The notes beneath the pieces were generated by a model, which did no database searches, was not told where the DNA came from, and saw only the letters and a list, made by a program, of their open reading frames with translations. From the NCBI GenBank assembly GCA_017416535.1, contig JAFQCG010000005.1, forward strand, positions 141,708 through 205,707: a stretch of 64,000 bases of DNA. The letters are read 5' to 3'. This DNA comes from Bacilli bacterium. Lineage in GTDB: Bacteria > Bacillota_I > Bacilli_A > RF39 > UBA660. Below, piece after piece: positions 1 to 64,000 of this stretch (within the stretch, counting starts at the first letter, position 1; each line of letters opens with the position of its first letter). Made by a program: the position numbers and the translations under genes.

Positions 1-723
1 TATTCCTTTTTGTGTACCTACTCTTATAAATACAAATTCTACTCCGGCGTTTTTTACTTGTTCAAAATTAATATCTCCTTGCCACTTTGAAACATCCAAG
101 CCTATTTTTGTATTTTCTGTTTTATGTTTCTTTACTATATCAGAGAAGTTTTGATAAGTTGGTGGAGTTGGTGATCCTGAACCACTACCTTTGACAATTA
201 AATCGAATTCATTTTCTGATTTATTATTTGAGGAATCAGTACCTATAAATTTTAATTTATATGTTCCAGGTTTATTTCCATCATATGTACCTTCTATCTC
301 ACATTTTGGTTTGTCATCATAGTTATCTCCACAAAATAATTCTTTTGCAAGATTACTGTTGTATCCTTTTTGAACAGATAATGATTTTGATGAGAAGATT
401 ACCGGTGGAACTTGATCTACTATTTCTATTTCAAAGGAATAAGACACATCAATATTATCATCATTTGTATAGTTAAATGTAATTGGTTTTACTCCTACTT
501 TTGTTGTATTTATTTTGTAATCATCTTCTAATTTACCGTTAATTGATTTAATAAGATCTGATAGTTTTATTTCTGAAAAGACATCTATTTTTAAATTATC
601 TTGAAGTTCAACAATTATTTTAGCATTTGCAATTCTCCATTTATTATAAATAAATATTCCACCTGTTGTTAGGAGAATTACCGTAATTATAATTGTAATT
701 ATAATAATTATTTTCTTCTTCAT
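1..723 (-). CDS. GH25 family muramidase (lysozyme) with N-terminal TM anchor and DUF5011-like Ig domain; partial, C-terminus runs off the window start
   Basis: ATG at 721-723 on minus. Translation MKKKIIIIITIIIT...DQVPPVIFSSKS...GLDVSKWQGDINFEQVKNAGVEFVFIRVG matches the GH25 N-terminal signature (DVSxWQG.IDW..VK..G..F..I). Not in the ORF track because it has no stop within the window. Confidence 0.7.
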   Translation of the reverse strand, partial: MKKKIIIIITIIITVILLTTGGIFIYNKWRIANAKIIVELQDNLKIDVFSEIKLSDLIKSINGKLEDDYKINTTKVGVKPITFNYTNDDNIDVSYSFEIEIVDQVPPVIFSSKSLSVQKGYNSNLAKELFCGDNYDDKPKCEIEGTYDGNKPGTYKLKFIGTDSSNNKSENEFDLIVKGSGSGSPTPPTYQNFSDIVKKHKTENTKIGLDVSKWQGDINFEQVKNAGVEFVFIRVGTQKGI

Positions 724-764
724 AAGACACCAAAGAAGAATAAATAGTTATTCTTCCCTTTCTT

Positions 765-2591
765 TTATTTATCTAGTTTTTTCCATAGTATTGTTAGTAC
801 ATTTAAAATACATAAGAATGTAACTCCAACGTCTGCGAATACTGCCATCCAAATTGTACTTAATCCTAATGCTCCTAGTATTAGTACAACTAATTTTACT
901 AGTAATGCAAATACTATTGTTTGAATTACTTTTTTCTTTGTTATGTTAGAAATTATTATTGCTGTTTTTATTTTTGATAAGTCATCTTTCATGATAACTA
1001 CATCACTTGCTTCTATTGCAGCATCTGAACCTACTTGTCCCATTGAAACTCCAATATCAGATATCTTTAGAACTGGTGCATCATTTACTCCATCACCTGC
1101 AAATAATACTTTTCCATTTTTCTTATATTCTTTTACTTTATCTACTTTATCTTCTGGCAACATTTCTGCATAATAAGTATTTATTCCTACTTTTTTAGCA
1201 ACTTTTTGAACTACTGATTCAATATCACCAGATATAATTATTAATTCTTTTTTAATGTATTTTAGAAGTTCTGTAATACGTAGACTACTCTTTTTAATCT
1301 TATCAGATATAACTAAGTATCCAGCATATTCTTTATCAATTGCGACATGAATAACTGTTCCTGTTTCAGAAATAGGTAGTGTCATTACTTTGTTTTCTTT
1401 CATTAACATTTCATTTCCTACTAATATTTTTTTACCTTTTACTTCACAAGAAATTCCTTTACCACTCATATCTTTATATTTTTCTGCTTCTAATAATTTT
1501 TCTTCATTTTTTTCTTTAATAGCAAGTGCTATTGGATGAAGTGAATATTGTTCAGCAGATGCTGCTAGTTGTAAGAACTTATTTTCTTTCATTGCAACTG
1601 GGAACACTTTTGTTACTTCAAATACTCCTTCTGTGATTGTTCCAGTTTTATCTAATACTACATAATCTAGGCTTTGTAGATTTTCTAATTCTTTACTACC
1701 TTTAATTAGTATACCTTCTTTACTAGCACGTCCAATTCCACAGAAATATGCAAGTGGAATTGATATTACTAATGCACAAGGACATGATGTTACTAAAAAT
1801 ACTAATGCTCTATAGAACCATACTTTAAATTTTTGTCCAAATAGTACAGGTATTACTGTTAATAGAATCGCAGATATTATAACTATTGGTGTATATACTT
1901 TAGAAAACTTTGTAATAAATTTTTCTGTGTCTGCTTTTTTTGATGGAGATTTTTCTATTATTTCTAGAATTCTTGCTGCTGTTGATGTTTTATATGTAGA
2001 AGTTGCTTTTATTGTTAGTACTCCTTCTTTATTAATACATCCACTTAATACTTTATCATCTTTATTTACACTTCTTGGTTTTGACTCTCCAGTTAATGAT
2101 GATGTATCTAAATGAGATTCTCCTTCAATTACTACTCCATCTAATGGAATCTTTTCTCCTGGTTTTACAAGTAATATGTCATTTTCCTCTACATCTTTTA
2201 CTTTTACTTCTACAATCTCATTATCTACTAAAAGATTTGCTGTATCTACTCTTAAATCCATTAATTTTGTAATTGATTTTTTACTATTATGTACAGCTAA
2301 ATGTGAGAAATATTCTCCTACTTGGAATAATAACATTACCATTACAGCTTCTTCATTATTAGCAATTGCGAAAGCACATAATGTTGCGATAATCATTAGA
2401 AGATTCTCATTAAAGAAAATTTTCTTTTTAATATGATTATAAGCATTAATATAAATTCCTGTACTTATAATTGCATATGAGGTTGCAAGAAAAGCTAATT
2501 TAATTTCATTTTCTTCTATAAATAATGAAGATATAAATAGTACAATACTGATTAATATTTTTATTAAATCTTCATTAAAAAACTTTTTCAT
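765..2591 (-). CDS. heavy-metal translocating P1B-type ATPase (Cd/Zn/Co type), no N-terminal HMA domain
   Basis: SCPCAL (CPC transmembrane metal site), DKTGTIT phosphorylation motif and GDGVNDAP hinge; 608 aa. Confidence 0.85.
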   Translation of the reverse strand: MKKFFNEDLIKILISIVLFISSLFIEENEIKLAFLATSYAIISTGIYINAYNHIKKKIFFNENLLMIIATLCAFAIANNEEAVMVMLLFQVGEYFSHLAVHNSKKSITKLMDLRVDTANLLVDNEIVEVKVKDVEENDILLVKPGEKIPLDGVVIEGESHLDTSSLTGESKPRSVNKDDKVLSGCINKEGVLTIKATSTYKTSTAARILEIIEKSPSKKADTEKFITKFSKVYTPIVIISAILLTVIPVLFGQKFKVWFYRALVFLVTSCPCALVISIPLAYFCGIGRASKEGILIKGSKELENLQSLDYVVLDKTGTITEGVFEVTKVFPVAMKENKFLQLAASAEQYSLHPIALAIKEKNEEKLLEAEKYKDMSGKGISCEVKGKKILVGNEMLMKENKVMTLPISETGTVIHVAIDKEYAGYLVISDKIKKSSLRITELLKYIKKELIIISGDIESVVQKVAKKVGINTYYAEMLPEDKVDKVKEYKKNGKVLFAGDGVNDAPVLKISDIGVSMGQVGSDAAIEASDVVIMKDDLSKIKTAIIISNITKKKVIQTIVFALLVKLVVLILGALGLSTIWMAVFADVGVTFLCILNVLTILWKKLDK

Positions 2592-2605
2592 ATACTACCT
2601 CCATT

Positions 2606-4270
2606 TTATTCATCTTTAATAAATTTTTCTATATCTTCAGTGTTTGAATATACTGTTAATCCTGAAATTGAATATGAGTTTATTCCAGCTTCTTGTGTCA
2701 TAAATACTCCTGGAATTATATCCCATGGTTTTGTTGTTGATAACACAAGAGTATTTGTTCTTCCTGTTAAAAGATTTGAGAAAGCAAAGCAACATGCATT
2801 AATATGCATAAAGTTTGCTGGACGAACTGGATTGTTTAGTAATTTTTCAAATATAGTTTTCTTTTCTTCAAATTTCTTATGACATGAACCACAGAATTCA
2901 ATTGTACTTTGATTTAGTGGAACTTTGTTTCCTAAATCAATTCTTTTATGATTTAAGTATGCACCCTTACCTTTTATGGCATAGAACATTTCATCTAATT
3001 TTGGTAAGTACATTATTGAGAATTGAATTTCTCCATTATCTACAAATGCAAGTTGTATTCCCCAGAAAATTGATTTTTTCATATAATGAGCTGTTCCATC
3101 AATTGGGTCAATTATCCAAGTTCTATTTTGAATTGTATTTTCATTATTAAATTCTTCTGTTACAAAGTTATCATCTGGAAAACTATCTCTAATATGATCA
3201 ATTAGTAATTTTTCAACAATTAAGTCTGATTCTGTTACAAATGTTGAATCTTCTTTTTCTCTAAAAGTGATTTTTACTAAATTCTTTTTATTAATTGTTG
3301 ATGTTGCATCTTCAATTGCATTGTAAGCTAAATCAAATTCTCTTGAATAGTCATGATTATCAAGATAGTAATTCATCATATATTTTTCTAGTTCTTCTTC
3401 ATATGGCATTCCATCTTGAGCACCTTTTATTCTGATTTTCATACTAGACGCATATTGAGCTTTTACTACTGACTCATATAATGTAAATCCTTTGATTAAA
3501 GCAGCTGCAAAGTTACCATTAAATGTATCTCCTGCTCCTGTTGTGTCTTCTACCTTATCAACTTCTATTGCTGGTATTTTTACAATTTTTTCTCCATCAT
3601 GATAAGCTACTCCATCTGGTCCTAATGTAACGATTAATTTATTAGGATATTTTTCTAGACATGATTCAATATCTGTTGTTTCAAATATTATTTCACATTC
3701 TTTTTTATTTGCAGTTATATATGTAATTTTATCAATTAATTCTTTGTTTCCTGGTTCTGATATTGCTAACCTTTGTGGTCTACATGGAGTAAGTACTAGT
3801 GGAATGTTATTGTCATAACAGAAGTTAATTAATTCTACACTTACTTCTTTTGGTACTTTTAATTGAGCTATTACCATTTTTGATTGTAAGAAGACTTTTT
3901 TATATCTTTCAATCATTTCTGGTGTAAAACTATCTATTGCTCCAGCAAATCTTTCAATATCATTATCTTTTGTCTTTTCATCAATTACAATTTTTGCATA
4001 GTCATTACTTAGTCCATCAATTACTTCAATATTATTTGTTGTAATGTTATTGTATACTAGGTTTTCTAAAATTCTTTGTCCTATTGAGTCTTTTCCTAAT
4101 CTACTTACCATTGTTACTTTTGCTCCAGCACGTGCTGCAGCAACTGCTTGGTTTGATCCTTTTCCTCCTGGTAAAACTAGTGATGGACATTCTGGTATTT
4201 CACCTTTTTCGTTTTTATAATAGAATTGGTCTAAAGCACATCCTCCAAAGACACAAATGTCATACTTCAT
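2606..4270 (-). CDS. bifunctional fusion: PfkB/ribokinase-family sugar kinase (N-terminus) plus inositol-monophosphatase-family phosphatase (C-terminus)
   Basis: N-terminal GGKGSNQAVAAARAG and DTTGAGDTFNG (PfkB signatures 1 and 2). C-terminal FVTEE...WIIDPIDGT...KPWDIIPG (IMPase metal-binding motifs). Single 554-aa ORF. Confidence 0.75.
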   Translation of the reverse strand: MKYDICVFGGCALDQFYYKNEKGEIPECPSLVLPGGKGSNQAVAAARAGAKVTMVSRLGKDSIGQRILENLVYNNITTNNIEVIDGLSNDYAKIVIDEKTKDNDIERFAGAIDSFTPEMIERYKKVFLQSKMVIAQLKVPKEVSVELINFCYDNNIPLVLTPCRPQRLAISEPGNKELIDKITYITANKKECEIIFETTDIESCLEKYPNKLIVTLGPDGVAYHDGEKIVKIPAIEVDKVEDTTGAGDTFNGNFAAALIKGFTLYESVVKAQYASSMKIRIKGAQDGMPYEEELEKYMMNYYLDNHDYSREFDLAYNAIEDATSTINKKNLVKITFREKEDSTFVTESDLIVEKLLIDHIRDSFPDDNFVTEEFNNENTIQNRTWIIDPIDGTAHYMKKSIFWGIQLAFVDNGEIQFSIMYLPKLDEMFYAIKGKGAYLNHKRIDLGNKVPLNQSTIEFCGSCHKKFEEKKTIFEKLLNNPVRPANFMHINACCFAFSNLLTGRTNTLVLSTTKPWDIIPGVFMTQEAGINSYSISGLTVYSNTEDIEKFIKDE

Positions 4271-4341
4271 TATGTTCGCCTACCTTCTTACATTTTTCAT
4301 AATAATTATAACAGAAAAATTTATAAAACAGAATATACTTT

Positions 4342-5298
4342 TTAATTTAATAAAAAGTTCATTATTAAGTCGATAATAATTTTCTTTTCTTTAGGATTAC
4401 TTTCTGCAATTAGTAGAGTTAATGCTACTAAGGTGTTATTATCTATAACCTGTTTATTATCTATATATAATATATTATAAAATTGTAGAAAATATATAAA
4501 TAGTGTTGCAGCTATTCGTTTATTTCCATCTATAAAAACATGATTTTTTACTATCATATATAGAAAGTTTGCTGCTTTTTCTTCTGTTGAATTATATACT
4601 TCTTTATTATCATAAGTTTGATATATATTATTTATTATTGATTCTAGTCCATTATTTCTTTCCAATGCAAATAATTTGCTTTCTTCATTAAATCGAAGCT
4701 TTTTAATTATATCCATACAATTTCTATATGTTATTTTTTTAGTACTTGATTTTCCTTTTACTTTTGTTAATGTATGATGGTCATAATCGTCTAAAATATC
4801 TAATGCTTTTGAATAGTTACCTATTACTTTTAAAATTTCTTTAGCATCATTATTTTCTAGTCTTTCATCCATTCTATTAGCAATATCAATTAGTTTTACT
4901 GTTTTTTCTAAGTAATCTAATCTTTGCTTATTTACTGCATATCCTTTTAACATATAGTCTTTTAATACTTTTGTTGCCCATTTTCTAAATGCTACTCCTT
5001 GTGTTGAATTTACTCTATATCCAACACTTATAATCATATCTAAGTTATAATATTCAACCATATGCATCTGAGTTTTTCCTTTAATTGCACCGTGGTCAGT
5101 GGTGTTCGCAAATTTTGCGACAACCACTTCATTACTTAATTCCTCTTTAAGTGCATTATTTATATGCTTTCTTATTGTTTTAAAATCTCTATTAAATAAT
5201 TGAGACATTTGTTGTGTATTAAGCCACACAGTTTCATCTTGCATATTTACTTCTAGTTTTACATTTTGATCTTCAAATAATATTATTTCATTTTTCAT
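4342..5298 (-). CDS. RhuM-family protein with C-terminal Fic/Doc domain
   Basis: N-terminal region is RhuM-like (VWLNTQQMSQLF...TIRKHI). C-terminal HVFIDGNKRIAATL fits the Doc/Fic core HxFx(D/E)GNKR. RBS GAAGGAGAT upstream. Confidence 0.7.
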   Translation of the reverse strand: MKNEIILFEDQNVKLEVNMQDETVWLNTQQMSQLFNRDFKTIRKHINNALKEELSNEVVVAKFANTTDHGAIKGKTQMHMVEYYNLDMIISVGYRVNSTQGVAFRKWATKVLKDYMLKGYAVNKQRLDYLEKTVKLIDIANRMDERLENNDAKEILKVIGNYSKALDILDDYDHHTLTKVKGKSSTKKITYRNCMDIIKKLRFNEESKLFALERNNGLESIINNIYQTYDNKEVYNSTEEKAANFLYMIVKNHVFIDGNKRIAATLFIYFLQFYNILYIDNKQVIDNNTLVALTLLIAESNPKEKKIIIDLIMNFLLN

Positions 5299-5372
5299 TT
5301 TATTATCTCCTTCTTTCTTTTGTTTTTTTTAGTTAATAACTTTATTATTTTTTAATCACCTCCTTTCAAAGC

Positions 5373-5411
5373 AAAAAAAAGGGAATACCTTGCCTTTTGC
5401 AAAGTATTCCC
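5373..5411 (-). terminator. rho-independent terminator (GGGAATAC..GTATTCCC stem plus U8) downstream of the TSCPD/femAB genes
   Basis: Perfect 8-bp stem with an A8 run on plus, which is U8 on minus. Confidence 0.6.
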
Positions 5412-5528
5412 GAATAGATATATTTTTCTTACCTAAAAATATAAATTATCGTCCTAATTGTATATTTATCAACTTATGGTAAGTCGTTGATAATTTCATT
5501 ATAACATAGTTTTATTTGTTGTAAAGTG

Positions 5529-5777
5529 CTATTTTACTTTCACTTCTTCTAATGCTTTTGCTAGTTGATCTCCACATGAGGTTTTTTTAAATCCACATGT
5601 AATTCCATTTAATCTTTCAATTACTTTATCCACTTCTTGTCCTTCTACTAGTGATGAAATTGCTTTTAAATTACCATTACATCCACCTGTATATTTAACA
5701 TTATGTACTTTATCATTTTCAATATCAAATTCTATTTGAGTTGAACAAGTTCCTTTTGTTTTATAAGTGTAATGCAT
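5529..5777 (-). CDS. TSCPD-domain protein (TIGR03905-like small Cys-rich protein)
   Basis: 82 aa with GGCNGN and KKTSCGDQLAKAL motifs typical of the TSCPD domain. Overlaps the femAB-like gene by 17 nt, suggesting coupling. Confidence 0.55.
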   Translation of the reverse strand: MHYTYKTKGTCSTQIEFDIENDKVHNVKYTGGCNGNLKAISSLVEGQEVDKVIERLNGITCGFKKTSCGDQLAKALEEVKVK

Positions 5778-6999
5778 ACTTTACCTCCTTTAGTTTATGT
5801 AGAAGTTTAAATATATAATAGTTTATATTTACTGGTAGTTCATGTTCTCCAATTAGTTCTTCCACATAACCATTAAATCCTTTTTTAAATTCATATATTC
5901 CATAATTATCTGGATGTTCATTTATGTTTTCCGGTATTCCATAAAAATTATGTTTTTTAAAACCATTTTTTATTCCATATTTTATTAATTCCCATTGAAT
6001 TAAGTATTGTGAATTAAATTTCATATATTCCTCATAGTTTCCACTTGATAAATATATTACTTCTGGTTTAATTAACATAAACATTGATCCTGATAAGGTT
6101 ATTATATCATTATTTGTTTTATTTCTAATACTATTTGCTTCACTTATTTTATTTTCTAAGGATTTTATTTCTTTTAATAGTTCTTCTTTTCTAGTTATCT
6201 TTATATTTTTATTTTGTAATTTCTGTTCTTTTTCTTTCTTTTCAGTATATAATTTTTCGACATATTCTTTTAAATTAAGTTCTGTAATAAAGTATTTAAC
6301 TTCATTTTTATCATGAAATATATTATACATATCTTCATAATATTCTTTTTCTCTTGTTGTGAAGTTTCTTCTTATACCTGTTTCTTTTAATATATTATTA
6401 AATATAGGTAATTCCTCATATGATAATTCTTTTACTTTAATACCTATTTTCTCTGCTTTTTTTATAATGTTTCTTGTATTTTGTTTCATTTCTTTTAAAA
6501 TATCTTCTTCTGTTTTTCCTTCTAAATTTAGTGAAAACATCCAAGTTACTTGTTCATTTTCTTTTATTGATTTCTTTTTAAATCCTTGGTCTTTTAAAAA
6601 GTCTAATACATCTTTATTATCAATTCCATCTTTTACAACATCTCCATTTATATCTCTTTCCTTATTAATAACATAAGGATCTATTCTTAATACATAACCA
6701 TTTTTCTTTTTTATATATTCTATAGTATTTGTGATAAAAAAAGACAATAATTCCTTATTGTTGTAGTCGATTAGAAATCCTCGAGGACTATAAAATTCAT
6801 AATTATTTAAGAATCTTTTTTTACTTAATAACATTGCCGATGCGATTATTTCTTCATTATTTTTTACGCCTATATAATTTACTTTCCAACCTTTTTTACT
6901 TCTTAATTTTGCTATTTCTGGTGATGATAAAAATGTTTTTAAAGGATGATTATTCCAATGACTTTTATATTCTTCTTCTGTTAGATCAAAAAATTCCAT
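5761..6999 (-). CDS. FemAB-family peptidoglycan interpeptide-bridge aminoacyltransferase (FemA/FemB/MurM-like)
   Basis: NYIGVKNNEEIIASAMLL, RIDPYV, EELPIF, coiled-coil insert and YNFYG align closely with S. aureus FemA. Confidence 0.85.
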   Translation of the reverse strand: MEFFDLTEEEYKSHWNNHPLKTFLSSPEIAKLRSKKGWKVNYIGVKNNEEIIASAMLLSKKRFLNNYEFYSPRGFLIDYNNKELLSFFITNTIEYIKKKNGYVLRIDPYVINKERDINGDVVKDGIDNKDVLDFLKDQGFKKKSIKENEQVTWMFSLNLEGKTEEDILKEMKQNTRNIIKKAEKIGIKVKELSYEELPIFNNILKETGIRRNFTTREKEYYEDMYNIFHDKNEVKYFITELNLKEYVEKLYTEKKEKEQKLQNKNIKITRKEELLKEIKSLENKISEANSIRNKTNNDIITLSGSMFMLIKPEVIYLSSGNYEEYMKFNSQYLIQWELIKYGIKNGFKKHNFYGIPENINEHPDNYGIYEFKKGFNGYVEELIGEHELPVNINYYIFKLLHKLKEVKYALHL

Positions 7000-7041
7000 A
7001 TATTCCTCCTTTTAGTAGTATATGAGGATATATGGAATTTA

Positions 7042-7719
7042 TTATTCTTTATTTTTCTTTTTCATTTTATCTAATTTTTTTTGTATTTTTGTGACAAATT
7101 TATCTTTATCAAAGATTGTAAATATAAATAAGGCAATTACTACAAATAATAAGATTAATGTAATAAATAATATTATACTAAAGTAATCTTGTTTTTCTTT
7201 TGTTGTGTCTAAATAACTATTTGTAAGGTATGTCTCGAAATTATCTTCTGTAATAGCTATTTCATTTTCAGTTGGGACAAAATCATTTATTTTCTTTATT
7301 GCTATATTTTTTAAATCAGCTTTTATTATTTCTGGATAACCATATACTTTTTTTGCTTTTGGTTCTTCTTTTGTTCTTTCATAAGTATAGTCTATTATAT
7401 CTTTATACTTATCATAATCATCTTCATTTATAGCAATTAAATATGTATGCCATACACCTGTCTCTTCTTTTTCAATAACAAAATGAATACCTATATTTTC
7501 TTCTTCGTAGTAAGCAAACATTTCTGACATTTTAGATACTTTTATGTATGAATATTCATCAACACTTTCTACTTCTCCCCATGGTTTAGCATCGTACTTT
7601 TCTATAAATAATTTATATGAACATACAAATAATATTGTAATTACTATAAAATAAACTATACATAATACTAATTTTATTGTAAGTTTTTTTTCTGTTTTTG
7701 TTTTATTTACCTTCTTCAT
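7042..7719 (-). CDS. hypothetical membrane protein with N- and C-terminal TM segments
   Basis: ORF with TM helices at both ends; no recognisable motif. Confidence 0.4.
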   Translation of the reverse strand: MKKVNKTKTEKKLTIKLVLCIVYFIVITILFVCSYKLFIEKYDAKPWGEVESVDEYSYIKVSKMSEMFAYYEEENIGIHFVIEKEETGVWHTYLIAINEDDYDKYKDIIDYTYERTKEEPKAKKVYGYPEIIKADLKNIAIKKINDFVPTENEIAITEDNFETYLTNSYLDTTKEKQDYFSIILFITLILLFVVIALFIFTIFDKDKFVTKIQKKLDKMKKKNKE

Positions 7720-7781
7720 TTACAACTACCTCTTATTCTACTTAATATAATATCATATTTTGTAAAAAAAAAGAAATTTTG

Positions 7782-8609
7782 TTAATCTCTTTTTACTTTA
7801 GGTATCAATTTTTCTAATAATTTATATTTATCTCTATTTATTACATAGAGATATCCAAATATTGAGAAGACTATTGCACCAATGAAATTTACAAATAAAT
7901 CTTTCATCGTATCAATAACACCTAACTCTAGGTATCCATCTTCGATTACTATTTGTTCTTTATCTTTTGTATAAATAATTGTTTTTTCTATATCATCTAT
8001 TACTTTTACTTTATTTTCTTCTTTTTCATTTAATTCTACAGAAGATACAACGTCTACTACTCTATCTTTTTGCATATCAAATAGGAAATATCTATCTGCG
8101 GCAAATTCAAAGAATTCCCACATAACGCCTACAGTCATTGAGAAGCAGAATGCTACTAGAGATAAAAATAATGGAGATAATTTAATTTTAAATCTTTCCT
8201 CTCTATTAATAATATCAATTAATGAGAATCCTACTGCTGCGCATAGGAATCCATTTAAAGTATGTAGTAATGTATCCCATGTTTTAAATATTCCATAGAA
8301 ATTTTGAATTTCTCCTAATATTTCAGCTGCGAATATAAACAAATATACTATTATTTCTAATGTAGATGGAAAGTCTATTTTAAGTTTATTTTCTATTAAA
8401 GTCGGAACAGTAAACATTACTAAAGTAAGTATGCATAAAAATACATTTTCCCAGTTACCGTGCATTGCTTGCGCAACCATACATACGATTACTAATAAAC
8501 GTAATGTTAAATATACTGTAATAGTAGATTTTTCTTTTCCCTCTAATAACTTTTTAGTAAAACTTTTCTTTTTGTTTTTTTTCATATTACTCAAAATTTT
8601 CCTCTTCAA
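7782..8609 (-). CDS. polytopic membrane protein, possibly YjdF/DUF2238-like
   Basis: 5-6 predicted TM helices and a WEFFEFAADRYF motif; family assignment is tentative. Confidence 0.4.
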   Translation of the reverse strand: MKRKILSNMKKNKKKSFTKKLLEGKEKSTITVYLTLRLLVIVCMVAQAMHGNWENVFLCILTLVMFTVPTLIENKLKIDFPSTLEIIVYLFIFAAEILGEIQNFYGIFKTWDTLLHTLNGFLCAAVGFSLIDIINREERFKIKLSPLFLSLVAFCFSMTVGVMWEFFEFAADRYFLFDMQKDRVVDVVSSVELNEKEENKVKVIDDIEKTIIYTKDKEQIVIEDGYLELGVIDTMKDLFVNFIGAIVFSIFGYLYVINRDKYKLLEKLIPKVKRD

Positions 8610-9519
8610 ATAATTTTTTAATATTTTTCTTAGGCATTAACATTTTCATATCTTTTTCTACTCTGAACTTGTACTTATGGACTGGGCTAGTATATTCTTC
8701 TCCATCAATACACCATGATGTTTTTGGGGAATCTAAAAACTCAAGTTCTAAATCATTAGTTTTATAATAAGTTATTCCTGGAATATCTTTAATATCTACT
8801 GCATTCATTAAGATGAACATTCTTACAATATCTCGATAATTTTTTACATCCGCAAAGGCTACTTCAAATTTATTATCGTCTAATTTAACGTCGTAATAAA
8901 TATCTGATACACCTGCTACACGTGATGAATTTGTGATAAAGAAGAATGAATATTTCCCTTCATGTTCTTTACCATTTACTTTATATTTTATGTTATAAGA
9001 ATGAATTTTAGGTCTTAATTGTTTTAATCCATATAAAATATAAGCTAGTTTTCCATACTTTTTCTTTAATTCACGCGGTGTATTATATGCCATATCAATG
9101 TAGTCTCCTAAACAAGCTACATATACAAATGCTTTATCGTCAATATAACAAACATCTATTTTCTTTGGCTTTCCATTTAATAGAATTTCTAGATTTTGCT
9201 TAATATCTTTAGTATAACCATACATGTTTCCTACATCATTTGTTGTACCTAATGGTAGATTTGCAAGTAATAGTTTGTGTTTTCTTAACATATTACCAGT
9301 TACTACTTCATTTAGTGTTCCATCTCCACCTGCACTAATTACTAAGTCAATATTTCTATCTAGTTCTTGTACAATTTCAATAGCATGACCTTTTCTTTTC
9401 GTAAAGATTATTTCTGTTTCATAACCATATTTTCTTAGAGTGTCATAAAATATATTATAATTTTTTAATTTCTTCTTTTTTCCGCTTTCTGGATTCATGA
9501 TAATTACACATTTTCTCAT
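8587..9519 (-). CDS. diacylglycerol-kinase catalytic-domain family lipid kinase (YegS/DgkB-like)
   Basis: IIMNPESGKKK and ISAGGDGTLNEV (DAGK_cat motifs). Likely start is ATG 9519 (MRKCVII, RBS GAGGGGA); the ORF track extends to 9552. Confidence 0.8.
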   Translation of the reverse strand: MRKCVIIMNPESGKKKKLKNYNIFYDTLRKYGYETEIIFTKRKGHAIEIVQELDRNIDLVISAGGDGTLNEVVTGNMLRKHKLLLANLPLGTTNDVGNMYGYTKDIKQNLEILLNGKPKKIDVCYIDDKAFVYVACLGDYIDMAYNTPRELKKKYGKLAYILYGLKQLRPKIHSYNIKYKVNGKEHEGKYSFFFITNSSRVAGVSDIYYDVKLDDNKFEVAFADVKNYRDIVRMFILMNAVDIKDIPGITYYKTNDLELEFLDSPKTSWCIDGEEYTSPVHKYKFRVEKDMKMLMPKKNIKKLFEEENFE

Positions 9520-9620
9520 GATAACATCATCCCCTCGATATACGCTTATCATACCACAAAATAAGAAAAAATACTAGATACTATATTTTTATATAAAAAC
9601 AGAACACCAATACTGGAGTT

Positions 9621-10502
9621 CTATTTTATTTTTAGGTATTTATCTATTTTCATAAATTGTTTTTCCGCATTATACTCTTTATTTATTTCATAAAATTGTA
9701 AATTGATTTTTTTGTTCTTTTTTAAATCCTTTATATTTATAACTTTTATATTTTGATCATAACTACTTATGAAATTTTCTATCTTTTTACTATATGATAA
9801 TGCGAAGAATTTTTGGTTACTTGCCATTGCTAAAACGATAGAATGAAACCTTGAACCAATTACAAGACTACACTTTTGCCAATGATATAAAAATCTATTT
9901 ATATTTGAACTATATTTGATTACTCTAATTTTTCTTCTTTCTTTTAAATTAAATAATTTTAATAGTTCTTTAATAGCTTTTTCATCTCCTTCATCTTTAC
10001 AAAATGAAAATAATTTTATTTTATAGTTTTTTTCTAATAACTTTTTAATTTTATTTTTTAAAAATTTAAAGTACTGTTTTTTCATTTCTTTAAGTTCTTT
10101 TCTATTATCTAAGTCCATTATAGATACAGCAACTATTTTTTTCTTTTTTTGTTTATTATTATTGTGTATTGTTAAAACTATATCATCTGATAAACGTACA
10201 TTTTTTAGACTTTTGAACCTATTATATGAATCAACATCTCTAAAACAGATATCATCAAATTTTTCAAACCATTTTGCTAGATATTTTTCGTATTCTATAC
10301 TTCCAGGTCCAAAATTACATCCTATTATAAATGATGGTTTATTTCCTAATATTTCTTTTAGGATAAATCTATCATCTTTTTTCCAATTATCATGTTGAAT
10401 AAAAATAGATCCTCCTATATTTATATAAAAATCTACTTTCTTTGCTCGTTCACAAATCATTGGAAATAAGTTAATTAATCTTTCTTTCCCTATATTTGCC
10501 AT
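9621..10502 (-). CDS. polysaccharide pyruvyl transferase (CsaB/WcaK family), C-terminal main part of a frameshifted gene
   Basis: GSRFHSIVLAMA motif of PS_pyruv_trans. The N-terminal 55 codons lie in another frame at 10541..10707. Confidence 0.7.
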   Translation of the reverse strand: MANIGKERLINLFPMICERAKKVDFYINIGGSIFIQHDNWKKDDRFILKEILGNKPSFIIGCNFGPGSIEYEKYLAKWFEKFDDICFRDVDSYNRFKSLKNVRLSDDIVLTIHNNNKQKKKKIVAVSIMDLDNRKELKEMKKQYFKFLKNKIKKLLEKNYKIKLFSFCKDEGDEKAIKELLKLFNLKERRKIRVIKYSSNINRFLYHWQKCSLVIGSRFHSIVLAMASNQKFFALSYSKKIENFISSYDQNIKVINIKDLKKNKKINLQFYEINKEYNAEKQFMKIDKYLKIK

Positions 10503-10540
10503 TTTTTCTCTGATAAAGTATTTTTCTTTATCATAAAACT

Positions 10541-10707
10541 TTACATTAGAATATTTTCTATATGCTCTTTTGTATTTTTTAAGAATTCTATTGGTGGGTA
10601 CATGTAAAAATCTACATGAGGATATCTTTCAAACAATATTTTGAAGAATAAATCGTCACCGAAGTTATTTCTCATATAACCAATAACTAAACATGATTTT
10701 CTTTTCA
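10541..10707 (-). pseudogene. N-terminal fragment of the pyruvyl transferase gene; frame broken near a T6/A6 homopolymer at about 10574-10579
   Basis: MKRKSCLVIGYMRNNFGDDLFFKILFERYPHVDFYMYPP matches pyruvyl-transferase N-termini. Changing frame at the homopolymer reads straight through into the 9621..10502 ORF. Confidence 0.55.
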
Positions 10708-10854
10708 TAAGTTCTCCTATATATCTTTAAATTTCCCCTTACTTTTTATATATAATTTTAAAAAGTGTTTTATCCTTTCTTTATTGCCAACATTCTTCCG
10801 CCCGCCTATCTTTGTATATATATAATTATATCAAATAAATTTATTGTATACAAA

Positions 10855-10885
10855 CAAATAAAAAACACCATTTGGTGTTTTATAG
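10855..10885 (-). terminator. terminator (AACACCA..TGGTGTT plus U-run) after the ABC exporter genes; palindromic and possibly bidirectional
   Basis: Stem followed by T-runs on both strands immediately after the permease stop at 10880. Confidence 0.6.
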
Positions 10886-11653
10886 TTCTTCTACGAAGCT
10901 TTTTTCTAATTTTTTGAAAATTATATATCCTAATACTACTATTACTATACTTCCAAATCCCCAGATAGCTAACATCGTCATATCTGGTAGTTGATGATAG
11001 TATAGAACAGATCTATATGCTTCTACTAATTGTGCCATTGGATTTATCTTTAAGAATATTTGGAATTTTTGTGGTAACATGCTACTTAAATATACTATTG
11101 GTGTAGCATAGAATCCTAACATTAATACAACACTTACAAAGTGTGATACGTCACGTACAAACACTGTAACTGCTGATAAAACAAAAGATAATCCTAATGT
11201 TATTAAGTATTGAATTAATACTAATAATGGGAAGAATATTATATGCCATGAGAATCCTACTCCACTAAATATAATAAATACTACCATTATTAAACAAGTA
11301 ATTAAGAAATTTATTAATTGACTTGTTGTTGTAGAGATTGGAATAATTTCTCTTGGGAAATATACTTTCTTTAAAATATTACCTTCAATTACTACACTAT
11401 TTGTTCCTGTTTGAACTGCTGTTGTAAAGAAGTTCCAAGGAATAAGTGCTACAATCATGAAGATTGTATAATTATCAACATCTACTCTTAAGATGTATGG
11501 GAAAACAAATGCATATACTGCTAACATTAATAGTGGATTAAGGAATGTCCAAAGGATTCCTAACCATGACCCTTTATATTTTCCTCTAATTTCTTTTTTA
11601 ATGTTTGTTTTTAGTAACTCTCTATAATTGTATAACTCTTTAAAAACATTCAT
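10880..11653 (-). CDS. ABC-2 type polysaccharide/teichoic-acid exporter permease (Wzm/TagG/KpsM family)
   Basis: 6-TM ABC-2 permease. Likely start is MNVFKELYNY at 11653, 6 nt after the ATPase stop; the ORF-track start at 11737 overlaps the ATPase. Confidence 0.8.
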   Translation of the reverse strand: MNVFKELYNYRELLKTNIKKEIRGKYKGSWLGILWTFLNPLLMLAVYAFVFPYILRVDVDNYTIFMIVALIPWNFFTTAVQTGTNSVVIEGNILKKVYFPREIIPISTTTSQLINFLITCLIMVVFIIFSGVGFSWHIIFFPLLVLIQYLITLGLSFVLSAVTVFVRDVSHFVSVVLMLGFYATPIVYLSSMLPQKFQIFLKINPMAQLVEAYRSVLYYHQLPDMTMLAIWGFGSIVIVVLGYIIFKKLEKSFVEEL

Positions 11654-11658
11654 TCTAA

Positions 11659-12402
11659 TCACCCACAAACCTTTAAGTATTCTTTCAGAACGTCTTTTAC
11701 TTCTCCATCCATTCTGATTTGTCCTTGATATAGCCATACTGCTCTATCGCAGAATTCTTCTACTTGTTTCATATTATGAGTTACTATTACAATTGTTTTT
11801 CCTGATTTTTTTAGTTCTCTTAATTTATTAAAACATTTTTCTTGGAAATGTTGATCTCCTACGGCTAGAATTTCATCAATTAAAAGTATTTCTGCTTGTA
11901 CATTAATCGCTATTGAGAAAGCAAGTCTCATATACATTCCTGATGAATATGTTCTTACTGGATTATCAATAAAATCTCCTAGTTCAGAGAAGTTAATTAT
12001 TTCATCAATTTTTTCATCTATTTCTTTTCTTGTTAGTCCAAAGATAGATGCATTAAAATAAATATTTTCTCTTCCTGTAAAATCATTATGGAATCCTGCA
12101 CCTAACTCTAGTAATGATGTTAATTTACCGTAAGTGTGAATTTTTCCTTTTGTAGGATAAATGATTTTAGTCATTAATTTTAATAATGTTGACTTACCAG
12201 ATCCATTCGTACCAATAAGAGCAACACTTTCACCTTTTTTAATATCTAAACTGATATCTTTTAATACGTGGTGAATATCATTTTTATCTCTATTCTTTTT
12301 AGAAAAAAATAATAATTTTTCTTTTAATGTATTTGCTTTATCATAATAAAGTTTGAAGTCTTTTGATACATGATTAACTTCAATTGCTGTATTTTTTTCC
12401 AC
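11659..12402 (-). CDS. ABC exporter ATP-binding protein (Wzt/TagH/KpsT type, short form)
   Basis: Walker A GTNGSGKST, signature YSSGMYMRLAF, Walker B LLIDEILAVGD. Confidence 0.85.
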   Translation of the reverse strand: MEKNTAIEVNHVSKDFKLYYDKANTLKEKLLFFSKKNRDKNDIHHVLKDISLDIKKGESVALIGTNGSGKSTLLKLMTKIIYPTKGKIHTYGKLTSLLELGAGFHNDFTGRENIYFNASIFGLTRKEIDEKIDEIINFSELGDFIDNPVRTYSSGMYMRLAFSIAINVQAEILLIDEILAVGDQHFQEKCFNKLRELKKSGKTIVIVTHNMKQVEEFCDRAVWLYQGQIRMDGEVKDVLKEYLKVCG

Positions 12403-12487
12403 AACACTACCTCATTTCAATTTTGTATATTATTTATACATACATATCTATTATAATAAATTTAAGGTAATTTTACAACATTTAAAA

Positions 12488-12522
12488 AAACATAGAAAAA
12501 AGCAATTATATTAATTGCTTTA
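12488..12522 (-). terminator. terminator hairpin (AAAGCAATTA..TAATTGCTTT plus U-run) directly after the GT2-GT4 fusion gene
   Basis: Perfect inverted repeat overlapping the stop codon, followed by a T-rich run on minus. Confidence 0.55.
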
Positions 12523-14793
12523 TTTTTTTATTATTCTTAATAGTGTTTGTTTAATTATAGATAGTACTTTTCTTATTAGTTTTAATACTATTTTTATTAT
12601 ATTTTTTAGTAAAGGAATAATCATTATAATTGACTTTAATAATCCTTTAATAAATCCTAAGAATAGTTTTAATGTTTTAATCACTTGTCTAATCCAACTT
12701 AAAACACCAGTCATTTCTCGTTCTAAATTATATTTAAGTGCAAATGTTCTTAGTCTTCTCTTTTTAGAGATTGGGCCTGGAGTGAAATCCTCTCTTGGTG
12801 TTATATAATGATTTTCTACGAAGTATGTAAAATATTTACTTCTAAAGTCTTCTTTTAACATATTTTCATAGTATGTATATACTTCACCCATATATGATAT
12901 TTCTTCTTGTTTTTTATTTTTTGTTCCAAAAGCATCTGTTAGTTTATCAGCTAATACATCATATTTATTTGTAAGTTTTGTTAATTCTTCTTTAACATTA
13001 TTTTTATAAATACTTAGCTTTTCTAAGATTGCTAGTATTTCTTTTTCGTATGCTGCTGGTTTATTTTCTTTTTCAGATACTAATAACCCTGTCTTATCTG
13101 TAACTATTTCTTCTTGATAGTCCGCAGTTGTTGATACTACTGGAACTCCATTTAATAATGATTTATAGTTTGTTGATGATACTCCTTCTTTATAAGCACA
13201 GTTAACAACAACATCACTTACTTTATAAACATCATCATAATTTTCTTGTTCTGGAATATGGATAATATTAGTTAGTTTTTTCTTTTCAATTTTCTTTTTT
13301 AAATCCATTACCATTCTACCATTACCATTTATAATGAAGAATAATTCTTCTGGTAAGTTCTTAGCAATTTTTAAGAATAAGTCTGGTCTTCTTTCAAAGA
13401 TAACATTATCAATATATGAGATAACTATTTTATCTTTTGGAATTCCTAGTTTTTCTTTTAATTCTTCTTTATTAACTTTAACTTCTTTTAATTTCTTTTT
13501 AGATGGTTCTACTAAATTTACTTTTAATTCTTTAGCAATATCTCCATTTGTTGTGAATGAGAAATCTATGAAGTTAGTTAATTTTTCATTTCTTATACTT
13601 GGATTTGTTTCAACAATTTCAGTTACTTTTAAATTTGGATAAGTATTCTTAATTATTGGTAACATTGCATATCCATATGGTGCATGATTAATTACTAAAT
13701 TATTTACATTTCTTGAACTAATTAAATATTCAATAAATAATGGATAATCTTTTGTATCTAGGAAGTTACTTAAATCATGAACTTCACTTAAATAATCTTT
13801 AATATCTTGTCTTAGATTATTTTTTGATGGTTCAGTCATTACTAAAATACAATTATTATCTTTACTTAATCGTTTGATTGTTTCAAATGTTGCGATTGAG
13901 TTCTTATTTAAATTAACATTATCAACTAAGAACAAAATTGTATTTTGTTTTTCTTTCTTATATGTTGGTAAAGTCATTGAATCAATTCTATTATGAGTTG
14001 GGCCTTCTGCACTTACTCTTGGGAATTGAATTACTTCTACTTCATTTTTTATTTTCTTTGCAGTACTATTAATTAGCTTCATTGCTTTCTTATGATTTGA
14101 TTTAGCACGAGATAGTTCTCCTGAAAAACTAGTTCTATACCAGAATAATGGTGCGTTTAATCTTATTGGTACTTTTCCTTTTGATAAAAGTTTTAACCAT
14201 AGGTTCCAGTCTTCATACATTGCTTTTTCTTTAATTTCGAAGCATCCTACTTCTAGTAAGTCTTCTTTTTTTATCATTGAGCTGATACACATTGTATTTA
14301 AAACTAGTTCTTCTTCTAGTGTAAAGTATGGTTCCCAATAATATTCATATGCTCCGAAGTTAATCATGGCAGCATATACCCAACTTGCATTCTTGTGAGT
14401 TTCTAATGCCCAATACATTTCTTCTAACATTGTATTTTCAATTAAGTCATCGCAATCTAAGAAATAAATGTATTTTGTTGACTTTGAAGCTTTACTAATA
14501 CCGAAGTCTCTTGCTTGAGATGGTCCTCCATTTTCTTTATGGAATACTTTAATACGTGAATCCCATTTACTTACTTCATCTAATTTCTTTAAGCATGATT
14601 CTGATTTAGAACCATCATCAATTATGATCCATTCAAAATATGGATAAGTTTGTCCTAGTACTGTGTTAGCAGTTTCTTCTAGTGTTGCTCCTCCATTATA
14701 GAATGGTGTAATAATTGTAATTGTTGGTTCTTGTTTGTTTGCTAAAGTTCCAATCTTTACTAGTTCTTTTCCTGGTTTGTTTAAAAATTTCAT
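12520..14793 (-). CDS. bifunctional glycosyltransferase: N-terminal GT2 domain fused to a C-terminal GT4/GT1 domain plus an amphipathic C-tail
   Basis: N-terminus ITPFYNGGATLEETANTVLGQTYPYFEWIIIDDGS...LDCDD (GT-A/GT2). C-terminus NIIHIPEQENYDDVYKVSDVVVNCAYKEGVSSTNYKSLLNGVPVVS (GT-B/GT4 E-x7-E region). 757 aa. Confidence 0.8.
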   Translation of the reverse strand: MKFLNKPGKELVKIGTLANKQEPTITIITPFYNGGATLEETANTVLGQTYPYFEWIIIDDGSKSESCLKKLDEVSKWDSRIKVFHKENGGPSQARDFGISKASKSTKYIYFLDCDDLIENTMLEEMYWALETHKNASWVYAAMINFGAYEYYWEPYFTLEEELVLNTMCISSMIKKEDLLEVGCFEIKEKAMYEDWNLWLKLLSKGKVPIRLNAPLFWYRTSFSGELSRAKSNHKKAMKLINSTAKKIKNEVEVIQFPRVSAEGPTHNRIDSMTLPTYKKEKQNTILFLVDNVNLNKNSIATFETIKRLSKDNNCILVMTEPSKNNLRQDIKDYLSEVHDLSNFLDTKDYPLFIEYLISSRNVNNLVINHAPYGYAMLPIIKNTYPNLKVTEIVETNPSIRNEKLTNFIDFSFTTNGDIAKELKVNLVEPSKKKLKEVKVNKEELKEKLGIPKDKIVISYIDNVIFERRPDLFLKIAKNLPEELFFIINGNGRMVMDLKKKIEKKKLTNIIHIPEQENYDDVYKVSDVVVNCAYKEGVSSTNYKSLLNGVPVVSTTADYQEEIVTDKTGLLVSEKENKPAAYEKEILAILEKLSIYKNNVKEELTKLTNKYDVLADKLTDAFGTKNKKQEEISYMGEVYTYYENMLKEDFRSKYFTYFVENHYITPREDFTPGPISKKRRLRTFALKYNLEREMTGVLSWIRQVIKTLKLFLGFIKGLLKSIIMIIPLLKNIIKIVLKLIRKVLSIIKQTLLRIIKK

Positions 14794-14808
14794 TATACCT
14801 CTCCCACT

Positions 14809-16050
14809 TTATCTACTAAATATTGATTTTATTTTTCTTATTATTCTTCTAAATAAATTTATTACATATCTATATGCTTTAATTGGCCATTTACTATTAA
14901 TTCTATATATTTCTTTTGTATATCTATTAGTTGTATTAAATATATATTTATAATCACTTGTGTAATTACATTCTAGTTTATCTTTATATAGGTTATTATC
15001 AACATTATACTTTTTATTAATAAATTTATAATTATCTTCTGTAATTGATTTATATTTTTTCTTGTCTATTTTTAATAAATCTTGTAATACATTTTCATTG
15101 TCTTTTAGATTCATTCCTGAGAAGTTTTGATTACTTGCTAGTTCAATATTATTTTTGTTAACTATATTCATTGTACCTGTATAGCTACTTATAATTGATA
15201 ATCTTTTACAAGCAAGTGCTTCTAGAATACATCTATCAACTCCTATAAAAACATCTATATTTTTATAGTATTCTGGCATATTTGATACATTGCCAAGAAA
15301 TTCTACTTTGTCTTTTAATTTCTTAGAATCTACATATCTCATTATGGTTTTCTTTTCTTGTCCATCACCAGCTATTAATAGTTTTGCATTATCATTTTCT
15401 TTTATGTACTCAGCAAATAGGTCTATTCCTTTTTCTACTGATAAGACTTTTTCTTCTGATAGTCTTGCAGCTATTCCAAATATTTCTAACTTACTAGGTA
15501 TTTCTCCATCAGGGAAATCTTCCATATTTAGTGAGTTTGGAATTATTAAATATTTATCTTCTCCTAGATGATAGATATCTTCAATTTCTTGTTTTGTACT
15601 TTCGGCAATGCATACTATTTTTGATGCATTTTCAAAAAAGATTGGTAGTGCTAGTTGATATGTTGGAAATTCTTTATTAAACCATTCAATTGCTCCAGGA
15701 ACAATTGAGTGAGCATATGCTACATATGGTATATCTAATTCCATACATACTGGCAGCCAATACATTATACATGGATATTGGTGCATATGAATTTCTGATA
15801 TTTTATTTTCTTTGCAGAACTCCATTAATTCTTTCTTTTTATCTATTCTAAAATAATTTCTTATTTTATGTTCCATTCTTAATACTTTAACACCAATTTT
15901 TTCTAATTCCTTGGCATACATTCCATCTTTAGCTGCGACAAAAACATTATGACCTGCTCTTACATATCCTTTACAAAGTGTAACAACAGCAGTTTCAACT
16001 CCACCTACTCCTAAGAACTCTAAACACATTAAAATATTTCTTTTCTTCAT
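14809..16050 (-). CDS. glycosyltransferase family 4 (GT-B)
   Basis: LEFLGVGGVETAVVTLCKGYVRAGHNVFV N-terminus, plus a C-terminal GT4 fold. Confidence 0.75.
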   Translation of the reverse strand: MKKRNILMCLEFLGVGGVETAVVTLCKGYVRAGHNVFVAAKDGMYAKELEKIGVKVLRMEHKIRNYFRIDKKKELMEFCKENKISEIHMHQYPCIMYWLPVCMELDIPYVAYAHSIVPGAIEWFNKEFPTYQLALPIFFENASKIVCIAESTKQEIEDIYHLGEDKYLIIPNSLNMEDFPDGEIPSKLEIFGIAARLSEEKVLSVEKGIDLFAEYIKENDNAKLLIAGDGQEKKTIMRYVDSKKLKDKVEFLGNVSNMPEYYKNIDVFIGVDRCILEALACKRLSIISSYTGTMNIVNKNNIELASNQNFSGMNLKDNENVLQDLLKIDKKKYKSITEDNYKFINKKYNVDNNLYKDKLECNYTSDYKYIFNTTNRYTKEIYRINSKWPIKAYRYVINLFRRIIRKIKSIFSR

Positions 16051-16174
16051 ATTATCACATCTTTTCTATTCGTAATATTTAACTATTTAGTGTCTATATT
16101 TAAATTATATAATATTTTGAATACCTTGTAAACCTTGGGGAAAATTAAAAAGACTATAGAATATATCTATAATC

Positions 16175-17134
16175 TTATTTACTACCTCTTATTTTTCTAT
16201 AAATATAGCAGTATGTTTTTGTGATAAACTTATTCTTTTCTATAATACGTTTTAAGAAACTTCTATTTTCAAAATACTTATTATCTTTATAGTTTGGAAC
16301 TTCTTCTTTAAGATATTTAAATGCATTATCGATAAACTCCATACCTACTTTAATATCCTTCTGATTTCTTTGTTGTATATTATAGTTTGTAATTATTCTT
16401 ACAGTTAATTTATCTACTACCTCAGACATATATTTTTTATTCTTATAATATGTTCTTACCATATCTACTATTTTTAAAATATCAAATATCCTTTTATCTC
16501 TTACTGTAGTTTCACTATTACCATGAATTACATAGTAATTTAATTTCTTATCTAGCTTAGCAATTTTATTTGCTTTATCTAGTGCTTCAGATACGAATGG
16601 TACATCTTCATATTTTATGCCTTCTGCAAAAGATATATTATTATCTTTAATTAATTTAGTACTATATATTTTATTCCATGGTGATAAATTTATATCAATT
16701 AAAATATTTGGATTATCTTTTAATTTAGATGTCTTAAAACTTGGTAAGTTTATATCTTCTTTTGTTCCATCATCATATACTTTGTAGAAATCACATACTA
16801 CAACATCGGCTTTTTCTTCTTTTGCTTTATTGTATAAATCTTCACATGCAGTTGGTTCTATATAATCATCACTATCAATAAAGATAATATATTTCCCGGT
16901 TGCTTTTTCTATACCAAAGTTTCTAGTTTTACCAATTCCTTGATTTTTATTTTTAAAATATTTTATTCTTTTATCCTTATAAGATTTTAAGATATCATGT
17001 GTTTTATCTGTTGAACCATCATTTATTAAGATAAATTCTAATTCTTTTTTAGTTTGATTTAATAAAGAATCTACACATTTTTTTATATACTTTTCTGCAT
17101 TATATATTGGAACAATTATACTTATATCTGCCAT
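16175..17134 (-). CDS. glycosyltransferase family 2
   Basis: ISIIVPIYNAEKYIKKCVDSLLNQT...ILINDGSTDKT...DSDD. Confidence 0.8.
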   Translation of the reverse strand: MADISIIVPIYNAEKYIKKCVDSLLNQTKKELEFILINDGSTDKTHDILKSYKDKRIKYFKNKNQGIGKTRNFGIEKATGKYIIFIDSDDYIEPTACEDLYNKAKEEKADVVVCDFYKVYDDGTKEDINLPSFKTSKLKDNPNILIDINLSPWNKIYSTKLIKDNNISFAEGIKYEDVPFVSEALDKANKIAKLDKKLNYYVIHGNSETTVRDKRIFDILKIVDMVRTYYKNKKYMSEVVDKLTVRIITNYNIQQRNQKDIKVGMEFIDNAFKYLKEEVPNYKDNKYFENRSFLKRIIEKNKFITKTYCYIYRKIRGSK

Positions 17135-17142
17135 ATTTACAC

Positions 17143-18063
17143 CTACTTTCCTAAAGTCTTATGATATAACTTTGGTGATATATTTAGTAATACTTTTTTT
17201 ATCTTTCTAGCAGTTGTATCTGTTAAGATATTATCAAATACTTTTTCTTTCTTTAATTCTTTCTTATATTTTAAATAATCTTTTCCCTTTAAATATGTAA
17301 TTTTCTTAATCATACTGTTAGCGATAAAACTTTTAAAATACGAAGCATCTAAATCTGTTTTATTTACTTCTTTTATTAAATACTTATAATGGAAGAAAAA
17401 GTCATCTGTTTTTTTCTTAATCCATTCGTAATCTTCTGTATTCATTATACTATTTGAACGACGATAGTAATTATATCCTAAGAAATCTAAACAATTTACT
17501 TTTTTTGCTTTTACTATCCATAGTGGTACTGTTCCAAAGTCTTCATGTACCCTATCTTTTGCAAAAGCAAATTTTTCTTTTTCATAGAATTTTCTTTTTA
17601 CTGCATAAATACATGCTGAATCCACATAATGAAAACTTGTTATCTCTTTAAAAGCATCTACTCCAGATAAACCTTCAAATGGCTTTTCATTATAGTCTAC
17701 TGTTTCATTTTCATCATTTACAGTTCTTATTTGAAATCTAATTACATCAGCGTCATTTTTACTACTTTCATCTAATTTCTTTAGTAAATCCTTATCCCAC
17801 CAATCATCACTATCAAGTAATACTAAATAGTCTCCCTTTGCTTCTTTAATAGCAGCATTTCTTACTACACTCAATCCAGCATGCTTATGTTCTATAACTT
17901 TTACATCAAATTTCTTGGCAACTTCAACTGTTTTGTCTGTTGAACCATCGTCAATTACTATTACTTCATAATCTTTGAATGTTTGTTTCTTTACACTATC
18001 TAATGTTTTCTTAATATATTTTTCCATGTTATATGCTGGTATGATTATACTAAATTTTGGCAT
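17143..18063 (-). CDS. glycosyltransferase family 2
   Basis: FSIIIPAYNMEKYIKKTLDSVKKQT...VIVIDDGSTDKT...LDSDD. Confidence 0.8.
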   Translation of the reverse strand: MPKFSIIIPAYNMEKYIKKTLDSVKKQTFKDYEVIVIDDGSTDKTVEVAKKFDVKVIEHKHAGLSVVRNAAIKEAKGDYLVLLDSDDWWDKDLLKKLDESSKNDADVIRFQIRTVNDENETVDYNEKPFEGLSGVDAFKEITSFHYVDSACIYAVKRKFYEKEKFAFAKDRVHEDFGTVPLWIVKAKKVNCLDFLGYNYYRRSNSIMNTEDYEWIKKKTDDFFFHYKYLIKEVNKTDLDASYFKSFIANSMIKKITYLKGKDYLKYKKELKKEKVFDNILTDTTARKIKKVLLNISPKLYHKTLGK

Positions 18064-20372
18064 TATATCACCTCATCAAATATTTTTTCTAAACGCTTAA
18101 GTTTTTCTGCTTGTAATTTTTTGAAATCAACTTTTTTTAGTTTTCCTTTATCCTTTAATATTTTCTTAACTTCATTAACCATTTTAGTTTCATCTTTTGA
18201 AACTATATAGGCAAAGTCTTTTCCAATATTTAATTGTGAATCACTTACATCTATAGTAGTAATAATTTCTTTATTTAAAGTTATTGCCTCTAAATATGTT
18301 AATGGAAATCCTTCATAATCAGATGTTAATATTACATAATCAGACTGTTTCATATATGGATATGGATTTTCTTTTCCTCCAAGGAATTTAACTTTTGACT
18401 CAAGTTTATTTTTCTTAACTAAGTCTTCATACATTTTTCTATCTGGTCCATCTCCTATTATCCATAGAGCTAATTCATCTATCTTATCTACCAAATTAAT
18501 TGCTCGAGATAGTTTTTTAGCATGATCATCAAGTCTTCCTACAAATACTAAAAGTTTCTTGTTTTTTGGTTTTGTTGTATCTATTTTTTCTTCACTCTTT
18601 TTTAGAATTAAGTCTACATCAATAAAGTTTGCAAATACTTCACATTTATCTTTTATTTCTGGATAGAAATCTAAGAAGTCTTCTTTTGCTTCTTGAGCGA
18701 CAAAGACAATTTTTCTAAAATCATGAATTTTTCTTGTATTAAAGAAGTTCATTAATTCTTCTTTATTATAAATATACTTATAATTACTATGAACATAGTA
18801 AGCTGTATTTTTTGAAGAGACTCTTGCAAGGACATTTGAACTTAAGCTATATGTAGCATAGCAACATCCAAAATCATAGTTATTATAGTTAAAGATTGTA
18901 TAAATTAACTTTCTAATTAAATTTGTTAGTTTTCTTACTATTATGTTCTTATGATTTGATACTTTCACTTCTTCTACTTTTGCATTTTTATTTACTCTTG
19001 GCAAAAAGATTCCTCTTTTTTCTTCAAGTACTACTGTTACATTATACTTATTATAGTCAAATAAATTTAATAAGTTTGTTAGAGATGTTTCAATTCCTCC
19101 CATATCAAAATGTACTGTTGCGAACATTAAGTCTTTTTTACTTCTTATATGATTATCTAATATAATTATTATTGCAATTATTGATACAGCTGGTGCTGTA
19201 ATAATATGTCCTGTAAATAAAGATAATACCAGTATTAAGAATGTGCTTAATCTTATCATATAGTTTTCATAGTTAATTGGTTTTATACTCATTATTACTT
19301 TATATAATATATAGAAGTAAATTCCTGTTAAAAGGATAAAACCTATTAATCCATGACTGTAATATATATCAAAGTAGTCCATTTCTATTAATTTTGTTTT
19401 TTCTTGGTTTTCAGTATAACCAATACCAAATAATTTTTCATATGTTGATGAATTTGTATAGTCATATGCTTTATGTTCTAGGAATGTTAATCTTTGACTA
19501 AATATAAAGTGATCTACTAATTCTTTTTCTTTAAAGACATCTAATATATTATCTACTTCTAAGTAATCTAGATGTACTTTAATATTTTTATAAAAATTTG
19601 TCTTTGGCATAATTAATAATAATGATGCACATGCTACTACAATAATACTTCCTGTTATTGCAACATTCTTATATGTTTTTTTCTTTATACAATAAATAAT
19701 ATAGTAAAGATATGAAAAACCTATAGTTAATAATAGTGTAAGTAATGGTGTTTTTGTTCCAATAGTTAGAATTACTATTAAGTAGATTAATGCAAATACT
19801 ATTTTTAATATTTTATTTTTTAATTCTTTTAATATTATAAACATTACTGGTGTTAATAGAGAGATTATTCCACTTATTTCATTTGCAGCATTAAAGAATC
19901 CTAAACTTCCGCTCTTTGTTATTTTATAACTTTCAAATCCTAGTCCTAAGACATTTGGAATTAGTATTAATATTAAATAAGTTAATAATACTGTGAACAA
20001 TGTCATTTTACTTACTCTATATTCATCTTTTAAATCATAAAGAGAAACTAATACTAATGGAAAATATATTGTCTTTAATAAACCTTGTAATTCGTAGAAT
20101 ACTACTCCGTCTTTATATATAATTATTCCTATTAGATATAATAAGGAGTAAACTGTTACTGCAATATATGTATATAAAGATAATTTTTTCTTATATACAA
20201 ATGTTGTTGTGAACATTAAAAATAATAAAAACAACATTCTAATTACAATACCTATTGTTATATTTAAATCTAGTGTATGAATTGATATTCCTGTTATTAG
20301 ATCTAATATTGGTTGTAATAGAAGAAATACTATTATTATTTTATTTAAGTTGTTTTTTATAAAATTGTGCAT
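18063..20372 (-). CDS. fusion of an O-antigen-ligase/Wzy_C-like polytopic membrane domain (N-terminus) with a GT4 glycosyltransferase domain (C-terminus)
   Basis: About 400 aa with 10 or more TM helices and EMDYFDIYYSHGLIGFILL (Wzy_C-like conserved loop). C-terminal LVFVGRLDDHAKKL...FLGGKENPYPYMKQSDYVILTSDYEGFPLTYLEA (GT4 motif). Confidence 0.65.
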   Translation of the reverse strand: MHNFIKNNLNKIIIVFLLLQPILDLITGISIHTLDLNITIGIVIRMLFLLFLMFTTTFVYKKKLSLYTYIAVTVYSLLYLIGIIIYKDGVVFYELQGLLKTIYFPLVLVSLYDLKDEYRVSKMTLFTVLLTYLILILIPNVLGLGFESYKITKSGSLGFFNAANEISGIISLLTPVMFIILKELKNKILKIVFALIYLIVILTIGTKTPLLTLLLTIGFSYLYYIIYCIKKKTYKNVAITGSIIVVACASLLLIMPKTNFYKNIKVHLDYLEVDNILDVFKEKELVDHFIFSQRLTFLEHKAYDYTNSSTYEKLFGIGYTENQEKTKLIEMDYFDIYYSHGLIGFILLTGIYFYILYKVIMSIKPINYENYMIRLSTFLILVLSLFTGHIITAPAVSIIAIIIILDNHIRSKKDLMFATVHFDMGGIETSLTNLLNLFDYNKYNVTVVLEEKRGIFLPRVNKNAKVEEVKVSNHKNIIVRKLTNLIRKLIYTIFNYNNYDFGCCYATYSLSSNVLARVSSKNTAYYVHSNYKYIYNKEELMNFFNTRKIHDFRKIVFVAQEAKEDFLDFYPEIKDKCEVFANFIDVDLILKKSEEKIDTTKPKNKKLLVFVGRLDDHAKKLSRAINLVDKIDELALWIIGDGPDRKMYEDLVKKNKLESKVKFLGGKENPYPYMKQSDYVILTSDYEGFPLTYLEAITLNKEIITTIDVSDSQLNIGKDFAYIVSKDETKMVNEVKKILKDKGKLKKVDFKKLQAEKLKRLEKIFDEVI

Positions 20373-20383
20373 TTAATCACCTA

Positions 20384-22126
20384 CTATTTTTCTAATATTT
20401 GTTTACTTAATTCTTTCCAATCATTATCTTTGAATTCTTTAATTAATTCTTTATCTTCTTCGAAGAATATTATTGTTCCTTTTTGAACTTCTCTTAAATC
20501 TTCTTTTTCTCTTATAACTTTAACGTTATTACTATTTAATTTATATTTTGATAAGTATGATAAGAAGTTATAGTCTTTTTTAGGAAAAGACTCATATACG
20601 TAGTAACTTTTATTTTTTTCAAAATCTTTATAATCTTTTAAGATAATATCATATCTATTTACTTTTGAACCTTTATAACTATCATTTCCTATTAATGATT
20701 TAAAACTGCCCGGGAAAATAAATATTGTTGATAGCATTAATAATATTGATGATATTGTAATGAATTTTATATTCTTATTATTATTTTTATATCCTAGTAT
20801 ATAGAAGAATACTATTCCAATAATTATTATAATGGCTGCTGTCATATATCTTTCATAACCAGAGAAATCTATTGCTTCTGAGAATGGCATTGATGTTAAA
20901 TACATAACTCCAATTACTCCCCAGTATACTAAATATAAAATATCCACAGTTATTGTTAATAAAAGTACATTTTTCTTTTCTTTTTTATCTTTTTCAAAGA
21001 AATAGAACATTAATAATAATGCGTTAATTATTAATATATAAACATTTGATATGTTATCTTTTAGTGTAAATAAATGAAATATATAATTCTTTGTTAGTAA
21101 AAGTAATTTATCCCAACCTTTTGTTCTTAACGAAAGAATTACATTATCTGTACTTAGAGAATGTTTTGAATATAAAGACATGTCACCAAAAACTAGTTTT
21201 ACATGACTTTGCCAGATAAGTAAGAAGGCTGTTACTGTTAATAATGTAATTGCTGCGTACTTTAATCCTTTTTTTAATTCTTTATTTTGTTTTGCTAAGT
21301 ATAGTAAATAAATACAATTAAATGCGACTATTAAGAATCCTGTGTTTTTTACTAAGAAGACAAATATTGATATTGGTAATGAATAAAGGAATCCTTTTTT
21401 TATATCTTTTTTATAGTGTGTTAATATTGCTAAAGATGAAATAGCCATTGTTGATACCATTGCATCTACTAATAAGTCATTAAATCTAATTGATACTGTC
21501 ATTATAAATATATAAAAAATAGTTATTAAAATATTTTTTAGTACTTTTGTATTTGATTTTATAAAATTAAATAATGGAATTAAGAATGCAAATGTTAAAT
21601 AGTTTTGTGCTACTATCATTGATGCTTCTTGTTTACCTGTTAGAAATCCATAAAGATATGTAAAACATGCACTTCCCGGTTGATATCCTTTAAAGAATAT
21701 TACTGTATCTTCAAAATTTGGAAGTGATCCTTCTAAAAACATATTTTTTATAATTAGTCCCCAATGAGAAAAATTATCATAGTGAGTTAAATGCATATTC
21801 ATTCCAACTAAAGTTATATATGTAAATATAATTATTGGAATAAATACAGATGGTTTCTTTATATTTTCCTTTAAATCTTTAATTGTAGGTTTTTCTTTAT
21901 AAGTATAATAACCAAATAATATAATCCCTATTAGTATTAAAGATATTGTTACTAATGGAATCATATTCAAAATACCAGCTATAAAAACAATTATTCCTAA
22001 TAAAGAAAATGTTATAGGTAATAAGAATAGTTTTTCAATACTAAATTTTTTATCTAATATTTTCATATATCCTAATATAACTATCCAAAATAAAATTGTT
22101 CCTATTATTAATTGCATTACTATCAC
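20384..22126 (-). CDS. large polytopic membrane protein, possibly a GT-C-type glycosyltransferase or polymerase of the wall-polysaccharide cluster
   Basis: 580 aa with about 14 TM helices and an HYDNFSHW loop; last gene of the minus-strand cluster. Family not resolved. Confidence 0.4.
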   Translation of the reverse strand: MIVMQLIIGTILFWIVILGYMKILDKKFSIEKLFLLPITFSLLGIIVFIAGILNMIPLVTISLILIGIILFGYYTYKEKPTIKDLKENIKKPSVFIPIIIFTYITLVGMNMHLTHYDNFSHWGLIIKNMFLEGSLPNFEDTVIFFKGYQPGSACFTYLYGFLTGKQEASMIVAQNYLTFAFLIPLFNFIKSNTKVLKNILITIFYIFIMTVSIRFNDLLVDAMVSTMAISSLAILTHYKKDIKKGFLYSLPISIFVFLVKNTGFLIVAFNCIYLLYLAKQNKELKKGLKYAAITLLTVTAFLLIWQSHVKLVFGDMSLYSKHSLSTDNVILSLRTKGWDKLLLLTKNYIFHLFTLKDNISNVYILIINALLLMFYFFEKDKKEKKNVLLLTITVDILYLVYWGVIGVMYLTSMPFSEAIDFSGYERYMTAAIIIIIGIVFFYILGYKNNNKNIKFITISSILLMLSTIFIFPGSFKSLIGNDSYKGSKVNRYDIILKDYKDFEKNKSYYVYESFPKKDYNFLSYLSKYKLNSNNVKVIREKEDLREVQKGTIIFFEEDKELIKEFKDNDWKELSKQILEK

Positions 22127-22268
22127 CTTTTTTTACATTTTGTATTAATAATATTGTAACATAAGAGATTGTTGCTTGTACATTTATTTACAAAAATAGT
22201 CTCTCTATTTGTTTATATTTTTCATGATATATTATATAATGTAATATATAAGATAATGGAGGTATTTA

Positions 22269-24149
22269 ATGGCAAGAAAAAAGAAAAGTAAATCTGATGA
22301 TTTTATAAAAATAGAAGAAAAAGATAAAAAGGTTGTTATAGAAGAAGTTAAGAAGGAAGAAAAAAAGAATGTTGAGATTCCTAGAAATAAAATTTATAAA
22401 CATCCTTTAACGAACTTTGTTTTAGTTCTTGTATTACTTAGTAGTTTAGCTTTCTTTATAATTGGTCTATTTTTTGAGAAAGATTATTCTATTACTAGTA
22501 TGATAAGTAGTTTGTTGCTTGTAGTTTTCTCACTACTTTATGTTACTTTCTCAATGACAATTAATAGAAAGAATAAATCGATTATTCTACTTAGTGGTTT
22601 ATTCTTATTGGGATATTTTACTTATGGTAGTTTACTTACTCTAGAAGTTTTTAAAATTCCAAATAATAGAGTTTTAGATTTTTCTGGAATGGAACTTACA
22701 GAAGTTATTAGCTGGAGTGAAGAAAATAAAATTGATATAGTTCAAGATTATGAGTACAGTGATATGATTAGTGAATATCATATTATAAGTCAAAGTGTTA
22801 GAGCTGGTACTAAACTTAACGGTTTAAAAAGTCTTACAGTTGCAGTTAGTGAAGGACCTAACCCTTCTAAAGAAGTAGCTGTTCCAAATATGGTTAATTG
22901 GGAAAGTGAACGTGTATTAGAATTTATAAAGAATAATTATTTATCTAATGTTGATGTTGATTTTGAAGAATCTTCTAAACAAAAAGATACTGTTATTGAA
23001 CAAAATAAGAGTGGTAATATGAGAAGAAATGAAGAGTTAGAATTAGTATTCTCATATGGAGAAGAACTTGGATTTGATGAAGTTAAACTAAGAGATTTAA
23101 GTGGTATGACTGAGTTTGAAGCAAAGTTTTATTTAAAACAAAATCAATTAAAATATAAATTTGAAGAAGTTTTCTCAAGTAAAGTTAAGAAAGGTCTTGT
23201 TGTTAAACAAGATGTTAAACCTGGTACTATGGTAGCAGTTAATGATGATAGAATTACTGTTAGTATTAGTAAGGGTCCTGAAATTAAGATTCCTGATTTA
23301 AAAGGAATGAGTATGACTGATATTACTGAATGGGTAATTAAGAATAAATTAAAATTAGAATTTACTGATAAGTATGATGATTCTATTGAAGAAAATTCGG
23401 TTATTAGTGCTAATTATAAAGAAGGAGAAATTGTTGCTGAGGGTACTGAAATTGAAGTAGTAATTTCTCGAGGAAAATTAATTATGCCTGAGTTTAAGTC
23501 TTATAATGACTTTAAGGAATGGGCTGATAAGTATGATATTAGATATGAAGAAAAACATGAATTTAGTAGTTCAGTAAAAGCTGGTGAAGCTATTAAATAT
23601 TCATATAAAACTGGTGATACAATTAGAAATAATGATCCAGTAGTTGTTACTGTATCTGATGGAAAAGAATCAAGTGTTCCAAGTGTTGTAGGTCTTTCTA
23701 AAGATGCAGCTGCTTCTAAGTTAAAGAGTGCAGGGTTTGGATATGGATTTGTTTATAGTTATAGTAGTACAGTTAGTAAAGGTAAAGTTATTAGACAATC
23801 AATAAGTGCTGGTTCTAAGGTAGCTGAAGGTACAACTATTACAGTTACAATTAGTAATGGTAAGAAACCTTCAAGTAGTTCTAGTAGTTCAAGTTCATCA
23901 GGAAGTAGTTCTTCTAAGCCGACTTGTGATACATCTAAAGGTTCTGCATTAAATATTCAAAATGGCTCTTCTGGAAGCCAAACAGTATCGATGATTAAAC
24001 AACTGAATCCAAATCATAAGTTCTCATTTAATTATGTTACGTCATGTCCTAATGGAAGTATTGCCCCCGGCTCTGTATGTAATGGTGCAGAACTTGATGG
24101 TGTATGGAAAAATTATTGCAATACAATAACTATTACAATTATTAAGTAA
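22269..24149 (+). CDS. membrane-anchored multi-PASTA-domain protein without a kinase or PBP domain; Ser-rich linker and Cys-containing C-terminal domain
   Basis: N-terminal TM, then at least 4 PASTA-like repeats (for example KIPDLKGMSMTDITEWVIKNKLKLEF...GEIVAEGTEIEVVISRG), S10GSSSS, then a C-terminal 6-Cys domain. Confidence 0.65.
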   Translation: MARKKKSKSDDFIKIEEKDKKVVIEEVKKEEKKNVEIPRNKIYKHPLTNFVLVLVLLSSLAFFIIGLFFEKDYSITSMISSLLLVVFSLLYVTFSMTINRKNKSIILLSGLFLLGYFTYGSLLTLEVFKIPNNRVLDFSGMELTEVISWSEENKIDIVQDYEYSDMISEYHIISQSVRAGTKLNGLKSLTVAVSEGPNPSKEVAVPNMVNWESERVLEFIKNNYLSNVDVDFEESSKQKDTVIEQNKSGNMRRNEELELVFSYGEELGFDEVKLRDLSGMTEFEAKFYLKQNQLKYKFEEVFSSKVKKGLVVKQDVKPGTMVAVNDDRITVSISKGPEIKIPDLKGMSMTDITEWVIKNKLKLEFTDKYDDSIEENSVISANYKEGEIVAEGTEIEVVISRGKLIMPEFKSYNDFKEWADKYDIRYEEKHEFSSSVKAGEAIKYSYKTGDTIRNNDPVVVTVSDGKESSVPSVVGLSKDAAASKLKSAGFGYGFVYSYSSTVSKGKVIRQSISAGSKVAEGTTITVTISNGKKPSSSSSSSSSSGSSSSKPTCDTSKGSALNIQNGSSGSQTVSMIKQLNPNHKFSFNYVTSCPNGSIAPGSVCNGAELDGVWKNYCNTITITIIK

Positions 24150-24155
24150 AAACAA

Positions 24156-24183
24156 AAGATAAGATTTGCTCTTATCTTTTTTA
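24156..24183 (+). terminator. terminator (AAGATAAGA..TCTTATCTT plus U6) for the PASTA gene
   Basis: Stem-loop followed by TTTTTT. Confidence 0.6.
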
Positions 24184-24188
24184 TTCAT

Positions 24189-24213
24189 TAAAAAAGAGGA
24201 TTTTTAATCCTCT
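24189..24213 (-). terminator. terminator (AGAGGATT..AATCCTCT plus U6) for the autolysin gene
   Basis: Stem-loop followed by a T-run on minus; convergent with the previous terminator. Confidence 0.55.
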
Positions 24214-27200
24214 AATTTGTTACTTTCATTTCTATTCTATTTCCTTTAGACAAATTAATAGAGAATGAATAGTTCTTATTATTAATAGTTTTCTTTACTG
24301 GTTCTAAGCTTCTACCTAGTTTTTCGGTAAACTCTGAATAATCAGTTATATTAGAACTTGTTGTTATATAAATTACATACTCTCCTACCGGGATATCTGA
24401 TATATCTATTTTCTTATCAAACCAAGCTTTTGTTTTATCTAATTTATCATCTACTGGTAAGAACACTTGATAATTCCCGTCAATAATACTATCTAATGAT
24501 TTAGTATATTTTTTATATGTTGATTTATTTTCAAATACAATATTTCTTATTACATTAATGCTCTTTGATAAATCCATTCCATATGAATAACTATTACCTC
24601 TTATGTATAAATAATCATCACTAAATTCAAATTTAGTATATTTAGTATATTGATTATAAATATAAGAACTGTTTTTATCAGCAATTGCTTCATCTCTTAC
24701 TTTTAATTCTACATATGAAGTTGATGAATCATAGTTATTACTGATTGTTGCTTCATTGGTAGCGCTTTCTACTTTAGTAGATTGTGGTTTATAAGAATTA
24801 TTATTTACTAATTCCTTTACATAATATAAATCAGTTTCTGCATAAGCATAGAATTGATAATTACCTACTGGCAGATTATCTACATCTACTTCAGCATTAA
24901 ACCATGAATATGTATAATCTTTTCCATCTGGGCTATAAACACTTTTAGGAATGTCTTCTTTTTTAGTAATTCTTGTTCCTTCTACTTTTATTTCTTCATT
25001 TGTATCAATATTTAAAAATATTAAAGTATAGTTAATGTCTATATTTAAATTATTATCTATACCGTAAATTGCTTCATATCCTTGAATTAGAAGTTTATTA
25101 TCTTTTGTTTTTATATAATTTAAATTAAATAATCCTTTTGTTTCTTCTTTTACAATTTCTTCTACTGAAATCTTAATAGTTTTTTCTACTGTGTGGTTGT
25201 ATGAATCTGTTACTTGATATGTTACTTCATATGTTCCTAATTCTTCTGTATTTACAGTATTTTTAATTACTTTGATGTTTTTTGTAATATCTCCATCTTC
25301 TTTGTCAGTAGCTGTTACTCCATTTAATTCATTAAATGTACTTCCAATGTTTACTTTTTTATCATTTGCATTAATTACTGGTTTTTCATCTTCAACAACT
25401 GTAACTGTAATTATTTTTGTTGTGGTGTGATTATTGTTATCTGTTACTTCATATGTAACTTTATATGTACCAGGTGTATCTGTTTTAACTGTGTTTTCTT
25501 TTACTGTTACTTTTCCAGTAATTGAACCATCTTCTGCATCTGTTGCAGTTACACCTTCTAATTCTTTAAATTCTTTACCTTGAGTAATTGTTTTATCTTT
25601 TGCATTAATTACTGGTGCTTGATTTTCTGCATAGTAATTATATTTTGTTATTTTAACATCTGGTGCTTTAGCAAGTGTCCAACCATATATATTACTTGAA
25701 CCACTTAAGTTAACTGGTACTTTGTACCAAAGTTCACCAGATACTGTTTTTTCTTCAAGTATTGGCGTATATGCATAATGATATAGTCCACTGATATGAC
25801 CATCTAGTTTATCAATTGTTGTTGGGGTAACTATTGTATAAGTATTTACTCCATCAACTGTTACGCTTGCTTGTCCGTATGCAGAAGTTATAAATTTGAT
25901 TGAATCTGCACTTACCCAGTGTTTTTGATCATATTTATAATCTGATGTTACTAAGTAAGCTACTGGTTTTTTATTTTCATCATAAGCAGTTGTGAATACC
26001 ATTACATATCTATTATTTAATAATGTTTGTCCTTTTTTAGATATTAATGTTGGGTCATAATAATATGGTGTATCTTTTACTGATACTGCAACTTTTGGTT
26101 TGATTGTTGCATTTTTTATATATAAATCATATGTATAATTTTTATCTTTATGTTCTGGTACATCATTTGGTGATATGTATCCATTTTCCCCTGTATTTGT
26201 TTTTAATACATAAGCAGCTGGAATATAAACATACGAATCCCAGTTATAATATCCTGATGTTTTCTTATTAAAGTTTGCATCTATATTCATATCTGATACA
26301 ACTTTGTACCAAATTTTATTTCCATTTACTTCTTCACCTTCTACTTCTTCTAGTAGGACTAATCCGACTTCTGATGAAGGATAAGTAAATACTGATTTAG
26401 CACTTGTTTTAGGAGCTGCTTTTGCTGCTGTTGAACGTGTTGTTATTCCTGTTTGATAGAAGTTATAATCTTGTAGTCCATATGCTTTATCTAGGAAATA
26501 ATAGTTAGAAGCCATTTTTTCTCCCCAATAAACATCTGAGGCATACTTAACATTCATCCCTACTCTTTTATCTCCATTTTGGGATCCAAAGTATCGCCAA
26601 TCTTCTGGGTTAGAGTATCCATATGTTACCCATGAATTACTATAATCATAAATACTTTGAGCAAAAGTTGGGAACCAATTAGCTGCTTGGGTTGGATTAG
26701 AATCGACTGCATTTAATCCAAAACCATTATTTTTATTTATTGATAAATTACTTGTACCATTACCCGATTCATTTCTACTTACACCAAATGATAATAATGC
26801 ATTTGCTCCATACAATTCTTGGGCATTATAGAAGAACGCTCCTTTTCCGTACAAACGCGATGAATTGATATTTTGATGTGTTGCACTAGCTGTACCATAT
26901 ACATCTCTTCCCTTTTTCAATGATGTTCTAACATATTCATCAATATTAATACTTGAATACGTTGTTCTTGTATGTTGAGGTAGGAATTGATAATAATTAT
27001 AATATGGTTTATCTGGATTTACTGAATTTGCATAAGTATTATTCTTATAATCAGTAACCATTGTATATCTATCTTTATAGAAATAGTGTCCATCATAACT
27101 ATAATAAGTTCCTTTTGATAACATTTCTGGTTTTGGACCAATTGTAGATCCTTGACTTCCTGAATATGTATTTTGAATTTTATTAACATAATTATGACGT

Positions 27201-27751
27201 ATTGATGAATCAGAAACAGTATAACTACTTGATGACTTTACCCATACTAATGGTACAATTTCATGAGCACTTAATTTTACCCATCCTTTATATCCATTAA
27301 TTTTTATCTTCATAACAAATGTTCCTGCTTTACTTGAATATGTAATTGATAAAAGTGCTGCATCTACTCCACCATATCCACTTTCACCTACCATATATGT
27401 ATGAGCATTACTAAGACTCGCTGAATCAAATATATCAAATGTTCCAGAGGGATGAGTTAAGTCTACTAATGCAGACATAGCATTAAATATTTTTACTTTT
27501 CCACTTTGAGTTCCAAGAACGGCTAAGTCTTTACGTCCATCTGCTTTCATCGCAGCATTTGCTTTATCATATGTATCGTGACAACTTACTTTTTCTATTG
27601 AACCATCTGATTTAAATAAAGCTAGTTCATAAGTTCCACATAGTTTTCTACTAGCATAAGTACTCTTGTCATATGCATATGTATCTTTTATGCTAAACAA
27701 ACTTAATAATGTTAATATTGAAAAAAATAATAATTTCTTCTTCATATGCAT
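24212..27751 (-). CDS. large secreted cell-wall hydrolase: GH73 N-acetylglucosaminidase (LytD/AcmA-like) with SH3b-like and two tandem DUF5011 Ig-like domains
   Basis: Signal peptide MHMKKKLLFFSILTLLSLFS. GH73-like block YGANALLSFGVSRNESGNG...NNGFGLNAVDS...YASDVYWGEKMAS. Two Ig-like repeats (TPGTYKVTYEVTDNNNHTTTKIITVTV and ELGTYEVTYQVTDSYNHTVEKTIKISV). 1179 aa. Confidence 0.7.
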   Translation of the reverse strand: MHMKKKLLFFSILTLLSLFSIKDTYAYDKSTYASRKLCGTYELALFKSDGSIEKVSCHDTYDKANAAMKADGRKDLAVLGTQSGKVKIFNAMSALVDLTHPSGTFDIFDSASLSNAHTYMVGESGYGGVDAALLSITYSSKAGTFVMKIKINGYKGWVKLSAHEIVPLVWVKSSSSYTVSDSSIRHNYVNKIQNTYSGSQGSTIGPKPEMLSKGTYYSYDGHYFYKDRYTMVTDYKNNTYANSVNPDKPYYNYYQFLPQHTRTTYSSINIDEYVRTSLKKGRDVYGTASATHQNINSSRLYGKGAFFYNAQELYGANALLSFGVSRNESGNGTSNLSINKNNGFGLNAVDSNPTQAANWFPTFAQSIYDYSNSWVTYGYSNPEDWRYFGSQNGDKRVGMNVKYASDVYWGEKMASNYYFLDKAYGLQDYNFYQTGITTRSTAAKAAPKTSAKSVFTYPSSEVGLVLLEEVEGEEVNGNKIWYKVVSDMNIDANFNKKTSGYYNWDSYVYIPAAYVLKTNTGENGYISPNDVPEHKDKNYTYDLYIKNATIKPKVAVSVKDTPYYYDPTLISKKGQTLLNNRYVMVFTTAYDENKKPVAYLVTSDYKYDQKHWVSADSIKFITSAYGQASVTVDGVNTYTIVTPTTIDKLDGHISGLYHYAYTPILEEKTVSGELWYKVPVNLSGSSNIYGWTLAKAPDVKITKYNYYAENQAPVINAKDKTITQGKEFKELEGVTATDAEDGSITGKVTVKENTVKTDTPGTYKVTYEVTDNNNHTTTKIITVTVVEDEKPVINANDKKVNIGSTFNELNGVTATDKEDGDITKNIKVIKNTVNTEELGTYEVTYQVTDSYNHTVEKTIKISVEEIVKEETKGLFNLNYIKTKDNKLLIQGYEAIYGIDNNLNIDINYTLIFLNIDTNEEIKVEGTRITKKEDIPKSVYSPDGKDYTYSWFNAEVDVDNLPVGNYQFYAYAETDLYYVKELVNNNSYKPQSTKVESATNEATISNNYDSSTSYVELKVRDEAIADKNSSYIYNQYTKYTKFEFSDDYLYIRGNSYSYGMDLSKSINVIRNIVFENKSTYKKYTKSLDSIIDGNYQVFLPVDDKLDKTKAWFDKKIDISDIPVGEYVIYITTSSNITDYSEFTEKLGRSLEPVKKTINNKNYSFSINLSKGNRIEMKVTN

Positions 27752-27945
27752 AGACCTCCATCTTATTATTCAATTATATTATAACAAATATATATTTTCA
27801 TTTAAAATATTAGATTGTTTTTTCACATTATTTTACATATTTTTTACAAGAGAATTATTTTATTTAAATTGGTCTTTTTCCAACCTTGAAAAATTAACAT
27901 AAATTAGATATAATTTATTATAGAATTGCAGATGGGAGGTTACTT

Positions 27946-30045
27946 ATGTTTAAAAAGAAAGAACCTAAAGAAAAGAAAGAGAAAAAAGTTAAAGAAAAAA
28001 AAGTAAAAGAAAAGAAAATTAAAAAAGAAGAAGAAACTGAAAAAGAAGTAAAAGTTAAGAAGTTCTCTTTTGGTATATTTATATTTACAATACTATTGTT
28101 ATTAGCAATTGGTTGTAGTGGATTTTGTATATATCAAATTTTATTACTTAGTGGTATTGAAAATCTAATTAGATATATAGTTATTGGACTTATTGCTTTA
28201 ATTGATTTAGTTTTTATTATTAAACTTCTTTTAATAAAAAGTAATAGAAAGAAGAATAAGAAAAAGAAAAAACATATTGGATATGGTATTGCGATGTTCT
28301 TATTTGCAGGATTATGCTTTGCAGCAGGTTTTGTAATTAATTACTTTTATAGTAAAGTTGCTAATATGAATAGTGATTTAGTTACTTACTCTTCTAGTTT
28401 ACTTGTAATGTCTGATGATAAGGCTACTAAGATTGAAGATATTGTTGATTATGAAATTGGTATTTTAGAAGATGATAAATCACCTGAAGGATATATTATT
28501 CCACAAGAAATTGTTAAGGAACATTCACTTCATGATACAAATGTAATTAAATCGTATGATAATTACTCATCTATGTTAGTTGATATGTATGCTGGTGAAC
28601 TTGATGCAATGTTTATTACTAGTGATTATGTTGATTTATATTCAGATATTACTGGTTATGAAGATATTGCTACTGATACAAAAGTTATTATTAGTAAAGA
28701 TAAAGAAATGAAGAAGTCGGAAACATCTAAAGTTGAAGTTGCTTCTGCTAAGAAGTCAGTTACTGAACCATTTACCATATTGTTAATGGGAATTGATTCT
28801 ACCGCTGAGGTATTATCTAAGAAAGCGGTTGCTAATGGGGATACATTAATATTAGTTACATTTAATCCCAAAACATTAAACGCTACAATGTTATCTATTC
28901 CTAGAGATAGTTATGTACCTATTGCTTGTTGGGCAAATAAAGCAGAAAATAAAATTACACATGCTGCAGGTTATGGTAATGATTGTATGATTAATACAAT
29001 TCAAAATTACTTTGGTATTAAAATTGATTATTATGCAAAGATTAATTTTAAAGGATTAGTTAAATTAGTTAATGCTGTTGGTGGCGTTGAGGTAGATGTA
29101 CCTACTAAGTTATGTACTGATAACTCATCTCGTGGTGGAAAAATTTGTATTAAAGCTGGTCGTCAAACACTTAACGGTGAACAAGCATTAGTATTCGCAA
29201 GAAATAGAAAACAACTTGTTAATGGTGATTTTGGTAGAGCTCAACATCAACAAGAAATTATTATGGCATTAATTAATAAGATGAAAACAATTACTAAGGT
29301 TAGTCAATTTACTTCTATCCTTGATACAGTATCAAAGAGTTTAGACACTAACTTAACTACTAAACAAATATTAGAATTTTATAACGTTGGTAAAGATATT
29401 ATAAAGAAGAGTTCAAGTGCTGAACATTCTAACTTAATTAATATTCAACAATTATATTTACAAGGAAATAGTCAAATGATTTATGATGAAGGTATGAGAA
29501 TGGTTTTATATAACTATGTGCCTAATAAATCTAGTAAAGCTGATATAGTTAAGGCTATGAAACAAAATCTTGAATTAACTGGTCATTCTGATGTTAAGAC
29601 ATTTAGTTTCTCTGTTAATTCTAAATATGAAAAGAACGTTATTGGAAAAGGGCCTTATAGAACTGGTTCTGGATTATATAGATTATTACCTAGCTTTATA
29701 GGAATGTCTGCTAGTGCTGCAGAAGCTAAGGCTAAGAGTTTAGGTTTATCTGTTATATTTATTGGTGAAGAAGGAAAAGTAAAAGAACAAAATTATCCAG
29801 CTAATAAGAGAATGGATAAGATTGGTGGACCTTTATATTTAACATTATCTGGTCCTACTAAAGTTGAAACTCCTGAAGTTGTTGATCCTGGTACTGGAGA
29901 AGGTACTGGAGATGCTACTGGTGGAGATAATACTACTCCTGGTGGCACAACGACTGATAATAATACAAATCCTACACCTACAGAGCCAACACCAAGTACT
30001 CCTACACCAGATAATAGTGGAGAAAATACAAATGGAGCTTCTTAG
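27946..30045 (+). CDS. LytR-CpsA-Psr (LCP) family cell-wall polymer phosphotransferase with K/E-rich cytoplasmic N-terminus and Pro/Thr-rich C-tail
   Basis: FTILLMGIDST...SIPRDSYVPI...HAAGYG...FKGLVKLVNAVGGVEVDVP (LCP core). N-terminal KEKKEKKVKEKKVKEKK repeats then a TM helix. C-terminal TPTEPTPSTPTP. Confidence 0.85.
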   Translation: MFKKKEPKEKKEKKVKEKKVKEKKIKKEEETEKEVKVKKFSFGIFIFTILLLLAIGCSGFCIYQILLLSGIENLIRYIVIGLIALIDLVFIIKLLLIKSNRKKNKKKKKHIGYGIAMFLFAGLCFAAGFVINYFYSKVANMNSDLVTYSSSLLVMSDDKATKIEDIVDYEIGILEDDKSPEGYIIPQEIVKEHSLHDTNVIKSYDNYSSMLVDMYAGELDAMFITSDYVDLYSDITGYEDIATDTKVIISKDKEMKKSETSKVEVASAKKSVTEPFTILLMGIDSTAEVLSKKAVANGDTLILVTFNPKTLNATMLSIPRDSYVPIACWANKAENKITHAAGYGNDCMINTIQNYFGIKIDYYAKINFKGLVKLVNAVGGVEVDVPTKLCTDNSSRGGKICIKAGRQTLNGEQALVFARNRKQLVNGDFGRAQHQQEIIMALINKMKTITKVSQFTSILDTVSKSLDTNLTTKQILEFYNVGKDIIKKSSSAEHSNLINIQQLYLQGNSQMIYDEGMRMVLYNYVPNKSSKADIVKAMKQNLELTGHSDVKTFSFSVNSKYEKNVIGKGPYRTGSGLYRLLPSFIGMSASAAEAKAKSLGLSVIFIGEEGKVKEQNYPANKRMDKIGGPLYLTLSGPTKVETPEVVDPGTGEGTGDATGGDNTTPGGTTTDNNTNPTPTEPTPSTPTPDNSGENTNGAS

Positions 30046-30062
30046 GAAGCTTCTTTTTTTTG

Positions 30063-30090
30063 CATAAAAAAAGAAGACTAAGTCTTCTTT
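30063..30090. terminator. bidirectional terminator (AAAGAAGACT.AGTCTTCTTT) between convergent genes
   Basis: Palindrome flanked by A-runs and T-runs on both strands. Confidence 0.5.
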
Positions 30091-30710
30091 TATATTTCTA
30101 CTACGTAGTATTTAATATCTTTTTTAATTAGAACAACTACTGCACTCTTTTGATAACTTGAGAACTTTTCTTTGGTATATGTCCAATTAACTTTTACTTC
30201 ATAACCTTCGTGTTTTTCTTTTTTATAAGCAAATTCTGTTGGTGTGATACTTTCTACTGTAATTGTATCTACTGCAGGTAATTCTTGTTTTCTTTCGCCA
30301 TATATATTACTTTCTATATACTTATAATAAGTATCTTCTGCATTTAGTAGGAAGTTATCTAGTGCATCTGGATGAACAAAATCTACTCCACCAACATCTG
30401 TCTTAGCAACTTTATCTTCTAATGAATAGAAGTCATATACAAACATTTCAGCTACTTTTTTAGCATATTCTTCTTGATTAACTTCGTCTTCACGAAGAAT
30501 ATCTTCTAGTTCTTTAAACATTTCTTTATACTTTTTTGTTTTATTATCTTTTAATTCGTAACCATATTCATCAATTGACTTTAAGACCTTAATTTCTTTT
30601 ACTTTTTCTTTCTTTGGCATAAAGTTAATTACTATAATAGCAGCAAGGGCAATAATTAAAATTAATGCTACTCCTATTATTGTTAATTTGGCTTTCTTTT
30701 TTAATTTCAT
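30090..30710 (-). CDS. hypothetical membrane-anchored protein
   Basis: N-terminal TM helix with extracytoplasmic domain; no motif recognised. Sits 14 nt downstream of ltaS. Confidence 0.4.
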   Translation of the reverse strand: MKLKKKAKLTIIGVALILIIALAAIIVINFMPKKEKVKEIKVLKSIDEYGYELKDNKTKKYKEMFKELEDILREDEVNQEEYAKKVAEMFVYDFYSLEDKVAKTDVGGVDFVHPDALDNFLLNAEDTYYKYIESNIYGERKQELPAVDTITVESITPTEFAYKKEKHEGYEVKVNWTYTKEKFSSYQKSAVVVLIKKDIKYYVVEI

Positions 30711-30724
30711 ATTATTCCACCTTC

Positions 30725-32779
30725 CTACTCTTCTATTTCTTTTGGTTTTAATAAATCAAAGACAATTATATCATTTGAAACATCTAATAATTTATTAGCA
30801 TATTCATTATTATTTTTTATTTCTTCTTCACTTACTGCTTCATTTACAAGTGATAGGTATTCACCTTTTTGACTATTATAATATATTTTATTAGTTACCC
30901 AATTTCCATTAGGGAAAACTACTATATTTTTATCTTTTATGTTAAAGATATCATTTCCTAATGAATATTCATTATATATACCTAACATATTACCTAATGT
31001 TGGAGCTGCATCATACATTCCCATAACATTTGATATTTTCTTATTTAGTGATGTTCCTTTCATATCTTTTGTCCAGATAATAAATGGAACTTTTCTTCCT
31101 AATTCATATTGATATGAATCATATTCAACATATCTTTCATCATCTTTATCTAGAAGTTCATCTTCTTCTTTATCATAATTTTTTTCTAAATTATATTCTT
31201 TTTTAGATAATCTAGCATCATGGTCTCCATAAATTACTAGTACTGTATCTTCTAACAATCCAGCTTCATCTAATCCATTTACTAAATCTCCTAATGCTGA
31301 ATCTGCATAATGAAGTGATTTATAATAGTTACCTAGTTTTGTTCCCTCTAAGTATGGATATGATACTTCTTGTGTTGTACCATTTATTTTAACATTTTCT
31401 TTAATATCTACATCAAAGTCTCCATATTTATCTGTATCAGAGAATGGTGTGTGATTTGATAACATAATCATTAATCCATACCAATTGTCGTGTTTCTTAT
31501 CAATTTTCTTTAATTTTTCTACTGATTGAGCAAAGAATTCTTTGTCATTTAATCCTAAACCGATAATATTTTCATCTGTGATTGTATAGTCTTCTTTACT
31601 ATAGAACCTTTTAAATCCAAAATTATTATGCATTATACGTCTATTCCAGAAGTCTGCATTATTTGCATGCATACTAAAGGTATAATAACCTTTTTCTTGT
31701 AGTAATAACGGTGTTGTGATATAAGTTCTATCCGGATAAGATACAAATGCTGTACCACTCTTTGTTGGCATTAATGATGTATTAAATGTTAATTCTGCAT
31801 CTGATGATGTTCCAACACTTACTTGAGAATAGAAATTTGAAAAATACATTCCTTCACTTGATAGTTTATTAAGAGTTGGTGTTACTGGTTGACCATTAAA
31901 TTTCTTGTTAATGGCATTTGTTTGCATACTTTCGGCATGAATTACTAGTACATTTTTACCTTCAAATATATTTGTATATTTATTTGTTTTAACTTTTTTA
32001 TTATCTTCAAAGTATTCTGTAAAGTTTTTATATGCTTTATCATATCCAAACATGGAGTTTATTGTTGGTTGAATTGTTGCAACAACGTCGTTTCCTTGAT
32101 ATACATAAATACCAAAGCATTGAACTATATATTCTTTATTCCATTGTTTTAATAATCTACTTATATCTGTAGGAGTTAATGTTAGTAGGAATACACCAGC
32201 AACTACTGCTCCTGTAATTAATGTTGTAAAAGTTTTCTTTTTACGTTCTGACTTAACTTCTATTCTTTTATAATAATTTTGTTTTTTTAGTTTGTAGTGA
32301 GCAATAAACATAATAATTGGTCCTAGTGCATAGATTAAATCTTTTAATTGAATTACATTTTCTGTTACTGCATCTCCTACTTCTCCTACATATTGTGTAA
32401 GTGATAACATCGATATAGAAGCAAATGATGTATAGTATGTATAATATACTGAGTTAATCATACATATTGCAGTTAAAAATATATTTAATCCTATGTAATA
32501 AGTAAAACGATGTTTTGGTTTAAATAAATAACCAAATGATCCTAATAATATAACTACTGCTGTATCAGCTAATATTGCTTGAATTGAGAAGATACTTTTT
32601 ACTGTAGGCATACAGAATCCTCTTAATAAGGTTGCATTTAAAATTCCTGTTGCGACAAATAGTAAAAACAATACATTATCTTTCATATATTTAGCAATTA
32701 AATGTTCTGTCTTGATTTTTTTGAATACTTTTTTCGTTTGACTTACAAGTTTTTTCAGTCCATGTTTTATTCTTTTCAT
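30725..32779 (-). CDS. lipoteichoic acid synthase family protein (LtaS-type sulfatase-fold phosphoglycerol transferase)
   Basis: 5-TM N-terminal domain plus extracellular sulfatase domain with NVLVIHAESMQ and SQVSVGTSSDAELTFNTSLMP motifs. Confidence 0.85.
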   Translation of the reverse strand: MKRIKHGLKKLVSQTKKVFKKIKTEHLIAKYMKDNVLFLLFVATGILNATLLRGFCMPTVKSIFSIQAILADTAVVILLGSFGYLFKPKHRFTYYIGLNIFLTAICMINSVYYTYYTSFASISMLSLTQYVGEVGDAVTENVIQLKDLIYALGPIIMFIAHYKLKKQNYYKRIEVKSERKKKTFTTLITGAVVAGVFLLTLTPTDISRLLKQWNKEYIVQCFGIYVYQGNDVVATIQPTINSMFGYDKAYKNFTEYFEDNKKVKTNKYTNIFEGKNVLVIHAESMQTNAINKKFNGQPVTPTLNKLSSEGMYFSNFYSQVSVGTSSDAELTFNTSLMPTKSGTAFVSYPDRTYITTPLLLQEKGYYTFSMHANNADFWNRRIMHNNFGFKRFYSKEDYTITDENIIGLGLNDKEFFAQSVEKLKKIDKKHDNWYGLMIMLSNHTPFSDTDKYGDFDVDIKENVKINGTTQEVSYPYLEGTKLGNYYKSLHYADSALGDLVNGLDEAGLLEDTVLVIYGDHDARLSKKEYNLEKNYDKEEDELLDKDDERYVEYDSYQYELGRKVPFIIWTKDMKGTSLNKKISNVMGMYDAAPTLGNMLGIYNEYSLGNDIFNIKDKNIVVFPNGNWVTNKIYYNSQKGEYLSLVNEAVSEEEIKNNNEYANKLLDVSNDIIVFDLLKPKEIEE

Positions 32780-32930
32780 ATCTTTACCTCGCTTATATAA
32801 TTATAACACTCTATTAGTATTTTTTCAATCTACTAAGATATTGATGTTTAGGCATATTATTGACACTTTTTCATAAGTTTGTTGGGTGCTTTTAAAGACA
32901 ACTATGATACAATATTTCTGAAGATAAGGA

Positions 32931-34130
32931 GTGGGTATTATGTTTGAGTATAAAGAGTCTAATATTTTACTAATGATAGAAGCTTTGAAAAAGATAATTA
33001 AGATATTCTTAGGGCCATTCCTTACTGCTTATTTTATTAGGGTTTCAGCAGAATCTTTAGTTGATATTTCATTTTATTATATATTAAATTATGCTGTTTT
33101 AGGTATTGGTTCATTTATTCTAGGATGGATATTAAAAAAAAGATTTCATTTAGAGACATTTAGAACAGGTATTATTATTAACTTTATTTATATCTTAGTA
33201 ATTGTTTTATTACAGGAAAAGATTATTAATTATATTCCTTTAATTGCTTTGTTATATGGATTATCTTCCTGTTCTTACTATTTTCCATATAATTTATTTG
33301 CTTCACTAAAGGTTAAAAATGTAGATAGAGATTCATATGAGATGAAAAGACAAATATTAATGACTACTGTTAATATTGTTATTCCAGTATTACTTGGAAG
33401 TATTATTTCTACTACTAACTTTCAGTTGACTGCAATTATTATTTTAATTGTTTCTATACTTCAAATTATTTTATCTTTATTAATTGAACCTATTGAAATG
33501 AAAAATAGTAAATATACTCCTTTTTCATCAATTAAAACATTATTTAAAAATAAAGATATTAGAAATATGTTGTGGGTTGATTTTTTTAGGGGTATGAATG
33601 TTGCTGATAGCCCATTAGATATTTTAATGGTTGTATTAATAGTTGGAGCATTAAAAAGTGATTTTGGTTTAGGTTTACTTACTTCTTTTGCTTCTGTATT
33701 GGTTATATTTATTCAATATCTATATACAAAGAAGTTTAATAAGAAGCATGATAAAACTTTAGTATTTGTTAGTACTTTAGTTCCATTAGCTACACTTACT
33801 TTAATGTTATTATGGAAAAATGAAATTACTCTTATCTTATATTATTTTAGTTATATGGTTATAATTAATTTATTAGCGCTTATATATGATGTTAGATTGT
33901 TTAATATTTCTAATTGTAAGATTATTAAAGAAAATCATTTCTTAGAATTTTGGTCTATTAGGGAAATGGTTCTAAATATTGGAAGAGTTTCAGGTTTCTT
34001 ACTTGTACTTATAGCCGGAATTATTAATAATAGAATTTTGTCATATATATTATTAATTGTATTTACAATGACTATTCTATTTGCGGGATTATTTGCCGGA
34101 AGAGTAAAAAGATACGATAGTATAAAATAA
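32931..34130 (+). CDS. 12-TM transporter, probably MFS superfamily
   Basis: About 12 hydrophobic helices arranged 6+6 with a central loop; no specific signature. Confidence 0.45.
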   Translation: MGIMFEYKESNILLMIEALKKIIKIFLGPFLTAYFIRVSAESLVDISFYYILNYAVLGIGSFILGWILKKRFHLETFRTGIIINFIYILVIVLLQEKIINYIPLIALLYGLSSCSYYFPYNLFASLKVKNVDRDSYEMKRQILMTTVNIVIPVLLGSIISTTNFQLTAIIILIVSILQIILSLLIEPIEMKNSKYTPFSSIKTLFKNKDIRNMLWVDFFRGMNVADSPLDILMVVLIVGALKSDFGLGLLTSFASVLVIFIQYLYTKKFNKKHDKTLVFVSTLVPLATLTLMLLWKNEITLILYYFSYMVIINLLALIYDVRLFNISNCKIIKENHFLEFWSIREMVLNIGRVSGFLLVLIAGIINNRILSYILLIVFTMTILFAGLFAGRVKRYDSIK

Positions 34131-34139
34131 AAAAACTAC

Positions 34140-34970
34140 TTATTGTAGTTTTTCTTTTTTTGTATTAGGAAGTGAACTTCCAGCGTTTATAATCATTCCG
34201 AGTACAAATATATATGCTAGTATGTATACCCACAATAGTAATATTACTACGTTAGAAATACTTCCATAAAATATATTATAATTTGAGAATGTTGAAATAT
34301 ATATTGAATATATTTCAGAAGCAAGAATCCATCCTATTGTAGTAAACCAAGCTCCTTTTGTTGCAGATTTACTTTCTATTTTTTCATCTGGTGCAATTAC
34401 ATACATTAATTTTATATTGAAGTATAAAACTAATATTGTAATCGGATATTGTAATAGTTTAAATAATCTATATATAAAGTCGATTGGGACTTTTTTTGAT
34501 GCGGATAATTTAATAATATCAAAGATTGTATCTCCCCAAATAGGTACAACTAATAGGAAAAAGAATAGACCTACTAATGATAGTGTCATTAGTATCGCTT
34601 TAATTCTTCTTCTGAAGAATCCTTCTGTTTTTATTTTGTATATTTCATTTGAGGTAATTATCATTGAATTTGTTCCATTAGATGCTAAAACGAATGCTGC
34701 TACAAAGAAAGCTATTGCATTAAAGTTTAATCCTTTAGCAGACATAACACTTACAATTATATCACTTACTGCATCAGGAACGGCACCGTCTATTACACTT
34801 CTGATTGTTCCTACTGGAATTGATAATGCTGATGCTATTGTTCCAATAAGAGCTATTAATGGTATTAAGGACAAAACAAGAAAAAAAGCAAGTTGCCCAG
34901 GTAATATCCTAAGCTCTGGCTTTTTCATTAGCTCGATAAATTTACTAAAGAACCCTCTTGCTTTTTCCAT
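34140..34970 (-). CDS. YihY/BrkB family membrane protein
   Basis: 276 aa with 6 TM helices and family-typical LPGQLAFFLVLSLIPLI and NAGSS regions. Confidence 0.7.
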   Translation of the reverse strand: MEKARGFFSKFIELMKKPELRILPGQLAFFLVLSLIPLIALIGTIASALSIPVGTIRSVIDGAVPDAVSDIIVSVMSAKGLNFNAIAFFVAAFVLASNGTNSMIITSNEIYKIKTEGFFRRRIKAILMTLSLVGLFFFLLVVPIWGDTIFDIIKLSASKKVPIDFIYRLFKLLQYPITILVLYFNIKLMYVIAPDEKIESKSATKGAWFTTIGWILASEIYSIYISTFSNYNIFYGSISNVVILLLWVYILAYIFVLGMIINAGSSLPNTKKEKLQ

Positions 34971-34982
34971 ATTCTACTTCCT

Positions 34983-37025
34983 TTATTTGTATTCTTCTTT
35001 ATTTGTTATCATTTCTAGTGTTGCTTCGTTAATAGCATCATCTAATGTCTTAATTTCATCAGTAATCATACTATATCCTACTGCAGCTCCAAATTCATGT
35101 GGTAATGATTTCATTTCTTTTTCTAGTTTTTTAGTATATGTGGAAATTTGTCTATCACTATATCCTACTAGATAAATTAAGAATTCGTTTCCATCTGTTC
35201 TGATAACTTCACTGTTTTCTAATTGTGTATTAACTAATATTCCAGCTGCCTTAATAATTAATTGGTCTCCTTCTTCATGACCATAATTATCATTAACATA
35301 CTTAACATTATTTAAGTCTACCATGACAATTGATTGTGGGAATACTTTTGAATCTTCCCATTCAGCCATTTTAGCATTTAAATAATTTCTATTTTTTAAT
35401 GATGTCAACATATCGGTATATTTATGACGATCTGTTGCTTTTATTTTCTTAACTTCTTTTTTCTTCTTAATAATTAAGTAAGTAATTCCAATTGTAATTA
35501 ATGGAATAAATATAATCATTAAGATAATTGTATATACTTGTTCAAATGTTGAATCTTCAAGAATTGATGCATGTAGATTTTCAATTCCTGTATTACGATA
35601 ATTATAATAAGAATTTGTGTTTATTATATAATTAAATAAATCGTAGAACTCTTTATTATCTTGATGAACCATAAATTTATAATCATTCATCATTGTATCT
35701 TTATATAATAGTTTATAATTTTTAAATTTATTATTTTGATAATATGAATAAATTTCGTAATCTACTACAACTAAGTTAGATCCTGCTTTTTTAAGCATTT
35801 TATCTAAATTATCGTATGTTTTTATTTTAGCTTTTGAATTACTTTCAAAGTAATTATGTAATGCATCTCCTGATAGCATTAATACTTTTTTATCTTTTAA
35901 ACTTTCAAATGAGTTAATTACATGATTGTCTTTTTGTTTTCCTAATACAACATAATCTTCTATAAATGTTGATACTGTTGGAGAATAATTCTCATTTGTA
36001 TAGTTATAGTAATCAAAGTATAGATCTACTTCATCTTTATCAATAGCTTTTTCTAACGCCTTTTTAGAAGGATATTTTTTATATTTAAATTCAATATCTC
36101 CCAAACGTGACATTCTATTAACATATTCTCCAGCAATTCCTGCTAGTTTACTATGTACTTTTAATTCATATGGTTCATTTTCTACGTAACCGTATATATA
36201 TGTTTTTGAAACTAATGCTGATTTTTGTTTTCCTGTTAAATTATTTTTTTCTAGATAATAATTTAAGTATGATGCATTATATTCTTCTACATATTTTGTA
36301 TAGCGCCATTTATTATAATATTTTTCAACTATTGTATCTAATTTATCATCTGTTCCAGATAATGTTAAAACAATTTGTTTTTCATATTCTGTAAAGAAAT
36401 AGTTAATTGAATATTTATCTTTTTCAATTATGTAGTCTAAGTACATAATATTTGGAATAACAATCATTTCTACTGAGCCTGAATCTAATGCGTTATATAA
36501 TTCTTTGATTGTATTAAATGTTTTATATGATAAGTTACTTCCTCCTTTTAGGTAATAACTTATATCTTCACTATCTTCTTTAAAGACTCCTATTGTCATA
36601 TCTTTCATATCTTTAATATGATTTATTCTTTGATATGTTTTACCGACAGCTATATAGTTGTCTTTAAATAATGGTAAGTCATTATCAGTTAATTTTTCAT
36701 CTCCATCAAGTATTCTTATTCTTGTACCTGATGTTGTACTTCCAGTTTCTTTTAAATATGGAATTTTGTTAAATTGTAATCCTATTGCAGTTTCAAAATC
36801 TTCAATAAAGTTAAAGATTACTCCTTCTCCATCTGTTCCGTATAAAGGATAGTCATTAACAACTTCAAAGTCAAATGCTTGTTCTTTATTATCTTCTACC
36901 CATCTTTTTTCTGTTACTGTTAGTGTTGTTGTTTTATCTTCCTTATTATAGTAACGATATACACCCACAAATGCTAGTAGGGCTATTATAACAGGAATAA
37001 TAATTATTAGTGATTTTTTCTTCAT
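34983..37025 (-). CDS. membrane sensor protein with two periplasmic solute-binding-like domains and a degenerate C-terminal GGDEF domain (RTDGNEF)
   Basis: N-terminal TM, about 450-aa extracytoplasmic region, second TM, then GGDEF-domain motifs DLNNVKYVNDNYGHEEGD and a degenerate RTDGNEF where R(Y/x)GG(D/E)EF is expected. Confidence 0.7.
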   Translation of the reverse strand: MKKKSLIIIIPVIIALLAFVGVYRYYNKEDKTTTLTVTEKRWVEDNKEQAFDFEVVNDYPLYGTDGEGVIFNFIEDFETAIGLQFNKIPYLKETGSTTSGTRIRILDGDEKLTDNDLPLFKDNYIAVGKTYQRINHIKDMKDMTIGVFKEDSEDISYYLKGGSNLSYKTFNTIKELYNALDSGSVEMIVIPNIMYLDYIIEKDKYSINYFFTEYEKQIVLTLSGTDDKLDTIVEKYYNKWRYTKYVEEYNASYLNYYLEKNNLTGKQKSALVSKTYIYGYVENEPYELKVHSKLAGIAGEYVNRMSRLGDIEFKYKKYPSKKALEKAIDKDEVDLYFDYYNYTNENYSPTVSTFIEDYVVLGKQKDNHVINSFESLKDKKVLMLSGDALHNYFESNSKAKIKTYDNLDKMLKKAGSNLVVVDYEIYSYYQNNKFKNYKLLYKDTMMNDYKFMVHQDNKEFYDLFNYIINTNSYYNYRNTGIENLHASILEDSTFEQVYTIILMIIFIPLITIGITYLIIKKKKEVKKIKATDRHKYTDMLTSLKNRNYLNAKMAEWEDSKVFPQSIVMVDLNNVKYVNDNYGHEEGDQLIIKAAGILVNTQLENSEVIRTDGNEFLIYLVGYSDRQISTYTKKLEKEMKSLPHEFGAAVGYSMITDEIKTLDDAINEATLEMITNKEEYK

Positions 37026-37036
37026 TATATCTACCC

Positions 37037-37477
37037 CTATCTATCTTTTGTCCATGTAATATTTTCTGCTGTTGGTATTTTATAACCAATTATTGGAAAA
37101 TCTTTTGTTTCTTTTTCTTTAACCATGAAGAATTGGACATCATAAAATTTTTTTTCTTCATCATTTAATGATGCTAGTGCTTTTTTTGCATAACTTTTAG
37201 CATTACTTTTTGATACATTATCTTCTAATGTAATAGTTATATTAATAATTCTTCCAGATACTCTTGATTTAACTTTTTTAACTCCTGTTGTTAAATCTTT
37301 TTTAATATCTTTATCTAGATTCTTATTTAATTCCACTTTTCCTTCTAATCTATTACCATATACAGCAAGCCCATCGTTTGGGAATAATATGTTTTTTACT
37401 TGTACACAAAGTAGTATTAATATAAAGAATACTACTAATGATAAAATTATATTTTTATTTCTTCTTATAAATCTCAT
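37037..37477 (-). CDS. hypothetical membrane-anchored protein
   Basis: 146 aa with N-terminal TM; no motif. Confidence 0.4.
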   Translation of the reverse strand: MRFIRRNKNIILSLVVFFILILLCVQVKNILFPNDGLAVYGNRLEGKVELNKNLDKDIKKDLTTGVKKVKSRVSGRIINITITLEDNVSKSNAKSYAKKALASLNDEEKKFYDVQFFMVKEKETKDFPIIGYKIPTAENITWTKDR

Positions 37478-37547
37478 ATGCTCACATCCTAGTACTATAA
37501 TTATACACTATGCCATATTGTTTTTCAATTTACAATTTATTTGTAAA

Positions 37548-38969
37548 TTATTGAAGTTCTTCAACTAAAATATCCATTGCTATCTTAGGATTTGCTGAAC
37601 CCTTTGATGCTTTCATTACTTGTCCCATTAGATATTTAATTGCTCTATCATGTCCGGCTTTGTAGTCTTCAACTGAACCTGGGTTTTCGGCAATTACTGA
37701 TTTAACTACATCTCTGATTGCTGAGTCATCTGTAATATTTTCAATTCCAGATGTTTTAATTATTTCTTCAATAGATACTGTTTCTTCTAGAATTTTATCT
37801 AAAATATCTTTTAAGTTTTTACTTGTTAATGTATTATCTTCCATCCTATTAATTAATTCTAGGAATCTCTCTTTTGTTAATGTTGTTTCTGTAATTGTTT
37901 TTTCATTTTTATTTAGATATCCTGAAATATCTCCTAATAAAAGATTACTTGCGATTTTTAAGTTAGTGTTTTCATTTAATAATTCATTAAAATAATCACT
38001 TAATGCTCTATTTTGAACTAGCTTATTGGCATTTACTTCTGATACTCCTTTTTCTACGTATACTTTTCTTCTTTCATCAGGTAACATAGGAATAGTCTTT
38101 ACTACGTTTTCAATCATTTCATCTGTTACATATACAAATGGAATATCTGGTTCTGGGAAATAACGATAATCATTTCCAGTTTCTTTAACACGCATTAAAA
38201 CTGTATCTCCAAGTTTGTCATCATAACGTCTTGTTTGGGGTTTAAATGTTTCTCCGCTATCGTAGATTTTTGTTTGACGTTCGATTTCTTTATTAATACT
38301 GATTGCTACATTTGTAATTGAACCAATATTTTTTATTTCTGCTTTTGTTCCAAATGGATCAGATTCATTTTTTCTAATTGATACATTTGCATCAGCTCTC
38401 ATTGAACCTTCTTCAATTTTACAATCAGATACGTCTGTATAGAATAATAATTCTCTTAATTTTTCTAAGTAGGCTTTTGCTTCTTCTCCACTATTCATGC
38501 ATGGTTTTGTAACTATTTCTATTAGTGGTACTCCTGCTCTATTGAAATCTAATAAAGTCTTTGTTCCTCTATGTGTTGACTTACATGTATCTTCTTCAAT
38601 ATGCATTTCTTCAATTTCTATTTTTTTCTTTACTCCATTTACTTCTACTTCAACATATCCATCATATCCAATTGGAGTTCTACTTTGTGTAATTTGATAG
38701 TTTTTTGGATTATCTGGGTAGAAATAGTTTTTTCTATCAAAGTGCATTTCTCTTCTGATTTTACAATTTAAAACAGTTGCTGCTTTAATTGCTAAATTTA
38801 ATACTTCTTTATTTAATGTAGGAAGTGTTCCTGGATAACCTAAATCAATAACATTAGTTAGTGAGTTTGCCATTTCTCCATAACCATTAATTGAGTTTGA
38901 AAATATTTTTGTATTTGTTTTTAACTCTACATGTACTTCTACACCTATTGTTGGTATGTATTTTGACAT
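37548..38969 (-). CDS. gatB: aspartyl/glutamyl-tRNA(Asn/Gln) amidotransferase subunit B
   Basis: MSKYIPTIGVEVHVELKT... GatB N-terminus and C-terminal YqeY-like domain; follows gatA. Confidence 0.9.
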   Translation of the reverse strand: MSKYIPTIGVEVHVELKTNTKIFSNSINGYGEMANSLTNVIDLGYPGTLPTLNKEVLNLAIKAATVLNCKIRREMHFDRKNYFYPDNPKNYQITQSRTPIGYDGYVEVEVNGVKKKIEIEEMHIEEDTCKSTHRGTKTLLDFNRAGVPLIEIVTKPCMNSGEEAKAYLEKLRELLFYTDVSDCKIEEGSMRADANVSIRKNESDPFGTKAEIKNIGSITNVAISINKEIERQTKIYDSGETFKPQTRRYDDKLGDTVLMRVKETGNDYRYFPEPDIPFVYVTDEMIENVVKTIPMLPDERRKVYVEKGVSEVNANKLVQNRALSDYFNELLNENTNLKIASNLLLGDISGYLNKNEKTITETTLTKERFLELINRMEDNTLTSKNLKDILDKILEETVSIEEIIKTSGIENITDDSAIRDVVKSVIAENPGSVEDYKAGHDRAIKYLMGQVMKASKGSANPKIAMDILVEELQ

Positions 38970-40417
38970 TATTTCTCACCTCCTGGTGTTAAATCTAAGT
39001 TAAGCTCTTTTTCAATAAAGCTAGCTAGTTGATAAATTTTTGCTTCTTCGAAATCATTTCCAATAATATGCATTCCAATTGGCATATGGTCATTATCAAA
39101 TCCTACTGGAACATTTAGTCCTGGTAGACCTGACATATTTGCTGGATTTACTAAAACGTCATCTAAGAAACTCTTCAATGGGTCATCTAATGAATCAGTT
39201 TGGTTATATGCTGTTGTTGTTGCAGTTGGTCCTATAATTAAATCATAATCTTTATAGATTCGTTTGAACTCTTGGCGCATTGCTGCACGTACTGCCATTG
39301 CTTTATCATAGTAGATTTTTGCATTTTCTCCACTTAAGATGTGTGCTCCTACCATAATACGTCTTTTTACTTCTGTTCCAAATCCCTCTTGTCTTGTTTT
39401 AAAATATACATCTTTTATACTTTCAGGATTTTCTTTTGAGAATCCATATCTAATTCCATCAAATCTTGCAAGGTTTGAACTTGCTTCTCCTAATGCTATT
39501 ACTTGATATAATGTAACTGCTTGATCTAAGTATTTCATATCAACATAGTCAACTATTGCTCCAGCATTTTTTAATACTTCTATTGTATTTTTTATTGCGG
39601 ATTTTACTTCTTCGTTAACAATATCACTCATAAAGTAGTTTGGTACTGCTATTTTCATATCTTTAACGTCTTTTCCAATTAATCTTGTAAAGTCTTCTGT
39701 TTCTTTTTCTGCTGATGTTAAATCTCTTTCATCTTTTCCTACTATTGCATTTAATAATAGTGCATTTTCATAAACATTTTTTGTCATCGGTCCAATTTGA
39801 TCCATACTTGACGCGAATGCTACTAGACCAAACCTTGATACTCTTCCGTATGTTGGTTTCATTCCAACTATTCCACAGTAACTTGCTGGTTGTCTAATTG
39901 ATCCACCAGTGTCTGAACCTAAGGCAAATGGTAAGTCGCGTGCTGATATTGTTACCGCAGAACCTCCTGATGAACCTCCAGAAATCTTAGTTTTATTCCA
40001 TGGATTTAATGGTGCTCCAAAGTAGCTTGTTCTACTTGTAGAACCCATTGCAAATTCATCCATGTTTGTTTTACCAATAATAATCATATTTTTAGATTTA
40101 ATTTTTTCAACTACTGTTGCATCGTATAAAGGAATAAAATTTTCTAACATATGTGATGCACATGTTGTAAGTAAGTCTTTTGTAATAATATTATCTTTTA
40201 TTGCTATCGGCATACCAAATAATATATTATCTACTTCTTTATCTTCTAATTCTTTTGCTTGTTTAATTGCTTCTTCTTTATTTAAAGTTATATATGCATT
40301 TAATTCTTTATTATTTTCAATGTTTTCAAAAGCTTCTTCTACTAAGTCAATTGGCTTAATCTTTTTTTCTTTTAATAATTCATGTATTTCTAAGACACTT
40401 TTATTTAGATATTTCAT
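38969..40417 (-). CDS. gatA: aspartyl/glutamyl-tRNA(Asn/Gln) amidotransferase subunit A (amidase)
   Basis: Amidase signature GGSSGGSAVTISARDLPFALGSDTGGSIRQPASYCG. Likely start is ATG 40417 (MKYLNKS), 1 nt after the gatC stop; the ORF-track TTG at 40441 is too long. Confidence 0.9.
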   Translation of the reverse strand: MKYLNKSVLEIHELLKEKKIKPIDLVEEAFENIENNKELNAYITLNKEEAIKQAKELEDKEVDNILFGMPIAIKDNIITKDLLTTCASHMLENFIPLYDATVVEKIKSKNMIIIGKTNMDEFAMGSTSRTSYFGAPLNPWNKTKISGGSSGGSAVTISARDLPFALGSDTGGSIRQPASYCGIVGMKPTYGRVSRFGLVAFASSMDQIGPMTKNVYENALLLNAIVGKDERDLTSAEKETEDFTRLIGKDVKDMKIAVPNYFMSDIVNEEVKSAIKNTIEVLKNAGAIVDYVDMKYLDQAVTLYQVIALGEASSNLARFDGIRYGFSKENPESIKDVYFKTRQEGFGTEVKRRIMVGAHILSGENAKIYYDKAMAVRAAMRQEFKRIYKDYDLIIGPTATTTAYNQTDSLDDPLKSFLDDVLVNPANMSGLPGLNVPVGFDNDHMPIGMHIIGNDFEEAKIYQLASFIEKELNLDLTPGGEK

Positions 40418-40418
40418 A

Positions 40419-40721
40419 TTAAGCCTCCTCTCCAATAACAACTGGTACTTCTATGTAATTACCACTATGACGTGGTGCATTGTTAATTACTTCTTTTGGA
40501 CTTAACATTTTCCCTTCAACATCTTCTCTTAATTTTGTTGGAGCACTCCAATTAGCAATTAACATTTGGTCATCATCTACTTCTACTTCTTTAATTTTAT
40601 CTACACTATCCATAATTTGTTTTAATTGGATTTGATACTTTTCTAATTCACTTTCACTAATCGCAATTCTTGCTAATTCTGCTACATGTAAAACTTCTTC
40701 TTTTGATAATCTGTCATCCAT
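40419..40721 (-). CDS. gatC: aspartyl/glutamyl-tRNA(Asn/Gln) amidotransferase subunit C
   Basis: 100-aa GatC-like protein (VLHVAELARIAISESELEKY) immediately upstream of gatA. Confidence 0.85.
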   Translation of the reverse strand: MDDRLSKEEVLHVAELARIAISESELEKYQIQLKQIMDSVDKIKEVEVDDDQMLIANWSAPTKLREDVEGKMLSPKEVINNAPRHSGNYIEVPVVIGEEA

Positions 40722-40796
40722 CGCGGACTCCTCCTTTAACTTTACTTATTATATCACGTTATATATTCATTGTAAATTAATCAATACCCTTATTTA

Positions 40797-40827
40797 GCAT
40801 AAAAAACACACTGTTTTTTAGTGTGTT
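40797..40827 (-). terminator. terminator (ACACACT..AGTGTGT plus U-run), possibly bidirectional
   Basis: Hairpin plus T-runs just after the stop at 40828; separates gatCAB from the ligA operon. Confidence 0.6.
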
Positions 40828-41643
40828 TTATTCTACAAAACAATTTGATAATGTTACTGAATTTGAATCATCATCTTCTCGTACTGAGAATTTATAAATT
40901 GTACCTTTAAGTGATACTTTTTCTTTTACTTTATAGTTTTCTAGCAATGAAATATCTGATGCCATTTCACAATCTATTTCTAGAGTATATTTATTATCAG
41001 GATCAGTATATTCTAATACTATTTCATTATCTTCTTTATCTATTTCTTTGATAGTTGATGAGATTAAAACATATTGTTTATAATATTTGTTTGCTGTTTC
41101 TTCTGGCTTGTTTTGAAATTCTATTGCAAGGTCAACATCTTCGATGGCAATTGGTTCTGTTGTATATTTCATACTCCAAAATCCTAATTGGGTATCTTGT
41201 CTTCCTTCTATTTCTTTATATTTAATTACTTTATATCCTAAACCATAATATTCTTTTGTACCACCATCATTGTATTCTTTTGTCTTTATCGCAAAGATTG
41301 GTCCAACATTATATTTTGTTACACAAATTACATCTACACAAATTATTAACATAACTGCCATAATTATAATAAACACTATATTAAATATTTTCATGAAGTT
41401 TTCTGATTTTGCTCTTCTAAATGTTTTTTTTGCATCTTCATAGTCTTCTTCATCATCGTTTTCTTCTACTGCTTTAAAAGTATTTGGTGATTCTTCTTCA
41501 ATTACTTCTTCATTTTCAGTTTCATCTTCGTAATAATCATCTTCTACTTCTTCATCTTCTTGTTCTACGATTTCTTCTTCAAATTCGAATTCTTGTGTAT
41601 CATCAAATTTTTCTGCTTTAATTGGTTTTAATTTTTTTGCCAT
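40828..41643 (-). CDS. hypothetical membrane protein with acidic N-terminal region
   Basis: RBS GAGGTGATAAA before ATG 41643 (MAKKLKP). D/E-rich N-terminus, one TM, then a 150-aa C-terminal domain. Confidence 0.45.
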   Translation of the reverse strand: MAKKLKPIKAEKFDDTQEFEFEEEIVEQEDEEVEDDYYEDETENEEVIEEESPNTFKAVEENDDEEDYEDAKKTFRRAKSENFMKIFNIVFIIIMAVMLIICVDVICVTKYNVGPIFAIKTKEYNDGGTKEYYGLGYKVIKYKEIEGRQDTQLGFWSMKYTTEPIAIEDVDLAIEFQNKPEETANKYYKQYVLISSTIKEIDKEDNEIVLEYTDPDNKYTLEIDCEMASDISLLENYKVKEKVSLKGTIYKFSVREDDDSNSVTLSNCFVE

Positions 41644-41700
41644 TTTATCACCTCGGCTACGCATATTATACCATTACTTAGTATTTGTGTAAACTTTTCT

Positions 41701-44653
<2,953 letters not shown>

Positions 44654-44683
44654 ATTATCATCTCCTTTTAATTTTGAATCAAT

Positions 44684-46780
44684 TTATACTTTAGATAATT
44701 TTTTGTGATTTTTCATTAATTTCTTGATTCCATGTGGGTGTTTAAAAGCTACGCTAACAAGTGTATTTGTAACTTCTGTTACTCTACCAGTTCCAAATGT
44801 TTCATGGTATACATAATCTCCAACTTGATAGTCAACTTCTTCTTCTCTAAACATTTCTCCAACTTGAATCTTTTCTTCGTGTTGTGGAAGTTCTTCTTTA
44901 GCATTAGACTCTAGTAAGTCTTTTGGAATTTCACTTAGGAAACGACTCACTGGATTAATTTGTTCTTTACCAAACAAAGTTCTTCGTCTGGCATTTACTA
45001 AATGAAGATCATCTTTTGCACGAGTTATTGCTACATAGCATAAACGTCTTTCTTCTTCTAGTTCAGAATTTTCCATTAATGAGTTCATATGTGGGAAAAT
45101 TCCTTCTTCCATACCAACTACAAAAACATGATTATATTCAAGTCCTTTTACAGAGTGAACTGTCATTAAACTTACTCTGTTTGGATCATCTTTATATTCT
45201 TCAACATCACTAATTAAACTTATTTCTAATAAGAAATCTTCTAGAGAGATTAAACCTTCTCTTTCTTCAAAAGATTTAGTAATTGATTTAAATTCTTCTA
45301 GGTTTTCTAAACGAACTTCTGCTTCTAGTGTTTTTTCACTTTCCAAATCTGCTCTTAAGCCTGAAGCGTCTAATACTTTATCAATTAATTCTGTTAGAGT
45401 TAAGTCGTTAGAAATGGCTTTTAATTTTTCAATCGTATTTTTAAAATCCATTTCTTTTCCTCCGGAAATTGCGTCATAGATGCTTGTTCCTTCAAGATCT
45501 GCTTTTTCTTGTAGATTTTCAATTGTTTTTAAACCTATTCCTCTTTTTGGAGTATTAATTGCACGAAGTAAGCTAATGTTATCTTTTGAGTTGTGTATTA
45601 ATCTTAAGTATGCGATCAAGTCCTTAATTTCTTTTCTTGCATAGAAGTATAAACTTCCTACTACTCTATATGGTAGGTTTTCTTTTAAGAATTCATCTTC
45701 TATAACACGAGATTGTGCATTAGTTCTATAAAGAACTACTATATCTTGATATTCTACGCCTCTATTTATTAATTCTTTTACTTTTCTTATTACATACTGA
45801 GCTTCATCTTTTTCATTATATGCTCTATAGTATTTGATTTTATCCCCTACACCTCTTGCAGTCCAAAGGTTTTTATCTTTACGCATTTTATTATTTTTTA
45901 TAACTTGGTTTGCTGCATCAAGAATTGTACTTGTTGAACGATAATTTTCTTCTAGTAAAATTGTTTTTGCATCTTTATAGTCATTTTCAAAGTTTAATAT
46001 GTTTTTATAATTCGCTCCACGGAAACTATAAATACTTTGAGAATCATCTCCTACACAAGTAATTCGTCTATTTTTTGCACATAATAGTTTAGTTAAAATA
46101 TATTGTGCTTCATTTGTATCTTGATACTCATCTATTAATAAATACTGATATAAGTCTTGATACTTTTCTAATGTTTCCGGATACTTTTTAAATAACTCAA
46201 TTGGTAATAATAATAAATCATCAAAATCTACTGAGTTATTTCTTTGTAATTTTGTTTCGTATTTTGCATATACTTGTTGGACTACTTTTTCATAATCACT
46301 TACAGCATATTTTTCATAGTCTTCAGGAGAAGTCATTTCATTCTTACAACTACTGATCTTATTTCGAATTGCACGTGGATTATATATCTTTGGATCATAT
46401 CCCATGTCTTTTATGATTTTTTTTACTACAGTTAATGAATCATCACTATCCATAATTACAAAGTTTTTATCATATCCTAATGCATCATAGTTTTCTCTTA
46501 GTAGCTTAAGTCCAAAACTATGGAAAGTTGATACCTGTAATTTCTTTGCTAGATCTCCTACTAATAAAAACAATCTATCTTTCATTTCTTTTGCAGCTTT
46601 ATTTGTAAATGTAATTGCCAATATATTATGAGGATTTACATTTTCTTCTTCAATTAAATAAGCTATCTTTGTGGTAAGTGTTTTTGTTTTACCAGCTCCA
46701 GCTCCTGCGATAATAAGAAGTGGCCCTTCATTATATAGTACGGCTTCTTTTTGTCTGTCATTTAAACTTGTTATGTCCAT
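44684..46780 (-). CDS. pcrA: ATP-dependent DNA helicase PcrA (UvrD family)
   Basis: AGAGAGKTKTLT Walker A, DEYQDTN, conserved UvrD/PcrA motifs; upstream of ligA as in Bacillus. Confidence 0.9.
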   Translation of the reverse strand: MDITSLNDRQKEAVLYNEGPLLIIAGAGAGKTKTLTTKIAYLIEEENVNPHNILAITFTNKAAKEMKDRLFLLVGDLAKKLQVSTFHSFGLKLLRENYDALGYDKNFVIMDSDDSLTVVKKIIKDMGYDPKIYNPRAIRNKISSCKNEMTSPEDYEKYAVSDYEKVVQQVYAKYETKLQRNNSVDFDDLLLLPIELFKKYPETLEKYQDLYQYLLIDEYQDTNEAQYILTKLLCAKNRRITCVGDDSQSIYSFRGANYKNILNFENDYKDAKTILLEENYRSTSTILDAANQVIKNNKMRKDKNLWTARGVGDKIKYYRAYNEKDEAQYVIRKVKELINRGVEYQDIVVLYRTNAQSRVIEDEFLKENLPYRVVGSLYFYARKEIKDLIAYLRLIHNSKDNISLLRAINTPKRGIGLKTIENLQEKADLEGTSIYDAISGGKEMDFKNTIEKLKAISNDLTLTELIDKVLDASGLRADLESEKTLEAEVRLENLEEFKSITKSFEEREGLISLEDFLLEISLISDVEEYKDDPNRVSLMTVHSVKGLEYNHVFVVGMEEGIFPHMNSLMENSELEEERRLCYVAITRAKDDLHLVNARRRTLFGKEQINPVSRFLSEIPKDLLESNAKEELPQHEEKIQVGEMFREEEVDYQVGDYVYHETFGTGRVTEVTNTLVSVAFKHPHGIKKLMKNHKKLSKV

Positions 46781-46834
46781 TATTTCTACCTACTTCCTAA
46801 TATCATTATATCTTATTTTCATACTATAAGCAAA

Positions 46835-46862
46835 ATAAAAAAGTGTAAGACTATCTTACACT
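46835..46862 (-). terminator. terminator (AAAGTGTAAGA..TCTTACACTTT plus U-run)
   Basis: Hairpin overlapping the stop of the 46851..48065 gene, followed by a T-run on minus. Confidence 0.55.
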
Positions 46863-48065
46863 TTTATAAGCTTCATGTAATTGGGCGAACTTTAATTGTT
46901 CTTGTTTTCTAATTTCTGATTTTAATTTTTGTTCATTTTTCTTTTTTTGTTTTTCTTTAAGAAGCGTTGCTAAAACTTTATAATCTTCTAGAGTGAACAT
47001 ATTATCTAAGTTTTTCATAATTTCTACTGTCTTATCTAACTTAGGCTCTTCTTTTACGTCAAGTACTTCAACCTTTGATTCTTGTAGTTTTTGATTTTCT
47101 TTTTGTAGTCTTGCTTTTTCTTGTTGTAATTTTATTTTTTCTTGTTGTAGTTCAAGTTGTTCAAATTGTAGTGACACTTGTTCTTCTTCTAGTTTATAGT
47201 TTTCTTCTTCTTTTAATTTTATTGTATCTTCATGGATTCTTATTTGCTCTTCAGCTAATTTTAATTTTGAATTAGCTTCAGCAAGTTGTTTTTCTAGGTT
47301 TTCTTTTTCTATTTTGTGTTCATCTACTAATTCGGCAATAATTACGGGTTCTTCATTTACTTTTACTGCTTCTTGTTTTTTAGGTTGTGCTTTTACAAAT
47401 AATGGCACATCTACTTCTTTTATTCCTTCTGGTAAGGCTCTTACTTTTTTTACAATAACTTTTCTTTTTACTGGTACTACATCTTTCTTTTGATATTTTC
47501 TTATTATCTTGTAGAATATTAAGAATATTATCCATACAATAAATATAGCACTTGAGAATTCAATTATTGCTTGAGCATCTTTATTTCCATAAACTGATGT
47601 TTGTGAAAATATATCTAAATTATTTTTTGATATAACATTTAAAACTAATGCTAATAAGTAGTGAATTATACCATATACTGTAATGTTTATATTTCTTACT
47701 AATTTTGCTGTTTTAAAATTAAATACACTTATTAGTAAAATAATATTTGTAATTATTATTGCCACCAAGTAGACTGCCACATTAGGGAAATATAAGACTA
47801 TAAAGAAGTTATTCATCATATAGTCAAACATTTTTCCTAGTGATTCGTGATAGAACACTAATATTGCTATTAGGATTAAACTATATGTTAATCCATATAT
47901 TAGTTTACCTCTCTTAACATTTTTTTTGTTTGTTTTGAGAGCAACTACAGCTAATAAGATTATGAATGCAATAACGGCTATGAATAGTTTTGATGACATT
48001 GATACATCAAATACTATTTTTAATTTTTCTAGTATCGTTGTTTGTGTCATAACCTTCACCCCCAT
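46851..48065 (-). CDS. membrane protein with long C-terminal coiled-coil (E/K/Q-rich heptads), downstream of sortase
   Basis: 5-6 N-terminal TM helices then about 180 aa of coiled-coil sequence (LEKQLAEANSKLKLAEEQIRIHEDTIKLKEEE...). Confidence 0.45.
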   Translation of the reverse strand: MGVKVMTQTTILEKLKIVFDVSMSSKLFIAVIAFIILLAVVALKTNKKNVKRGKLIYGLTYSLILIAILVFYHESLGKMFDYMMNNFFIVLYFPNVAVYLVAIIITNIILLISVFNFKTAKLVRNINITVYGIIHYLLALVLNVISKNNLDIFSQTSVYGNKDAQAIIEFSSAIFIVWIIFLIFYKIIRKYQKKDVVPVKRKVIVKKVRALPEGIKEVDVPLFVKAQPKKQEAVKVNEEPVIIAELVDEHKIEKENLEKQLAEANSKLKLAEEQIRIHEDTIKLKEEENYKLEEEQVSLQFEQLELQQEKIKLQQEKARLQKENQKLQESKVEVLDVKEEPKLDKTVEIMKNLDNMFTLEDYKVLATLLKEKQKKKNEQKLKSEIRKQEQLKFAQLHEAYKSVR

Positions 48066-48076
48066 GAAGTTCTTTT

Positions 48077-48751
48077 TTATTCTTCTACAACACTTTGTAA
48101 TTCTGCAACATAAATTGTTTGTGTTGCTTTATCAAAATTTGTACATGTAATTAATGTTAATGTTGTTTTATCGTAGTTTCTATATATTGCTATTGTTCCT
48201 GTTTTTTGTTGCTTATAGATGTTTACGATTTTATATGTGTATTTTTTTCCTTTATATGATATTTCTGCTTTGTCTCCTGTTGATAATTTGTATAAATCAT
48301 TAAAGAATGCTTTCCATCCTGATCCAGAGTGTGCGGCAATTATTAAGTTTCCTTTCTCCTTATCAGGATAAGAAGAACCTTCTATTACCGTAATATTTTG
48401 TTCAATATTGTTTAACTTGGATCTCATATCTAAGAAACCTTTTTTTAGGTTAATCTTTGGTATTGTTAAATAACCAATATATTCATTAGTTACTTCCCCT
48501 AGTTCTTCTTCCTTTTGTTCTTCTTGTAATTCTCCGTCGTGTTCTAATATTTCAACTTCTTCAGCTTGATAGAAGACGTTAGCCATATAATCATAGGCCA
48601 TTACTCTTTTAGATTGAACATAATTATATGAAAGAAAGAATCCTCCTATTAAGATTATAACTGAACCGATGACAGCTATCGTACTAGAAGAGATTCTTTT
48701 TTCTTGTTTTCTATTATCTTGCTTTACCATTCTTGTATACGTAACTAACAC
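48077..48751 (-). CDS. sortase (class B/D-like transpeptidase)
   Basis: N-terminal TM anchor, catalytic IAAHSG (His) and TLTLITC (Cys). Overlaps the adhesin stop. An internal ATG at 48730 is an alternative start. Confidence 0.8.
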   Translation of the reverse strand: MLVTYTRMVKQDNRKQEKRISSSTIAVIGSVIILIGGFFLSYNYVQSKRVMAYDYMANVFYQAEEVEILEHDGELQEEQKEEELGEVTNEYIGYLTIPKINLKKGFLDMRSKLNNIEQNITVIEGSSYPDKEKGNLIIAAHSGSGWKAFFNDLYKLSTGDKAEISYKGKKYTYKIVNIYKQQKTGTIAIYRNYDKTTLTLITCTNFDKATQTIYVAELQSVVEE

Positions 48752-50231
48752 CTGCAGCGATTATTACAATACCTAATAATGTGATAATTAATGAAGAAGA
48801 TGCAGTGTCTGGCACTGGTACTTCTGGATGGTTTTCAAATGTTATTTGATGTGATAATTCAGTATCTGAGATTATAAATTTCTTAACTTCAGAACTGTGT
48901 TTATATCCATTTGGTGCACTTACTTCTTCAACTGTATATGTACCATTTGCTAAATCTGTTAATACATATGGTTCAGTTGTTGATGTAAATTGTGCAACTG
49001 TATTTCCTGCAGAATCTTTTACTAATAGAACTGCTCCTGCTAAAGCATTTCCTGTTGAAGCATCAACTTTTACGATATTAACAACTGTTTTTCTTGGTGT
49101 ATTTTCAACTTTGATTTTAATATCTCTATTTGTATTTGTAATTGTAAATTTAATTGGAGTCTTATTTAATAAGTATCCAACTGGTGCTTTAGTTTCTTCA
49201 ACTGTATAAGTACCATTTGGTAAATTTCTAATTACGTGATAGTTTGTTGTTGATGTCCAAGAAGTTTTTATATTTCCGTTAGCATCTTTTACAACTAATG
49301 TTGCTCCTGCTAATGAATTTCCTGTTGTTGCATCAACTTTAACTATACTTACTTTTGATGATTCAATTTCTAATGATAGTTTTGCAGTTACATTTACTGT
49401 TTCTTTTTCTGGAATTGAAACTGTAACTGGTTGCATACTATCATCTGTTGGTTTATATTCATATGCTTTGTATACTACTCCTGTAGCACTTGCAGATATA
49501 TTAATTTTTAATGATGTTCCACTTACTGAACTTACTGGAACTTTTACTTTAAATTTTTCTTTAACACCAAAAGATGTTTTTGCATTACCATTTGCATCTA
49601 CTAATTGAATGTTGTTTGCACCAGTTGCTGATACTTTATAAGATGAGATATTGCTATATGATTTAGCATAAATATCTTCTGAAACGTAGTAGTTTCCTTC
49701 TAATTTCATATCAAAATTTGATGCTGTTAATGCTAATGATGTTTTTGCATATCCTGCTTTTTTAGCAGCTTCTGCTTTAGCAACTAAATCTTTGATTGTT
49801 GATCTTAAGTTGTAATCGTCTGATCCTGTTACTTTGAATTTTTGACTTAAGTTTGACCCACCTGCTGTATTATCTAAATACCACCAAAGAGCTGTTTGAG
49901 TGATATAGTAGTCTTTCATTTTATCTCCTGTGAAAGACTTATTTGGATAACCGTTAGTTATGATATACGCAACTCCGGCATCTTTTTCACCTACTAAGTT
50001 AGCAGTGATATTTTTTGCTGTCTTTTTATTCATATTAAGACAGTATAATAATGTACCATCAGTTTTTGTTTTAGTAGTAAATTTTACTCCTGCAACATAT
50101 CCAGGTACGATTTCTGCTCCACCTAATTTAATAGATGAGGCTACTGCACTAGTATTAAGAGATGTAAATAAAATTGCAGCACTAATTAATACTAATAAAA
50201 GTTTTTTTGTTAATTGTGTTAACTTTTTCAT
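48714..50231 (-). CDS. thioester-domain (TED) surface adhesin with two CnaB/SpaA-type Ig domains and a C-terminal sorting signal (VPDTA, TM, KNGKAR)
   Basis: Signal peptide. TED motifs LLYCLN (Cys) and ITQTALWWY (TQxA[IV]W). Two tandem about 85-aa repeats (VKVDATTGN.LAGA.L.VKD..GN). C-terminus PVPDTASSS plus hydrophobic stretch plus KNGKAR. Confidence 0.8.
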   Translation of the reverse strand: MKKLTQLTKKLLLVLISAAILFTSLNTSAVASSIKLGGAEIVPGYVAGVKFTTKTKTDGTLLYCLNMNKKTAKNITANLVGEKDAGVAYIITNGYPNKSFTGDKMKDYYITQTALWWYLDNTAGGSNLSQKFKVTGSDDYNLRSTIKDLVAKAEAAKKAGYAKTSLALTASNFDMKLEGNYYVSEDIYAKSYSNISSYKVSATGANNIQLVDANGNAKTSFGVKEKFKVKVPVSSVSGTSLKINISASATGVVYKAYEYKPTDDSMQPVTVSIPEKETVNVTAKLSLEIESSKVSIVKVDATTGNSLAGATLVVKDANGNIKTSWTSTTNYHVIRNLPNGTYTVEETKAPVGYLLNKTPIKFTITNTNRDIKIKVENTPRKTVVNIVKVDASTGNALAGAVLLVKDSAGNTVAQFTSTTEPYVLTDLANGTYTVEEVSAPNGYKHSSEVKKFIISDTELSHQITFENHPEVPVPDTASSSLIITLLGIVIIAAGVSYVYKNGKAR

Positions 50232-50260
50232 AATTTTCCCCCTTCACTAAATGTGGCTAT

Positions 50261-50290
50261 ATTATAACACAAAAGTTTGATTTTGGCAAG
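50261..50290 (-). promoter_or_regulatory. consensus sigma-A promoter (TTGCCA, 17 nt, TATAAT) for the adhesin-sortase operon
   Basis: Minus-strand reading TTGCCAaaatcaaacttttgtgtTATAAT about 35 nt upstream of RBS GAAGGGGGAAAATTATG. Confidence 0.55.
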
Positions 50291-50311
50291 TTTTATCTGC
50301 CTCGACACACT

Positions 50312-50345
50312 ATTATAATCAAAAAAAGGTTCTTTTTGAACCTTT
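50312..50345 (-). terminator. terminator (AAAGGTTC..GAACCTTT plus U-run)
   Basis: Palindrome with T-runs, downstream of the 50359 gene end. Confidence 0.55.
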
Positions 50346-50358
50346 TTTACTGTTTTTT

Positions 50359-50901
50359 TTACATTTTTATTGTTTTTTTGAAAATTATATTGTCGTTTAT
50401 ATCATAAATAATAAAATCTTCTTCATTATAGTACAAATACGTTGGTCCTACATCTGATTTTGGAAGTGATATTGAACCAGGATTTATATAAGTATTTGTC
50501 TCAATTTCTTTAATAAATGGTATATGCAAATGTCCATATATTAAATATGAATTTGTTTTATTCCAGTTGGATTCATTATATATATGTCCATGAGTTAAAT
50601 ATAGATCTTCATTTATTGTTGATATTAGACCTAATTCTGAAACAATAGGAAAGTTTGATACCATTTTATCAACTTCTGAATCACAATTTCCTTTTATACA
50701 AATTAATTTATCATTAAATGATTCTAAAAATTCTTTTACATAATTTATATCATATCCATCTATCATAGTATTTCTTGGACCAATATAATATAAATCACCT
50801 AATACAACTAATTTATCACATTCTAATTCTTTAAATCTTTCTTTTATTTTAGGAAGATTTGTCTTAATTCCATGTATATCTGATATAAATAGTATCTTCA
50901 T
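50359..50901 (-). CDS. YfcE-like metallophosphoesterase
   Basis: MKILFISDIHG...VVLGDLY...GNCD...YGHLH metallophosphatase motifs; 180 aa. Confidence 0.8.
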   Translation of the reverse strand: MKILFISDIHGIKTNLPKIKERFKELECDKLVVLGDLYYIGPRNTMIDGYDINYVKEFLESFNDKLICIKGNCDSEVDKMVSNFPIVSELGLISTINEDLYLTHGHIYNESNWNKTNSYLIYGHLHIPFIKEIETNTYINPGSISLPKSDVGPTYLYYNEEDFIIYDINDNIIFKKTIKM

Positions 50902-50972
50902 ATTTCCACCTCTAGTTTAGTATAACATATTTTCTTATTATTCATATAATACTTTAGTTAGAAAGGAGATTT

Positions 50973-51559
50973 ATGAAAAAGAAATTTATATTAGTTAGTT
51001 TATGTGTAATATTATTATTTGTTATTGCATGTAGTGTGTTATTTGACTTTAGAAAAGAAGATAATAACCTAAAGAAAATTACTGTTGCGGAGGTTGCTCA
51101 TACTATTTTTTATGCGCCTCAATATGTAGCACTTGAACTTGGTTATTTTGAAGATGAAGGTCTTGATGTAGAACTTATGCTTGCAAATGGAGCTGATAAA
51201 GTTACTGCGGCTGTGTTATCTGGAGATGCAGAGATTGGATTTTCTGGAAGCGAGGCAACAATTTATGTGTACAATGGTGGAGAAAAAGACTACTTACAAA
51301 CTTTTGCTCAATTAACACAAAAAGATGGTTCTTTTCTAGTATCTAGAAAAAAGATTGATAATTTTACATTGGATGATTTAAAAGGAAAAAGAATTATTGC
51401 TGGTAGAGCTTATGGTATGCCAGAAATGACATTAAAATATGCTATTAAGAAAAATGGTATTGATCCTGATAAAGAACTTGAATTAGACACATCTGTTGCT
51501 TTTGCAGCAATGAGTGGTACATTCATTGCTGGTGAGGGAGATTTTGTTTCATTATTTGA
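50973..51559 (+). pseudogene. 5' part of an NMT1/ThiY-type ABC substrate-binding lipoprotein gene (sulfonate/nitrate/thiamine-precursor class), interrupted by a mobile element
   Basis: Lipobox LLFVIAC; ...AGEGDFVSLFE, then the sequence enters the element. The ORF-track product from 51560..51677 (HNVTKRMYFCTFLF...) is junk read-through. Confidence 0.7.
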
Positions 51560-51560
51560 A

Positions 51561-51577
51561 CATAATGTAACAAAAAG
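51561..51577. repeat. left terminal inverted repeat of the element
   Basis: CATAATGTAACAAAAAG; reverse complement present at 57547-57563. Confidence 0.7.
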
Positions 51578-51601
51578 AATGTACTTTTGTACATTCTTAT
51601 T
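51578..51601 (-). terminator. perfect palindrome AAGAATGTAC tttt GTACATTCTT just inside the left element end, probable terminator for the first cargo gene
   Basis: 10-bp perfect stem with 4-nt loop; on the minus strand it is followed by TTTTTGTT, which is the TIR. Confidence 0.5.
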
Positions 51602-52394
51602 TCATTACTTTTTTTATTACTTTTTCTATATGTCCTTTTTTACTTGCTTCAAAGTGATTTGTATTTTCTTCTTCTAACATATAATTTATTCCTAACTGTT
51701 CAAGTAAATCTGGTTCAAATACTACTATTCCATCACTTCTACTTGATGTTACTTTTTTAATCATATCATCAAGCTCTAATACTAAGGAATTATTTTCTTT
51801 TTCTCTATCAATGTAACTTCCTACTACTAGCAATTTATTTAAATCTACTTTAGTTAAGTCTATGCCTTTAAAATTATCTTGTTCAAATCCGTATTTTGGA
51901 TTAACTATTAGTTTTAGCATTTCTACGATTAGTTTTTGTCTTTGTGTAAAAAATCTTTTAAAATCTTCTAGATAATATGGATTTGCTAGAGGAGTTCCGA
52001 CAATCGATGGATGTATAGCTATTACTTTATCTACTCTTTCTGAGGTGGTTGCTAGTGATGCAATTATTCCACCGAAACTTTCTGTTACAAATATAACATC
52101 ATTTAGATTAGATTCTTCTAATGATTTTATTAAATTATCGGTAAAGTTCTCTGCATTATATTGTTCTTTATTTTTAGAAGATAGTGGATAATCATAGAAC
52201 CAAGAGCCTGTAAACATATTATGTCCAGGATCAAATGTATAACCGGTTTGCTCTAAAGCATGAAATCTATGTTCCATTTGCCCGCCAATATAAATTATTG
52301 GTTGTTCATTTTTATTTAATTTCTTTTCATCAATATATAAACTACCAAGTTCATTAGGTTTATATCTTTTCTTTTCATTACGATAGTTAATCAT
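51597..52394 (-). CDS. hypothetical protein, possibly alpha/beta-hydrolase fold (VTESFGG nucleophile-elbow-like motif)
   Basis: 265-aa ORF inside the element. The [ST]xSxG-like motif is tentative. An 8-nt overlap with the upstream ORF suggests coupling. Confidence 0.4.
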   Translation of the reverse strand: MINYRNEKKRYKPNELGSLYIDEKKLNKNEQPIIYIGGQMEHRFHALEQTGYTFDPGHNMFTGSWFYDYPLSSKNKEQYNAENFTDNLIKSLEESNLNDVIFVTESFGGIIASLATTSERVDKVIAIHPSIVGTPLANPYYLEDFKRFFTQRQKLIVEMLKLIVNPKYGFEQDNFKGIDLTKVDLNKLLVVGSYIDREKENNSLVLELDDMIKKVTSSRSDGIVVFEPDLLEQLGINYMLEEENTNHFEASKKGHIEKVIKKVMK

Positions 52395-53256
52395 TCTTTT
52401 CTCCAGAATTATTGTTTCTTTTTTTAGAAAACATAAGCGGACTTATACCTCTGAATGTTTCCATCTCTTTCTTTAAATATTCAGCTTCTTGCCATGCTTC
52501 TGGAAAATATTCTTTTGTTTTTTCAAATTCATAACGATATTCTGCGAAAGATGGACTTTCTACGTCTATTAGTGGTTCTAATAGTAAAATCATATCCGCT
52601 AAAGCATTTGATTCACTTATCATTTCTTTATATTTTTCTTTTTGTTCTTCTGTTCCTTCGCTTATTTTTATAGAATGTTTTGTTTCCATATTATATGTTT
52701 CTTTAAACCAATCACTTCTTAATATTCTTTTTGTTAATACATCTACTAAATAATCTACACCATTAATATTTACTTCAACAAATGGTCTAGTTTCTTCTAG
52801 TCTTACACCTTCTCTTGTAGGTGAATCATATATTGCATCTATAAATGTTGCGTCATCAAATATTGCTGATACAGCATAGTTAGGGTCATATACACAACTA
52901 CGTCCTACTTTTACTGGTGGTCTTGTTAATCTTAACGAGATTGGAACACTTCCAGTAATATAGATTGATTTTTTTCTAAATTCTTCTTTCATCCATAATG
53001 GTATTCCACATATTCTTGGATGTTCTTCATAACAATAATGATTTGTGTCATCAACTATTTCTAATTTATCTAAATCAAGTGATTGTTTTGTTGGATCAAT
53101 TAATTTCTTTGAAACTAATGCTTCCATTATTGTTGCTTCTATTGATTCTCTTTCTAGTGGCGGCATATCAGGATGAGCCTCAATATAATCTAGAATATGC
53201 CAGCATCTATAAAAGACATCATTTGTTAATAATTCATAATCTACTAAACTTGCCAT
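52387..53256 (-). CDS. hypothetical protein (cargo of the mobile element)
   Basis: 289 aa with its own RBS AAGGGGGAA; no recognisable motif. Confidence 0.4.
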   Translation of the reverse strand: MASLVDYELLTNDVFYRCWHILDYIEAHPDMPPLERESIEATIMEALVSKKLIDPTKQSLDLDKLEIVDDTNHYCYEEHPRICGIPLWMKEEFRKKSIYITGSVPISLRLTRPPVKVGRSCVYDPNYAVSAIFDDATFIDAIYDSPTREGVRLEETRPFVEVNINGVDYLVDVLTKRILRSDWFKETYNMETKHSIKISEGTEEQKEKYKEMISESNALADMILLLEPLIDVESPSFAEYRYEFEKTKEYFPEAWQEAEYLKKEMETFRGISPLMFSKKRNNNSGEKND

Positions 53257-53277
53257 AGTAATTCCCCCTTAAGTGCC

Positions 53278-54210
53278 TCATATTATAACAAATCTATTGT
53301 TTTTAGTCAATTTGTTAAGTCTTTTATTAGCTTTATTCCAAAGATATTCACTTATTATTGGTGGGAATTTTTCATAATCTTTATACATTATCCACTTATT
53401 TTTAGGAATCAACTTTACTTTTTTAGTCATATAGTCAATTACTTCACATTTTCCTCCAACATAATATCCTTTATATTTTGGATTTCTTATTAATCTTGAA
53501 AGTGCTGTTGCACTAAAGTGTTTATTATTAGTAGTTTTTATATTTTTGGATTTTAAAATCCTGGCTATTTCGTGAAGAGATTTATTTTTTGTTGCATATA
53601 ACTTATATATTTCATTTATTATATTTGCTTGTTGATTATTTATTATATACTTATCATTTATTTTTTTATAACCATATATTTTTTGATTTCCTAAGATAGT
53701 TCCTTTTTTTATTGATTCTTTCATTCCAAACTTTACTCGTTCTGATAGCTTTCTTATTTCATCTTGAGCAAGGGAAGACATTATTGTTAATCTTAATTCA
53801 CTATCAGGTAATATTGTATTTATATTATCATTTATAAATAATACTCCTACTCCATTTTTTAAAAGTTCTCTTGTGTATTTTATACTATCTAGTGTATTTC
53901 TTGAAAAACGGGATATTTCTTTAGTAATAATTAAATCAAATTTATTTTCTTTAGCATCATTAATCATTTTCATAAAACTTGTTCTTTTTATATCTGATGT
54001 TCCTGTTATACCATTATCTATATATCCTTTACTATAAATCCAATTTTTATTTTTATTAATTATTTCTTCAAAATAACTTTGTTGATTTTTAAGAGAAGTC
54101 TTTTGTTCTTCGCTTGTTGTTGAGACTCGTGAATAATATGTTACTCTTAGAGGTATATTTGTTAGGGGAATTCCTATACTTAGTTCTTGTCTAACTTTAT
54201 ATAAGTCCAT
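53278..54210 (-). CDS. serine recombinase (resolvase catalytic domain plus recombinase domain, lacks zinc-ribbon/coiled-coil)
   Basis: YYSRVSTTSEEQKTSLKNQ (catalytic Ser region), DLIITKEISRFSRN, C-terminal recombinase-domain-like YGYKK...IARILKSKNIKT...NPKYKGYYV; 310 aa. Confidence 0.8.
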   Translation of the reverse strand: MDLYKVRQELSIGIPLTNIPLRVTYYSRVSTTSEEQKTSLKNQQSYFEEIINKNKNWIYSKGYIDNGITGTSDIKRTSFMKMINDAKENKFDLIITKEISRFSRNTLDSIKYTRELLKNGVGVLFINDNINTILPDSELRLTIMSSLAQDEIRKLSERVKFGMKESIKKGTILGNQKIYGYKKINDKYIINNQQANIINEIYKLYATKNKSLHEIARILKSKNIKTTNNKHFSATALSRLIRNPKYKGYYVGGKCEVIDYMTKKVKLIPKNKWIMYKDYEKFPPIISEYLWNKANKRLNKLTKNNRFVII

Positions 54211-54280
54211 TTTATATACTCTTTCTATTCATAAAAAAATCACATCCTAATTTAGGATATGATTTATTTTGTTATTTATT

Positions 54281-55624
54281 CTAATCTTGTTTTTGTTCTA
54301 AATCTACTGACTTGATAGTTAATAAATATAAGTCATCATTATGTTTAATATAGAAACAGCATTTTGTATGTTTTGTTACTACATAGTACATAATTGGTAA
54401 TTTTAAATTATCTCTTACGTCTAGTAATTCTTCGAACTTTGATATTTTAATCACATTTGTATTACTTGTATCTGGACCTGTTCCATTTTCAACAATTAAT
54501 CTATCATATTCATTTAGAATTTTTTCTACGTATTTATCATAGATTGATTTTTTTCCTCTTAATAAGATTAGTAATCTTAAAGTTTTAATTCCAAATACTA
54601 ACATAGCAATTAGAGATATTATTGATAAAATGCCAAATATAATATTATCTGTTTTTGTATCGATGTTTTGAATTACATAATTAGAATTATTAATATCTTG
54701 ATAGTTTAATTCAATATTAATTGCCTTTTCAGATAATGGTATTTTAACAAACATAGTACTATTTTCAACTGCATTAGAGGCATTTTCAATATTAGTATTT
54801 TTATTTACTCTTAAATATACAGTTAAGTAACTTGTTGTATCTAATCCAAATTGTTGTTTAAAACTGTTAGCTAAATTATTATAGTATGCATAATCAATTT
54901 TAACTTTTTCATTTAAATTATAATTTGTACCAGATTTTATACTTTTTCTTTGATTATTTAATAAAACGTATTCTTTTTCAAAGTAATTATTTTTTGATGA
55001 GCCATCATCTATTGTTAGTTTAGCTACAATACTATAATTGAAATCTACATTTGAAGGTTTTTCAATATTATAATTATATCTAAAATTAATTTCTATATTA
55101 TCAATTAAGTTAGCTATGTATACTTTGTTTTTTCCTAAATAATCTGATTCATAGAAATTATTTTCTTTTAAGTATACTTTGTAGTCAAGATTACTCATTT
55201 CATTATAGTTAATCATTTGATTAGTTGTTTTACTAAAAGCTCCTTGAAGAAAGATGATTGTGATTATGAATAATGCTATGAAAGTTAGAGAGTTTGCTAA
55301 TAATCTTGTTTTATAATCTACGTAATGTTCACTTTTATTAGTTACATTATTTAAAAAACTTTTCTTTTCAGTTTTTTCTTCTATTGCTTCGCTTTCATCA
55401 TATACAAAAATATCATTTTCATATGTTTCTTCATATTGAGGTAACTCTTCATTTTCAGTTTTTATTACTCTTTCTTCATGAGTAATTTCTTCTACTTGTT
55501 CTTCTGTTTGTTCTTCATTATTTAATTCTTTGTTTTCATCAGCAATTTCTTCACCAATTATTTCTTCATCAAATAATTCTTCTATATTTTCACTCATAGT
55601 CAACCTCCTATTTTTACATTTCAT
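54281..55624 (-). CDS. two-TM membrane protein with acidic N-terminus and N/Y-rich extracytoplasmic domain; possibly a DUF5305-like SipW/TasA-operon partner
   Basis: 447 aa. Located immediately downstream of the sipW-like gene with an 11-nt overlap. Confidence 0.45.
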   Translation of the reverse strand: MKCKNRRLTMSENIEELFDEEIIGEEIADENKELNNEEQTEEQVEEITHEERVIKTENEELPQYEETYENDIFVYDESEAIEEKTEKKSFLNNVTNKSEHYVDYKTRLLANSLTFIALFIITIIFLQGAFSKTTNQMINYNEMSNLDYKVYLKENNFYESDYLGKNKVYIANLIDNIEINFRYNYNIEKPSNVDFNYSIVAKLTIDDGSSKNNYFEKEYVLLNNQRKSIKSGTNYNLNEKVKIDYAYYNNLANSFKQQFGLDTTSYLTVYLRVNKNTNIENASNAVENSTMFVKIPLSEKAINIELNYQDINNSNYVIQNIDTKTDNIIFGILSIISLIAMLVFGIKTLRLLILLRGKKSIYDKYVEKILNEYDRLIVENGTGPDTSNTNVIKISKFEELLDVRDNLKLPIMYYVVTKHTKCCFYIKHNDDLYLLTIKSVDLEQKQD

Positions 55625-56741
55625 TTAACCATACTGTAGGTAAACCAAGATATGGTATAACAAATTCTACTGTTCCAATAATTGTATCTTGTTCTACTAC
55701 GTAGTTATCTTCTTTTGCATTAGCATCTCCTTTTGTATATACATAATACTCACCTTTTTCTTCTATTATGTTTACAATTCTATGAACTACTAATACTCCA
55801 TGATATGTATAAGCAATTACTTGCCCTTTTTCTAATTTATCATATTGCTTATCTATTTTTTCAATTACTACTATATCACCTTTTGAAATTGCTTTTTCCA
55901 TACTACCACTTGCAATTGCGACTGCATAGTAATGGAAATATCCAGATGTAAAATATACTAATATTGTTACTAATACTGTAGGTATAATTAAAGACCAGGC
56001 AGATGTTTTATTATAATTTCTATCTACTTCTTGATCTGCTGTTAGATTGAAAAATCCACTTAATTTATATCCTAATAATATTGGTAATAAAAACCTTATA
56101 ATTGATGCAATATACTCATTTGGATTTGGTACTAAAGGTAATAAGTATTGATATAAATTCATTACTAGTAAATATAATATGTTTGGTTTATATCCAACTT
56201 TAAATGTTAAATATGAACATACTATATTTGTGCTAATTGCAGGTAATAATGTTAATGCAAAGAAAATAAATGTATCATACTTTGATGAAAACCCATTATA
56301 AAATATCGGATTTGTTACATCTAAAAAGATAAATAATATACATGATAATATCATTAGTATTTTATTACCTTCTGATTTCATAATAACTTGATATCTTAAA
56401 AATTCTTTTAATATTATTGTTATTATGATTGGTATTATAAATGTTTTTATACCATTTAAAGTATAGTAATTATCAGTTCTTGCAAAACCTATTATTAATC
56501 CTGATAAATAGTATATTAAGAAAAAGATTAACAGAAAAATTATTACATCAAATATAATATCTTTTGTAAAACGATGTCGATCTTTTTCAATTCCAAAAAA
56601 CAACTTAAATATAATTATTGTTAATATTAAAAATACTATTGTTGTGTAATTTCCTAATATGTTATGAATAAAACTATTTAGGATTAGTATGAAAAACATG
56701 ATAAGTTGAAATATTAATAATTTTTTGTACCCTCTTTTCAT
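55614..56741 (-). CDS. SipW-type (ER/archaeal-type, Ser/His) signal peptidase I fused to an N-terminal about 250-aa polytopic membrane domain
   Basis: C-terminal IASGSMEKAISKGDIVVIEK...VLVVHRIV...YTKGDANAKED matches the SipW SGSMEP / HRI / KGDAN motifs. Preceded by about 8 TM helices. Confidence 0.75.
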   Translation of the reverse strand: MKRGYKKLLIFQLIMFFILILNSFIHNILGNYTTIVFLILTIIIFKLFFGIEKDRHRFTKDIIFDVIIFLLIFFLIYYLSGLIIGFARTDNYYTLNGIKTFIIPIIITIILKEFLRYQVIMKSEGNKILMILSCILFIFLDVTNPIFYNGFSSKYDTFIFFALTLLPAISTNIVCSYLTFKVGYKPNILYLLVMNLYQYLLPLVPNPNEYIASIIRFLLPILLGYKLSGFFNLTADQEVDRNYNKTSAWSLIIPTVLVTILVYFTSGYFHYYAVAIASGSMEKAISKGDIVVIEKIDKQYDKLEKGQVIAYTYHGVLVVHRIVNIIEEKGEYYVYTKGDANAKEDNYVVEQDTIIGTVEFVIPYLGLPTVWLNEM

Positions 56742-56798
56742 CCTTTCCCTCCTATATTCTATATACTAGGAAAGACACAATTTTTTTGTGTCTACATT

Positions 56799-57455
56799 TT
56801 AATCTACTGTGTCGTATTTAAGTGTAATGTCACCAAATGAAACATTGAAGTTTCCGTCTGCTCTATTTCCACCAGCAGCATATGATATTTTAACTACAAC
56901 TTTTTCTTTTGTATTTTTTTCTAATTTATGATTGCTGATAGTTGCTTGCGATCCAGATACTGCTGCATCATCTCCAACCTTAACTGTTACTGATATTGAT
57001 TCACAAGCTGCACTAACTAATGAGGCAGTTGTTGTAGCAGGATTTGTTGCTGCACAATATCTAGGTGCTGATTGTCCCTCTACATTTGCAAAGACAATTG
57101 AATTTAAATATGCATCATATTCTCCTTCATTGTGTACATAGAAAGTATATGATACTTCTTGTCCTGGCTGTGTAACGTTTGCTTTTAAACCAGAGATTCT
57201 TGCTCCTGATACTGTTGCTTGAGATGCATAGTATCCTAAATTGTCAGATTGTGCAGGTGTTCCAACAACACTTGTTGTGATTCCTGATTCACTTCCTGAT
57301 AAGTTAATTTTGAAATTTTCACTACTTGGACTTACATATGCACTTGATGATATTGTTAAAGTGTTTGAGAAAGCTGCAAATCCTAAAGTTAAACCAAATA
57401 CAGCAACTACTAGTGCTACTACTGCAATAATTTTTGAACTTCTATTCTTTTCCAT
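56799..57455 (-). CDS. TasA/camelysin (peptidase M73) family secreted fibre protein with SipW-cognate-type signal peptide
   Basis: Signal VVALVVAVFGLTLGFAAFSN (compare TasA GGGTWAAFND). NVTQPGQEVSYTFYVHNEGEY resembles the TasA beta-sandwich core. Confidence 0.75.
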   Translation of the reverse strand: MEKNRSSKIIAVVALVVAVFGLTLGFAAFSNTLTISSSAYVSPSSENFKINLSGSESGITTSVVGTPAQSDNLGYYASQATVSGARISGLKANVTQPGQEVSYTFYVHNEGEYDAYLNSIVFANVEGQSAPRYCAATNPATTTASLVSAACESISVTVKVGDDAAVSGSQATISNHKLEKNTKEKVVVKISYAAGGNRADGNFNVSFGDITLKYDTVD

Positions 57456-57546
57456 ATTATTTTTTCCTTTCTCTATATGACTCCTATCATATTATATACA
57501 TTATAATTATAACAAAATAAATTGTTTATTAAAATACTAAATTTAA

Positions 57547-57563
57547 CTTTTTGTTACATTAAG
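57547..57563. repeat. right terminal inverted repeat of the element
   Basis: CTTTTTGTTACATTAAG; inverted copy of 51561-51577. Confidence 0.7.
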
Positions 57564-57564
57564 A

Positions 57565-57969
57565 GAACCTAATGCATTAGAAATTGAAAAAAATGGATAT
57601 GGCTATGTTGTTGCAAGTGTTGGCGAAATTGGAGGGATTGTTCCTTATACCTCTTATTCAGCAAGAAAAAGTTATATAGAAAATAATAATGATGAAATAA
57701 ATAAGTTTACTAGAGCAATCCAAAAAGGTTTGGATTATGTTCATAATCATAGTGATAAGGAAGTTGCAGAGGCAATACTTGATCAATTTCCAGATACATC
57801 TTTAAATGATTTAGAAAAAGTAGTAAAAAGATATCGAGAAATAGATGCTTGGCCTAAAACAACTAGTTTTAGTAAAAAATCCTTTGACCATTTACAAGAT
57901 ATAATGGTTGACTATGGAGCAATTAATGAAAAAGTTAATTATGATAAGTTGATTTACAATGAAAAATAA
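57565..57969 (+). pseudogene. 3' part of the interrupted NMT1-type ABC substrate-binding protein gene
   Basis: In-frame continuation (E)PNALEIEKNGYGYVVASVGEIGG...KLIYNEK*; overlaps the downstream ABC ATPase start by 11 nt. Confidence 0.7.
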
Positions 57970-58708
57970 ATTATTAAGTATAGTAAATTTAAAAAAAATA
58001 TATCACACAAAAAATGATGATGTATTGGCACTAGAGGATATAAGTTTTGATGTCTACGAAAACGAGTTTATTTCTATAGTTGGACCAAGTGGCTGTGGTA
58101 AATCCACAATTCTCTCAATACTTGCTAGATTAGAAGATAAAACTAGCGGAATTATTAGTTTTAAAGATAATTTAAGTGTTGGCTATATGTTACAAGATGA
58201 TTGTTTATTTGAATGGAAAAGTATTTTAGATAATTGTTTAGTTGGACTTGAAATTTCTAAAAAGAAAACCGATGAAGGTATTGAATATGTTCTGAATCTT
58301 TTAAGGACTTATGGGTTATATGAGTTTAAAGATATGTACCCTTCTAGTTTGTCAGGTGGAATGAGACAAAGAGTTGCATTAATTAGAACCCTTGCACTAA
58401 ATCCAGATGTTTTACTTTTAGATGAACCTATGTCAGCGCTTGATTCTCAATCGAGAATGGCTATTGGAGAAGACATTTATAATATAATTAAAAATGAAGG
58501 TAAAACAGCTATTATGGTAACTCATGATCTTAATGAGGCCATTAGTATGTCAGATAAAGTCATTGTTTTATCAAAAAGACCTGCTACTATAAAAAATATT
58601 TATGAAATAAATTTAGATAGTAAAACAACTCCTATAAAAAATCGTAGTGATGATAAATTTTCTTTTTACTATGATAATATTTGGAGGGATTTAGATGTTC
58701 ATATCTGA
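57959..58708 (+). CDS. ABC transporter ATP-binding protein (nitrate/sulfonate/bicarbonate, SsuB/TauB-like)
   Basis: GPSGCGKST, LSGGMRQRVALIRTL, LLLDEP. Confidence 0.85.
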   Translation: MKNKLLSIVNLKKIYHTKNDDVLALEDISFDVYENEFISIVGPSGCGKSTILSILARLEDKTSGIISFKDNLSVGYMLQDDCLFEWKSILDNCLVGLEISKKKTDEGIEYVLNLLRTYGLYEFKDMYPSSLSGGMRQRVALIRTLALNPDVLLLDEPMSALDSQSRMAIGEDIYNIIKNEGKTAIMVTHDLNEAISMSDKVIVLSKRPATIKNIYEINLDSKTTPIKNRSDDKFSFYYDNIWRDLDVHI

Positions 58709-59486
58709 AGAAAGAAAAAGATATTTATCTAAAATTAAAAGAGAAAAGCTCTTTGTAAGTTTTTTTAGATTTCTAATTATATTTATTTTTATAATTGGAT
58801 GGGAAGTTTTAGCAAGATTTGATATTATTAATACTTTTACATTTTCTTCTCCAAGTTTAATTATAAAAACATTTGCTGAGTTATTAAGAAATGGTTCTTT
58901 ATTTTCACATATTGGAATAACTTCATATGAAGTAATACTCTGCTTTCTTTTAGCAACTATTATAGGTTTATTATTTGCTGTTTTATTATGGTTTGTTCCA
59001 ATTTTTTCTAAAATTGTAGACCCCTATTTAACTGTATTAAACTCATTACCTAAGGTATCTCTAGGACCACTTATTATTATTTGGGTTGGAGCAAGTATTA
59101 ATTCTATAATACTTATGTCTCTTCTTATAAGTACATTTATTACAATAATTAATATTTATAATGGTTTTACTTCTACTAATAAAAACTATATTATTTTATT
59201 AAAAAGTTTTGGTGCGAATAAATGGCAAATATTTAAATATGTTGTCTTCCCAAGTAATATGCAGGTAATAATTAGTGCTTTAAAAATTAATGTTTCAATG
59301 AATTTAATTGGTGTTATTATGGGGGAATTATTGGTATCAAAAAAAGGTATTGGCTACTTAATCATGTATGGGTCACAAGTATTTAATATTAATTTGGTAA
59401 TTACTGGGGTTGTAATACTGGGAATAATTTCTTATTTAATGTATTTTATAATAGATACGTTTGAAAAGAACTTTAATAATAAATAA
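58695..59486 (+). CDS. ABC transporter permease (SsuC/TauC-like binding-protein-dependent inner-membrane component)
   Basis: 6-TM permease; overlaps the ATPase gene by 14 nt. Confidence 0.8.
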   Translation: MFISEERKRYLSKIKREKLFVSFFRFLIIFIFIIGWEVLARFDIINTFTFSSPSLIIKTFAELLRNGSLFSHIGITSYEVILCFLLATIIGLLFAVLLWFVPIFSKIVDPYLTVLNSLPKVSLGPLIIIWVGASINSIILMSLLISTFITIINIYNGFTSTNKNYIILLKSFGANKWQIFKYVVFPSNMQVIISALKINVSMNLIGVIMGELLVSKKGIGYLIMYGSQVFNINLVITGVVILGIISYLMYFIIDTFEKNFNNK

Positions 59487-59489
59487 AGA

Positions 59490-59516
59490 GACTTATTTGT
59501 ATAAGTCTCTTTTGTG
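59490..59516 (+). terminator. terminator (AGAGACTTAT..ATAAGTCTCT plus U-run) after the ABC operon
   Basis: 10-bp stem followed by TTTTGTGTG. Confidence 0.6.
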
Positions 59517-59537
59517 TGTGAGTTTTTAAATCTTATT

Positions 59538-60506
59538 TTATAATAATTTTAAATCTTTTAATTCTTCTAATGTTTTTTCTTCCCAACTAGAAGCTTGTAC
59601 TTCAGCAATATGAGATTTTTCAAGTAAAAGCATTAAGATTCTTGATTGTCCAATTCCTCCACCTATTGTGTATGGAAGATCTTTTTCTGCTATTTTTTTA
59701 TGATATGGTAATTCTAATCTATCTAAAGCATCGGCTTTCTTTAATTGTTCTAATAATGATTTTTCATCTACTCTAATTCCCATTGATGAAAGTTCAATTG
59801 CTTTATCAATGGTTTTATCATAAATAAGTAAATCTCCATCTAATGACCAATCGTCATAGTCTGGACTTCTTAAGTCATGCTCAATACCTGATTTTAATTT
59901 ATCACCAATACCAATAATAAATACTGCTTTCTTTTCTTTTGTAATTAAATCTTCTCTTTCTTTAGGTGTTTTATCTGGATACATATCTTCTAATTCTTGA
60001 GATGTAATAAAGAAGATTGATTTTGGTAAATCTAAAGTTAAGAATCTATATTTAGTTTTTAAATAAACTGATGTTTGTCTAATTGCTTTATATATTGACT
60101 TAACTGTTTCTTTTAAATAATCTATTGTTCTATCTTCTTTAGTAATTACTTTTTCCCAGTCCCATTGTTCTACATATAAAGAGTGAACTGCATCAACTTC
60201 CTCATGTTTTCTAATTGCTTTCATATCAGTATATAATCCTGTATGAACTGGGAAACCATATTTTCCTAATGCTTCTCTTTTCCATTTTGCTAAAGAGTGA
60301 ACAATTTCGAATCTTTCTTTTCCTTTTGTAAATCCTACTGCTTTTTCTACACCAGTTAATCCATCTTGTAATCCTGATGATGTTTTTACAAATAATGGAC
60401 TTGGTACTTTTGTTAAACTTAATCTTGTTTCTAATTGGCTTTCAAAATATTTTTTTGTTTCAGCGATCATTGTGATCGTTTCATAATACGTTAATTCTTT
60501 TTTCAT
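59538..60506 (-). CDS. asnA: aspartate--ammonia ligase (asparagine synthetase A)
   Basis: VHSLAKWKR, HSLYVEQWDWE, PDYDDWS, SSMGIRVD and TIGGGIGQSR align along the full length with E. coli AsnA. Confidence 0.85.
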   Translation of the reverse strand: MKKELTYYETITMIAETKKYFESQLETRLSLTKVPSPLFVKTSSGLQDGLTGVEKAVGFTKGKERFEIVHSLAKWKREALGKYGFPVHTGLYTDMKAIRKHEEVDAVHSLYVEQWDWEKVITKEDRTIDYLKETVKSIYKAIRQTSVYLKTKYRFLTLDLPKSIFFITSQELEDMYPDKTPKEREDLITKEKKAVFIIGIGDKLKSGIEHDLRSPDYDDWSLDGDLLIYDKTIDKAIELSSMGIRVDEKSLLEQLKKADALDRLELPYHKKIAEKDLPYTIGGGIGQSRILMLLLEKSHIAEVQASSWEEKTLEELKDLKLL

Positions 60507-60695
60507 TTTAATTTTCCTTCTTTCTTAATTTAATTTTTTGATTTTATTTTTTTATTTTGTTTTTTTAAATAAACTAAGATATTTGTAGGAATATCTATTT
60601 TATTTGTATTCATAAAATAGATTTAAAATGAAATTTAATATCTATTTTATGAAGCGTTGTTGTTATTATTGTCTTCTGACATAATCATCACTTCC

Positions 60696-61547
60696 TTATT
60701 TTTTTTGTTTTAGTTTTGGTGTATCTTTATCATCTAATCTTTTTTGAATACTACCTAAAAATTCTTGTTTAGTAAATGTTGTTTCAATTGTTCTTGTTCC
60801 ATTGATTAAGTATGCAGGTTGTTCTGGGTAACAATCTAATCCATCACCTACTGCTAAACTTTCAATCATTTGATAACTAATTGGATGACAGCATCCCATA
60901 AAAATTCTTGTTTGTGTAGAGATATCTATTAGTTGTTGTCTATCTTTTTCAATTAGTTCTTTACATGGTAGTGCTTTTTCAATTTCACTTGCAGAGATAT
61001 GCTGACTTTTTATAATGTATTGTAAATGTTTAATTAATTGTTCACCATACTCTCCTTTGTATTTATCTAAACTTTTTGCGTCTTCTTCAAATCTTACACC
61101 GTACTCATCAGCTTTTCTATCAACAAAATCTAGATAAGCTTTTAGTGCATCATCAGTTTGTCCGTGTAGTTCTAAATATTTTCCTAACATTTCGTCCAGA
61201 GCATATTCTTCAAATAAATCTTGAATGTATACGAACCATATTTCTTCTAATGCATCAGGTGCTAAAAATGGATATTTTTCTGAAATATCATATATTCCTT
61301 TAATAGTTTCTTTCTTAGTTCTTACATCGTATCTTCCACCGAAACTTTGAAATTGTCCAATGAATAGTTTATATTTTTCTACATCCATTTCTACATCTCC
61401 AAGAATTTCCATAATATATTTTGTTCTTGGAATTCTTCTACCAGTATCACATAACATATATTTGAAATCACTATCTTGATATTCCAAATATTCACTTAAT
61501 CGATGCTTTGGTAATTCTTCTTTTTTAAAATACTCTGTTTTTCGCAT
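60696..61547 (-). CDS. hypothetical protein (contains FMGCCHP motif) controlled by a T-box leader
   Basis: RBS AAGGAGGTGAAA 8 nt before ATG 61547 (MRKTEYF). The ORF-track GTG start at 61556 would overlap the RBS. Confidence 0.5.
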   Translation of the reverse strand: MRKTEYFKKEELPKHRLSEYLEYQDSDFKYMLCDTGRRIPRTKYIMEILGDVEMDVEKYKLFIGQFQSFGGRYDVRTKKETIKGIYDISEKYPFLAPDALEEIWFVYIQDLFEEYALDEMLGKYLELHGQTDDALKAYLDFVDRKADEYGVRFEEDAKSLDKYKGEYGEQLIKHLQYIIKSQHISASEIEKALPCKELIEKDRQQLIDISTQTRIFMGCCHPISYQMIESLAVGDGLDCYPEQPAYLINGTRTIETTFTKQEFLGSIQKRLDDKDTPKLKQKK

Positions 61548-61556
61548 TGGTTTCAC

Positions 61557-61860
61557 CTCCTTATTACTAAAATAAAAATACCCGTATCATCCTACAAATA
61601 AGGACGAATACGGGTATCCGCGGTGCCACCTTAATTTATTACTAAAAGTTATTTTAACTTTTTAAATCAGTAATCTCTTTTTCTGCTCTAACAAGCATAG
61701 CAATCTGATAACGGTTTGCTTTCCGAACTAGTCTACTAAGATTTCTCTTTTCGGTAGTTTGCTCCGAGGTGTTCTTTCTCAATAATCTTATAATCGGTTC
61801 ACACTATACCCGACTCACTGTTATAAGCATTAAAGGTACTTTTCCTCATCAATGCAAGCT
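61557..61860 (-). ncRNA. T-box riboswitch leader (probable Asn specifier AAC) with terminator/antiterminator
   Basis: T-box sequence AAGGTGGCACCGCGG (61618-61632 on minus). Terminator ATACCCGTAT..ATACGGGTAT plus U-run (61578-61616). Candidate specifier GAAAG-AAC-A (AAC is rc of 61771-61773). Confidence 0.7.
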
Positions 61861-61861
61861 A

Positions 61862-61890
61862 ATTATAGCATATTTGAGATAATTTGTCAA
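61862..61890 (-). promoter_or_regulatory. consensus sigma-A promoter TTGACA, 17 nt, TATAAT driving the T-box leader
   Basis: Minus-strand reading TTGACAaattatctcaaatatgcTATAAT. Confidence 0.65.
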
Positions 61891-61942
61891 ATATTTGTTT
61901 GACTATTACTTTATAACATAGAAAAAAGATGTATAAAACATC

Positions 61943-62767
61943 TTAATATCCTTCTTTTAATCCAGCACTATCATAGAATAAACTTCTTCCACCTTCTTGA
62001 TATTTTTTAGTATATCTAAAGTAGACAAAAATAGGTTTTCCGGTAGAAGTTATATACACGTAATTATCACATGTACAACGATCTTGATCAGCCATCTTTT
62101 TTGTTAACATAAATTCATCATCAAATTCATTAACAATATCTTTGTAGTTTATAAAGTTATCTTTTGTATACTCATTTACTTGCATCATTGATATAAATCC
62201 AACCTGATTTATTTGAGTATCATTTAAACTTTCTAAGAAATTAATTACTTCTTTTTTACTATCAATATAATCTTTTATTAGTAAACAATTTATTCGTAAG
62301 TCCGCTTTGCTCTTTAGTTGTTTTATTTTATCAAGTGTGATTGTTTTAGTTTGAAATACTTCATTATTTTTTTCATCTAAATAATGATGTCTACTTAATT
62401 GAATTGATTCAATTGGATACTTATTTAACATTGGAAGTGTTTTTTCTAATAATATACCATTGGTATTAAGTGTAATTCTGGGATCGTATTTTTTTAGTAG
62501 TTTTAATAAATCTTCCAAGTTTTCACAGTTTAGTAGAGTTTCTCCTCCGCTAATTGAAAATCTGCTTATTTTTTTATGTACTATGTCTATTATACTTTCC
62601 AACTCATTTAGATCTAATTTTCCAAAGTTCTTATTACATTCATTTGAACAAAATTTACATTTGGCATTACAAATATTTGTTACATTAATATAAAATGGAA
62701 ATTCATTACATGGTGAACATGCATATTCTTTTATATTATATTTTTTACCATTAACATCTAATTCCAC
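61943..62767 (-). CDS. radical SAM enzyme (small, 274 aa, no SPASM domain)
   Basis: CX3CX2C NICNAKCKFC, SISGGETLL (GGE motif). GTG start preceded by TAGGAAAT. Overlaps the 3' end of the repeat-peptide gene by 17 nt. Confidence 0.75.
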   Translation of the reverse strand: MELDVNGKKYNIKEYACSPCNEFPFYINVTNICNAKCKFCSNECNKNFGKLDLNELESIIDIVHKKISRFSISGGETLLNCENLEDLLKLLKKYDPRITLNTNGILLEKTLPMLNKYPIESIQLSRHHYLDEKNNEVFQTKTITLDKIKQLKSKADLRINCLLIKDYIDSKKEVINFLESLNDTQINQVGFISMMQVNEYTKDNFINYKDIVNEFDDEFMLTKKMADQDRCTCDNYVYITSTGKPIFVYFRYTKKYQEGGRSLFYDSAGLKEGY

Positions 62768-63188
62768 TTTGATTTCCTACTTCTTTATTTATTGGTAAAA
62801 TCATTTTTGAATAAGGTTTCTTACTTGAGAATGAGCTTCCACATGACGGATGTCCTCCAATGTTTCTATTATTTGAACTTCCACATGAAGGATGTCCTCC
62901 TCCATATCCCCAACCGCGACTCGAACCACAAGATGGGTGTCCTCCTCCATATCCATAATCATCATTTGATGTTCCACATGATGGATGTGCCATCATTGTA
63001 ATTTGATCACTTTCTTGAAAATAATTTTCATTAATTTCATATCCATGTTTTCTTAATGCTTTATTAAACACCTCTCTTGATTGTGGTGTTGCGAATAGGA
63101 ACGGACATAAATTTCCTAAATCTTCAACCGATTGAACTGGATTTTCTGAACGTCTAAATATTTTTTCAATTAATTGTTCTTGTTTCAT
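62751..63188 (-). CDS. 145-aa peptide with four tandem G-G-H-P-S-C-G-[ST]-S repeats; candidate radical-SAM-modified precursor or metal-binding repeat protein
   Basis: RBS GGAGGGAAAC before ATG 63188. About 67-aa N-terminal region, then AHPSCGTS...GGGHPSCGSS...GGGHPSCGSS...GGHPSCGSS, and a C-terminal Cys. DNA shows 4 copies of CCACATGA(A/T)GGATGTCC on plus. Confidence 0.6.
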   Translation of the reverse strand: MKQEQLIEKIFRRSENPVQSVEDLGNLCPFLFATPQSREVFNKALRKHGYEINENYFQESDQITMMAHPSCGTSNDDYGYGGGHPSCGSSRGWGYGGGHPSCGSSNNRNIGGHPSCGSSFSSKKPYSKMILPINKEVGNQSGIRC

Positions 63189-63212
63189 AAGTTTCCCTCC
63201 TGCTTTTATAAT

Positions 63213-63249
63213 AACACAAAAACTGATAAAAACAAAATGTTTTTATCAG
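63213..63249 (-). terminator. terminator (CTGATAAAAAC..GTTTTTATCAG plus U-run) separating the upstream membrane-protein gene from the repeat-peptide/rSAM unit
   Basis: 11-bp perfect stem with 4-nt loop, followed on minus by TTTTTGTGTT. Confidence 0.6.
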
Positions 63250-63265
63250 TTTGTTATAATTTTAT

Positions 63266-63982
63266 TTATTCGACTGTTTTATCTTCAATTATTGTATCGC
63301 AATATTCACATCTTACCTTGCTTCCTCTGTTAACATCATTGATTGCTCCACAATTTTCACATCTAATTGATATAAAGTCTTTTTCTTTTTTTGTCTTTTC
63401 TACTGTATAATATAAAATTTCTTTATCAACCTCATTAAGCTTGATACCATTAATTAAATCTTTATCATATAAATTTTTTAAGTCGTTAAACACTTTTTCT
63501 TTATATTTATCTAAATTTTTAATAGATGCACCTGGCATTCTAGCTGCCATTTCTTTTATAGTTAGGTGATTTTGATAGATAAATGGTTTGTATTTAATTA
63601 ATAATTCATTATCTTCTGGGCTACATGGTAGTAACATTCCATTAATGTGATCTATATGCAAATCACCAATTTGTCTTTTATTTTTTAAATATCTTATTTT
63701 TAAAATACATTCATCGTATGAACATCCTGCTTTTGCGGCAATCTTTTTAATATCTTTTTTCTTTTCAACTACGATTGCTTGATAAATTATGTTCATTTTC
63801 TTTTCAAATAATATATCTGCAGGAATAGAATGTTCATAAAACTTGGCATATCTTTGATATGACTCTTCATTTATGTTTTCACTATTTTTCAGATTGTTAT
63901 ATTTCTTTTTTACTTTGATTCTATTATCTATTGAAATTATTACTATTATTAAAATTAAAGCAATTATAAATACATTTTCCAT
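63266..63982 (-). CDS. membrane-anchored protein with C-terminal zinc-ribbon (CxxC...CxxC)
   Basis: N-terminal TM FIIALILIIVIISI; C-terminal CENCGAINDVNRGSKVRCEYCDT. Confidence 0.45.
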   Translation of the reverse strand: MENVFIIALILIIVIISIDNRIKVKKKYNNLKNSENINEESYQRYAKFYEHSIPADILFEKKMNIIYQAIVVEKKKDIKKIAAKAGCSYDECILKIRYLKNKRQIGDLHIDHINGMLLPCSPEDNELLIKYKPFIYQNHLTIKEMAARMPGASIKNLDKYKEKVFNDLKNLYDKDLINGIKLNEVDKEILYYTVEKTKKEKDFISIRCENCGAINDVNRGSKVRCEYCDTIIEDKTVE

Positions 63983-64000
63983 ACTCTACTCCTTATTTAT

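Follow-up and report, generated by a model that had tools for sequence, protein, structure and literature searches.

Introduction

Loci of the AbpX type, in which an AbpX-type subunit is encoded together with a multi-TM peptidase and a DUF5305 protein, have already been described in Bacillota and archaea (bioRxiv 10.64898/2026.01.04.697558, a January 2026 preprint). Examples are the locus of Pyrodictium abyssi AbpX itself and, among bacteria, abpX loci of Bacillota, for instance that of Clostridium amylolyticum (bioRxiv 10.64898/2026.01.04.697558; PMC12518558). DUF5305 is a proposed accessory subunit of the peptidase (bioRxiv 10.64898/2026.01.04.697558; PMC11821415), and in the haloarchaeal Tat-fimbriae it has likewise been proposed to assist the peptidase (PMC11821415, PMC12337348). 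In TasA, the residues from P3 to P4' read TWA-AFND, and the aromatic residues at P2 and P2' block LepB (PMC10269814); TasA fibres are reported to form via donor-strand exchange (PMC9674648).

Here we describe a trio of this kind in an uncultured gut bacterium. The window, by which we mean the whole 64-kb stretch of DNA that was analysed, contains an ABC-transporter binding-protein gene that is split by an insertion of 6.0 kb, and the trio lies within this insertion. In our reading, which we consider probable, the trio is a single operon whose product is an extracellular fibre belonging to the TasA superfamily, the locus is of the AbpX type, and the operon is the cargo of a serine-recombinase insertion. 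An earlier note on this DNA had proposed a fibre-type module with a dedicated signal peptidase and a DUF5305-like protein, and that core of the proposal is supported by the results below, with the peptidase being of the ER/archaeal type.

The secreted subunit

The first gene of the trio (56799..57455, minus strand) encodes the putative fibre subunit, a secreted protein of 218 aa. Residues 1-27 form a Sec signal peptide with the terminus ...LTLGFAAFSN and a predicted cleavage site at GFA|AFSN, and the string GFAAFS is invariant among 48 aligned homologues. The mature N-terminal segment AFSNTLTISSSAYV is donor-strand-like and is invariant or nearly so in the same alignment. The body of the protein is a beta-sandwich carrying two invariant cysteines (C134 and C151). 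In the monomer model, no secondary structure is assigned to residues 28-45, where pLDDT is about 55.

The earlier note had labelled this protein a member of the TasA/camelysin family with a signal of the SipW-cognate class. The GFAAFSN ending and its TasA-like motif hold, but the family models do not agree: at E<=10 there were no matches to Peptidase_M73 (Pfam PF12389) or to NCBIfam, including TIGR04088 and the other SipW-substrate models, and the family label, which the note had itself made dependent on such matches, is given up. Searches of PDB sequences with the single sequence and with the profile returned nothing, the 48-homologue profile finding no TasA chain. A profile search of 1.84 billion representatives indicated a family of about 2,700 clusters at 50% identity, with a Pfam domain in none of those checked; the best 150 matches listed were all close relatives, and among them there was no bridge to TasA. 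Some members of the family carry C-terminal BspA-type LRR domains. Structural comparison of the subunit model with the PDB (Foldseek) gave no match at E<1e-3, with the TasA fibre 8aur at E 0.02, and TasA itself lies outside the top structural matches. We tentatively assign the subunit to the wider TasA superfamily, whose members TasA, AbpX, AbpA, the 0406 thread and CanX are jelly-roll subunits of donor-strand filaments, and not to the Peptidase_M73/TasA family; the gene set of its locus is of the AbpX type. We found no other gene in the 64-kb window for a subunit, tip or anchor protein with this signal; the trio has no paralogue there, and the AAF-type signal does not recur in a second protein.

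The 218-aa protein could instead be a monomeric secreted or surface beta-sandwich, for example a binding module or a wall-associated protein, that needs the peptidase solely for its aromatic cleavage site and forms no fibre. We regard this as unlikely, since the first 14-18 residues past the cleavage site, which are invariant or nearly so, alternate between hydrophobic and polar and are left unplaced in the monomer model, bear the signature of a donor strand. Moreover, donor-strand filaments are the top structural matches with the longest alignments to the subunit model, and the characterised systems that combine DUF5305 with a dedicated peptidase all make filaments.

The signal peptidase and its membrane domain

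The second gene (55614..56741, minus strand) encodes a signal peptidase I of 375 aa, comprising a membrane domain (residues 1-235), an anchor helix (249-267) and a catalytic domain (270-375). The motifs SGSME (278-282), VHRI (319-322) and KGDAN (337-341), to which the earlier note had drawn attention as SipW-type, are present and invariant, as are the catalytic-domain residues S280, H320, D339 and D345, and in an alignment with human SEC11A the motifs (SGSME, VHR, GDxN) coincide with its catalytic Ser, His and Asp. The protein passes TIGR02228 (79.8 bits against a cutoff of 51.85), the model against which the earlier note had suggested checking it, and fails the SipW equivalog model NF046067 (60.5 bits against a cutoff of 190). 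Its best matches among PDB sequences are SEC11A/C (E 1e-12), compared to a non-significant E of 0.16 for the bacterial LepB-type SPase, and the Ser/Lys alternative that had been raised for its C-terminus was not seen. By sequence, we class the 375-aa protein as a SEC11-like signal peptidase I of the ER/archaeal type (TIGR02228), with Ser/His and not Ser/Lys.

As the earlier note had counted, eight helices over about 250 aa precede the peptidase domain, and they are followed by the peptidase's own anchor helix. Nine helices combined with a positively charged N-terminus predict a catalytic domain outside the membrane, in agreement with the outward orientation that the note had expected. The note had also considered the fused architecture unusual, and on this point we differ. 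More than 1,400 homologues of the peptidase are about 375 aa long, the AbpX-linked peptidase of P. abyssi (380 aa) has the same layout and catalytic-domain position (hhalign E 1e-19), with a [KR]ExxR motif in helix 4 of both proteins, and the arrangement has been published (bioRxiv 10.64898/2026.01.04.697558). The fusion of a multi-TM domain to the peptidase is constant throughout a large family. A tblastn search of plasmids and phages with the 375-aa protein matched the catalytic domain alone, mostly on haloarchaeal megaplasmids.

What is new here, on the evidence of the structural model, is that the 8-helix domain has the CPBP (Rce1/SpdC) fold without its catalytic histidines. Residues 1-235 show fold similarity to the eight-helix CPBP membrane proteins, and the support for this is that of the fold, with no sequence signal against PDB sequences and nothing useful from the N-terminal 246 aa against Pfam (including PF02517) and NCBIfam at E<=10. 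Of the sequence motifs of the CPBP family (EExxxR, FxxxH and HxxxN/D), the protein has no more than K-E113-x-x-R116 and F137xxxD141 as partial counterparts, and no helix contains an invariant His. Compared with CPBP/Abi proteases and pseudo-proteases (Rce1, PDB 4cad; Staphylococcus aureus SpdC, PDB 6u0o), the domain differs in having no PF02517 match, in missing the motif histidines (FxxxH, HxxxN/D) with FxxxD in place, and in being fused to a signal peptidase. The domain is most likely non-catalytic and, by analogy with SpdC, is probably a scaffold and not an enzyme. A CPBP fold of this kind would supply a structural identity for the multi-TM part of the dedicated peptidase, so far unexplained, and it suggests a role as a membrane scaffold in signal-peptide handling.

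The DUF5305 protein and the operon

The third gene (54281..55597, minus strand) encodes a DUF5305 protein of 438 aa. The ATG at 55597 is preceded by AGGAGG and is most likely the start, and public gene calls also give 438 aa; the longest ORF, of 447 aa, extends to 55624. The protein passes PF17231 (DUF5305) with 46.8 bits against a cutoff of 29, confirming the earlier assignment, and has TM segments at residues 106-134 and 324-357. The N-terminus is acidic and cytoplasmic, the domain between TM1 and TM2 lies outside, and the C-terminal domain after TM2 is cytoplasmic. The outside domain is as rich in Asn and Tyr as the earlier note had implied, at 19% and 10%, versus 6.5% and 5.6% in the long ORFs of the window.

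The trio had been described as three consecutive, overlapping genes. All three ORFs were recovered on the minus strand where they had been placed, but the overlap was not: with the start at 55597, the 11-nt overlap between the DUF5305 and peptidase genes is gone, and a 57-bp spacer with a hairpin separates the subunit gene from the peptidase gene. This hairpin (7-bp stem, 56773..56793, minus strand) may act as a partial terminator, thereby keeping the ratio of subunit to peptidase high. Directly 3' of the DUF5305 gene, an intrinsic-terminator-like hairpin with a T-run (54237..54265, minus strand) closes the three-gene operon ahead of the recombinase gene. The fibre promoter that had been proposed at the right end of the element fared less well, as the scan gave a single sigma-70-like match there and no more matches than in shuffled AT-rich sequence.

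From the gene content, domain identities, catalytic residues, topology logic and fold similarities, we can postulate how the three proteins might work together. The 218-aa precursor would be exported via Sec, with a signal peptide that is aromatic at P2 and P2' (F-A|A-F) and would be poorly handled by the ordinary bacterial leader peptidase. It would instead be removed at the outer face of the membrane by the ER/archaeal-type peptidase domain of the 375-aa protein. Cleavage at A27|A28 would free the N-terminal amphipathic strand AFSNTLTISSSA, and we infer that polymerisation could follow as this strand enters the beta-sandwich of the next subunit by donor-strand complementation, giving rise to a fibre. 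The 8-helix CPBP-fold domain and the two-TM DUF5305 protein may together provide a membrane platform that holds the signal helix of the substrate and positions the catalytic domain.

The recombinase-borne insertion

The insertion interrupts an NMT1-type substrate-binding-protein gene of an ABC transporter precisely and within its coding sequence, at codon LFE|PNA. The 5' part (50973..51560, plus strand) has 196 codons and ends ...DFVSLFE, and the 3' part (57565..57969, plus strand) has 134 codons and starts EPNALEIEK...; the restored gene would read TTTGAACCTAATG across the rejoined junction. The frame of the 3' fragment is open, and its first start codon does not come before 57730. The left att arm, TAATGTAACAAAAAG (51563..51577), and the right att arm, CTTTTTGTTACATTA (57547..57561), neither assigned to a strand, form a perfect 15-bp inverted repeat, the right arm falling within the 109 bp that separate the start codon of the subunit gene from the end of the insertion. 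A 4-bp GAAC occurs at both junctions (51558-51561 and 57565-57568), and the crossover point must lie within this repeat.

Downstream of the trio is a truncated large serine recombinase of 310 aa (53278..54210, minus strand), which matches PF00239 Resolvase (103.6 bits), PF07508 Recombinase (73.8 bits) and the PHROG integrase family phrog_95 (E 5e-85); NCBIfam matches to CcrB/C and XisF are weak. It is without the zinc-ribbon and coiled-coil part, compared with full-length same-site relatives of 532-546 aa that have Cys clusters, and no remnant of this C-terminal part was found anywhere in the 64-kb window. The gene that follows encodes a 289-aa protein of unassigned function (52387..53256, minus strand), which has its own RBS, is conserved together with the recombinase in the sister species, and matched nothing in PADLOC or PHROGs. 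This ORF was considered as the missing C-terminus of the recombinase, continuing in the same frame past the stop, and was rejected, because the alignment beyond residue 302 is noise and crosses two stops, the two are unrelated, and the ORF is preceded by an RBS of its own. Last in the insertion is a gene for a 265-aa protein (51597..52394, minus strand) with only weak alpha/beta-hydrolase-like matches, no PHROG match and a single weak PADLOC match (Orf5, E 4.7e-4), and it is followed by a bidirectional terminator-like hairpin (51575-51598).

The same codon is occupied by related large serine recombinases at loci in other Bacilli (L014-L018, L020 and L021), with different cargo and with or without fibre genes, and the LFE|PNA site is intact in the relatives L025-L027. 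The trio also occurs without any recombinase in other Bacilli, and the sister loci add a surface protein of about 895 aa with the same kind of signal, GWSAYES. Such fibre operons can thus be carried by small site-specific serine-recombinase insertions, for which one transporter operon is a repeated target. The mobile element of the earlier note is borne out by the serine recombinase, the inverted-repeat arms, the split gene and the same-codon relatives, but not as an element that is still moving. With the C-terminal DNA-binding part of the recombinase lost, the insertion is probably fixed in this genome, and its present-day mobility is doubtful given the truncation and its occurrence at the same place both in 18/18 contigs that have an identical neighbouring ATPase gene and extend to this position and in 8/8 contigs carrying an identical peptidase.

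It is conceivable that the insertion is still excisable, with the 310-aa recombinase, alone or aided by the 289-aa protein, or a recombinase acting in trans, cutting it out and restoring the transporter gene. The att arms are still perfect; a comparison of two species shows purifying selection on the recombinase and on the two genes downstream of it (dN/dS 0.21-0.27, dS 0.7-0.76; 0.24 for the recombinase versus sister species L005); the split 3' fragment has a dN/dS of 0.17, even in the 55 codons that are untranslatable while the gene is split; and at L014 a full-length recombinase and the fibre operon occur together. An excisable cassette would explain the perfect arms and the selection on the truncated recombinase and on the untranslatable 3' fragment. 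However, the missing zinc-ribbon and coiled-coil region is the one that binds and pairs att sites in large serine recombinases, the position of the insertion does not vary among the contigs, and at its other end the L005 block is no longer next to the 5' half of the gene. Exact searches of JGI metagenome contigs, in which the species may be absent, found neither the restored-gene junction of an empty site nor the joined att arms (attB/attP) of a circle. We therefore think excision quite improbable. If it did occur, the insertion would be a domesticated cassette, its lineage alternating between a state with the fibre operon present and the transporter gene split, and one with the transporter restored. 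The preferred reading is a fibre operon in an insertion that is probably fixed.

Comparison with known systems

That the locus could be a Bacillus-type tapA-sipW-tasA matrix operon moved horizontally, with a canonical TasA/camelysin (Peptidase_M73) and a SipW orthologue, is very improbable. Its cleavage-site motif closely resembles that of TasA and its peptidase is, like SipW, of the ER type, but the subunit is unmatched by Peptidase_M73 and TIGR04088, the peptidase falls far below the SipW equivalog cutoff and has an 8-helix domain that SipW does not, DUF5305 stands in place of TapA, and TasA is not among the top structural matches. What is common with the tapA-sipW-tasA operon of Bacillus subtilis is a dedicated ER-type (Ser/His) peptidase gene that adjoins the gene of its substrate, and a cleavage site, TWA|AF in TasA and GFA|AF here, with an aromatic P2, Ala at P1 and P1', and Phe at P2'. 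SipW, of about 190 aa and with no CPBP-fold domain, is unlike the 375-aa peptidase; TasA belongs to Peptidase_M73, unlike the 218-aa subunit; and TapA is present in the B. subtilis operon and absent here. To our knowledge, DUF5305 is absent from the Bacillus operon, whereas it is present here.

The haloarchaeal Tat-fimbriae (TafA/TafE pilins, TafD peptidase, TafG DUF5305) have in common with this locus a peptidase/DUF5305 gene pair beside donor-strand pilins. Their pilins mostly have Tat signals, compared to the Sec signal here, and TafD, which has two outside domains and spans the membrane four times, does not have the 8-helix CPBP-fold domain of the 375-aa peptidase.

As to its carrier, the insertion resembles gene-splitting elements of large serine recombinases (fdxN/XisF, SCCmec/Ccr) in its Resolvase and Recombinase domains, inverted-repeat att arms, precise insertion in a coding sequence, and relatives specific for the same target site. 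The skin element of B. subtilis, with SpoIVCA, is another gene-splitting element of this kind. Unlike the fdxN element and SCCmec, the insertion described here is only 6 kb long, has no phage or conjugation genes, has a truncated recombinase (310 aa), and carries a fibre operon as its cargo.

The closest likeness in locus make-up is with the AbpX-type systems. The operon differs from AbpX loci in being without minor subunit, tip, anchor or regulator genes, in lying within a serine-recombinase insertion, and in its host, an uncultured gut bacterium of the Bacilli with low GC. The mature subunit has Phe at position 2 and, unlike AbpX, Asn and not Asp/Glu at position 4, and its pI of 4.98 (about 5.0) and 8.9% D+E differ from the values for AbpX (pI about 4.0, about 15% Asp+Glu). 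In both systems the subunit is about 217 aa long, has a Sec signal and an alternating donor strand, contains two Cys and is aromatic at position 2 of the mature protein; next to it is encoded a TIGR02228 signal peptidase I whose N-terminal part is a large multi-TM domain, and a DUF5305 gene accompanies them. The alternation of the mature N-terminus AFSNTLTISSSA is that of the AbpX donor strand QWSETLSLSATI, the pattern of AFSNTLTISSSAYV fits AbpX W2/L6/L8/A10/I12, and the disorder of residues 28-45 in the monomer model has likewise been reported for AbpX. With AbpX as a single sequence, the alignment is confined to the signal and donor strand; between the two families, hhalign gave E 1.5e-4 over 105 columns at a probability of only 51%, with the common stretch PGxxVxxTFxxxNxG and with a thin AbpX profile of 5 close homologues from a word-indexed search. 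Our reading of the locus would extend AbpX/TasA-type matrix-fibre systems to a large unannotated family of uncultured low-GC gut and rumen Bacilli.

Organization of the proposed fibre operon

The best description of the three genes is an operon for a donor-strand fibre of the TasA superfamily, with an AbpX-type locus that comprises a subunit, a CPBP-fold signal peptidase I and a DUF5305 protein; it is borne as cargo of a small serine-recombinase insertion. The observation made in the earlier note essentially stands, apart from the family to which it assigned the subunit and its view of the peptidase fusion as unusual.

ORF calling in the window identified six head-to-tail ORFs on the minus strand (51597-57455). 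The three that make up the operon encode the 218-aa subunit (56799-57455), the 375-aa peptidase (55614-56741) and the DUF5305 protein, which has 447 aa as the longest ORF (54281-55624). These genes had been described as consecutive and overlapping; they are consecutive, but the first two are separated by a 57-bp spacer that contains a hairpin with a 7-bp stem, and for the third the likeliest start codon is the ATG at position 55597, which abolishes the overlap with the peptidase gene. This start lies seven bases past an AGGAGG and yields a protein of 438 aa, in agreement with public gene calls. A terminator-like hairpin and a T-run directly follow the DUF5305 gene (54265-54237), and the trio therefore reads as a single operon.

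Subunit

No Pfam or NCBIfam family, Peptidase_M73 and TIGR04088 included, matched the 218-aa subunit, and the proposed TasA/camelysin label was not borne out. The subunit is a member of a large unannotated family, with 403 relatives in a word-indexed search and 2,667 clusters at 50% identity (E<=1e-3) in an exhaustive one. GFAAFS and two cysteines are invariant in the family alignment, and the mature N-terminus is unstructured in the monomer model. Some family members (proteins P0375 and P0348) carry C-terminal BspA-type leucine-rich repeats (LRR_5), in which the subunit domain is joined to a likely adhesin domain.

Signal peptidase and DUF5305 protein

The C-terminal 105 residues of the peptidase passed TIGR02228, the NCBIfam model of archaeal/ER-type signal peptidase I (79.8 bits, cutoff 51.85), and failed the Bacillus SipW equivalog (60.5 bits versus a cutoff of 190). 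By sequence, the closest solved structures were those of SEC11A and SEC11C from human, at E 1e-8 for a single-sequence search and 1e-12 for a profile search, and the SGSME, VHR and KGDAN motifs aligned with the catalytic Ser, His and Asp of SEC11A. Bacterial Ser/Lys peptidases gave no significant match among the sequences of solved structures; the LepB-type match that would have refuted the earlier note's reading of this C-terminus is thus absent.

Hydropathy and an AlphaFold model place eight helices first, then an anchor helix and the catalytic domain; across residues 1-235, pLDDT was 71-96 per ten-residue block, mostly at least 82. With nine spans and a basic N-terminus inside, the catalytic domain would be put on the outer side of the membrane, as the earlier note had anticipated. 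A protein search returned 1,416 relatives and, among the 120 listed, nearly all were 373-377 aa long and came from 'Bacilli bacterium' MAGs. Fusion of a multi-TM domain to the peptidase is thus the norm in this family rather than an unusual architecture. Pfam and PDB sequence comparisons gave no signal for a CPBP identity of residues 1-235. Because K-E113-x-x-R116 and F137xxxD141 are the only such motifs in the membrane domain of the family alignment, and none of its helices holds an invariant histidine, we infer that this domain is a CPBP-like scaffold, like SpdC, rather than a second protease.

The third protein passed PF17231. Its N-terminus is acidic and cytoplasmic, its two TM segments flank an outside domain rich in Asn and Tyr, and its C-terminal part is again cytoplasmic, in accordance with the description of a DUF5305-like, two-TM membrane protein.

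Insertion site and cargo

The 6.0-kb insertion splits an NMT1-type binding-protein gene, whose 5' part ends in ...DFVSLFE at 51560 and whose 3' part opens with EPNALEIEK at 57565. Near the ends of the insertion, two 15-bp arms (51563-51577 and 57547-57561) are perfect inverted repeats of each other, and a 4-bp GAAC is repeated, with one copy at each junction. With the recombinase as query, 34 loci were found in 185,579 species genomes. In seven of these (L014-L018, L020 and L021), a recombinase with 54-64% identity adjoins the same codon of the same binding-protein gene, and three of them have insertions of 6.9, 8.5 and 3.4 kb between both gene halves (L016, L018 and L021, respectively). The codon is uninterrupted in L025-L027, where a more distant recombinase is found at about residue 97 of the binding protein instead. 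L014 and L016 contain the trio, accompanied by a protein of about 895 aa with a GWSAY-type signal, and L015, L017, L018 and L021 contain other cargo. In other Bacilli (L001-L004), the trio is present and a recombinase is lacking. Insertions of this site-specific family therefore carry the fibre operon as optional cargo.

In different Bacilli MAGs, one ABC-transporter operon has been struck by serine-recombinase insertions at three points: residue 196/197 of the binding protein (window 51560/57565), residue ~97 of the same protein (L025-L027) and residue ~140 of the ATPase (L014, L015 and L017). The recombinases in the ATPase gene share only 25-26% identity with that of the window. The ~895-aa protein, absent from the window, follows the trio in L014 (14798-17479) and L016 (6063-8753). 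Its N-terminus (…SIGWSAYES/GS…) has an aromatic cleavage motif of the same kind as the subunit's, and the L016 copy includes Listeria-Bacteroides repeats. This large protein may serve as a tip adhesin or as a second substrate.

Mobility and selection

The recombinases of relatives are 532-546 aa long and have Cys-rich zinc-ribbon regions; that of the window ends at 310 aa, right after the Recombinase domain, and the same truncation boundary occurs in L016 and in the sister species (L005). No remnant of the missing C-terminal part was found anywhere in the window. The ORF that follows the recombinase was considered as its lost C-terminus and rejected, being unrelated. The insertion was in place in all 18 contigs read that had an identical ATPase and reached the position, and in 8 of 8 with an identical peptidase, and JGI metagenome contigs contained neither the restored-gene junction (attB, …TTATTTGAACCTAATGC…) nor the circle junction (attP, …GTTACATTAAGAGAACATAATGTAAC…). 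The insertion is probably immobilised. Of the suggestion that the module is horizontally mobile, carriage on a serine-recombinase insertion holds, but present mobility is doubtful, given the truncated recombinase and the presence of the insertion in all contigs read.

Comparison with the sister species (dS 0.7-1.2) revealed purifying selection in all six insertion genes, with a dN/dS of 0.24 for the truncated recombinase, and a dN/dS of 0.17 for the 3' fragment of the split gene (window 57565-57966 versus L005 6765-7166). Even the first 55 codons of this fragment, which lack any start codon while the gene is split, showed a dN of 0.094 at a dS of 0.60. These results count against a simple relic. 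Constraint on the 3' fragment was unexpected, because the binding-protein gene has been interrupted since before the two species split; we have no account of it without occasional restoration of the gene, and it remains a puzzle.

Neighbouring loci

To the left of the insertion, 1.3 kb from its end, a gene for a 505-aa surface protein with thioester (TED) and SpaA-type domains adjoins a sortase gene (48714-50231 and further upstream; compare L006 119-2273). Since this region is not part of the insertion and is replaced by other genes in a strain variant (L008), a connection between the surface protein and the fibre operon is unlikely. Directly upstream of the split gene, L008 has a second, shorter DUF5305 gene (1372-2352, 326 aa); the equivalent position in the window holds phosphoesterase, TED and sortase genes. 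In L005, the transporter genes are closely followed by an ORF of 331 aa (4384-5379) that contains a Zn_ribbon_recom domain; it aligns to the full-length recombinases at only 22-26% identity and resembles a piece of a different large serine recombinase. Elsewhere on the minus strand (61943-63188), a 145-aa ORF with four copies of HPSCG[ST]S runs into the beginning of the gene for a 274-aa radical-SAM protein, to which public gene calls assign Fer4_12 and Radical_SAM; the two appear to be a peptide precursor with repeats and its maturase.

Comparison with known systems

The predicted cleavage site of the subunit (GFA↓AFSN) and that of TasA (TWA↓AFND) have an identical P2-P2' pattern. At the TasA site, the aromatic residues account both for poor processing by LepB and for cleavage by SipW (PMC10269814). 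In the literature searched, DUF5305 is mentioned in four papers only, each of them on TasA-like archaeal filaments. According to a January 2026 preprint on AbpX of P. abyssi (bioRxiv 10.64898/2026.01.04.697558), AbpX-type loci, archaeal as well as in Bacillota, hold genes for a TIGR02228 peptidase of ten TM helices and for a DUF5305 protein with exactly the architecture found here, for which the role of an accessory peptidase subunit is proposed; the same proposal has been made in the Tafi papers (TafD/TafG; PMC11821415, PMC12337348). The AbpX preprint mentions neither CPBP, CAAX or Rce1 nor mobile elements (bioRxiv 10.64898/2026.01.04.697558), and no paper on a CPBP-signal peptidase I fusion was evident from the titles and abstracts of those containing both terms. 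The CPBP fold of the peptidase membrane body and the carriage of a fibre operon by an integrative element are, modestly, new. Compared with AbpX, the filament subunit of Pyrodictium abyssi, the mature N-terminus of our subunit (AFSNTLTISSSA) has an alternation resembling that of the donor strand (QWSETLSLSATI), and hhalign of the subunit family against five AbpX homologues gave an E of 1.5e-4 at a probability of only 51%, aligning a common PGxxVxxTFxxxNxG stretch. The subunit differs from AbpX in having Asn at mature position 4 and in being, in its mature form, only mildly acidic (pI 5.0, 8.9% D+E). The P. abyssi AbpX-locus peptidase has 380 aa and a catalytic domain at a position matching that of the 375-aa protein (hhalign E 1e-19), and its helix 4 motif is REMVR, versus KEFLR here.

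Follow-up and report, generated by a model that had tools for sequence, protein, structure and literature searches.

A candidate asparagine-codon leader switch behind an Asn-specific T-box at the asnA locus of gut Bacilli

The window, the whole 64,000-nucleotide stretch of DNA analysed here, comes from an uncultivated gut bacterium and carries on its minus strand what would be a single operon: promoter, Asn T-box, the gene for an orphan protein (p286), a short leader ORF, asnA and a terminator. All features of the operon described below lie on that strand. The promoter is of the sigma-A type (61862..61890), with TTGACA and TATAAT separated by a 17-nt spacer that includes an extended TG; it matches the consensus at 12/12 positions, as an earlier sequence-only reading of this DNA had reported, and is the sole 12/12 match within 59300..62100. 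The operon ends at an intrinsic terminator with a 12-bp stem followed by a T-rich tail (59485..59512). Its last gene, asnA (59538..60506), encodes an aspartate-ammonia ligase that is a TIGR00669 equivalog (329.9 bits against a cutoff of 292.8) and matches PF03590 with E=1.7e-95. The gatCAB genes mentioned in the same reading are represented in the window by gatA and gatB, and no link between gatCAB and the T-box/p286/asnA locus was found.

The T-box leader RNA (61597..61861) comprises Stem I, Stem III and an antiterminator with the T-box bulge. Its match to RF00230 at 61861..61597 scores 106.2 bits (gathering score 93; E=1.9e-22) and spans model positions 1-219 of 219, and 28 orthologous T-box copies score 101-115 bits against the same model. 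The string GAAAG-AAC-A, previously proposed as a candidate specifier, is borne out by the Rfam alignment, where the AAC (Asn) codon at 61771..61773 takes the specifier position within the specifier loop of Stem I, with the conserved purine A right after it; the string is invariant in 28 related T-boxes, and the flanking Stem I base covaries (GAGG/CCUC, GGAG/CUCC). In the T-box core AAGGTGGCACCGCGG (= AAGGUGGCACCGCGG; 61618..61632), UGGC complements the tRNA 3' end GCCA. GGUGGCACC is kept in all related T-boxes and UGGC in every copy. The UGGC bulge fits a discriminator G of the tRNA, a match that we infer for tRNA-Asn because the window lacks the cognate tRNA-Asn gene. The intrinsic terminator, a long GC-containing hairpin GGAUACCCGUAUUCGUCCU...AGGAUGAUACGGGUAUU with a U-run (61569..61619), uses the antiterminator's 3' strand; the 79-nt segment that contains it (61640..61562) folds at -27.4 kcal/mol (z=-4.3) and is followed by UUUUUAUUUU. 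Both the T-box sequence and this hairpin had been recognized before. The full covariance model match, specifier plus purine, UGGN bulge and competing terminator that mark T-box membership are all present, and they support the assignment of an Asn-specific T-box. By its family membership, the T-box lets RNA polymerase pass the terminator only upon binding of uncharged tRNA-Asn, which constitutes the first level of control. Compared with Asn-specific T-box leaders of RF00230, which share the full model match, the AAC specifier, the UGGC bulge and the terminator/antiterminator, this T-box is ordinary; what is unusual is the gene or genes it controls and what comes after.

The first gene behind the T-box is p286 (60696..61547), earlier read as a 286-aa protein with an FMGCCHP motif. 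The 286-aa frame exists, and translation probably begins at the ATG at 61547, downstream of the RBS AAGGAGGTGA (61562..61553), which yields 283 aa in agreement with public gene calls; FMGCCHP does not hold as a motif, as only its second Cys (nearly invariant) and its Pro (invariant) are conserved across the family. The protein is predicted to be mostly helical and belongs to a small orphan family; neither sequence nor fold comparison gave it a relative in Pfam, NCBIfam or PDB. Its residues S18, D51, H183, D202, R214 and K260 are invariant. An exhaustive search of 1.84 billion representatives with a p286 profile HMM produced 134 matches, the longest of them no more than 310 aa, with no sign of a fusion to another domain. 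Hosts of the family are gut and rumen Bacilli. In 14/14 encoding genomes p286 lies between the Asn T-box and asnA, and this arrangement, together with the near absence of Asn from the protein, supports the link to asparagine that the sequence-only reading had put forward. The gene has been lost or has decayed in several lineages, and eight loci carry the leader switch described below without it. As a best guess, held with low confidence, p286 may be an enzyme or accessory factor aiding asparagine supply to or by AsnA.

The scarcity of Asn extends to both proteins of the operon: 0/322 residues in AsnA and 1/283 in p286, compared to a window mean of 6.35%. Over related loci, AsnA contains six Asn in 6673 residues. 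Given this depletion, AsnA and p286 look built for synthesis during Asn starvation. Under the arrangement proposed here p286 would be subject to T-box control only, as a nearly Asn-free protein of the starvation response.

The spacer between p286 and asnA is variable in length and sequence among related loci. The best candidate for a promoter of asnA's own within it has 9/12 matches, no better than shuffled sequence. A terminator and promoter scan of the stretch from T-box to leader found neither between them, which suggests that both are on a single transcript. The sequence-only reading had noted three inverted repeats in this spacer (60593-60652) and had raised two options for asnA, co-transcription or separate attenuation by them. 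The repeats are real (CATAAAATAGAT, ATCTATTTTATG, AATAAAATAGATATT), but a mini-ORF that carries five Asn codons and overlaps the first repeat had been missed. No credible terminator separates p286 from asnA, so asnA most likely shares their transcript and is controlled at the translational step, the repeats being part of a leader-peptide switch rather than a stand-alone attenuator.

The mini-ORF (60647..60682) has 11 codons, ATG TCA GAA GAC AAT AAT AAC AAC AAC GCT TCA TAA, and would encode MSEDNNNNNAS*. Its five consecutive Asn codons lie at 60670..60656 and its stop at 60649..60647; its conserved RBS, AAGGAAG (60691..60697), overlaps the p286 stop TAA (60698..60696). The ORF is annotated in no public record, and an Rfam search of the spacer at a permissive E-value returned chance matches to eukaryotic families only and no leader family. 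A metagenome pattern search gave 23 matches, of which 20 are real, with asnA downstream in every real one that extends far enough; the other three (L017, L023 and L024) arose by chance in unrelated DNA that is rich in GC. A T-box precedes the leader in every scanned locus that reaches far enough upstream, with or without p286. One could argue that the mini-ORF is untranslated and its Asn codons are incidental AT-rich sequence in a structured intergenic RNA, since AAT and AAC triplets are common at a genome G+C content of 26.7%, and the lack of public annotation would agree. The comparison of distinct loci makes this very improbable. All 27, every one of them upstream of asnA, keep an RBS at the right distance (as AAGGAAGTGA, AAGGATGTGA or AAGGTGG), the ATG and an in-frame Asn run of 2-10 codons. 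The amino acid is kept while AAT and AAC swap synonymously; indels are always multiples of three; and despite these indels and changed flanking residues, the stop begins within -3 to +7 nt of the start of the first downstream pairing segment, S1.

Beyond the Asn codons, alignment and folding define four RNA segments that can pair in alternative ways. S1, CAUAAAAUAGAU (60640..60651), overlaps the leader stop and pairs with S2, AUCUAUUUUAUG (60611..60622), in which only the first base varies (A or G) over the 27 loci; variation in S1 is entirely G.U-compatible with S2. The loop of hairpin 1:2 holds L, UUUCAUUUUAA (60623..60633), which is complementary to the asnA start region. S2 can also pair with the 5' part of S3, AAUAAAAUAGAUAUU (60590..60604), the 3' part of which pairs with S4, AAUAUCU, to which a tail UAGUUUAUUU is joined (60567..60583 together). 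In the loop region of 3:4, UUCCUACA (60584..60591), UUCCU is complementary to the asnA SD AGGAA, in the alignment as in minimum free energy (MFE) folds, and CCUAC is invariant in all 27 loci. Part of the S4 tail, UCUUAGUUUA (60579..60570), pairs just upstream of the SD in folds and alignment. The asnA initiation region (60501..60532) is made up of a pre-SD stretch UAAAUUAAGA (60532..60523), the SD (60518..60514) and the start UUAAAAUGAAA (60511..60501); beside the variable spacer, the block AAUUAAGAAAGAAGGAA is conserved there. The pairings 1:2, 2:3 and 3:4 are mutually exclusive, and over 27 sequences they consist of standard pairs in 99.1%, 99.3% and 96.3% of cells, respectively, compared to 32-60% in slid-register controls. 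Two other roles for the 3:4 loop were rejected: pairing of its CCUAC with a GUAGG in the T-box terminator loop is coincidental, the GUAGG belonging to the terminator stem, and an anticodon-loop mimic of tRNA would lack U33.

A cognate-codon leader followed by a four-segment 1:2/2:3/3:4 layout is the textbook arrangement of trp-type attenuation, in which a stalled ribosome would mask S1 and allow a 2:3 antiterminator, and 3:4 would otherwise terminate transcription before asnA. The short ORF with consecutive cognate codons (its translation being predicted) and the exclusive pairings agree with that scheme, as does a count of 6-7 U among the 10 nt behind S4 in roughly two thirds of the loci. Only 4-10 nt separate the end of the last Asn codon from S1, and a ribosome stalled on that codon would extend 4-6 nt into S1, so that partial masking of S1 in the classical manner is compatible with the geometry. 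The Rho-independent terminator, however, fails. The 3:4 stem is made of 6-8 AU-rich pairs, a single G-C among them, and has a stability of about -2.4 kcal/mol (-1.5 to -3.7 kcal/mol), far from that of the T-box terminator segment, and was not flagged by a terminator scan; the 10 nt that follow contain 1-7 U, and the U-tract is missing in several clades (e.g., UAAUUAAAGA, AAAAACUAAC). A stem this weak with an unconserved U-run is not a terminator, and no U-run follows 1:2 or 2:3 either. The terminating ribosome does not cover S2, as the leader stop ends 20-26 nt before it, out of reach. The supposed 2:3 antiterminator would moreover sequester the asnA start, and induction would be defeated. Finally, two loci (L010 and L011) have lost the leader, S1 and S2 and retain the 3:4 hairpin beside the SD, with no antiterminator left; this state would be lethal were 3:4 a terminator and is harmless if control is translational. 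We therefore regard transcription attenuation as unlikely.

Translational control would instead act through three helices that close the asnA initiation region. The pairing of L with the start region has 9-14 contiguous pairs in 24/24 anchored sequences, with A-U, U-A and G.U covariation; one position shows all three, with at least two independent double changes on the AsnA tree. In the most divergent clade, L is replaced by GAUAAAUCU, which pairs at -10 kcal/mol with that clade's own altered asnA codons 3-5, the best pairing among 23 background start sites. These sequences are AU-rich, and the L:start complementarity ranks only in the top ~5-10% of start-site-like sequences per genome. The loop:SD helix is paired in 90.7% of cells, with 3-5 bp only and no double-sided covariation, and the helix between S4 tail and pre-SD in 87.6%, with three pairs changed on both sides. 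For the closed structure as a whole, 89.7% of cells are paired versus 45-60% when slid, and 13 cells are changed on both sides, a result reached by 0/500 shuffles; the covariation rests on few columns, since most helix positions are invariant.

Folding of the window sequence without constraints yields the closed asnA start as the MFE structure (-34.5 kcal/mol), and 18/27 homologues give the same result. When 2:3 is enforced, all 27 sequences pair the SD and 22/27 pair the AUG. Enforcing only 1:2 leaves the AUG free in 27/27, and RNAfold still pairs the SD in 11/27; release of the SD depends on the weak 3:4 hairpin. The open and closed states are only about 2 kcal/mol apart on average. Purely thermodynamic folds of the window sequence in which ribosomes mask the RNA did not discriminate between stall positions, because the closed state remains the global minimum when S1 is left free; the model thus needs kinetics, and the open state must be kinetically trapped.

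The same elements might act on mRNA processing or stability, or bind a protein at the 3:4 hairpin with its CCUACAA loop, and not occlude the RBS directly. Stalled ribosomes stabilize downstream mRNA in Bacillota, as known from the ermC literature, and the invariance of CCUAC, the retention of the hairpin after loss of the leader and the shortness of the loop:SD helix would suit such a mechanism. Neither a partner protein nor an RNase site can be named for it, p286 is not an obligatory partner given the eight loci that have the switch without it, and the covarying L:start and S4-tail:pre-SD helices would be left unexplained. We consider this explanation doubtful.

We judge the chances to be about even that this is a two-checkpoint operon in which a fully translated leader closes the asnA start and a stall at the Asn codons opens it, with a switch direction that we infer. 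Such an operon would monitor charged and uncharged tRNA-Asn twice in succession. With 1:2 formed, the anti-start segment L would be locked in the hairpin loop and S3 would pair with S4, hiding the anti-SD loop and leaving the asnA initiation region open. In the 2:3 state, three segments would be freed, L to pair with the start codon region, the CCU loop with the SD and the S4 tail with the pre-SD, and asnA translation would be closed. When Asn-tRNA is plentiful, ribosomes would reach the leader stop and melt S1:S2, and the RNA would settle in the closed state, which is slightly more stable. With Asn-tRNA scarce, ribosomes would stall on the Asn codons and hold back those that follow, the co-transcriptionally formed 1:2 hairpin would persist during the stall, and AsnA would be made.

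The closest precedent is the at operon of B. subtilis (rtpA/anti-TRAP), in which a Trp T-box is followed by the leader rtpLP and complete translation of RtpLP prevents RtpA translation (PMC2311275; PMC10327191). Both cases are from Bacillota. In the at operon one tRNA species is sensed in tandem, by a T-box acting on transcription and by a cognate-codon leader ORF acting on downstream translation, and the same is proposed for asnA; the T-box of the same specificity lies upstream of the leader ORF, here on what appears to be a single transcript, and in our proposal too a completed leader means OFF and a stalled one ON. These two papers summarize work on the at operon and rtpLP that is reported to be by Chen & Yanofsky (2003 Science 301:211; 2004 Mol Cell 13:703). 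The asnA case differs in that the amino acid is Asn and not Trp, the target is a biosynthetic enzyme and not an anti-regulator, and the p286 gene stands between T-box and leader in most lineages. The geometry differs as well. The rtpLP stop overlaps the rtpA SD, so that a terminating ribosome blocks the SD directly, whereas the asnA leader stop neither overlaps nor abuts the asnA SD, lying about 130 nt from it and about 140 nt from the start, and its signal would have to travel via alternative RNA pairing.

Leader-peptide attenuators are textbook examples for Trp, His, Phe, Thr, Leu and Ile/Val in Proteobacteria and Actinobacteria. In Bacillota, they are rare (PMC2965389). The asnA leader resembles trpL, hisL, pheL, thrL and leuL in its short ORF with a cognate-codon run and its four segments with exclusive pairings, and differs in that 3:4 is no intrinsic terminator, S1 comes after the control codons and does not contain them, S2 is beyond the terminating ribosome, and 2:3 would shut the downstream start instead of permitting expression. 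In ermC, cat, cmlA and MifM-yidC2, a ribosome on the leader decides whether RNA structure hides the SD and AUG of the downstream gene, a principle that the asnA leader would share. There, however, drugs or membrane insertion are sensed by way of nascent-peptide arrest, and the stall disrupts the first hairpin to free the SD; the asnA leader would respond to aminoacyl-tRNA supply at hungry codons, its stall would preserve the first hairpin, and its sequestration would be long-range, with three helices over about 130 nt. The literature searched contained no relevant paper on an Asn-specific leader or an asnA T-box, and no Asn leader was found in Rfam. We tentatively propose, as quite possible if short of probable, a new class of leader switch: the first for Asn, translational via a long-range three-helix relay, with a stall that preserves the first hairpin, placed behind a T-box of the same specificity and accompanied by p286, a nearly Asn-free family with what would be a new fold, as a hitherto unrecognized component of the bacterial response to Asn starvation.

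To our knowledge, the B. subtilis rtpA operon is the only characterized precedent in which the same tRNA is read first by a T-box and then by a leader peptide. If the proposal is true, a second and mechanistically different case would make the two-checkpoint logic a recurring design. Sensing at hungry codons would then act on translation initiation across about 130 nt of RNA with no need for transcription-translation coupling, which matters for Bacillota, in which such coupling is reported to be weak. The switch element is short and self-contained and would be directly testable in vitro. The locus is also a clean example of avoidance of the cognate amino acid, in AsnA and p286, and the orphan p286 family would gain a physiological context in Asn starvation.

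The sequence-only reading of this minus-strand locus had placed a perfect promoter and a T-box leader, with core motif and terminator hairpin, ahead of an unknown ORF and asnA, and these elements are borne out. The promoter, TTGACA-17(TG)-TATAAT (61890..61862, minus strand), is the sole 12/12 consensus match in the region. The T-box leader that follows (61861..61597, minus strand) matches Rfam RF00230 at 106.2 bits (gathering score 93) over model positions 1–219 of 219, and is the only Rfam family matched in the 64-kb window. Its core, AAGGUGGCACCGCGG (61632..61618, minus strand), precedes a strong hairpin and U-run; the 79-nt terminator segment folds at −27.4 kcal/mol (z = −4.3). The Rfam alignment places AAC at the specifier position (61773..61771, minus strand), followed by a conserved purine and the CCUC strand of Stem I. 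GAAAG-AAC-A is found in all 28 orthologous T-boxes gathered from two locus sets (14 species-representative genomes and 23 metagenome contigs), as is GGUGGCACC, i.e. UGGC, which is compatible with a discriminator G, while the stem below the specifier loop differs among them (GAGG/CCUC, GGGG/CCUC, GGAG/CUCC). Judged by its specifier, the T-box is Asn-specific, as that reading had proposed, and it is an ordinary family member. Of the gatCAB genes also mentioned there, gatA and gatB were found in the window.

The gene at 59538..60506 (minus strand) is asnA as claimed, an equivalog-level match to TIGR00669 (329.9 bits). The three inverted repeats described upstream of it are present as sequence, but they are part of an Asn-codon leader element that the earlier reading overlooked. 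A leader ORF, ATG TCA GAA GAC AAT AAT AAC AAC AAC GCT TCA TAA (MSEDNNNNNAS*; 60682..60647, minus strand), lies behind an RBS, AAGGAAG, which overlaps the TAA stop codon of p286, the orphan protein between T-box and asnA. The mini-ORF is kept in 11 of the 14 genomes. A metagenome search with a structure-only DNA pattern (S2…S3…loop, as named below) recovered 23 contigs, of which 20 are real, and asnA lies downstream in every real contig reaching far enough. All 27 distinct leader sequences carry a run of 2–10 Asn codons, in which AAT and AAC are exchanged and all length changes are in frame; the variants include MSDDNNNNNAS, MEADNNNNNVS, MTDGNNNNNKLS, MSDDNNNNNKT, MSDDNNKT, MSEEDNNR, MSDDNNNNNHFIK, MIEENNNTKKA, MSDDNNDNNNKKT, MESENDNNNDNNNDNNNKT and MEDGNNS. 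The leader ORF carries no annotation in public records, and the p286–asnA spacer has no Rfam match. That this is an untranslated, purely structural RNA seems very improbable, because conservation of the RBS, of the reading frame and of where the stop codon lies contradicts it; an Asn-codon leader switch very probably exists before asnA.

Beyond its Asn codons the leader RNA contains four segments with alternative partners, all on the minus strand: S1, CAUAAAAUAGAU (60651..60640), which holds the leader stop codon; S2, AUCUAUUUUAUG (60622..60611); S3, AAUAAAAUAGAUAUU (60604..60590); and S4, AAUAUCU with the tail UAGUUUAUUU. S1 and S3 are alternative partners for S2, as are S2 and S4 for S3. The loop of hairpin 1:2 includes a segment, L, containing UUUCAUUUUAA, and that of hairpin 3:4 is CCUACA (60584..60589). 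On a MAFFT alignment of the 27 sequences fitted to no structure, standard pairs fill 99.1% of cells for helix 1:2, 96.3% for 3:4 and 99.3% for 2:3, compared with 32%–60% for registers slid by 1–3 columns. S2 varies at its first base only (A or G), and the changes in S1 and S3 are all A-to-G transitions that retain a G.U pair with S2. The loop CCUACA(A) is invariant in the window and all 27 related loci; a helix of three to five pairs with the Shine-Dalgarno (SD) would not obviously demand this, and the loop may make a protein or tertiary contact. Control through mRNA stability, or through a protein binding the invariant CCUACAA hairpin, is unlikely as the main output and could coexist with a translational switch. 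Three loci (L016, L018 and L020) have an additional GC-containing hairpin, UUGUUGUCGAAAUCUUUGAUUUCGUGUCAACAA, in the A-rich spacer between S4 and the asnA RBS; it is missing in the sister sequences L029 and L035 and may be a small mobile or repeat element.

In folding models the switch appears to control accessibility of the asnA start site. For the window sequence, the unconstrained minimum free energy (MFE) fold from the p286 stop to asnA +17 (−34.5 kcal/mol) has four helices: S2:S3; L (UUUCAUUUUAA) with the asnA start region UUAAAAUGAAA; a loop UUCCU with the SD AGGAA; and the S4 tail UCUUAGUUUA with UAAAUUAAGA just upstream of the SD. This closed architecture is the MFE fold in 18 of the 27 sequences. 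On the alignment 89.7% of its cells are paired, versus 45%–60% when slid, 13 cells are changed on both sides, and the covariation score is 0.090; each value was reached by 0 of 500 shuffles. Anchored CAU against AUG, L forms 9–14 contiguous pairs in 24/24 sequences. At the position four upstream of the AUG, one clade set has A-U, two have U-A and a further two have G.U, a pattern that takes at least two independent double substitutions on the AsnA tree. In the most divergent clade (leader MEDGNNS) the loop is short and lacks the anti-start sequence; its role is taken by GAUAAAUCU, which can pair with the clade's own altered asnA codons 3–5, AGAUUUAUC (−10 kcal/mol), a target that ranks first among 23 start-site-like sequences of that contig. 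With 2:3 enforced, the SD is paired in 27/27 sequences and the AUG in 22/27. Under enforced 1:2 the AUG is unpaired in 27/27 sequences and the SD in 16/27; adding 3:4 leaves the SD unpaired in 27/27, for an average penalty of 1.3 kcal/mol. The predicted gap between open and closed states averages ~2 kcal/mol, as would be expected for a switch.

The 3:4 hairpin was rejected as a terminator: it has 6–8 AU-rich pairs (ΔG −1.5 to −3.7 kcal/mol, mean −2.4), and the next ten bases contain 1–7 U residues (for example, UAAUUAAAGA in L009 and AAAAACUAAC in L019). A terminator scan did not flag it, whereas it flagged the asnA terminator. Two natural deletion variants (L010:4340-4392 and L011:4792-4843) have lost the leader, S1 and S2 and keep the 3:4 hairpin, GATATGTCCTACAAGTATC, alone in a 50-nt spacer directly before the asnA RBS, an arrangement that would be fatal with a terminator there; by this comparison, the output of the switch is not a terminator. 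A third variant (L014:4531-4551) has a 19-nt spacer. Classical attenuators share the cognate-codon ORF and the alternative pairings with this element, but here there is no terminator, and a ribosome at the leader stop would not cover S2. As 2:3 is also predicted to close the asnA start site, classical transcription attenuation is improbable.

Under the translational model, starvation must favour 1:2 and would open the asnA start site, because a biosynthetic gene must be starvation-induced and 2:3 closes that start. The geometry agrees with this. The leader stop codon starts −3 to +7 relative to the start of S1, so a ribosome finishing the leader would melt S1:S2; it ends 20–26 nt before S2, so that ribosome would be unable to cover S2, leaving it available to S3. 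S1 begins 4–10 nt after the last Asn codon, and in long runs the first codons begin at least 19 nt upstream of S1; a ribosome stalled on Asn codons would leave most or all of S1 available and block ribosomes behind it. The model is weakest in three respects. When positioned on the last Asn codon, a ribosome would extend 4–6 nt into S1; even with S1 free, the window sequence is thermodynamically most stable in the closed state, so the open state must be kinetically trapped; and SD release depends on a weak hairpin. For these reasons we give the full mechanism, in which we infer the direction and level of control, about an even chance.

The ORF directly upstream of asnA is present as described; its probable start, ATG 61547, is preceded by AAGGAGGTGA and gives a 283-aa product (60696..61547, minus strand), concordant with public gene calls. 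The window's p286 has no Pfam or NCBIfam match, and 35 family members have no consistent Pfam match. Relatives numbered 115 in a word-indexed search of 5.8 billion proteins and 134 in an exhaustive HMM search of 1.84 billion cluster representatives; in both, full-length members are about 250–310 aa (maximum 310), and no match carries an additional fused domain. Where a source is named, it is "Bacilli bacterium", "uncultured Tenericutes" or "uncultured Mycoplasma sp.", in gut and rumen assemblies. The AlphaFold2 model is confident and mostly helical (pLDDT 90.9, pTM 0.84), and the 24 invariant columns, which include S18, D51, H183, D202, R214 and K260, suggest a defined binding or active site. 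The expected amino acid-related neighbourhood holds: p286 lies between an Asn T-box and asnA in 14/14 genomes encoding it, which together with its near-absence of Asn links it to asparagine. It is dispensable all the same, being frameshifted in L013, internally deleted in L014 and absent from eight metagenome loci. In three of these eight (L016:9340-9625, minus strand; L018:3255-3420; L029:500-655, minus strand), GAAAGGAGGAAAACCTTATG and a 7-codon stub, MLLKIIN*, come after the T-box terminator and look like what is left of the RBS and start codons of a p286 that was deleted; in L021 the T-box terminator leads straight into the leader RBS.

Directly upstream of the T-box promoter (63188..61943, minus strand), a 145-aa ORF contains the His-Xaa-Ser motif GGHPSCGSS four times and overlaps the beginning of a second ORF, which encodes a 274-aa radical SAM protein. 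This protein weakly resembles HxsC, YydG and WgkB-type peptide maturases (TIGR03977 at 40.8 bits, far below cutoff). The two ORFs look like a RiPP precursor and maturase pair, also seen in L038 and L040. Upstream of them, a 238-aa ORF (63266..63982, minus strand) without family assignment has a hydrophobic segment at its N terminus and CxxC zinc-ribbon-like motifs at its C terminus. Elsewhere, about 1.4 kb downstream of asnA, a further T-box that differs in leader sequence occurs at L009:7345-7562 and L012:7269-7486; a 6S RNA gene occupies L014:7447-7623.

Hardly any leader peptides are known beyond Proteobacteria and Actinobacteria, although a His leader in bacilli has been reported (Naville and Gautheret, PMC2965389); no report of an Asn leader was found in the literature searched. 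The asnA leader shares its logic with rtpLP, the Bacillus subtilis leader peptide that precedes rtpA behind a Trp T-box, but lacks the stop/SD overlap that defines rtpLP: there the terminating ribosome occupies the SD itself, whereas in the asnA leader a distance of about 130 nt would be spanned by an RNA relay. By analogy with this precedent the regulatory logic is plausible, and the anatomy and conservation of the system are solid; there is a real chance, somewhat below even, that it forms a mechanistically new subclass.

Avoidance of the cognate amino acid in AsnA and p286 is extreme. AsnA has no Asn in 322 residues, and is otherwise ordinary; p286 has one in 283. The 48 ORFs of the window average 6.35% Asn (sd 2.4), the lowest after these two having 3.0%. 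The AsnA proteins of related loci contain 6 Asn in 6,673 residues, and the p286 family averages 0.98%. Both proteins have evidently been selected, as their composition suggests, for translatability when Asn-tRNA is scarce.

Follow-up and report, generated by a model that had tools for sequence, protein, structure and literature searches.

The 64,000-nt stretch of DNA analyzed here (the window) comes from a gut-type Bacilli genome and carries a two-gene cassette, in which a 145-aa protein with four Cys-containing repeats is followed directly by a 274-aa radical SAM (rSAM) enzyme. We consider it reasonably likely that these genes form a dedicated maturation cassette, with the 145-aa protein serving as the substrate for a Cys-directed radical modification performed by the coupled enzyme. 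Peptide rSAM maturases are among the chief sources of novel enzymology and of gut-microbiome bioactive peptides. To our knowledge, almost all of those characterized have SPASM or twitch domains plus an RRE domain. The present cassette couples an enzyme having neither SPASM nor RRE to a Cys-repeat protein, and it opens a view on a much larger rSAM family, which is unnamed.

Both genes lie on the minus strand. The gene of the 145-aa protein (62751..63188; NCBI MBQ3512024.1, annotated 'hypothetical protein') begins with ATG, with a ribosome-binding site of AGGAGG (63196..63201, minus strand) positioned 7 nt 5' of it, whereas the rSAM gene (61943..62767; MBQ3512023.1, 'radical SAM protein') begins with GTG inside the last 17 nt of the former, yielding a 17-nt overlap. 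On its 5' side, the cassette is insulated by a terminator-like hairpin plus T-tract at the end of a 238-aa gene (63220..63252, minus strand), which was detected by both scan and RNA fold. Its 15-bp AT-rich stem folds at -16.1 kcal/mol (z = -6.1), a stability equaled in 0 of 200 shuffles. A candidate extended -10 element (TGtTATTAT / TATAAA; 63205..63216, minus strand), which was read from the sequence and for which no -35 element was found, overlaps the terminator T-tract; its assignment is weak, because the consensus promoter scan did not list it. Directly 3' of the rSAM stop codon, a weak 7-bp hairpin followed by T6 (61922..61942, minus strand; -6 kcal/mol, z = -4.7 by RNA fold) could mark where a transcript spanning both genes ends. 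The downstream boundary lies outside the module and consists of a promoter and T-box leader (61597..61890, minus strand) for a 286-aa gene and asnA. Here, the promoter scan found a consensus sigma-70 promoter, TTGACA-17-TATAAT, at 61890-61862 with 12 of 12 matches and a TG, and the T-box leader at 61597-61861 matches Rfam RF00230 with 106 bits. An earlier note on this DNA had described the same strong ribosome-binding site, the same gene overlap, and the same flanking by a terminator upstream and a T-box promoter downstream, and all of these readings were confirmed. Neither immediate neighbor of the pair (the upstream gene of 238 aa and the downstream gene of 286 aa) reached a Pfam cut-off. 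The upstream gene, which encodes a TM plus zinc-ribbon protein, was considered as a third member of the module, but it is set apart by an extra gene in the related locus L251 and is missing from L001, L002, L252, and L253, and was therefore placed outside.

The 145-aa protein starts with a leader domain (residues 1-66; 62991..63188, minus strand), which is supported by both alignments and an AF2 model. It exhibits the conserved pattern IFxRSxNP...P.FF...N..L..GY.IN and is predicted to form helices at residues 3-13, 17-27, and 35-46 as well as a strand at 50-52 (pLDDT about 80). The core (residues 68-119; 62832..62987, minus strand) contains the four HPSCG[TS]S repeats recognized in the earlier note, which begin at residues 68, 84, 99, and 113 with a spacing of 16, 15, and 14 (nt 62987-62967, 62939-62919, 62894-62874, and 62852-62832 of the minus strand). 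They are divided by Gly/Tyr/Asn-rich spacers, and the core is predicted to be disordered (pLDDT about 30). The Gly-Gly said to precede each repeat is not found before the first, which follows M-M-A. The follower (residues 120-145, ..KKPYSKMILPINKEVGNQSGIRC; 62754..62831, minus strand) carries the family motif K.LLP[IL]...NGIRN in alignments, and in the AF2 model its strand at 132-134 is predicted to pair with the leader strand. Cys occurs five times in the protein: C28, the four repeat Cys, and C145. An identical 5-mer is present four times, whereas any 5-mer was found even twice in just 183 of 20,000 protein shuffles. Since the repeat codons differ synonymously (Pro CCA/CCA/CCT/CCG; TCA/TCT; GGA/GGT; TCG/AGT/AGC) and Tandem Repeats Finder detected no DNA-level tandem repeat across them, the repeat is kept at the protein level and does not reflect a recent DNA duplication, and the synonymous differences between copies, as we read them, show selection on the peptide motif. 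No match to Pfam, NCBIfam, PADLOC, or PHROGs was obtained for the peptides, including the 145-aa protein. A fold search with its model, which is confident for residues 1-60 only, returned nothing at E<=0.001.

Proteins of this family are rare, as only 17 real clusters were found among 1.84 billion representatives. A 1428-aa TPR protein (P0085) returned by the same search was rejected as a low-complexity false match (GENHPSVGS repeats). Homologue alignments revealed a common architecture of a conserved helical leader, a variable core of 1 to 5 repeats, and a conserved follower, and this variation in repeat number bears out the earlier description of a precursor resembling those of repeat RiPPs. 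Within the core, Cys71 is the sole invariant residue. Close relatives have Ala in place of Ser (HPACG in L251, L002, and P0081), even L251, whose rSAM is 91% identical to that of the window. His occurs at -3 (or -2) of the Cys in most window-clade repeats (HPSC, HSSC, HPAC, HPGC, HSAC, and HPC), and it is missing from P0090 (SRGCSGG), L252 (CTPCG/GSCG/LSCGG), and L083 (TTCSGS), whose enzymes are 53-66% identical to the window rSAM. The C-terminal Cys pointed out in the earlier note is indeed found in the window protein, P0001, and P0003, but it is not a conserved trait, as most relatives finish with ...GIRN.

The pairing of the peptide with its enzyme is strict. The rSAM gene is located directly downstream of the peptide gene in all seven readable contexts (the window, L251, L001, L002, L252, L253, and L254), despite flanking genes that vary from locus to locus, and in L251, L002, L254, L252, and L253 the two genes again either overlap by 17 nt or lie 4-12 nt apart. 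In three NCBI MAGs, the two members of the pair also have consecutive accession numbers. In the readable contexts, the peptide family was never found without the enzyme, and with just 17 real clusters it is not widespread apart from the rSAM. No conserved protease, exporter/transporter, or immunity gene was found beside the pair at the examined loci. It is thus evident that the self-contained two-gene unit proposed for the window is a conserved module. We further surveyed the genes upstream of rSAMs having 48-91% identity to that of the window, which include members of the HPxCG-repeat family. A Cys-Gly-bearing partner is encoded directly upstream in 8 of the 11 rSAMs having at least 48% identity, and it may be a 65-aa '...NCGG..HPCGR..KSC' peptide (L081), a 369-aa T7SS-type protein with 11 ITTCSGS repeats (L083), or a DUF6273 protein with 'ACYGCGGCS' (L085/L086). 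Hence, the partner protein changes between close rSAMs while the Cys motif persists. No upstream partner was found at three close rSAMs: L087 (59% identity), L088 (51%), and L089 (49%).

The 274-aa enzyme is a member of the radical SAM superfamily (PF04055, 60.1 bits vs. a gathering threshold of 29.5) and has the expected partial TIM-barrel fold, as its AF2 model (pLDDT 93.5) matches MoaA, SuiB, viperin, and PFL-AE with a Foldseek probability of 1.00. Of the structures solved so far, MoaA, the SuiB core, viperin, PFL-AE, and EpeE/YydG lie closest to it. Both of its previously noted motifs, CX3CX2C (C33-x3-C37-x2-C40; residues 33-40, nt 62671-62648) and GGE (G74-G75-E76), are invariant in 94 family sequences. 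Additional motifs include NTNG at residues 101-104 and SRHHY at 125-129, of which S125, H127, H128, and Y129 are conserved at 97-100% in the same 94 sequences, and homologues share a start at the same 'ME..L' position. The earlier note had regarded the enzyme as a minimal, SPASM-less rSAM. The latter part is accurate: no SPASM (PF13186) match was found in Pfam even at E<=1, the chain ends 34 residues past the CxC pair, no SPASM/twitch auxiliary-cluster domain exceeded threshold in Pfam or NCBIfam, and Pfam yielded no RRE/PqqD-like peptide-recognition domain. The term minimal is misleading, because additional Cys are conserved across the 94 members (C17 in 97%, C231 in 98%, C233 in 99%, and C161 in 90%). 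Given this conservation, an auxiliary cluster is likely, and the extra Cys suggest one of the MoaA type.

The window rSAM reaches no cut-off of a curated specific family, and for it and its distant family members, Pfam, NCBIfam, PADLOC, and PHROGs gave generic rSAM matches only; a housekeeping assignment, which had been raised as a concern, likewise received no support from any HMM cut-off. The best HMM and fold match is MoaA (72 bits; Foldseek E = 8e-11, TM 0.66), with TIGR02666 and TIGR02668 scoring 72 bits vs. 284 and 60 vs. 325, respectively. Models of YydG/EpeE (TIGR04078, 39.3 bits vs. 300), the glycyl-radical activases NrdG2 (48.3 vs. 131) and PFLA (33.3 vs. 232), and viperin (NF038283, 37.5 vs. 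180) all remain below their cut-offs, while the PADLOC pVip model scored 48.9 bits and the sacti/ranthipeptide maturase models PapB, CcpM, SkfB, and StsB scored 31 bits or less. A role in anaerobic sulfatase maturation was also considered. The C/S-x-P-x-R motif is absent from the 145-aa protein, and a link to the PF00884 'Sulfatase' gene located three genes upstream of the pair in the syntenic L251 was rejected, since its product resembles LtaS, having TM helices at the N-terminus but no CxPxR, and since the gene is missing at the other loci.

The cassette displays the arrangement common to RiPP systems in general, namely a leader/core/follower precursor strictly adjacent to a predicted modifying enzyme gene. 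As we envision it, the putative substrate would present its four H-P-S-C-G repeats on a loop, disordered and Gly/Ser/Tyr-rich, between a folded leader and a follower packed upon that leader, and the translationally coupled rSAM would modify this loop at or beside each Cys. SAM would be cleaved at the CX3CX2C cluster to generate the 5'-deoxyadenosyl radical, and a second cluster, presumably held by C17, C231, and C233, with C161 as either a fourth ligand or an H-atom donor, may bind the substrate Cys thiolate at an open iron site, as in MoaA. Abstraction of an H atom at C-alpha or C-beta of the Cys, or from the residue beside it, could then result in a thioether or some other Cys-derived structure, one per repeat. 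The product is probably not a peptide released by cleavage and export but still a small protein, perhaps one that binds metal. A modified small protein agrees better than a cleaved, exported RiPP with the folded state of the leader, with the follower strand, and with the absence of protease and exporter genes.

Several known systems share portions of this logic. Like the rSAM repeat RiPPs of the sacti/ranthipeptide type, the cassette places a leader and several short Cys core repeats upstream of a single rSAM, the copy number of the repeats varies between relatives, and the hosts are anaerobic. The core Cys is present and invariant, and the extra Cys of the enzyme could hold a cluster. Unlike these systems, the enzyme lacks SPASM/twitch and RRE domains and falls below every curated maturase model, and the cassette has no protease or exporter, a folded 65-aa leader, a conserved follower, and no conserved acceptor residue. 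Among compact peptide rSAMs, EpeE/YydG (PDB 8ai1-8ai6) has about 320 aa and no full SPASM, and it possesses both a catalytic Cys and an auxiliary cluster. Among PDB sequences, it ranks second as a match to the window rSAM (56 bits), with an identity of about 20% and a Foldseek TM of about 0.5. Its substrate YydF is unrelated to the 145-aa protein and has no Cys repeats. MoaA, the GTP 3',8-cyclase, carries a second cluster on three Cys with an open iron site that binds the substrate, an arrangement that C17, C231, and C233 would fit. Unlike MoaA, the window enzyme has these Cys as one N-terminal residue and a CxC pair, has a protein partner, and has no nearby molybdopterin genes. A very similar layout, with Cys-Gly repeats placed within a Gly-rich tail, is found in HvfA of Haemophilus influenzae (HvfA/HvfB) and the bufferins, small proteins with tandem xxxCG repeats (AEGKCGEGKCG), in which one dedicated metalloenzyme (MNIO/DUF692) converts every repeat Cys and the product binds copper (PMC11252979). 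This likeness is one of logic only, as no homology was found. The HvfA/bufferin enzyme is an O2-dependent multinuclear iron oxidase, unlike the window rSAM, and the signal peptide and DUF2063 partner protein of HvfA are both missing here.

The same data can also be read differently. It is conceivable, albeit rather unlikely, that the rSAM acts upon a small molecule (nucleotide- or NAD-related) in the manner of MoaA and viperin, leaving the Cys-rich protein as an accessory, such as a sulfur or electron donor, a cluster/metal chaperone, or a carrier holding the molecule at its Cys. This would agree with the MoaA and viperin matches in HMM and fold searches, with the partnerless enzymes L087-L089, with the lack of an RRE, protease, or exporter, and with a clade at about 35% identity that resides in an NAD-salvage operon next to NrtR and ADP-ribosylglycohydrolase. 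However, the MoaA and viperin matches are far under their cut-offs, with only about 18% identity, the peptide-modifying enzymes EpeE/YydG and SuiB are equally close, and no NAD or nucleotide genes are found near window-clade pairs. Moreover, it is difficult to envision generic accessories as dissimilar as a DUF6273 surface protein and a T7SS-type protein bearing 11 TTCSGS repeats, and variation in repeat number is typical of substrates.

The earlier note had instead raised a His-Xaa-Ser or three-residue cyclophane chemistry. In such a system, the His of H-P-S would be crosslinked to residue i+2, or else to the Cys at i+3 in an NxxC-like beta-thioether; the streptococcal NxxC beta-thioether system is itself an rSAM-modified, Cys-containing RiPP. 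HPS formally matches the H-x-S pattern, most window-clade repeats retain the His, and HxsC of HxsABCD, which likewise is an rSAM of similar size without SPASM, ranks among the better of the weak matches of the window enzyme and the top match of a related phage clade (53.8 bits). Despite this, HxsC (TIGR03977) scores 40.8 bits vs. a cut-off of 267.9, HxsB (TIGR03978) is missing from the best 25 of 55 families at E<=1, the peptide has no HxsA match, and the cassette contains neither a second rSAM nor an HxsD gene. The triceptide families (Xye, Grr, and Fxs) fare no better, as there is no C-terminal SPASM and no conserved aromatic/His-X-X motif. The proposal ultimately fails for lack of conservation of His, Ser, and the terminal Cys, the Ser being Ala already in L251, L002, and P0081 and the His absent from P0090, L252, and L083; we therefore deem it quite improbable. 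Least probable of all is a reading in which the 145-aa protein, rich in Gly/Tyr/His/Cys, goes unmodified, binds metal or has a structural role, and has nothing in common with the rSAM beyond the operon. His and Cys at every 14-16 residues of a loop would suit metal binding, the leader and follower, folded in the model, point to a small protein that is stable, and processing genes are absent. Such a role is difficult to reconcile with the strict adjacency in all seven contexts, the translational coupling kept in differing genomic surroundings, a peptide family never found without its enzyme, and the enrichment of Cys tails throughout the wider enzyme family.

Regarding this wider family, relatives of the window rSAM at 25-38% identity occur in both bacteria and huge phages, behind small Cys-ending proteins. 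An upstream ORF ending in Cys is found at 31 of 71 non-identical family loci, compared to 12 of 438 other (background) ORFs. MAGs of Bacilli and Clostridia contribute hundreds of clusters to the family, with further relatives in Bacteroidales, Akkermansia, Treponemataceae, and 600-735-kb phages. A common origin of the partner leaders was considered and rejected, because hhalign gave probabilities of only 5.6% and 27% between the window clade and the NAD-clade and phage-clade partners, respectively. The wider-family partners almost always bear cysteines within a flexible tail and apparently share nothing else, and, judging from the sequences, the feature that co-varies with the enzyme across clades is the Cys tail rather than the leader. 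One might speculate that these enzymes constitute a compact rSAM superfamily (SxHHY, three invariant Cys outside the SAM cluster, and no SPASM/RRE) performing new chemistry on the tail or C-terminal Cys of otherwise unrelated small proteins, with the window clade as an anaerobic counterpart of the MNIO systems and a sister clade tied to NAD, although we regard this broad scenario as distinctly doubtful. If true, the superfamily would span anaerobic bacteria and huge phages, each H-P-x-C-G repeat would become a metal-binding Cys-derived group, and the clade with PnuC-NadR-CinA-NAD kinase may build a Cys-linked nucleotide- or pyridine-derived product on a carrier protein. Should the chemistry prove new, it would define a new class of protein modification, and should a metal-binding group be made, the cassette would represent an anaerobic analogue of the MNIO/bufferin systems.

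A full-text literature search by motifs and keywords yielded no description of this rSAM/partner family, and its wider members are annotated just as 'radical SAM protein' or 'MoaA'. In the clade at about 35% identity, the operon has the order PRPP synthetase - NadD - PnuC - NadR - partner - rSAM - CinA - NAD kinase. Such a location may point to the involvement of a small molecule, and these enzymes would bring a so far unrecognized component into the NAD salvage of gut bacteria with reduced genomes.

On the minus strand of the window, a strong AGGAGG ribosome-binding site precedes an ORF encoding a 145-aa peptide (62751..63188), while the gene for a 274-aa radical SAM enzyme (rSAM; 61943..62767) begins with a GTG start within the last 17 nt of the peptide gene. 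The repeat peptide and overlapping rSAM gene described in the earlier note are borne out by the ORFs, the repeat positions, and the enzyme motifs: HPSCG[TS]S begins at residues 68, 84, 99, and 113, and the enzyme contains C33x3C37x2C40 and G74-G75-E76, matches Pfam Radical_SAM at 60 bits (cut-off 29.5), and has no SPASM match in Pfam. Two details did not hold, as the supposedly universal GG is replaced by MMA ahead of the first repeat, and the terminal Cys is not a family-wide feature of the peptides. One 5-mer occurs four times in the peptide, while any 5-mer occurs even twice in only 183 of 20,000 protein shuffles. Synonymous codon differences separate the four copies, and no DNA-level repeat was detected in the gene by Tandem Repeats Finder; therefore, the HPSCG repeat is kept by selection on the peptide. 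Public collections list the peptide as MBQ3512024.1 (annotated "hypothetical protein") and the enzyme as MBQ3512023.1 ("radical SAM protein"), both from a "Bacilli bacterium" MAG, and the pair recurs with consecutive accession numbers in two further MAGs.

A word-indexed search identified nine close peptide homologues, and an exhaustive HMMER search of 1.84 billion representatives yielded only 18 clusters at E<=0.001, one of which is a eukaryotic TPR protein and was discarded as a false match. Apart from one 37-aa fragment, the real family members span 70–150 aa and share a leader of ~65 aa (IFxRSxNP...P.FF...N..L..GY.IN), one to five core repeats, and a follower (K.LLP[IL]...NGIRN). The repeats vary considerably (HPSCG, HSSCG, HPACG, HPGCG, HSACG, HPCGQ, SRGCSGG, CTPCG/GSCG/LSCGG), with Cys being the only invariant core residue. 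In an AF2 model of the 145-aa protein, the leader is helical (pLDDT about 80) and the core disordered (pLDDT about 30), and a follower strand at 132–134 (LPI) pairs with a leader strand at 50–52 (YEI; pLDDT about 68–80; model m5d817759b3c7). The product is thus predicted to be a small folded protein displaying a floppy Cys loop; no structural neighbours of the model were found in the PDB. The predicted strand pairing, which is of moderate confidence, would loop out the entire repeat region as a leader-follower clamp, an unusual arrangement for a RiPP-like precursor.

The dedicated pairing of peptide and enzyme proved to be conserved. An rSAM is encoded immediately 3' of the peptide-family gene in 7/7 genes with readable surroundings, namely the window and six homologous loci (L251, L001, L002, L252, L253 encoding P0090, and L254 encoding P0089), with identities to the window enzyme of 91% in the syntenic L251, 67% in L001 and L002, and 66% in L252. 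The remaining neighbours differ by locus (a topoisomerase subunit, a GH94 enzyme, acetyltransferases, or a T-box/asnA operon), and no recurrent protease, transporter, or immunity gene lies near the pair across the readable peptide loci.

Neither the window rSAM nor distant members of its family reach a curated family cut-off, which speaks against a housekeeping assignment: MoaA scores 72 bits (cut-off 284), NrdG2 48 (131), HxsC 40.8 (268), YydG 39 (300), and pVip 37.5 (180). Its AF2 model (pLDDT 93.5) resembles the cores of MoaA, SuiB, BlsE, viperin, PFL-AE, and EpeE, with identities of about 18%. All of 94 non-identical family sequences keep GGE and the SAM-cluster Cys; among them, S125, H127, H128, and Y129 are 97–100% conserved, and additional cysteines are found at C17 (97%), C231 (98%), C233 (99%), and C161 (90%). 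Judging from this conservation, three extra Cys from the N-terminal hairpin and C-terminal sheet would be consistent with a second cluster that leaves one iron open, which is the arrangement of MoaA.

A Cys-Gly-bearing partner is encoded directly upstream of 8/11 rSAMs having >=48% identity to the window enzyme, and the partner differs among these loci. For example, L081 encodes a 65-aa peptide (...HNCGGSSSSGGGHPCGRGGSSSSHKSC), while in L085 and L086 (3694/3769-4998) the partner is a DUF6273 protein that has a membrane anchor at its N-terminus and a single ACYGCGGCS patch, and the rSAM start (48% identity) comes directly after its stop codon. Within a WXG100 (type VII secretion) cluster of L083, a 369-aa protein (3833-4942) that has a WXG/LXG-like domain at its N-terminus and carries 11 ITTCSGS repeats in tandem is encoded immediately 5' of an rSAM of 53% identity; such proteins may be radical-SAM-modified T7SS substrates. 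Its paralogues in that cluster lack Cys repeats. Loci L087, L088, and L089 have no upstream partner, and the L087 rSAM (59% identity) also adjoins WXG100 genes.

The genome, metagenome, and viral collections also contain many relatives at 24–40% identity. Among 71 non-identical assessable loci, the ORF directly upstream of the rSAM ends in Cys in 31, versus 12 of 438 other ORFs (>=80 aa) in the same loci. As a rule, the partners are small and helical, have 85–185 aa, and bear CG motifs in the tail (...GCGSDQSVGCGS...GCGSSKSGC, ...HYGHYHEVSSSSCGSS...NRC, ...DDGCGRGGYPRSSC). The same order occurs in IMG/VR contigs of 42–483 kb (L171-L190) and in "huge phage" records of 630–735 kb (LR745206.1, LR756501-3); matches in curated GenBank phage records came from uncultured megaphages only. 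Proteins of 86–185 aa preceding the phage rSAMs end in ...SYSRSSC, ...GFHRGC, or ...SSNTGC. Profile comparison detected no homology among the three groups of partners in their leader domains; it is the cysteine tail that accompanies the enzyme. Relatives from Bacteroidales, Akkermansia, and Treponemataceae (L008-L015, L117-L125) instead have a large A1S_2505-type-domain protein, mostly with a conserved SCGEG[KA]GPN motif, upstream of the rSAM and a HemN/HemW-like rSAM downstream. In L011, the A1S_2505-type protein also includes a fused FtsZ-like domain, as is probably true of its close counterpart in L015.

The best-supported reading, and probably the correct one, is that the pair forms a dedicated protein-maturation cassette. 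Presumably, the rSAM would recognize the product of the adjacent gene and perform a radical reaction at or beside each loop cysteine, whose thiolate is probably held by the putative auxiliary cluster during the reaction. Candidate products are a thioether, formylglycine, D-Cys, a heterocycle, and an adduct. A metal-binding end product is plausible due to the loop composition (His, Cys, Gly, and Tyr every 14–16 residues) and because the architecture is strikingly like that of HvfA, in which an O2-dependent MNIO modifies each of the AEGKCGEGKCG repeats for copper binding (PMC11252979). That the peptide instead binds metal in unmodified form and shares its operon with the rSAM by chance is very unlikely, given their strict coupling. 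The His-Xaa-Ser/triceptide idea raised for the HPS repeats in the earlier note fails every testable defining feature and is highly improbable as well.

The main rival, which we consider unlikely, has the rSAM acting on a small molecule of nucleotide-like type and the Cys protein serving as its carrier or as a donor. The resemblance of the enzyme to MoaA/viperin would suit this scenario, as would a sister clade of about 35% identity located within NAD operons (L255-L257, with the rSAM at 4001-4915, and L004, L006, L010, L016, L096, and L101). There, the order is PRPP synthetase - NadD-like - PnuC - NadR - partner - rSAM - CinA/PncC - NAD kinase, with the partner ending in Cys (...HYSHYSSSGSSSCGGGGISSYRSC) and NrtR-type Nudix regulators and ADP-ribosylglycohydrolase nearby. 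Comprising at least 290 clusters, with one protein seen in 184 collection blocks, this clade is abundant; its members are all named just "radical SAM protein", and together with its partner it appears to be an uncharacterized part of NAD salvage. However, the window clade has no NAD-type neighbours.

An rSAM with its own substrate protein is an already known kind of system. Pfam 2025, NCBIfam June 2026, PADLOC, and PHROGs contain neither of the two families (rSAM and peptide) nor the rule of Cys-tail partners, and full-text literature searches found no description of them. It is rather improbable that they represent a new Cys-directed chemistry performed by one superfamily across gut anaerobes, NAD operons, and huge phages.

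Several further loci and neighbours were encountered. A second rSAM of about 262–270 aa adjoins some distant family members (L090 3899-4687, L115, L127, L204), and the one scanned, from L090, is RlmN/Cfr-like. L090 and L188 also contain a 41–60-aa ORF ending ...AEIEAGAACGQLS[IV]I.ENE, and such loci may represent a different peptide system. In the window, a 15-bp hairpin with a T-tract lies upstream of the peptide gene (63220-63252; -16.1 kcal/mol, z = -6.1). Beyond it, a 238-aa protein (63266-63982, minus strand) carries a membrane helix at its N-terminus and a CxxC...CxxC zinc ribbon at its C-terminus, and matches Pfam zinc-ribbon models only weakly; its gene is kept in L251, but was rejected as a module member because an extra 244-aa gene separates it from the cassette there. 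Directly past the rSAM stop is a weak hairpin with T6 (61942-61922), followed by the perfect sigma-70 promoter (61890-61862) and T-box leader (61597-61861; Rfam, 106 bits) of the next operon, the specifier of which, read by eye, is apparently AAC (Asn; 61773-61771). The T-box controls a 286-aa protein lacking any Pfam or NCBIfam match (60696-61861 including the leader, minus strand) and then asnA (59538-60506). The same trio occurs in L251 and L087, there with asparaginyl-tRNA synthetase next, and the 286-aa protein is an uncharacterized member of an Asn-responsive regulon.
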